A stretch of 20,000 nucleotides of DNA from an uncultured virus (IMG/VR IMGVR_UViG_3300021963_000096) (Duplodnaviria > Heunggongvirae > Uroviricota > Caudoviricetes). Every line of letters starts with the position of its first letter. The stretch's first letter is position 1. Of this stretch, positions 1 to 20,000 are shown piece after piece. The notes beneath the pieces were generated by a model. That model was not told the DNA's origin. It saw only the letters and a program-made list of their open reading frames with translations, and did no database searches. The translations under genes were made by a program, and so were the position numbers. The stretch is taken from IMG/VR virus record IMGVR_UViG_3300021963_000096. One strand, 5' to 3'.

Positions 1-1
1 T

Positions 2-472
2 AACAAAGATAGTTTTGTACGCAAACGCATCATCGATCAGAATCTAGCATTCTTGAATCAACGGTTGACCTATTATCTCGATAAGATTGGCTTACCGCAC
101 ATCGTTGAGTTCCAAAACGACCTTAGTGTTATCATCACTCAGCTAGGTCAGGATCTAGATTTCGATAATTTAAGCAGAGGTGAACGTAATAGATTGATTC
201 TAAGCCTAAGTTGGGCATTCCGAGATGTATGGGAAAACTTGTATCAACCTATTAATCTACTGTTTATCGACGAGCTTGTGGATTCGGGCATGGATGCCAG
301 CGGCGTTGAAAGCTCTATCGCTGTGTTGAAAAAGATGACCCGAGAACGCAACAAGAACGTATTCCTTATTTCGCATAGAGATGATCTAACTAGCAGGGTA
401 AATCATGTGTTGAAAGTCATTAAAGAAAACGGGTTTACCAGCTATAGCAACGATGTCGAGATTATAGAATGA
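2..472 (+). CDS. gp46: Recombination exonuclease ATPase subunit (T4 gp46 / SbcC-Rad50-like), C-terminal part; 5' end lies outside the window
   Basis: The frame is open from position 2 (NKDSFVRKRIIDQNLAFLNQRL...). It shows the ABC signature LSRGE, Walker B LLFIDE with D-loop-like LVDSGMD, and H-loop ISH. Confidence 0.9.
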   Translation, partial: NKDSFVRKRIIDQNLAFLNQRLTYYLDKIGLPHIVEFQNDLSVIITQLGQDLDFDNLSRGERNRLILSLSWAFRDVWENLYQPINLLFIDELVDSGMDASGVESSIAVLKKMTRERNKNVFLISHRDDLTSRVNHVLKVIKENGFTSYSNDVEIIE

Positions 473-699
473 GTACAGATGCCCACGATCGTATGATCCA
501 CGCTTTTCAAGAGTATTTTAAATGGCAGGACCGTTTTGAATACAAAGGATCTGACGAAGCGGGCATCAAAGCCAGATACTGGCTGTCAGAAATACGCAAC
601 GAGGCAAGCATTAGGCGAGTAGAAATACAAGACAAAAGGCACGAACGTAAAAAATCCAGAAAAGGCATGCTAGGTCGTCCACCAAAACTAACTAAGTGA
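469..699 (+). CDS. Small basic protein, possibly Hc1/histone-H1-like nucleic-acid-binding
   Basis: 76-aa ORF with ATGA overlap on the gp46 stop. KGSDEAGIKARYWLSEIR resembles the KGNKAAGxRARKxLxEL pattern of Hc1-like proteins, and the C-terminus is Lys/Arg-rich. The family call is tentative. Confidence 0.55.
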   Translation: MSTDAHDRMIHAFQEYFKWQDRFEYKGSDEAGIKARYWLSEIRNEASIRRVEIQDKRHERKKSRKGMLGRPPKLTK

Positions 700-1134
700 G
701 TGCTGTGGACATATCAAAATCAACCCGTAGAAGAAATACCCGAAGGCTACATAGGCTTTGTTTATCTCATCACCAATCTACAGACCGGACAGAAGTACAT
801 AGGCAAAAAACTAGCTCAATTCAAACGTACTAAACCACCACTCAAAGGCAAAAAACTTAAAAGAAGATCAACAGTAGAAAGCGATTGGCGCGAATACTGG
901 GGTTCATCTGATAGGTTAAACGCAGACGTCCAAGCATTAGGTCCGGAAAACTTCACTAGAGAAATACTTTATCTTTGTAAATCCAAGGCAGAAATGTCAT
1001 ATCTAGAGGCTAGAGAGCAGTTTGAACGCAGGGTTTTAGAAACAGATGACTATTATAATGGCATTATAAACGTCAGAGTTGGCGGTTCAAACATACTTAG
1101 ACAGCGTCTAGAAGAACATAAAAAGGCAAAATAA
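700..1134 (+). CDS. Stand-alone GIY-YIG family endonuclease (Seg-like catalytic domain only)
   Basis: GFVYLITN...KYIGKK (GIY-YIG motif), YWGSS, a Glu in the metal-ligand position in YLEAREQF, and YYNG. There is a basic insertion KRTKPPLKGKKLKRR and no C-terminal DNA-binding domain. GTG start. Confidence 0.85.
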   Translation: MLWTYQNQPVEEIPEGYIGFVYLITNLQTGQKYIGKKLAQFKRTKPPLKGKKLKRRSTVESDWREYWGSSDRLNADVQALGPENFTREILYLCKSKAEMSYLEAREQFERRVLETDDYYNGIINVRVGGSNILRQRLEEHKKAK

Positions 1135-1500
1135 TCGCCAAAAAAACCCGCACCGGTGACTGTTATGGTGCCCGAAATCCGTGGTGATGTCGCACGGTAA
1201 GGACCCTAATTGGCGAAGGGTAAACATAGTACTATCCTTAACAGGACGTGGATCGGATATGCCTACAACCGGTTTACTATGTGAAAAACGCATTTTTAAA
1301 GGCTAAATGAGGGTTAATAGCCCACGACTATACTGTACGATAGCAGGTATTTTATAGTCCGCCGTCATAATAAGACTGAGCTCGAGGTACCGGATGACCG
1401 CCTCTGTAATGCTCTACTGCTGTGTGACATGTTCGACTCGGATAATGTTCATCTTTTAGCCCGCAAGGGCTAAGTGTGACTGAACGATCTGGATAATATT
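1135..1500 (+). ncRNA. Candidate large structured non-coding RNA (family not recognised)
   Basis: No credible ORF. Nested stems: 1150-54/1167-71, 1179-83/1193-97, 1203-07/1217-21, 1224-31/1275-82, 1326-32/1353-59, 1384-87/1401-04, and 1456-62/1467-73 capped by a GCAA tetraloop. Loop pseudoknot 1135-41/1210-16. G-U pairs and the GNRA loop favour the + strand as RNA. Confidence 0.6.
1422..1500 (+). repeat. Imperfect direct repeat GTGTGAC-N4/5-CGA-N3-GGATAAT-(G/A)TT, two copies
   Basis: Copy 1 at 1422-1449 is GTGTGACatgttCGActcGGATAATgTT. Copy 2 at 1474-1500 is GTGTGACtgaaCGAtctGGATAATaTT. Confidence 0.75.
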
Positions 1501-1502
1501 AA

Positions 1503-1576
1503 AACTGCTTCGCAGTTAAATCTAAAAAAAATGTGTCTGAGCGTTAGCGAAAGACACGAGTGAGCATCGCTCACTC
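1503..1576. other. Cluster of three short hairpins
   Basis: AACTGC-TTC-GCAGTT (1503-1517); GTGTCT-gagcgttagcgaa-AGACAC (1533-1557); GAGTGAGC-ATC-GCTCACTC (1558-1576). Confidence 0.7.
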
Positions 1577-1583
1577 CTAAATG

Positions 1584-1591
1584 AATAAATA
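1584..1591 (+). promoter_or_regulatory. T4-type late promoter (AATAAATA)
   Basis: 7/8 match to the gp55-dependent TATAAATA, about 25 nt upstream of the ORF 1615 start. Confidence 0.65.
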
Positions 1592-1614
1592 ATCATTATT
1601 AGGAATAGGTCTGT

Positions 1615-2718
1615 ATGAAAATAACTGACGTCATCACTGAATCAAAAAAAGTTAATGAAGCACCTGTAGGTATGTTAAAAAGGGCTGGTCTAGGTATTGC
1701 TTCTAAATTAGGCAGTACTCGAGCTGCTGGAGCACTAGATACTGCGGAAGTGGCTAACAATCTAAAAAAAGCCTTTAGTAGATTCCTAGGTCAAACAGGA
1801 CAAAAACCTAATTCTGATAGCATTATCGCTTTCTTGCAGAGAAATAGCTTGCCTACTGACGGTGCTGAGAAAGCTATCCAACAGGCTGCTGCTGGTGCCG
1901 GTATACAAGTAGGACCTGCTAAAGATATGGCCGCAACATTAGGCATTGGAAAAAATGCTGGCGGTCCTATGGCGACACCTAACCCAAAACCATCCGCAGG
2001 TACTAGCAGTGCAGAAGCTCCTCCCGAAGCTGGAGGCAGACCTGCTGCCGCGGAGCCTGCTGCCGCAGGCGGAACATCCGATGTAGATTATGACATTCCG
2101 GCATATAAGAGAAAAGGTATGCCTGAACCTACAACTACACCAACTACACCAACTAACCCACAAGCTGATCTCAAAGCTAGACTTAAAGCTAAAAAAGGTG
2201 CTGGTAAAGTTAAAACTAATTTTAAAGCATATCAGAATGCTGCCAAAGCAAAAGGTCTAAACGCTGGTTTAGATTTATTTGGTAATCCTATCATGGAAGT
2301 TGATCTCAAAGGTTCAACTGTTGATAAAATTATTCTAGCCGCTGTACAAGATGCTATTAAGAATGGTATGGGACAGCAACTGTCCGCTGTGAGCTCTGGT
2401 AGCGGAGCAGGAGCTGCTGATGGTGGTGAAGAAGGTGATCAAGAACAGGGATTCATGGCTGGCATAAAGCGTGGAATTAAAGGTGGTGATCAACCAACAC
2501 AAGCTAGAGGCAATGTTAATTACGGAAAATTAGGAGAGCTGCTGCCTGGTGTTGATCCTGCTCAACTAAGAAAAGCTGTCACTAACTCTCTAGCTGGCAG
2601 ACCGTTGTCAAGAGAACAAATGGGTGTCATGGCAACTGCGTTTGGTGAGGTTATTAAATTAGATCCTGCGGCAAAAACTCAGGTATTTCAATTACTCAAA
2701 GCAGTAAGAGCCGCTTAA
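1615..2718 (+). CDS. Hypothetical Ala/Gly/Pro-rich late protein, possibly an internal head protein
   Basis: 367-aa ORF with a late promoter and AGGA upstream. The middle is low complexity, and the N-terminus MKITDVITESKKVNE carries (I/V)xE motifs similar to gp21 cleavage sites. Confidence 0.7.
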   Translation: MKITDVITESKKVNEAPVGMLKRAGLGIASKLGSTRAAGALDTAEVANNLKKAFSRFLGQTGQKPNSDSIIAFLQRNSLPTDGAEKAIQQAAAGAGIQVGPAKDMAATLGIGKNAGGPMATPNPKPSAGTSSAEAPPEAGGRPAAAEPAAAGGTSDVDYDIPAYKRKGMPEPTTTPTTPTNPQADLKARLKAKKGAGKVKTNFKAYQNAAKAKGLNAGLDLFGNPIMEVDLKGSTVDKIILAAVQDAIKNGMGQQLSAVSSGSGAGAADGGEEGDQEQGFMAGIKRGIKGGDQPTQARGNVNYGKLGELLPGVDPAQLRKAVTNSLAGRPLSREQMGVMATAFGEVIKLDPAAKTQVFQLLKAVRAA

Positions 2719-2945
2719 AAAAACGGCAACCCAGAAGTTTTAGTTATGTCCATATTATCCTTGACTATTTCAAGGACAAGTTCTCTTTCGTCGTGGCTTA
2801 GATTCATCGCTTCAGCAAACGACAAACCACCACGCATATACCAAACTGATCGCATAGCTTCTAACTTGATCTGTTTTGCCTGATCATCTAAGGCCTTCGA
2901 CTCGGCTAATACTTCAGGAATACTTAACGTCGAAAGCCTTTGCCG
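2715..2945 (-). CDS. Small ORF overlapping the gp26-like gene in the -1 frame; probable C-terminal extension made by frameshifting (baseplate/tail chaperone, gp51/gpT-like role)
   Basis: Protein-like sequence (WYMRGGLSFAEAMNLSHDERE...GLPFF). The track's ATG at 2984 lies inside the upstream gene without an SD. The frame can be entered by a -1 slip at 2951-2945. Confidence 0.7.
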   Translation of the reverse strand, partial: RQRLSTLSIPEVLAESKALDDQAKQIKLEAMRSVWYMRGGLSFAEAMNLSHDERELVLEIVKDNMDITKTSGLPFF

Positions 2946-2951
2946 AAAAAA
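2890..2951 (-). promoter_or_regulatory. Putative programmed -1 ribosomal frameshift signal
   Basis: In-phase heptamer T_TTT_TTC (2951-2945), followed after 4 nt by the 12-bp stem AAGGCTTTCGAC (2940-2929) / GTCGAAGGCCTT (2901-2890). Confidence 0.7.
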
Positions 2952-3817
2952 TCCGACTGATCCATAGTAAGTTCTACTTCCCATTCATTGGCACAGTTTT
3001 GACATTTGCTGTGAAAGGTGCTAAGATTACCTGTTTCTCTGGTCTTGCTGACAGCATTATTAATCTGTTCAAAGATATTCTTATCAGTTTTTTGTAAAAA
3101 TTCTTTTATGAACTCTGGATTGTCAGTCATGCCTGCTGAACTTTCAATACGAGTGATACATCTAACTGCGGTGTCGATGGTTAAATCGGTAAGTTTAATA
3201 AAACTTTCTTGAAACATCTTAAGTTTTTCTTGCTCGCTGATAGACTCATCGTTGATAATAGTGAATATCCTCTGATGCTCAAAAGCCTTTAATGCTGCTT
3301 TGGTAATTTCTTCATAGGTCATAGGTCTTAGATGAACGACCATTTGATCTCCAATCTCAACTTTGGTATCAAATGTAATACTGTTTAATTTGTCTAAGAC
3401 TGTGCGTAGATCAACGACAGCATCATTAGCATGACTGCACTTAGGGCATCTAGCCACAACTTCCATATCTTCCCCGTAGGTTGCGATACGAATAGCAGAT
3501 AAAATAGCATCAACATCTAGGCTAGGTACTTGCCAAGGATCGACGATATTAGGAATGCAGCTTGAGATTACTTCTTTCGTAGCTACTCCGTTCATCAAAG
3601 CATCGGGAGTCTTAAACAGTAGCTCGTCTCTAGCCGTCATAGCATAAACAGGATATTCATTGTTAGGAGTTCTTTTTAAGGCTCCTTCTGGATAAAAATT
3701 ACCTTTTGACGGTAGAGACACATAGATTTTTGGCTGTCTAAAAAAACTAGACAACGGGTTTAAGTTTTGTTGAGGAGCAGACTGTGCTGCGACCTTACTT
3801 GGATCAAAATCTGACAT
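2924..3817 (-). CDS. gp26: Baseplate hub assembly chaperone (T4 gp26/gp51 family)
   Basis: Motifs PKIYVSLPS, MTARDE, DAILSAIRIATYGE, two CxxC pairs (CPKC, CQNC) and terminal DFF. SD-like AGGTGG and a perfect late promoter lie upstream. Confidence 0.75.
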   Translation of the reverse strand: MSDFDPSKVAAQSAPQQNLNPLSSFFRQPKIYVSLPSKGNFYPEGALKRTPNNEYPVYAMTARDELLFKTPDALMNGVATKEVISSCIPNIVDPWQVPSLDVDAILSAIRIATYGEDMEVVARCPKCSHANDAVVDLRTVLDKLNSITFDTKVEIGDQMVVHLRPMTYEEITKAALKAFEHQRIFTIINDESISEQEKLKMFQESFIKLTDLTIDTAVRCITRIESSAGMTDNPEFIKEFLQKTDKNIFEQINNAVSKTRETGNLSTFHSKCQNCANEWEVELTMDQSDFFGKGFRR

Positions 3818-3828
3818 GGTTTTCCACC

Positions 3829-3836
3829 TATAAATA
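3829..3836 (+). promoter_or_regulatory. T4-type late promoter TATAAATA for the tape-measure/portal operon
   Basis: Exact TATAAATA in the intergenic gap upstream of ORF 3897. Confidence 0.8.
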
Positions 3837-3848
3837 AATGTAGTAAGA

Positions 3849-3856
3849 TATTTATA
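3849..3856 (-). promoter_or_regulatory. T4-type late promoter TATAAATA for the gp26-like gene
   Basis: TATTTATA on + is an exact TATAAATA on -, about 30 nt upstream of the 3817 start. Confidence 0.8.
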
Positions 3857-3896
3857 TACTCAGATTTTCTGGTATTTTAAACCTGGTGCTCAAAAA

Positions 3897-6500
3897 ATGG
3901 CAAAAACTTCAGTAGAAATCCTAGGCGGAAAATTAGATGGCACTGTAATTAATAACATGGCCAGCGAAGCCACGATGCGTGATCTGCTGGTTGCTGTTAA
4001 AAAAATGTCTGGGAGTACTACTGGTAGCTCATCATCTTCTGGACCAGCAAAAAGTAAATCAAATTTAAAAAAGAATTTAGGAACTATGTCTAGTTTAGCC
4101 GACGGGCTAGGCGAACAAATAGGCAACGTGATTGGAGCAGTTGGCGGCATGGGTGCTATGCTTGCTGTAGGTAACACACGGATGAGTTCCTATACTAAAG
4201 CTCTAAACGATCAAGTAATATCTAAAATTCCTTTAGTAGGCGGCCTACTTGGTGGCCTCGGAGGTGTGATCAACAGCACCATAGAAGTCTTTGAAGAATG
4301 GAATGAAAGTCTTAAGAAAGGCACAGATTCTGGTGCTACATTCGGTAATAGCATATTAAGAGCATCAAAAGCAGCCACATCAGCAGCCATGGGCCTAGAT
4401 GATTATATGGCGATGGTTAACAAGCATTCAACAACAATGCTAAATCTAGGAGGAACTGTTACTGAAGGAGCAGAAAGATTTAGTAGAGTAGCTAAACAGA
4501 TGAATAGGCAAGGCGGAACAGCGACCAAAACACTGAGACAAATGGGCTATTCAGCCGAAATGGTCAATGAAGCATTTTTACAATATGTTGAAATGACCGG
4601 AATGGGGCTACAGCAGAGCGGAATCACAGATAGACAACTAGCAGAATCATTTGATACCTTTCAACTTAATTTAATTAGGATGGGCTATCTCACAGGACAG
4701 GGTGTAAAAAAACTCGAAGAACAGATGGCAGTAGCCAGTCAAGATATTGTATTCAGGATGCAGCTAGCAAAACTAAAAGATCCAAAACAACGAGATAAAG
4801 TCATGGCATCGCTGGTACAGTTTACTTCAATGTACGGCGAAGCTGGAGCAGAATTATTCAAAGCGATATTTTTAGGAATGCCACCGGGCGGCGAAGATGC
4901 TAGGAATCTAATGGTGATGATTCCTGAATTGCCAGGGCTTATGAAAAAATCTTTAGATTCAGCTGTGAAGGGTAAAGCTTCTGTAGATGCTTATATTCAA
5001 GATAATGAAGACGTTTTAATTGACGCTATGGTAGCATCAGCTAGAAGAGGCGAAGGTATTGAAGGAATGTTAGCTGCTGCCGGTTCAGGATACGCTGATG
5101 CTGAAAAACTTAGAAAATCTCTGATACCAATACTCACACAGTTGAACAAGTACGGAGACATTGCTAATATTGATAGACTAAAATTAAAAGAGCTGTTCGC
5201 CAGTGCTAGAAGAGAAGCCAAAGATAGAGACGAACTTACTCAATTTTTAAATAACATGTCGATGGCCTTTGAAGAATTAAAATTTGGGTTGATGGACTTT
5301 TTTATTCCGATGCTGGAGGATCTAGGAATTTACCTTGAAGAAAAAGACCTACCCGGCAAAGTTAAAGAATTCGGATTGTTTTTAAAAAATTCAGTTGAAA
5401 AATATCTACCAGACGTTATAACATTCTTTAAATGGCTAGGAGATGAAAATGGTAGATCTTATATCCTAAATGAAATGGGTTATTTTTTCAAACGGATGGC
5501 TGTAGAATTCGAATATTATGCCAAAGAAGCCTTTGGATTTGGTACAGCTGAAGAATACCAAGCATTAAAAAACGAAGAACTAGGTAAAATTAAAAAAGAT
5601 TATGAGGATCAAAAAACCAAGCTAGCACCAAAATTGCCTGAGCGATATGTGCCACCACATAAAAGAGAAGGAGCAGCTAGAGAAGAACCGGCTGCTCCAG
5701 GAGCACGTCGTGAACAACGTCCTCCCTCGTCAGGCACGATGTCCACGACTGGTCAAGGTCCCTTAGGTATACGTGATCAAACACAATATGCGGCAGATTT
5801 AGAGAGAGGCGGTTCTTTACAAAATATTCAAGGTACAATTATCCATCATACCGGTGGTCGAGCTATGTCTGGAATGTACGCTACTTTAAGAAACAAAGGA
5901 TTTTCTTATAATTACGCTATAGATCGAGAAGGAAATATACATCAGATATTGCCAGACGGCACAGTAGCTTACCATGCTGGTAAAACTCCTAAGATGCCGC
6001 ATCTTAGCAATCAAAACACATTAGGTATATCTTTATTAGCCAACGACGATGCTGATATACTGCCTGTACAATTAGAAAAATTAGTAGAGTTACAGAAATT
6101 TCTAGCAGAAAAATACGGCTTCACAGCCACATCGGCATTTGGCCACGGTGAAACATCAGCTAAACAACCTACAGAAGGCGTCACAGGTGCTGGCCACATT
6201 AGACAAACTTTAAGTAAAGCAGGGGTTAGATCTCATAAATCTGGAACACTGGGACAATACGGTTCTCTGTTTAAAGACTTCGGAGCTGGAACAAATGTAA
6301 TATTAGATGACGTTGAAACTGTGATGACTCCTTCCCAGATGAATTCTATGATTGTTGGTTCTGGAAATATCGCTACAACTGAAATGTTACAGTCTTTAGA
6401 TAGGAACTTTCAGAGATTAGTAACTATTATGTCAGAAAGAACTAACATATCTAAATCACAATTATCTTACATAGAACAAAATCAAACTAGGATAGCTTAA
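3897..6500 (+). CDS. Tape-measure-like / baseplate hub protein with a C-proximal N-acetylmuramoyl-L-alanine amidase (Amidase_2-like) domain
   Basis: Long helical Ala/Gly/Met-rich protein next to the chaperone gene. Amidase motifs IIHHTGG, YNYAIDREGNIHQ, AYHAG, NQNTLGISL and FGHGE lie at about 5825-6190. Confidence 0.7.
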   Translation: MAKTSVEILGGKLDGTVINNMASEATMRDLLVAVKKMSGSTTGSSSSSGPAKSKSNLKKNLGTMSSLADGLGEQIGNVIGAVGGMGAMLAVGNTRMSSYTKALNDQVISKIPLVGGLLGGLGGVINSTIEVFEEWNESLKKGTDSGATFGNSILRASKAATSAAMGLDDYMAMVNKHSTTMLNLGGTVTEGAERFSRVAKQMNRQGGTATKTLRQMGYSAEMVNEAFLQYVEMTGMGLQQSGITDRQLAESFDTFQLNLIRMGYLTGQGVKKLEEQMAVASQDIVFRMQLAKLKDPKQRDKVMASLVQFTSMYGEAGAELFKAIFLGMPPGGEDARNLMVMIPELPGLMKKSLDSAVKGKASVDAYIQDNEDVLIDAMVASARRGEGIEGMLAAAGSGYADAEKLRKSLIPILTQLNKYGDIANIDRLKLKELFASARREAKDRDELTQFLNNMSMAFEELKFGLMDFFIPMLEDLGIYLEEKDLPGKVKEFGLFLKNSVEKYLPDVITFFKWLGDENGRSYILNEMGYFFKRMAVEFEYYAKEAFGFGTAEEYQALKNEELGKIKKDYEDQKTKLAPKLPERYVPPHKREGAAREEPAAPGARREQRPPSSGTMSTTGQGPLGIRDQTQYAADLERGGSLQNIQGTIIHHTGGRAMSGMYATLRNKGFSYNYAIDREGNIHQILPDGTVAYHAGKTPKMPHLSNQNTLGISLLANDDADILPVQLEKLVELQKFLAEKYGFTATSAFGHGETSAKQPTEGVTGAGHIRQTLSKAGVRSHKSGTLGQYGSLFKDFGAGTNVILDDVETVMTPSQMNSMIVGSGNIATTEMLQSLDRNFQRLVTIMSERTNISKSQLSYIEQNQTRIA

Positions 6501-9007
6501 TGGCTAAAAATACTGTAGAATATTATAGCAGCAGTCTAGGTTCCGGAATTATTAATAATGCCGTATCCGAAGCTACACTTCAAGAGCTATTAAGAGCATT
6601 TGAAAATTATTCGACTAATTCCAATAGCGATGATGACGACGATGTTTCTTCAACTATCGCTAAAACTAACAAAGTATTATCGGCTACTCGTAAAGCATTT
6701 TCATCTTTAGCAGCTGGTTTAGGACACACCGCATCAGCTGGAAAAAATTTCGTAACAATGATAGCACGTGGGGAAAATAAACTCAGTGCGTATAGTAAGT
6801 TTTTAGAAGAAGACCTAATAAAAAAATTACCAATAGTCGGTGATACACTGGGAAGTTTTGCTGAATTAGTTACAACAGGAATATCTATATTTGAAGAATG
6901 GAACGACGATCTAAGAAAAGCAAACTCATACGGAGTTACGTTTGGGCATAGTATTATAGAATTCAAATTAGCTGCTGTTGAAATGGGATTGTCAACCGAT
7001 GAACTTGTTAATTTTGTAGCTAACAATCATGAAAAAATAGTTTCGTTTGGTGGCGGCACAATGACCAACGGCATGAGAGAATTTGCCAAACTATCAGGTA
7101 GGATGTTCATGGATTCTGATTACGTGTCAGATCAATTAGATTCTATGGGTTATTCTTCAGTACAACAAAATGAATTATTAGCTGATTTTTATTTTACTAC
7201 TCGACGAGGTAAACATCTACAAAGAAACAATTACGATGATACTAGCAAAGAATTTCTAAGTTATGCTATCACGTTAGACAAGTATACAAAACTAACCGGA
7301 CAAAATAGACAACAAAGACAACGAGCTACCGAAGCAGCAAGTTTAGATGTGTCGTATCAGTTGAAAGTTAACAAATTAACTGATACTGCAAGAAAAAGAA
7401 TGGACGTTGCTCTAACCGGATTCTCTATGTTATTTGGTGAACAAGGTGCCGAGTTATTCAAAGCTAGAGAACTTAATGTAACAACTGCTAATGAAGTAGC
7501 ATTGGCATTACAAACTGCTCTCGGACCCGATTTTGAAAAAGCTATAGGTAAAATGCAGGAGTTAGCTAAGTCAGGTGTTAGTGATAAGGTATTTGAAGAA
7601 ACACTTGATAGCATATTAGGAGATCAGCTGGTGCGGGCTAAAACAGCTACTACTAAATTAGAAGACCTTCTTAAAAGTTCAGCATCAAATAATCAAGATG
7701 CTCAGAAATACGCTAAGGCATTATCCCCTGTGACTGAATATCTATTAAGACAAGGGGACTCAGTAGATGGAGTTAAAGGTCAATTTTTAGCAAACATAAA
7801 AAAAATCAAAGCTGAACAACAGAAGCAAGAACAGTTTACCAACATATTGAGAAAATTTCAACGTGCTGTTATGAAAGTTTATAGATCTTTTATGAAAAAT
7901 TTAGTTCCTGTGTTTAAAGATCTAGCTAAAGAATTTAATATAGCAGCAACACCGCAAATATTGTTAGAGTTTAAAGATCAATTGATTTTTCTTGCTAAAA
8001 AAGCAATGCCATATGTTAAAAATTTCTTTGAAAACATTACAACTGAAGAAGGGTTAGATTTAATGGGAGGAACTTTTAAATCTATGTTTGAATGGTTGAG
8101 TTTGACATTAAAAGCATGGGTCAAGAAAGGCATGCAGGAATGGGCTCCGGATTGGTTAAGAAAAGTATTATTATGGATGGGAGTTTGGGACGACCCTGAA
8201 AAAATTAATCAGGCAAGTCGATCTGCCTACGACGATTTTATGTACAAACTAGAACAGCTAATTAGTCCTGGCATGAAGGTGGATAGAGCACCTCCAAGTG
8301 AAGGAGCTGATACTCGTGTACCTATAACAATTAATGGTCAAACTTTTTACGTGAGTAGAAATCAAATGGTTCGAGATTCAGAAGGTTTGTTTAGATTTTA
8401 TTCTGGACGATTCCGATCTGATCGAGCGTATATCCAATCTCGAACCCCTCAGATGGAAGCAGAAGTTTTAAAACTAAGAGAAGGTCAGGTCTCGTCCAAT
8501 GGTTTAAAAATAGCAGATGATCCTAGTGCTTTCGACGGTCTAAATCTGTTACAAAGAGAAGCATTAATGGGTTGGATGACCCAGGATGTCTTAGGAACTA
8601 GAAATTCTAATTCTAAATTTGCTCCATACTTGGCTAGTCCTGAAGCTTACAAAACCGCTGACGAATATACTAGAAATCATATTAAAAGTTTCCTTTCTAA
8701 TTCAGCGGTACAATCTCGAATAAAACAATTTAGAGAAGCATATCCTAAAACATTCGAAGGAATGAGAACAGGAACATTAGGCGTTCTTGGATCACTGTTT
8801 GGTAATTTTGGAAAAGGCACGCTAACTACATTACACGGAAATGAGGCCGTAGCTACTCCTGCTCAATTACAAAAAGTTATCGAAACCGGCGGCCAAATCT
8901 CTGTCAGAGATGTAGTAAATCGTTTAAATAGTAATATTAATCGTATGATCACTCTAGCCAAAGAAGAAGTTAATTTAGAACGATCTAAACTATATGCTAT
9001 GTCTTGA
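6500..9007 (+). CDS. Second tape-measure-like protein, paralog of the upstream gene
   Basis: Shares INNxxSEATxxxLL, KxPxVG...FEEWN...GxTFGxSI and the C-terminal GTLGxxGSLFxxFGxGT...TPxQ with ORF 3897. Coupled to it by a TAATG stop-start overlap. Confidence 0.7.
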   Translation: MAKNTVEYYSSSLGSGIINNAVSEATLQELLRAFENYSTNSNSDDDDDVSSTIAKTNKVLSATRKAFSSLAAGLGHTASAGKNFVTMIARGENKLSAYSKFLEEDLIKKLPIVGDTLGSFAELVTTGISIFEEWNDDLRKANSYGVTFGHSIIEFKLAAVEMGLSTDELVNFVANNHEKIVSFGGGTMTNGMREFAKLSGRMFMDSDYVSDQLDSMGYSSVQQNELLADFYFTTRRGKHLQRNNYDDTSKEFLSYAITLDKYTKLTGQNRQQRQRATEAASLDVSYQLKVNKLTDTARKRMDVALTGFSMLFGEQGAELFKARELNVTTANEVALALQTALGPDFEKAIGKMQELAKSGVSDKVFEETLDSILGDQLVRAKTATTKLEDLLKSSASNNQDAQKYAKALSPVTEYLLRQGDSVDGVKGQFLANIKKIKAEQQKQEQFTNILRKFQRAVMKVYRSFMKNLVPVFKDLAKEFNIAATPQILLEFKDQLIFLAKKAMPYVKNFFENITTEEGLDLMGGTFKSMFEWLSLTLKAWVKKGMQEWAPDWLRKVLLWMGVWDDPEKINQASRSAYDDFMYKLEQLISPGMKVDRAPPSEGADTRVPITINGQTFYVSRNQMVRDSEGLFRFYSGRFRSDRAYIQSRTPQMEAEVLKLREGQVSSNGLKIADDPSAFDGLNLLQREALMGWMTQDVLGTRNSNSKFAPYLASPEAYKTADEYTRNHIKSFLSNSAVQSRIKQFREAYPKTFEGMRTGTLGVLGSLFGNFGKGTLTTLHGNEAVATPAQLQKVIETGGQISVRDVVNRLNSNINRMITLAKEEVNLERSKLYAMS

Positions 9008-9022
9008 TCACTGGAGAATAAA

Positions 9023-10747
9023 TTGAGTTGGAAAAAATATTTTACCCCTGTACCAGTAGCTAGACAGCCCGGATCATTGAGTCCATTGGGCGGAGGTTCC
9101 GGCTCTCGCCCAGGCCCAGCACGTTCTAATTATTCTAGTTTTTTACCTGATGTTTACGCTGGGACACCAAATCGAGTTGAACGCTACATCCAATATGAAA
9201 CTATGGACATGGACAGCGAAGTTAATGCTGCCTTAGATATCCTAGCAGAATTCTGTACTCAAACAAATAGAGAAAATAATACCGCCTTCCAAATACTATT
9301 CAAAGGTCAGCCTACAGCAACTGAAGTTAAAATACTCAAAGATGGTTTACAAAAATGGAATAAATTTCAACAGTTTGAAACACGCATGTTCCGTATCGTC
9401 CGTAATGTATTCAAATACGGAGATGTATTTTTTATCAAAGATCCAGAGACACAAAAACTTCACTATATAGATCCTGCTAAATTAGTTAAAATCATTGTCA
9501 ACGAGAGTGAAGGCAAAAAGCCTGAGCAGTATGTGGTTCGAGATATGAATTTTAATTTCAAGAATCTCGTAGCTACTTCGATACTAGCTAATACAAATAA
9601 AACACCAGCCGGAACAGCGTCTTATGTTAGCGGCGGCTCGTTTGGTCGAGGCATGGTAGGTACAGCCCCTACACAGACTGGTACTAGATTTAGTACTACA
9701 CAAGAAGAAATCGCTATAGATTCGAAACACATAGTCCATCTCAGTCTTTCAGAAGGACTAGACAACAATTATCCGTTTGGTAATTCACTGTTAGAATCAG
9801 TATTCAAAGTCTACAAGCAGAAAGAACTGCTCGAAGATGCTATCATTATCTATCGTGTACAACGTGCTCCAGAGCGTAGAGTGTTCTATATCGATGTGGG
9901 TAACATGCCCGCACACATGGCCATGAGCTTTGTTGAGCGAGTTAAAAACGAAATCAACCAACGACGCATACCAAGCCAAACAGGCGGTGGCGCTAACATG
10001 ATTGATGCCAGTTACAATCCGTTAAGTATATCAGAAGACTATTTCTTTCCGCAGACAGCTGAAGGACGCGGATCAAAAGTAGATACTTTACCAGGTGGTA
10101 CAAACTTAGGTGAAATTGACGACTTACGCTATTTTACCAATAAATTATTCCGTGCTCTACGCATTCCTAGTAGCTATTTGCCAACAATGCCTGACGACAG
10201 TCAAGCAGCATTTACAGACGGAAAAGTAGGTACTGCTTACATACAAGAGCTACGCTTCAACGAATATTGTAAGCGATTACAGACTAATATTGTATCAGAA
10301 TTTGATCTAGAATTTAAAACTTGGTTGATCGAAACAGGCATTAATATTGATAATGCGTTATTTGAATTAAAGTTTAATCCGCCACAAAATTTCGCAGCTT
10401 ATCGTCAGAGCGAACTCGATAATGCTCGTGTACAGACATTTGCTGCCCTACAAGAAGTTCCGTTTATGAGCAAACGATTTGCTCTCAAGCGTTTCTTGGG
10501 TCTAAGCCAAGAAGAGATCACTGAAAACGAGCGTATGTGGAAAGAAGAAAACGGAACATTAGTATCAGCAGCGATGAATGCTGCTAGTGAAATGAGAAGT
10601 GTTGGAGTGACTCCTGGAGGAATATCATCAGATATGGACGCACAATCTGCTGAAGCACCAGATGATCTAGCTGCTCAAGTTGAAAATCCATCACCAGAAG
10701 GTGGCGATACAGCCGCAGCCGCTCCTACAACTCCGCCGGCAATATAA
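9023..10747 (+). CDS. gp20: Portal vertex protein
   Basis: T4 gp20 hallmark motifs LLEDAIIIYRVQRAPERRVFYIDVGNMP, EDYFFP, GRGSKVDTLPGG.NLGEIDD and LFRALRIP. TTG start with GGAG SD. Confidence 0.95.
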   Translation: MSWKKYFTPVPVARQPGSLSPLGGGSGSRPGPARSNYSSFLPDVYAGTPNRVERYIQYETMDMDSEVNAALDILAEFCTQTNRENNTAFQILFKGQPTATEVKILKDGLQKWNKFQQFETRMFRIVRNVFKYGDVFFIKDPETQKLHYIDPAKLVKIIVNESEGKKPEQYVVRDMNFNFKNLVATSILANTNKTPAGTASYVSGGSFGRGMVGTAPTQTGTRFSTTQEEIAIDSKHIVHLSLSEGLDNNYPFGNSLLESVFKVYKQKELLEDAIIIYRVQRAPERRVFYIDVGNMPAHMAMSFVERVKNEINQRRIPSQTGGGANMIDASYNPLSISEDYFFPQTAEGRGSKVDTLPGGTNLGEIDDLRYFTNKLFRALRIPSSYLPTMPDDSQAAFTDGKVGTAYIQELRFNEYCKRLQTNIVSEFDLEFKTWLIETGINIDNALFELKFNPPQNFAAYRQSELDNARVQTFAALQEVPFMSKRFALKRFLGLSQEEITENERMWKEENGTLVSAAMNAASEMRSVGVTPGGISSDMDAQSAEAPDDLAAQVENPSPEGGDTAAAAPTTPPAI

Positions 10748-10753
10748 TAAATA
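10746..10753 (+). promoter_or_regulatory. T4-type late promoter (AATAAATA)
   Basis: Overlaps the gp20 stop codon, with 5 nt between it and the ATG at 10759. Confidence 0.65.
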
Positions 10754-10758
10754 ATAGA

Positions 10759-11007
10759 ATGAAGCTTCTAGAATTTTTCTATTTCAACGACAAACATGCT
10801 GAGTACGTAGACGATAAACGCTACGAAAATCAGCGTGACAGTTCTGTTCTAAAAAAAGATGACACACGGAAAATGTCCTTAACTTTAAAACAGATTAATC
10901 AGTTAAGAAAGCAAAGCGAAGCACATCAATTTGAGCAGGCGGCCGAACTAGAATTTATACAGCAGATGTATGGACAGCCACCAGCCGCAGAAGAATCAGT
11001 CGCCTAA
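10759..11007 (+). CDS. Hypothetical protein in the head cluster
   Basis: 82-aa ORF directly behind a late promoter; helical segment DDTRKMSLTLKQINQLRK. Confidence 0.75.
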   Translation: MKLLEFFYFNDKHAEYVDDKRYENQRDSSVLKKDDTRKMSLTLKQINQLRKQSEAHQFEQAAELEFIQQMYGQPPAAEESVA

Positions 11008-11602
11008 ACGTATCGCATTTGTCCTAGGTAACGGACGCAGTAGACTGCGATTAAATCTCCCCGAATTAAAAAAATACGGAAAAATCTACGGATGTAATGC
11101 TCTGTACAGAGAATTTGAACCTGATTTTCTTGTAGCTGTAGACGAAAAAATGGTCAGAGAAATAGCCAACGCCCGCTGGCAACTTGGTAAACAGGTGTGG
11201 ACTAATCCTAATAAAAATGTTTTAAAAATAGATGGATTCCAATTTTTTAATCCGCACAAAGGTTGGAGTTCTGGCCCTACAGCACTGTGGTTAGCCAGCA
11301 CACATGGCTACGATGAGATCTATATCTGCGGTTTTGATTTTCAAGGCAGCGAAGGAAAACTAAACAATGTCTATGCCGACACACCCAATTATAGACGCAG
11401 CTACGAACCAGCTACGTATTTTGGAAATTGGGTAAATCAGACCGAAAAGGTAATAAAAGAATTTAGAAAAATTAAATACTACAGAGTTGTACAGGATAAA
11501 ACAGATTTCGTTCCGCCTATCCTCTCTTCGATAACTGAAAATCTAAGTCATGTGACCTACGATGAGATCAGAGAAGATTTACATAAGGCGGTATTTAAAT
11601 GA
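10970..11602 (+). CDS. DUF115/MptE-like (Maf / sialyltransferase-like Rossmann fold) enzyme
   Basis: Motifs AFVLGNGRS, YGCNALY, PDFLVAVD, SSGPTALWLA and YDEIYICGFDF match the GxGPS...N...D...S.G..A...G...IYL.GFD pattern. The exact start is uncertain. Confidence 0.65.
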   Translation: MDSHQPQKNQSPKRIAFVLGNGRSRLRLNLPELKKYGKIYGCNALYREFEPDFLVAVDEKMVREIANARWQLGKQVWTNPNKNVLKIDGFQFFNPHKGWSSGPTALWLASTHGYDEIYICGFDFQGSEGKLNNVYADTPNYRRSYEPATYFGNWVNQTEKVIKEFRKIKYYRVVQDKTDFVPPILSSITENLSHVTYDEIREDLHKAVFK

Positions 11603-11651
11603 TCGAAAATCTTCAAAAAACTACCATTTAATCCCGATCTTTATAATAATA

Positions 11652-11659
11652 GTTAAATA
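11652..11659 (+). promoter_or_regulatory. Probable late promoter (GTTAAATA) for the prohead core/protease/scaffold/capsid genes
   Basis: TAAATA core in the intergenic gap, with a GGAGG SD at 11683-11687. Confidence 0.6.
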
Positions 11660-11694
11660 TAACTTGACAGCCTAACCATTTTGGAGGAAAAATC

Positions 11695-12588
11695 ATGGCA
11701 GATAAAAATCAAATTGCAGCAGTGCTAGAACACTTGCTGAACAACGAACAACAAAAAGCAGAAGAATTATTCCACGAGTACGTAGTTGGTAAATCTCGTG
11801 AAATCTACGAAAATCTAATCGATTCAGAAATTGAAGAAGGTTCTGAAGAAGACCTAGATGAAACTAATGAAGACGATCTAGATGAGTCAAATGAAGACGA
11901 TCTAGACGAAAATTTTGAAGACATCGCTGCCGAAGGCGATGACGAAACTGGCGACCTTCTAGGTGATATCGAAGCTAAAGATGAAGAAGGCGACGAAGAA
12001 GGTGGTGAAGAAGGCGACGAAGAAGGTGGTGAAGAAGGCGACGAAGATGAGCCAGCAACCAAAGGCGATCTACGTGATATAGTTGACGAGCTAGAAGCTG
12101 CTTTTGCCAAGTACGCAGGCGGTGATGCTCACGCAGAGCCAGACGCAGACAACATGGGCGGCCCAAGCGATATGGATGCCGATAACCTTCCAGGTATGAT
12201 GAAAGATGATCTAAGCGATCTAGAAACAGTTCGCGAATATGTTGAAAAAGTTCCAGCAGGTCACGGCGCTGAAAAGAAAGGTGCTGGCGAAAAAGCTGAC
12301 AATACAAAATCAACCGTAGCCGGAAAAAATGATATGGGTGGTACAACTGCTAATATTCTTTCTAGCAAAGAAGACAGCGTTGCTTTAGCAGGCGCAGGCG
12401 GTACTATCAAAGGTAATGGCCTAACCAAGCAAAAACCACAAGACATGAGCACCGGCAATGTTAACGTAGTTGGAGGCACCAATACTAAGTCGTTCTACAG
12501 CAAGGACGGCAAAGGTCATGGGGCTGAGAAGAAAGGTACCGCAGAAAGTGGTGTAGATGCTACATCAATTATCCGTGGTAGCAGATAA
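11695..12588 (+). CDS. Acidic prohead core/scaffold-like protein (position of T4 gp67/gp68)
   Basis: Very Asp/Glu-rich, lies between portal and protease, has repeated LDE motifs and a strong SD. Confidence 0.7.
   Translation: MADKNQIAAVLEHLLNNEQQKAEELFHEYVVGKSREIYENLIDSEIEEGSEEDLDETNEDDLDESNEDDLDENFEDIAAEGDDETGDLLGDIEAKDEEGDEEGGEEGDEEGGEEGDEDEPATKGDLRDIVDELEAAFAKYAGGDAHAEPDADNMGGPSDMDADNLPGMMKDDLSDLETVREYVEKVPAGHGAEKKGAGEKADNTKSTVAGKNDMGGTTANILSSKEDSVALAGAGGTIKGNGLTKQKPQDMSTGNVNVVGGTNTKSFYSKDGKGHGAEKKGTAESGVDATSIIRGSR
11845..11913 (+). repeat. 24-nt imperfect coding tandem repeat x3 (E[ED]DLDExx)
   Basis: GAAGAAGACCTAGATGAAACTAAT / GAAGACGATCTAGATGAGTCAAAT / GAAGACGATCTAGACGAAAAT. Confidence 0.8.
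11983..12047 (+). repeat. Perfect 24-nt coding tandem repeat x2.7 (EEGDEEGG)
   Basis: GAAGAAGGCGACGAAGAAGGTGGT at 11983 and 12007, with a partial copy at 12031. Confidence 0.9.
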
Positions 12589-12599
12589 TCGGAACTAAT

Positions 12600-13229
12600 G
12601 TGAAAAACTATCTTAGAGAAAATCTGAGCTTCGACCAAGCACAGTTGGTCCTTGAAAGTACCGAAGATGATAAGGGCGGTAAAACTCTACACCTGAATGG
12701 TATCTGTATCCAAGGCGATATTAGAAATCAGAATCAGAGAGTTTACCCCTCCTCTGAAATCGCTAGGGCTGTCAAAACTGTCAATGATCAAATCGCTGGC
12801 GGATATTCAGTTCTCGGAGAAGTTGACCACCCCGAAGACTTACGTATTAACCTAGACCGCGTCAGCCACATGATAACCAAGATGTGGATGGACGGTCCAA
12901 ACGGTTATGGCAAATTAAAATTACTTCCGACTCCTATGGGACAATTAATTCAAACCATGTTAGAGTCTGGAGTTAAACTAGGCGTATCTAGTAGGGGTTC
13001 CGGTGATGTTGACGGGGACGGGCGTGTCAAAGGTTTTGAAATCATTACCGTTGATGTTGTTGCCCAACCTTCAGCACCTGGTGCTTATCCAACACCAGTT
13101 TATGAACATTTAATGAATACATTAGGTGGAAACAAGGCATTAAATATAGCAAAGGAAGTACAAGGCGATCCAAAGGCACAGCAATACATAGCAGAGGGCT
13201 TGGTGAGAATCATCAAGGGTCTCAAATAA
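12600..13229 (+). CDS. gp21: Prohead core protease
   Basis: NQNQRVYP, catalytic His motif LGEVDHP, catalytic Ser motif LGVSSRGSG, and DVVAQPSAP. GTG start. Confidence 0.95.
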   Translation: MKNYLRENLSFDQAQLVLESTEDDKGGKTLHLNGICIQGDIRNQNQRVYPSSEIARAVKTVNDQIAGGYSVLGEVDHPEDLRINLDRVSHMITKMWMDGPNGYGKLKLLPTPMGQLIQTMLESGVKLGVSSRGSGDVDGDGRVKGFEIITVDVVAQPSAPGAYPTPVYEHLMNTLGGNKALNIAKEVQGDPKAQQYIAEGLVRIIKGLK

Positions 13230-13245
13230 CCAGTAGGAGAATCAC

Positions 13246-14337
13246 ATGCTAGACATCGTTAAGCAATTATTTGAAAACAATGTGATTTCCGAACAAATCA
13301 AATCGGAAATTGAATCCGCTTGGTCAAGCAAAATTCAAGAAACCCGTGATCAAATGACAGCAGAGCTTCGTGAAGAGTTCGCACAAAAATACGAACACGA
13401 TAAAACTGCAATGGTCGAAGCTGTTGATAAGATGGTCGGTGATCGACTTCAAGCTGAGCTCGCTGAGCTTGCCGAAGATCGCAATCAACTTATTGAAGCT
13501 AAAACCAAATACGCTAAGAAGATGAAAGACGATTCCGAGAAAATGAAGGAATTTGTTCTACGTCAACTGGCAGCAGAACTAAAAGAACTACACGAAGATC
13601 GTAAATCTGTAGCAGAGAATGTTTCTAAACTAGAAAGTTTCATCGTAAACGCCCTAGCTAAAGAAATCGCCGAGTTCCACACTGACAAGAAAGATTTAGT
13701 AGATACTAAAGTTAAACTCGTCCGTGAGAGCAAAGAGAAATTCGCTGCTGTAAAATCAGAATTTGTCGCTAAGGCTTCTAAGCTCGTCGAAAATGTTGTT
13801 ATCACTAAGCTAACAGCAGAAATGACACAGCTCAAAGAAGACATCGAAGCTGCACGTAAAAATGATTTTGGTCGCAGAATTTTTGAATCTTTCGCAAGCG
13901 AATACGCTTCCAGCTATCTCAATGAGAAAAGCGAAACTGCTAAACTATTAAAAGTAGTTCAACAGAAGGAAGCACAACTTGAAGAAGCCTCAAAAGCTAT
14001 TCAAGAGAAAGAACAGATCGTAGAATCTAAGGATCGCGAAATCCGTGTCATACAAGACATAGCCAAGCGTGAAAAGATCATGAGCGAATTGTTAAATCCG
14101 TTAACTGGAGATAAGAAAACAGTTATGAGTCAACTTCTTGAGTCTGTACAGACTGAAAAGTTGAATACGGCATTTGACAAATATCTCCCAGCCGTTATGG
14201 CCGGCGAGGCTCCTAAAAAGAAGGCACTTACAGAAGGCAAGGAAGTAACAGGCAATAAAGAGGCTACTCAAATCAGCGGTCAGGAAAATACCGCCGATAT
14301 CATACATATCCGCAAGCTCGCGGGACTTAAAGTTTAA
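13246..14337 (+). CDS. gp22: Prohead core scaffolding protein
   Basis: Coiled-coil, Glu/Lys-rich 363-aa ORF between gp21 and gp23, with an AGGAG SD. Confidence 0.85.
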   Translation: MLDIVKQLFENNVISEQIKSEIESAWSSKIQETRDQMTAELREEFAQKYEHDKTAMVEAVDKMVGDRLQAELAELAEDRNQLIEAKTKYAKKMKDDSEKMKEFVLRQLAAELKELHEDRKSVAENVSKLESFIVNALAKEIAEFHTDKKDLVDTKVKLVRESKEKFAAVKSEFVAKASKLVENVVITKLTAEMTQLKEDIEAARKNDFGRRIFESFASEYASSYLNEKSETAKLLKVVQQKEAQLEEASKAIQEKEQIVESKDREIRVIQDIAKREKIMSELLNPLTGDKKTVMSQLLESVQTEKLNTAFDKYLPAVMAGEAPKKKALTEGKEVTGNKEATQISGQENTADIIHIRKLAGLKV

Positions 14338-14348
14338 GGAGAACTAAT

Positions 14349-15518
14349 ATGTCAGAACTACTCGAGTCACGCTGGCAGGAAACCAAAGAGGCACTTCTAG
14401 AAGGCCTACAAGGAACTCGTCGTTCAGTAATGGCCGCAACTCTTGAAAATACCCGCAAGTATTTGTCGGAGAGTGCCACTGCTGGTGCTACTTCTGCCGG
14501 TAACGTTGCAACCCTAAATCGTGTGATCCTTCCAGTGATCAGACGTGTGATGCCTACGGTCATCGCTAATGAACTCGTTGGCGTACAGCCAATGACTGGT
14601 CCAGTTGGACAAATCCACACTCTACGTGTTCGTTATTCAGAAACTAACGATAACGTAACAGCTGGTGAAGAGGCTCTAAGCCCATTCAAGATCGCTACTA
14701 GCTACTCCGGTACTGGTACTGATCCTGCTGGTAAGCCTGCTGCTACTGCTGCTCTTGAAGGAACTGCTGGTCGTAAGATGAGCATCCAAATCTTGAAGCA
14801 AACAGTTGAAGCCAAGACACGCAAATTGTCTGCTCGTTGGACATTTGAAGCTGCTCAAGATGCACAAGCCCAACAAGGCATTGACATCGAAGCAGAAATC
14901 ATGGCTGCTCTAGCACAAGAAATCACAGCTGAAATCGACCAAGAGGTTCTAGGCTCATTACGTACCTTAGCTGGTACAGCTACTGAGACTTATAACCAAG
15001 CTGCCGTTTCAGGTACTGCTACATTCGTTGGTGACGAACATGCTGCTCTAGCTGTTCAGATCAACCGTGTTGCTAACTTGATCGCTCAGCGTACACGTCG
15101 TGGTGCTGGTAACTATGCTGTTGTTTCACCATTCGCACTAACAATTCTTCAAAGTGCTACAACTTCTGCGTTCGCAAGAACAACAGAAGGTACTTTCGAA
15201 GCACCTACAAACACCAAGTTTGTTGGTACATTGAACAGTGCTATGAAAGTGTATGTTGACGCATACGCACAAGACAGCACAGCCGTTCTAATCGGCTACA
15301 AAGGTTCTAGCGAATCTGATGCTCCAGCATTCTACTGCCCATACATCCCATTGATGTCAAGCGGTGTTGTGCTTGATCCAGCAACATTTGAACCAGTCGT
15401 AAGCTTCATGACCAGATATGGTTATGTTGAGCTTACAAATACAGCTTCTTCTCTAGGTAACGCAGCTGACTACCTAGGTAAAGTTGATATTACTAGCGGT
15501 AACGTTAAGTTTAGCTAA
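14349..15518 (+). CDS. gp23: Major capsid protein
   Basis: gp23 motifs VGVQPMTGPVGQI, VEAKTRKLSARWTFEAAQD, EITAEIDQE, AFYCPYIPL, and FEPVVSFMTRYG. AAGGAG SD. Confidence 0.97.
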   Translation: MSELLESRWQETKEALLEGLQGTRRSVMAATLENTRKYLSESATAGATSAGNVATLNRVILPVIRRVMPTVIANELVGVQPMTGPVGQIHTLRVRYSETNDNVTAGEEALSPFKIATSYSGTGTDPAGKPAATAALEGTAGRKMSIQILKQTVEAKTRKLSARWTFEAAQDAQAQQGIDIEAEIMAALAQEITAEIDQEVLGSLRTLAGTATETYNQAAVSGTATFVGDEHAALAVQINRVANLIAQRTRRGAGNYAVVSPFALTILQSATTSAFARTTEGTFEAPTNTKFVGTLNSAMKVYVDAYAQDSTAVLIGYKGSSESDAPAFYCPYIPLMSSGVVLDPATFEPVVSFMTRYGYVELTNTASSLGNAADYLGKVDITSGNVKFS

Positions 15519-15543
15519 TCAAACCTTTGGTTTGTTAAACATC

Positions 15544-15567
15544 AAAAAGGCCCTTCGGGGCCTTTTT
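15544..15567 (+). terminator. Intrinsic terminator after gp23 (potentially bidirectional)
   Basis: AAAAAGGCCC-TTCG-GGGCCTTTTT: a GC stem with a cUUCGg loop and U-tracts on both strands. Confidence 0.92.
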
Positions 15568-15573
15568 GTTTGA

Positions 15574-15581
15574 CTTAAATA
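15574..15581 (+). promoter_or_regulatory. Late promoter (CTTAAATA)
   Basis: TAAATA just after the terminator, with 5 nt between it and the ATG at 15587. Confidence 0.6.
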
Positions 15582-15586
15582 TCAAC

Positions 15587-15856
15587 ATGCGTGTTGAATC
15601 AGATGCCGATTTTCCAGAACTAAGACGACATATATCAGCTTGGCGTAAACGATTTTCTATGTTCTCACATGATGTTAATCAAATAGAACATATGGTAGAA
15701 AAACACATTCAAAATTTTGCTATAGCAGGTGTGCACTATAGACAGACCAAAAGCAAAAAATATCTAGAAGTAGCACAACACGAATTAGATGAAATTAATA
15801 GAATAATTGCGATTGCGGAAAAAATGGAACTAATGTCATTACTCAGCCGCGGATAA
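15587..15856 (+). CDS. Hypothetical protein (89 aa)
   Basis: The track's TTG at 15566 lies in the terminator U-tract. The in-frame ATG at 15587 behind the late promoter is the more plausible start. Confidence 0.7.
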   Translation: MRVESDADFPELRRHISAWRKRFSMFSHDVNQIEHMVEKHIQNFAIAGVHYRQTKSKKYLEVAQHELDEINRIIAIAEKMELMSLLSRG

Positions 15857-15859
15857 ATA
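15852..15859 (+). promoter_or_regulatory. Late promoter (GATAAATA)
   Basis: 7/8 match overlapping the upstream stop codon and preceding the structured leader of ORF 15943. Confidence 0.65.
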
Positions 15860-15864
15860 AAGTA

Positions 15865-15919
15865 TCTAGAGCTTACTCTTCTGAGTAACTTATGCTGTAA
15901 CCCACAGCGTAGACCTAGA
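15865..15919 (+). promoter_or_regulatory. Structured 5' leader (three-way junction) of ORF 15943
   Basis: P1 TCTAG/CTAGA (15865-69/15915-19), P2 TTACTC/GAGTAA (15873-78/15883-88), P3 TATGCTGT/ACAGCGTA (15891-98/15904-11). Confidence 0.6.
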
Positions 15920-15942
15920 ACGTCAACATAAGGAGAAAACAA

Positions 15943-16350
15943 ATGGGACGTCCATTAAGAAAAGATGTATTAGGTACTGATGTTATCGGTACTCCAGCAA
16001 CTACCAGCACAGGTATTCGTGTAGAAGCATACGCAGGCGGCACTGCTTATACTGATGCTACCTACAATGCTTCAACAAATTATGCTTATATCTATAAGCA
16101 ACGTGGAGCAAAAACATTCACGCTAAAGAATCAAGCCGGGGATAATCTTGGTCCTTGCGTACTTCAGTCTGCTATTCCAGACAGCAACGGCGAAATGAGA
16201 TTAAATGGTTATGTAGGCGGCAACGCTTCTGCTCCAACTCCAATCGCAAAAATCACAAAACGTGTAGCTACAGATTTCAGCGGTAACCGTTATACTTGGA
16301 TCCTAGTCAACGATTCAACCAGCGATTATATTCAATTGACCGCTATCTAA
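15943..16350 (+). CDS. Putative virion structural protein (possibly head decoration)
   Basis: 135-aa ORF with beta-type composition, strong TAAGGAG SD, a late promoter, and a position just downstream of gp23. Confidence 0.7.
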   Translation: MGRPLRKDVLGTDVIGTPATTSTGIRVEAYAGGTAYTDATYNASTNYAYIYKQRGAKTFTLKNQAGDNLGPCVLQSAIPDSNGEMRLNGYVGGNASAPTPIAKITKRVATDFSGNRYTWILVNDSTSDYIQLTAI

Positions 16351-16364
16351 TCTAGGAAGCAGAA

Positions 16365-17903
16365 ATGGCACAGGTTTTACAGACTAATTGCGATTATAAA
16401 ATAAAAACGCAGACCGACGGTCAAATAACTCTCGACACCGGAGAAGTATTAGTCACGGGCAATTTGCGTGTCGAAGGCGATTATGTAACTGTAAACGTAA
16501 CTAACTTAGATATAGAAGATAACATCATCACCGTAAACAAAGGTGAGACCGGTGATGGTGTTACTGAAGGTTACGCAGGTATACAAGTTGATCGAGGTTA
16601 TTCCGATGACTCAACTGTAAACCCTTCCCCTGCTTTTTGGTACAACGAAACAGCAGCGGCCTGGGAAGTTGTAACTACTATCGGTGGACTTGTATCTTAT
16701 CTAGACAGCAATTTAAAAGTAAGAAATATTTTAACTGATCCGTTTACTGACGGCGGCGACTTAACTTTAATTGGTTCAGGCACCGGAGTTATATCAGTAG
16801 CAGGCACTTTTAATTACGAAAGCCAAGTTACTCAAGACGACGACATTCCTAACAAAAAATATGTAGACGTTGCTATCCTTAACAGACAGCCCGACAACGA
16901 AATTAAAAGAGACGACACATTTGTAGTAGTCCAAGATATCGACGGTGGCGCAAGTGCAAATTCTATCATGTCGATTCAAACCGCACAAATTACCAGCCCG
17001 GGAGCAACATATTCCGTTAATGATGAACTGTTATTAGTTGGCGGAACTGCTAGACGAGACGGAAAAATTAGAGTCGACACTGTGGATGCTGGCGGCGGCA
17101 TTTTAACCTATACTATTATCGATTCTGGATTATTTTTAGACATACCAATATCGATATACAATGTACCAACAAGTACTAACGGTCTTGGGTTTGGCGCAAC
17201 ATTTGATATCGTGTGGGGAGTACAAGAAGTTGAAATTATCAATCCTGGTAACGACTACGAATCAGTATCACTGACTTTTCAACCAGGCACAGATCTTGGA
17301 GCAGGAATCCAAACTGCCACTGCTACTGCAACTGTTGATTTAGATATATTTTCACCATCATACAGAACTATAACATCGATCGCTGTGAGTTTTGCCGGTG
17401 AGTATGATTATGTTCCAGCTATAACATTCAGCGCCGGTGCTAATCCTTCTCTAACTGAAAGCCAGATAAGAGTTGTTGTAGATAGCACGTTGGTTTCAAC
17501 ATTCTACGAAGATCGTGTAGCGATACAAGATTTTGAATTATCAGTCAATGAAATCGCTAACACGGTAAGCGATTCTAATATCAAACTTACAACTTTAGGA
17601 ACAGGAAAAGTTGAAGTTAATCGAGGTATACAGTTTGAAGCTCAGGCCACGCCAGGTACAGCATTAGCACATGTAACAGGAGCGACCGTGTTATACGGTA
17701 ATCCAAATGACAATGCTTTAGTTCGCCCAACTCCGGGCGGCACTGGCTTATATTTTAATAATTTAAAACAGAGTCTAAGTTGGGATCAATGGGTAATTAA
17801 TAATCCAGTTACAGAAAACAATCCTTCTAATCTGTTAAATTATCCTGTTAAGAATGAATTAATAAGTAAACAAAAAGCACTTGTAATGAGTATGCTTTTT
17901 TAA
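16365..17903 (+). CDS. Putative virion structural / fibre-like protein
   Basis: Thr/Gly/Val/Asp-rich, with fibre-type motifs VTGNLRVEG, IEDNIITVN and DDIPNKKYVD, and repeated beta modules ITSPGATY / IINPGNDY. Confidence 0.7.
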   Translation: MAQVLQTNCDYKIKTQTDGQITLDTGEVLVTGNLRVEGDYVTVNVTNLDIEDNIITVNKGETGDGVTEGYAGIQVDRGYSDDSTVNPSPAFWYNETAAAWEVVTTIGGLVSYLDSNLKVRNILTDPFTDGGDLTLIGSGTGVISVAGTFNYESQVTQDDDIPNKKYVDVAILNRQPDNEIKRDDTFVVVQDIDGGASANSIMSIQTAQITSPGATYSVNDELLLVGGTARRDGKIRVDTVDAGGGILTYTIIDSGLFLDIPISIYNVPTSTNGLGFGATFDIVWGVQEVEIINPGNDYESVSLTFQPGTDLGAGIQTATATATVDLDIFSPSYRTITSIAVSFAGEYDYVPAITFSAGANPSLTESQIRVVVDSTLVSTFYEDRVAIQDFELSVNEIANTVSDSNIKLTTLGTGKVEVNRGIQFEAQATPGTALAHVTGATVLYGNPNDNALVRPTPGGTGLYFNNLKQSLSWDQWVINNPVTENNPSNLLNYPVKNELISKQKALVMSMLF

Positions 17904-17912
17904 GGATCAAAA

Positions 17913-18284
17913 ATGATAGAAAACAAATTACTAACAGTTGATATTGAAACACTTTTTACAGCACCTGGCGATCCAGGCGATCTAAATTCTCAAAGTGCTA
18001 TCACTACTATGATATTCTGTAACGTCGCTGATCCTGATGATTCTACTCTAGCACTAACCACAGGTGCTGCTGGTGGTGATACTAATATTGATGTTTATCT
18101 AGTTAAATCAGGAGCAGCAGCTGATCCGTTAGTTAATGCTATTATAAGATCTCTAAGAATTCCGGCAGGCGAAACAGTTTTCTTTGATACAGAAAGAGTA
18201 GTATTGGGTGCTGGCGACAGTATCAGAGTTCGTGCTTCAGAAAATAATAAAATTGTAGCCACCGTGAGTGTATTGCCAGTATGA
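17913..18284 (+). CDS. Putative small virion structural protein
   Basis: 123 aa with beta-sandwich-like IPAGETVFF...VLGAGDSI; AAGGA SD. Confidence 0.7.
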   Translation: MIENKLLTVDIETLFTAPGDPGDLNSQSAITTMIFCNVADPDDSTLALTTGAAGGDTNIDVYLVKSGAAADPLVNAIIRSLRIPAGETVFFDTERVVLGAGDSIRVRASENNKIVATVSVLPV

Positions 18285-19129
18285 AATATCTTAAGACGCA
18301 GAATCTTTCAAAGTATAGTCCGAACGATAAGACTCTTATTGTTCAGTATCCTACGAATCAGGTTAATATAGAATCTAAAAGTAGCATAAAGCTACCCACC
18401 GGCGATCAAATCTTTAGACCATATTATGCTACTGAAGGCATGGTACGTTATAACATCGATCCTAACAGCGGACACGATATCAGCGATACTCCGGTATACT
18501 GGGACCCCGCAAGACCTGTGGGATTTGAAATGTATTACGAAGGCCAATGGTATCCTTTGAGAATACAAGGACCTGCTCGCATCCGTAAAGAAGATCTCGG
18601 TGTAGGTAATTGGGATGCTGTAACACAGCCCAATGAAGATATCAGCAAATGGTTTCCAATCAGCGGAGATCCTTTAGATTACGTACCCGGTCTAGCACAA
18701 GGACACGATCCGTTAGACTATGTTGACAACATGATTGTCATCGTTGAAAACGTGTTTCAAGTTTCAGGAACCAACTTTACTCTAGAAGAATCTGACGGTA
18801 TCGTAGTCGGTGTAGAAGTAGTCACAGGCGGCACAGGCCTAACTCCTAGTAGCACAACTATTCCTGTAGTGTTTAGTGCTCCTGATGTCGCAGGCACGAC
18901 CGCGACAGGTCTAGGTACTACAGACGGTACGGGCGAGATTATAGAAATTAACATCACGAATCCAGGCAGCGGTTATACAGGTGCTTCAACACCTACGGTT
19001 ACGGTCACAGGTGAAACCGGCCCAAGCACCTATAACGTAAAAATTGCTAAACCGGGCTGGCACATCAAGTTCTTATCAGCAGTGCCTGATACAAAACCAG
19101 TACTGGTTTATTTCGGCTACGATCAATAA
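18281..19129 (+). CDS. Putative virion structural protein
   Basis: ATGA overlap with the upstream gene. Motifs IKLPTG...RP...GMVRYN...FEMY, VIVENVFQ and ITNPGSGYT are typical of T4-like virion/fibre proteins. Confidence 0.7.
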   Translation: MKYLKTQNLSKYSPNDKTLIVQYPTNQVNIESKSSIKLPTGDQIFRPYYATEGMVRYNIDPNSGHDISDTPVYWDPARPVGFEMYYEGQWYPLRIQGPARIRKEDLGVGNWDAVTQPNEDISKWFPISGDPLDYVPGLAQGHDPLDYVDNMIVIVENVFQVSGTNFTLEESDGIVVGVEVVTGGTGLTPSSTTIPVVFSAPDVAGTTATGLGTTDGTGEIIEINITNPGSGYTGASTPTVTVTGETGPSTYNVKIAKPGWHIKFLSAVPDTKPVLVYFGYDQ

Positions 19130-19144
19130 TACCTATATTGCTCC

Positions 19145-19152
19145 GATAAATA
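19145..19152 (+). promoter_or_regulatory. Late promoter (GATAAATA)
   Basis: 7/8 match upstream of the AAGGAG SD (19159-19164) and the TTG at 19171. Confidence 0.65.
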
Positions 19153-19170
19153 TCAAATAAGGAGCGTGTT

Positions 19171-20000
19171 TTGGCAGACCTAGGTAGAATTTCCGGACCA
19201 ATGTTAAAAGACAACCTCTTGCGAGGGGGTGTTGATCTTGTCTTTGAAAATCAGTTCGGTGACAATAATCTATATCTAGACGTAAATTCTAGAAAACTAG
19301 GCATCAACACAGATGCTATTCCAAGAGAATTAACAGTCGACGGTACTACACAGACTATAGGTCTTATCGTTGATAATGATGCTCAATTAACTAATCTTTA
19401 TCTCGATGGTGACACCGGAACTATAACCAGCTATTCCGGCGATGTTACTATCCGTGCTACAGGTACTCTATTTGCTGATATATTAGAAACTCCTAGTTTA
19501 ATTTTTAACGACAACTACATTCAGGGTGTTATCAGTAATGAAAATATAGAACTAGTGCCGCATGGTACCGGAAATGTCCTCTTTGACGGAAACGCTATTG
19601 TAGCAGGAGATATAGATGGAGGTAACGAATTAACGATAGCAGGTGATATCACATTCGGCGACGATTCATTATCAGATACTATAGCATTTTCAGCAGAAAT
19701 AGCCGGCGACCTAATGCCTACACTAAACGAAATTTATAGTGTTGGCTCTTCGGACAGAAAATGGAACGAGCTACATACCGAGTTAATAAACGGCGAATTC
19801 TTAATCACTGAAGATATTACTGCTGTAGCTAATATCAATCCTAACGTAGCCCTTAGACCAGGAAATTCCTATTACGTTAGCACGTTAGGTGAAGACAGTG
19901 GTATATGGAATGACGGTACTCATCAGCTTGGCGGATTTAGAACTATTAAACATGCTTTGAGTTTTGCCACAGCAGGCGATACTGTAACTATCTATCCCGG
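19171..20000 (+). CDS. Large virion fibre/spike-like protein, N-terminal part (runs off the window; missing from the ORF track)
   Basis: TTG start with an AAGGAG SD. The frame is open to the end: MADLGRISGPMLKDNLLRGGVDLVFE...NIELVPHGTG...YYVSTLGED...FRTIKHALSFATAGDTVTIYP. The last segment resembles the cap preceding a right-handed beta-helix. Confidence 0.8.
   Translation, partial: MADLGRISGPMLKDNLLRGGVDLVFENQFGDNNLYLDVNSRKLGINTDAIPRELTVDGTTQTIGLIVDNDAQLTNLYLDGDTGTITSYSGDVTIRATGTLFADILETPSLIFNDNYIQGVISNENIELVPHGTGNVLFDGNAIVAGDIDGGNELTIAGDITFGDDSLSDTIAFSAEIAGDLMPTLNEIYSVGSSDRKWNELHTELINGEFLITEDITAVANINPNVALRPGNSYYVSTLGEDSGIWNDGTHQLGGFRTIKHALSFATAGDTVTIYP

Follow-up and report, generated by a model that had tools for sequence, protein, structure and literature searches.

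A long-form Polynucleobacter-1 RNA with three pseudoknots adjoins a minimal GIY-YIG nuclease gene in T4-like lake phages

The stretch of DNA analyzed here (20,000 nucleotides from an uncultured virus, hereafter "the window") carries, from position 1135 to approximately position 1517, the gene for a long-form Polynucleobacter-1 RNA. The element is a real, heavily pseudoknotted plus-strand RNA with three pseudoknots, and it directly follows the gene for a minimal GIY-YIG nuclease. It is not tied to that nuclease, for Polynucleobacter chromosomes have it as a stand-alone gene. Since its discovery in 2010, Polynucleobacter-1 had remained an orphan RNA. It is now seen to be larger and more knotted than catalogued, and it is given a genomic context that can be tested. 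The features of the locus are as follows.

700..1134, plus strand: GIY-YIG nuclease gene (144 aa, GTG start, stop TAA at 1132-34; PF19835, phrog_447)
1124..1134, plus strand: motif AGGC-N4-5-T(A/T)A, conserved at the nucleotide level, directly before the RNA
1135..1141, plus strand: 5' strand of PK1, pairing with 1210-1216 in the loop of hairpin P3
1145..1284, plus strand: 5' domain (RF01718 model region, cmscan match)
1150-54/1167-71, plus strand: P1, 96.9% paired, 5/5 compensatory pairs
1179-83/1193-97, plus strand: P2, 5' domain helix
1203-07/1217-21, plus strand: P3, 5' domain helix
1224-31/1275-82, plus strand: P4, register from RNAalifold
1235-38/1243-46, plus strand: P4a, 5' domain helix
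1251-56/1269-74, plus strand: P4b, register from RNAalifold
1261-64/1300-03, plus strand: PK2, GCCT of the P4b loop with AGGC, 79% paired, 4/4 pairs changed on both sides
1300..1425, plus strand: 3' domain, in the 2010 seed alignment as SS_cons and SS_cons_1
1311-15/1319-23, plus strand: P5, 3' domain helix
1326-32/1353-59 with inner stem 1335-38/1347-50, plus strand: P6, 92.8% paired, 11/11 compensatory pairs
1340-46/1417-23, plus strand: PK3, 95% paired, 7/7 compensatory pairs
1364-66/1374-76, plus strand: P7, 3' domain helix
1378-81/1411-14, plus strand: P8 (P8 and P9 are 99.8-100% paired)
1384-87/1401-04 and 1391-93/1398-1400, plus strand: P9
1436-46, plus strand: R1, direct-repeat box ACTCGGATAAT
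1456-73, plus strand: H1, hairpin with a GCAA loop, flanked by R1 and R2
1487-97, plus strand: R2, direct-repeat box ATCTGGATAAT
1503-17, plus strand: H2, hairpin with a UUC loop, conserved in the consensus of 59 loci and in the Polynucleobacter copies
1533-57, plus strand: H4, hairpin with loop GAGCGnnAGCGAA, conserved likewise
1558-76, plus strand: H5, conserved likewise
1615..2718, plus strand: variable downstream gene, 367 aa, of no family, with a homologue in only 6 loci of the set

The first-pass annotation had described this RNA as belonging to no family that its author recognized, and had proposed a comparison with Rfam. That comparison returned a family catalogued since 2010: window positions 1145-1284 (plus strand) matched Rfam RF01718, Polynucleobacter-1 RNA, with 63.5 bits (E 1.2e-11, cmscan). 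The match covers model positions 1-141 of 141 and exceeds the gathering score of 37 bits, which places the element in the family by its full-model score. The Rfam model represents the 5' domain only, whereas the window element is longer. The 3' domain and its pseudoknot are already present in the 2010 seed alignment, in 11 of its 16 sequences; seed rows contain CGAGGUACCGG...ACCGCCUCUGUAAUGC, the window counterpart of which lies at 1378-1423. The window thus has the long-form 3' domain with its loop-to-3'-tail pseudoknot, and it agrees with Polynucleobacter-1 in sequence, in secondary structure and in habitat (fresh water or estuary, in addition to Polynucleobacter genomes). In contrast, the catalogued Polynucleobacter-1 motif has no annotation for PK1, PK2, the AGGC lead-in or the R1-H1-R2 tail, and the "short" bacterial members possess a 3' part, in diverged form, together with the tail. 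The family was described by Weinberg et al. (2010, PMC2864571), whose Table 1 gives the tentative class "cis-reg: y, switch: ?"; the phage/nuclease and bacterial-island contexts do not figure in the excerpts of that account available here. A full-text literature search for the name Polynucleobacter-1 found the discovery paper alone. The RNA is common in T4-like lake phages, with at least 120 IMG/VR contigs. The contigs behind loci L123, L132, L160, L192, L194 and L197, which bear the element, are 200 kb or longer.

The RNA occupies the largest gap between long ORFs in the window, 480 nt (1135-1614) against approximately 205 nt (2719-2923) for the runner-up; that the biggest non-coding gap follows the GIY-YIG gene had been correctly observed before. 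A search of the window for tRNA and tmRNA genes found none, and blastn of 1135-1614 against cultured phages returned zero matches.

GIY-YIG homing endonucleases such as I-TevI and the T4 Seg proteins normally have a separate DNA-binding domain. The 144-aa protein has no such C-terminal domain: Pfam PF19835 (SegE_GIY-YIG; E 7.5e-37) covers its residues 3-123 over profile positions 1-123 of 123, and the remaining tail is short and variable. Apart from that tail it has the catalytic domain only, as described earlier. It also matched phrog_447 (E 3.5e-40), and a comparison with PDB sequences gave no match at E<=1. The SegE-like GIY and YIG motifs appear as GFVY and KYIGKK, conserved in 8/8 aligned proteins. 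Residues R87, E88, E98, E103 and N120 are invariant in a protein alignment; they may correspond to the catalytic Arg, Glu and Asn of I-TevI. A Lys/Arg-rich insertion had been put forward as a trait of the RNA-linked protein. Such an insertion is instead family-wide, with K+R fractions of 0.17-0.20 in 13/13 proteins, RNA-less relatives included. The family is widespread (595 phage records), and PADLOC found nothing beyond weak homing-endonuclease models.

Folding of 1135-1614 on the plus strand was better than that of 100/100 dinucleotide shuffles (z -4.39); the minus strand gave z -2.27. All of the stems proposed in the first-pass annotation were found in place, as were the complementary strings TCGCCAA (1135-41) and TTGGCGA (1210-16), GCCT (1261-64) and AGGC (1300-03), and ATAGCAG (1340-46) and CTGCTGT (1417-23). 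Covariation of these stems among homologous loci, which had been suggested as a check, was strongly present over 105 distinct homologous elements: 73.7% of cells paired, compared to 64.4% in shuffles (0/500 reached the observed value), pairing dropped to 33-45% when partners were slid, and 60 of 81 pairs showed two-sided changes. The core is highly conserved, with 32 invariant columns. Within the 5' domain, P1, the P4 closing stem (compensatory changes in 5/6 pairs in the RNAalifold register) and P4b are maintained by compensatory changes, as expected of RF01718. Column pairing from P2 to P5 was low in the MAFFT alignment (23-61%, with P2, P3 and P5 at 54-61%) because that alignment slips register.

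PK1 (1135-41/1210-16), unannotated in the 2010 alignment, is strongly supported by covariation. In a register-free test, complementarity within elements was 5.09, compared to 3.86 with permuted partners (0/500), and the 39 distinct best-duplex variants were mostly Watson-Crick-matched (e.g., GCGGT/GCCGC, TCAGT/GCTGA and TCACCAA/TTGGTGA). Bacterial copies form it too, as CTACTG/CAGTAG, CTACCG/CGGTAG or CTACTT/AAGTAG. PK2 (1261-64/1300-03), likewise unannotated in 2010, has moderate support from covariation: where the partner is of the AGGT type, the loop is ACCT in 7/8 sequences, compared to 6% where it is of the AGGC type, and a permutation test of PK2 was not significant.

How closely does this RNA abut the gene before it? 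Base pairing had been said to start right at the end of the ORF. Indeed, the RNA begins at the GIY-YIG stop codon, and in some relatives it overlaps the end of the ORF. When 65 distinct loci were lined up by their stop codon, that codon proved to vary in position, within or after the AGGC motif, with three placements: the TAG of T-AGGC, a TAA just before the PK1 5' strand, and a TAA after that strand. It falls anywhere from 10 nt before to 6 nt after the point at which the PK1 strand starts. Locus L133, whose upstream ORF is a PD-(D/E)XK nuclease, has the motif as well.

The phage loci were collected in two ways, by a search with an exact 3' motif and by taking the best 80 among the close GIY relatives, of which there are at least 596; these samples are therefore related rather than independent. 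Among them, the GIY-YIG ORF ends right at the RNA in 67/72 RNA-seeded viral loci, and the whole RNA follows the gene in 66/71 close GIY-seeded loci. The proposed nuclease-RNA linkage is thus very strong in phages; it is, however, not obligatory, given that the RNA also stands alone and the GIY-YIG gene also lacks the RNA. Beside the RNA, the gene was absent in 3/72 loci and displaced in 2. A PD-(D/E)XK nuclease replaces it in L133, L129 and L194; in the latter two, the RNA is approximately 390 nt from any ORF and behind its own promoter-like box, which in L129 is a TATAAT box immediately 5' of the PK1 strand. Conversely, the RNA was absent after 3/71 close GIY relatives, and in P-SSM4 and phiM12 the next gene comes directly after the GIY-YIG relative. 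Searches did not find RF01718 in Melnitz, phiM12 or P-SSM4. The Melnitz phages hold the closest cultured GIY homologue (65%), and the 148-nt gap behind that gene gave neither an RF01718 match (E<=1) nor an nhmmer profile match. RF01718 was also not found behind 20 more distant GIY homologues in MAG contigs. Two loci (L328 and L332) carry a diverged variant of the RNA, revealed solely by a 23-nt profile match. Co-occurrence of nuclease and RNA is accordingly not obligate, as it would be in a TnpB/IscB-type system. In a comparison aimed at co-inheritance, pairwise distances of GIY, gp46 and the 5' and 3' domains of the RNA were all barely correlated (Spearman 0.06-0.25), which suggests that recombination is rampant.

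Above the cut-off, RF01718 was found in 16/141 Polynucleobacter genomes, including strain QLW-P1DMWA-1, whose copy (2130772-2130906) is the one in the Rfam seed. At 15 of their chromosomal or MAG loci (L360-L374), no GIY-YIG match was present within 1.5 kb. All 12 loci with 5-kb flanks had the same arrangement: a divergent DUF6641 gene, the RNA module, and then a tyrosine recombinase of the 188-aa class. The recombinase gene has the same orientation as the RNA in 12/12 loci and lies 0.3-1.2 kb away, sometimes with another ORF between. The bacterial copies also have PK1, the R1-H1-R2 tail and H4. Neither the phage loci nor the window yielded a homologue of any of the 7 island proteins, and no defense-system model matched DUF6641, the PD-(D/E)XK protein or the island proteins. 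In phages the RNA thus accompanies DNA nucleases, in bacterial islands a recombinase; phages and islands both carry it, yet the compared loci have no proteins in common.

The conserved RNA extends beyond the 3' domain, to approximately 1517. H1, between the boxes, covaries by eye (TTGCCC/GGGCAA, TTCTCCC/GGGAGAA). Over 106 distinct sequences, the polymorphic purines at 1440 (R1) and 1491 (R2) were identical in every case (55 G/G, 51 A/A); in bacterial loci, R1 equaled R2 at the variable positions in 10/12, with six different tetramers. A Watson-Crick partner for the coupled purine was sought from column -262 to approximately +500, and no meaningful mutual information was found. Antiparallel pairing of R1 with R2 was rejected, as it would favor an A/G combination, which was never observed. 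A role for the boxes as a genome-wide junction box was likewise dismissed, there being 2 loose matches in 20 kb. This coupling of identity over 51 nt is a constraint that base pairing leaves unexplained, and it points to an unusual mechanism. A hypervariable, guide-like segment had been another suggested thing to look for; none of at least 12 nt was found. The variable regions are covarying stems, and the freely variable positions amount to 1-3 nt, in the R boxes only.

Contigs from RNA libraries of two studies bridge the end of the ORF into the RNA and stop near 1426-1447, and one exact contig spans 1139-1381; such contigs cannot prove transcripts, their ends are not RNA ends, and a lack of contig cover over other parts of the stretch carries no weight as evidence. 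A sigma-70 scan of 600-1700 found no plus-strand promoter, and no plus-strand intrinsic terminator was found after the RNA. Downstream, the 367-aa gene is outside the conserved module, and the next recognizable gene is a convergent baseplate-hub gene in 14/58 loci.

The view that we prefer, tentatively and with somewhat more doubt than conviction, is that the RNA is an autonomous structured module to which the GIY-YIG gene is a neighbor and not an obligate partner. Transcription would yield it either as the 3' end of the nuclease message or from a start site that overlaps the end of the ORF; thereafter it would function independently, perhaps by binding a factor of host or phage, perhaps in a catalytic or architectural role. 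The GIY-YIG gene would be akin to a free-standing nuclease gene of the SegB kind that travels next to a conserved gene for a stable RNA, and the RNA module itself would be what Polynucleobacter chromosomal islands and T4-like lake phages share. Family membership, the fold, the linkage counts and the occurrence of the RNA without GIY-YIG are observed; autonomy of function, action in trans and a SegB-like reason for the adjacency are inferred. Three observations in particular speak for autonomy: RNA lacking GIY-YIG (in bacteria, L129 and L194), GIY-YIG lacking RNA, and the absence of covariation between GIY-YIG residues and the variable box position, for which the maximum normalized mutual information was 0.17 and the 95th percentile of the null 0.22. 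Against autonomy, the adjacency is tighter than simple synteny needs, while the gp46-to-GIY and RNA-to-baseplate-gene distances vary by kilobases, the ORF stop lies inside sequence conserved at the RNA level, and the recurring DNA-cutting or DNA-joining neighbors fit a functional partnership. In such a partnership, which we consider unlikely, the adjacent DNA enzyme would be scaffolded, given its specificity or inhibited by the RNA, in which R1/R2 would be the variable specificity part. The linkage counts (67/72 and 66/71), the position of the stop, the PD-(D/E)XK substitutions in three loci, the recombinase in 12/12 bacterial loci and the R1-R2 identity (106/106 phage sequences and 10/12 bacterial loci) all speak for it. 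It would, however, require one RNA to serve three unrelated enzyme folds with a variable part of merely 1-4 nt; moreover, no GIY-YIG residue covaries with the box, the RNA is missing behind 3/71 close relatives and in P-SSM4 and phiM12, the Lys/Arg insertion also occurs outside the RNA-linked proteins, and the PADLOC matches are weak homing-endonuclease models at most. A stronger version, in which the whole module (approximately 400-480 nt) confers specificity on, or scaffolds, GIY-YIG, PD-(D/E)XK and tyrosine recombinase enzymes alike, and in which programmable R1/R2 boxes read a short DNA sequence present twice, strikes us as quite improbable. If the RNA does work with neighboring enzymes, it would represent an RNA-assisted DNA enzyme of a new kind; without such a partnership, it joins the other large, ornate RNAs that lend themselves to structural study.

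Might the fold instead serve the transcript that contains it? As a cis-acting 3' element of the nuclease mRNA, it could set message stability or translation: PK1 starts at or overlaps the stop codon, so that a terminating ribosome and the complete fold would be mutually exclusive. The narrow range of stop positions, the library contigs that bridge ORF and RNA, and the status of the RNA as the last plus-strand feature before the convergent gene in 14/58 loci agree with this idea. Still, some 360 nt with three pseudoknots far exceed what protection of a 3' end needs, and the RNA is a stand-alone gene in bacteria, L129 and L194; we regard the proposal as doubtful. A 5' leader or riboswitch-like cis-regulator of the downstream gene, in keeping with the tentative class of Table 1 in the 2010 paper, would suit the co-oriented recombinase gene in 12/12 bacterial loci and the plus-strand gene from 1615 in the window. 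We find it decidedly unlikely: the phage downstream gene is variable, and because the next gene is convergent in 14/58 loci, the RNA there is not a 5' leader; in bacteria, 0.3-1.2 kb and sometimes another ORF separate the RNA from the recombinase gene. That the RNA is a ribozyme, for instance one cutting itself at the 5' edge just after the ORF, has a small chance in our estimation. Its size, multiple pseudoknots and highly conserved core with 32 invariant columns would befit one, and the exact library contig starts at 1139, 4 nt past the predicted 5' edge, a weak argument given that contig ends are not RNA ends; in opposition, the window element had no Rfam ribozyme match at E<=1. Finally, the tail could act as DNA, with R1/R2 as paired site-specific recombination sites or as replication signals. 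Site-specific recombination requires identical crossover cores, and the direct repeats are indeed coupled by identity rather than complementarity, with a tyrosine recombinase nearby in bacteria. Yet the sites are only 51-72 bp apart, inverted arms around a core are absent, the phage loci have no recombinase, and predicted folds of the R1-R2 interval contain 135 G-U pairs on the plus strand vs. 24 on the minus strand, an asymmetry that favors plus-strand RNA folding between the boxes. This explanation seems to us very improbable.

Returning to the preferred reading of an autonomous module, a parallel is T4 SegB, a free-standing GIY-YIG homing endonuclease in a tRNA gene cluster. According to the excerpts of the SegB report at hand (PMC2330249), the recognition site includes a conserved RNA-gene motif, which would supply a selfish reason for the adjacency of a nuclease and an RNA gene. 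The likeness, as far as those excerpts describe it, is of a GIY-YIG gene among stable-RNA genes of a T4-type phage. By comparison, the window protein is a domain-only protein of 144 aa that has no DNA-binding extension and belongs to a family widespread in phages, and its gene type, present in 67/72 loci, seems less patchy than would befit a homing gene; a role in homing would be putative.

TnpB reRNA and IscB omega RNA (HEARO) are the structured RNAs of RNA-guided nucleases. The window locus resembles these systems in that a large structured RNA lies beside a small nuclease gene and overlaps its end. It differs from them in having no RuvC/HNH domain, transposon end or guide of at least 12 nt, and in that its RNA is not obligately associated with a nuclease and lies beside three unrelated enzyme folds. 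The IS110 bridge RNA/seekRNA, as the available part of its source has it (PMC11208158), is also adjacent to a recombinase, and its two short programmable elements recall the two variable boxes; here, by contrast, the enzyme is a tyrosine recombinase rather than one of the IS110 type, the boxes have 1-4 variable nt, and no element ends were identified. A literature search for an RNA-guided tyrosine recombinase found none. GOLLD, ROOL and OLE (PMC12286853, in the portion available) are similar in their length of hundreds of nt, their ornate conserved fold and their carriage by phages, whereas their sequence families are other than that of the window RNA. Ssn (Chenal et al. 2025, PMC11893778) is, in the part of that article at hand, a minimal GIY-YIG enzyme that is site-specific for a repeat (NTS) in single-stranded DNA; we set it beside the window protein by description, as another minimal GIY-YIG enzyme. 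Unlike that dispersed repeat, the window element is a single large RNA.

Two smaller matters concern the tail. As a take-off pattern, rGA with a TAA or TGA stop after it is consistent with R1. In-frame stops nevertheless led us to reject a translational bypass of the T4 gene-60 type: the frame is already closed by a TGA at 1425-27, and the "landing" codon, too, has a stop after it. Hairpins H2, H4 and H5 may be parts of the same RNA or transcription signals. Just beyond them, a TAAATAAT string lies inside 1579-1596, ahead of the gene that begins at 1615.

The window is part of a T4-like myovirus genome; its Pfam matches are summarized here.

Genes of the window around and beyond the non-coding stretch
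2–472: end of an SMC_N/gp46-like ORF (Pfam)
700–1134: SegE-type GIY-YIG protein (Pfam, E 7.5e-37)
2924–3817, minus strand: T4 baseplate-hub protein (assembly gene; PF12322, phrog_150)
beyond the baseplate-hub gene: portal gp20, prohead protease gp21 and major capsid gp23 (Pfam)

The 480 nt from the GIY-YIG stop codon (1134) to the next long ORF (1615) exceed every other interval that separates long ORFs in this window, and in this sense the first-pass annotation was right to call it the biggest non-coding gap. No DNA similarity to this stretch was found in cultured phages. That annotation had proposed a folded, pseudoknotted RNA here, and every string that it quoted is present where it was placed. 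Indeed, folding of the + strand beat 100 of 100 shuffles (z -4.39; - strand, z -2.27); together with the covariation described below, this bears out both the element and the proposed anatomy.

The RNA, whose family had gone unrecognized, is already catalogued in Rfam: positions 1145–1284 match the full model of Polynucleobacter-1 RNA (RF01718) with 63.5 bits (gathering score, 37). Judged by this match, it is a member of a known, functionally orphan family. In the available portions of the literature, the family is named only by Weinberg et al. 2010 (PMC2864571), where Table 1 classes it among the likely RNAs (“cis-reg: y, switch: ?”) and gives Burkholderiales and fresh water or estuary as its sources. 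In the Stockholm alignment of that study (supplementary file 5), 11 of 16 rows extend ~150 nt further; these long rows hold an AAAGGC box, the block CGAGGUACCGG...ACCGCCUCUGUAAUGC and a hairpin whose loop is of the AUAGC type, and the SS_cons_1 pseudoknot is exactly the ATAGCAG/CTGCTGT pairing (PK3, 1340–46/1417–23). Given these features of the long rows, 1145–1425 is the long form of a motif already known. The two other pseudoknots, PK1 (5' tail with the loop of helix P3, 1135–41/1210–16) and PK2 (GCCT 1261–64/AGGC 1300–03), are unannotated in the 2010 alignment.

Homologues were collected with the conserved 3' core pattern GGTACCGGNNNACCGCCNNNGYAATG (the core motif), which retrieved at least 120 IMG/VR contigs with lengths up to 345 kb; the covariation alignment comprised 105 distinct elements (MAFFT rows). 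RNAalifold called 43 pairs in these elements, 30 of them with compensatory changes. When the full first-pass structure, including all three pseudoknots, was imposed on the alignment, 73.7% of paired cells could pair, vs. 64.4% after shuffling (0/500) and 33–45% with slid partners, and 60 of 81 pairs had changed on both sides. Pairing across the 105 elements was 96.9% in helix P1, 92.8% in P6 and 99.8–100% in P8 and P9; in PK3 it was 95%, with compensatory changes in 7/7 pairs. Column-wise pairing in P2–P5 and PK1 was low (23–61%) because the MAFFT rows slip by one or two columns. For PK1, a register-free test was therefore applied: scored as the best duplex, complementarity of the 5' tail to the P3 loop averaged 5.09 within sequences vs. 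3.86 for permuted partners (0/500), and the 39 distinct best-duplex variants are mostly matched (e.g., GCGGT/GCCGC, TCAGT/GCTGA, TCACCAA/TTGGTGA and TTCGG/CCGAA). PK2 showed 79% pairing, changes on both sides at 4/4 pairs, and AGGT partners accompanied by ACCT loops in 7/8 sequences; since the permutation test did not separate it from permuted partners, PK2 is moderately supported.

How tightly is this RNA tied to the nuclease gene? We compared the window's proteins by tblastn with the oriented RNA-seeded loci and counted the 72 with at least 760 nt upstream. A GIY-YIG homologue (51–96% identity) occurs in 67 of them, its end coinciding with the 5' edge of the RNA, 244–327 nt ahead of the core motif. 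In the RNA-seeded loci, a gp46-like gene lies 0.7–2.9 kb upstream, and the downstream gene is variable. The reverse survey took the best 80 of at least 596 GIY relatives (81–98% identity); among the 71 with at least 330 nt downstream, both RNA domains follow the gene in 66 (nhmmer), deleted forms in two and no RNA in three. A conserved AGGC-N4-5-T(A/T)A motif immediately precedes PK1, and the upstream ORF stops at the TAG of T-AGGC, at a TAA just before PK1 or at a TAA past the PK1 strand; ORF and RNA overlap at the nucleotide level. Of the five exceptions, two (L138, L189) have an additional ORF that separates gene and RNA. In the other three, a PD-(D/E)XK endonuclease (PF24608) ends at the RNA in place of GIY-YIG (L133), or such a nuclease plus RNase H is followed by ~390 ORF-free nt and then the RNA (L129, L194). 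In L129, a TATAAT box immediately precedes the PK1 strand, and GTTACCCTAAAGCA occurs as a tandem array of at least five copies upstream of this promoter-like box, ~420–340 nt before the core motif. Two close GIY relatives without the RNA (L249, 96%; L307, 92%) are followed by an 86–92-aa ORF (MTKL.WDR...) and another GC-rich foldable stretch.

The small GIY-YIG family is far wider, with 595 phage records, 339 of them from Synechococcus phages. RF01718 was not found in P-SSM4, phiM12 or Melnitz, and in the first two the next gene directly follows the GIY-YIG homologue. Of 35 GIY loci from genome contigs, which for the most part are phage pieces mis-binned into MAGs, seven carry the RNA and two a diverged variant; it is absent from all those below ~57% identity. 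The Lys/Arg-rich insertion, earlier advanced as a possible RNA-binding feature, is not specific to RNA-linked proteins: each of the 13 relatives inspected that lack the RNA or carry the variant has it too (K+R fraction 0.17–0.20). The diverged variant, which escapes the Rfam model, lies in the ~400-nt gap that follows a GIY-YIG gene of 60% identity in two contigs (183 and 148 kb) of one MAG; its features are a GGTACCGGTCAACCGCC core, a ACTCGGATGATG box and a pair of AAGGCAA boxes. In P-SSM4, a manA RNA (RF01745, 96 bits; L242 1–117) lies ~2 kb upstream of the RNA-less homologue.

In bacteria, 16 of the 141 Polynucleobacter genomes gave RF01718 scores above the cut-off, the hits including the Rfam seed position, and none of 15 loci had a GIY-YIG match within 1.5 kb. 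All 12 loci with 5-kb flanks share one gene order: a divergent DUF6641 gene, the RNA, sometimes one ORF, and a tyrosine recombinase of the 188-aa class, followed in most by a 260-aa protein, an AAA ATPase and a 424-aa protein. Homologues of the seven island proteins were absent from the phage loci and the window; the RNA module is the sole element common to the phage and bacterial loci compared. The “short” bacterial copies are in fact not short: they have PK1 with compensatory changes and a diverged 3' part with a AAACCGCC core and a phage-type tail. A 37-nt repeat recurs at about five places around one RNA-bearing island (L375 6182–18066, L376 16123–16159).

Conservation persists 3' of PK3, where the tail consists of two tandem GTGAC-N-box-hairpin units.

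Elements of the 3' tail
1436–46: box R1, ACTCGGATAAT, then H1
1456–73: hairpin H1, GCAA loop, covarying
1487–97: box R2, ATCTGGATAAT, then H2
1503–17: hairpin H2, after R2
1533–57: hairpin H4, conserved loop GAGCGnnAGCGAA
1558–76: hairpin H5, after H4

Predicted folds between the boxes contain 135 G-U pairs on the + strand vs. 24 on the - strand, and this bias suggests that the R1–R2 part probably belongs to the RNA; the ~365 nt originally proposed fit once it is included. In one phage copy (L120), ~65 nt comprising the PK3 3' strand, R1 and H1 are missing and the 3' domain abuts the R2 unit, a naturally occurring deletion between repeat units.

The boxes are coupled. The polymorphic purine after ACTC (1440) equals that after ATCT (1491) in 106/106 distinct sequences (55 G/G, 51 A/A) and in 97/97 of a wider set. 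Normalized mutual information with this purine was at most 0.26 in every other column from -262 to ~+500, and for GIY residues mutual information never rose above the null. Two more box positions, identical in 99–100% of sequences, both track RNA subtype. Bacterial copies have four variable nucleotides following ACTC and another four following ATCT; the two tetramers agree in 10/12 loci, and six different tetramers occur. The coupling is thus one of identity, not complementarity. It may reflect identical crossover cores of recombination sites, template re-alignment repeats or a common trans partner. Antiparallel R1:R2 pairing was rejected, as the A/G combination predicted to pair best is never seen; in-frame stops close the frame to a gene-60-type bypass, and a search of the window for the box excluded a genome-wide junction box.

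Contigs from Logan RNA libraries, from which RNA ends are not deducible and in which DNA carry-over is possible, run in two studies from the ORF interior (904) across the junction to 1426 or ~1447; one identical to the window covers 1139–1381, and another 1254–1515. These data fit co-transcription with the ORF and an RNA extending at least to H2. A dedicated role as 5' leader of the downstream gene, which would agree with the 2010 “cis-reg” entry, is unlikely in phages because that gene is convergent or variable: of 58 phage loci with sufficient flank, 14 have the baseplate-hub gene, in convergent orientation, as the next recognizable one; its 3' end lies 387–474 nt beyond the core motif, and the interval contains no credible + strand ORF. 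Homologues of the 367-aa gene that comes next in the window occur in only six loci.

The proposed nuclease–RNA system is only partly supported: it survives as a striking linkage (67/72 and 66/71), not as an obligate pair, for the RNA also stands alone and most of the nuclease family lacks it. The neighbourhood itself is real, and extends to a second nuclease fold in phages and a recombinase in bacteria. We tentatively prefer, at somewhat short of even odds, an autonomous structured RNA module that would be produced at the 3' end of the nuclease transcript, with the GIY-YIG gene as a neighbour in the manner of T4 SegB (PMC2330249). A true partnership of the RNA with DNA enzymes would account for the tight phage linkage and for the PD-(D/E)XK nuclease and bacterial recombinase as alternative neighbours; we nonetheless consider it unlikely, given the solitary RNAs, the RNA-less nucleases and a search that found neither the guide-like segment once envisaged nor protein–RNA covariation. 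That one RNA serves three enzyme folds via the paired boxes R1 and R2 would be the exciting outcome, and strikes us as quite improbable.

Elsewhere in the window, an 867-aa protein (3897–6500, +) adjoining the baseplate-hub gene has an Amidase_2 (N-acetylmuramoyl-L-alanine amidase) domain at residues 642–752. The 367-aa protein (1615–2718, +) matched no family in Pfam, PHROG or PADLOC; its conservation, in a few relatives, is limited to the first ~85 residues, and its slot is taken in L133 and L292 by other proteins whose MK(I/A)..(I/V)..E start is similar. Its N-terminus may resemble T4 capsid-targeting leaders. A freshwater-2 RNA (RF02980) lies at 15873–15945 (+; 62 bits vs. a cut-off of 49.9), and the match extends into the ATG of the ORF at 15943–16350.
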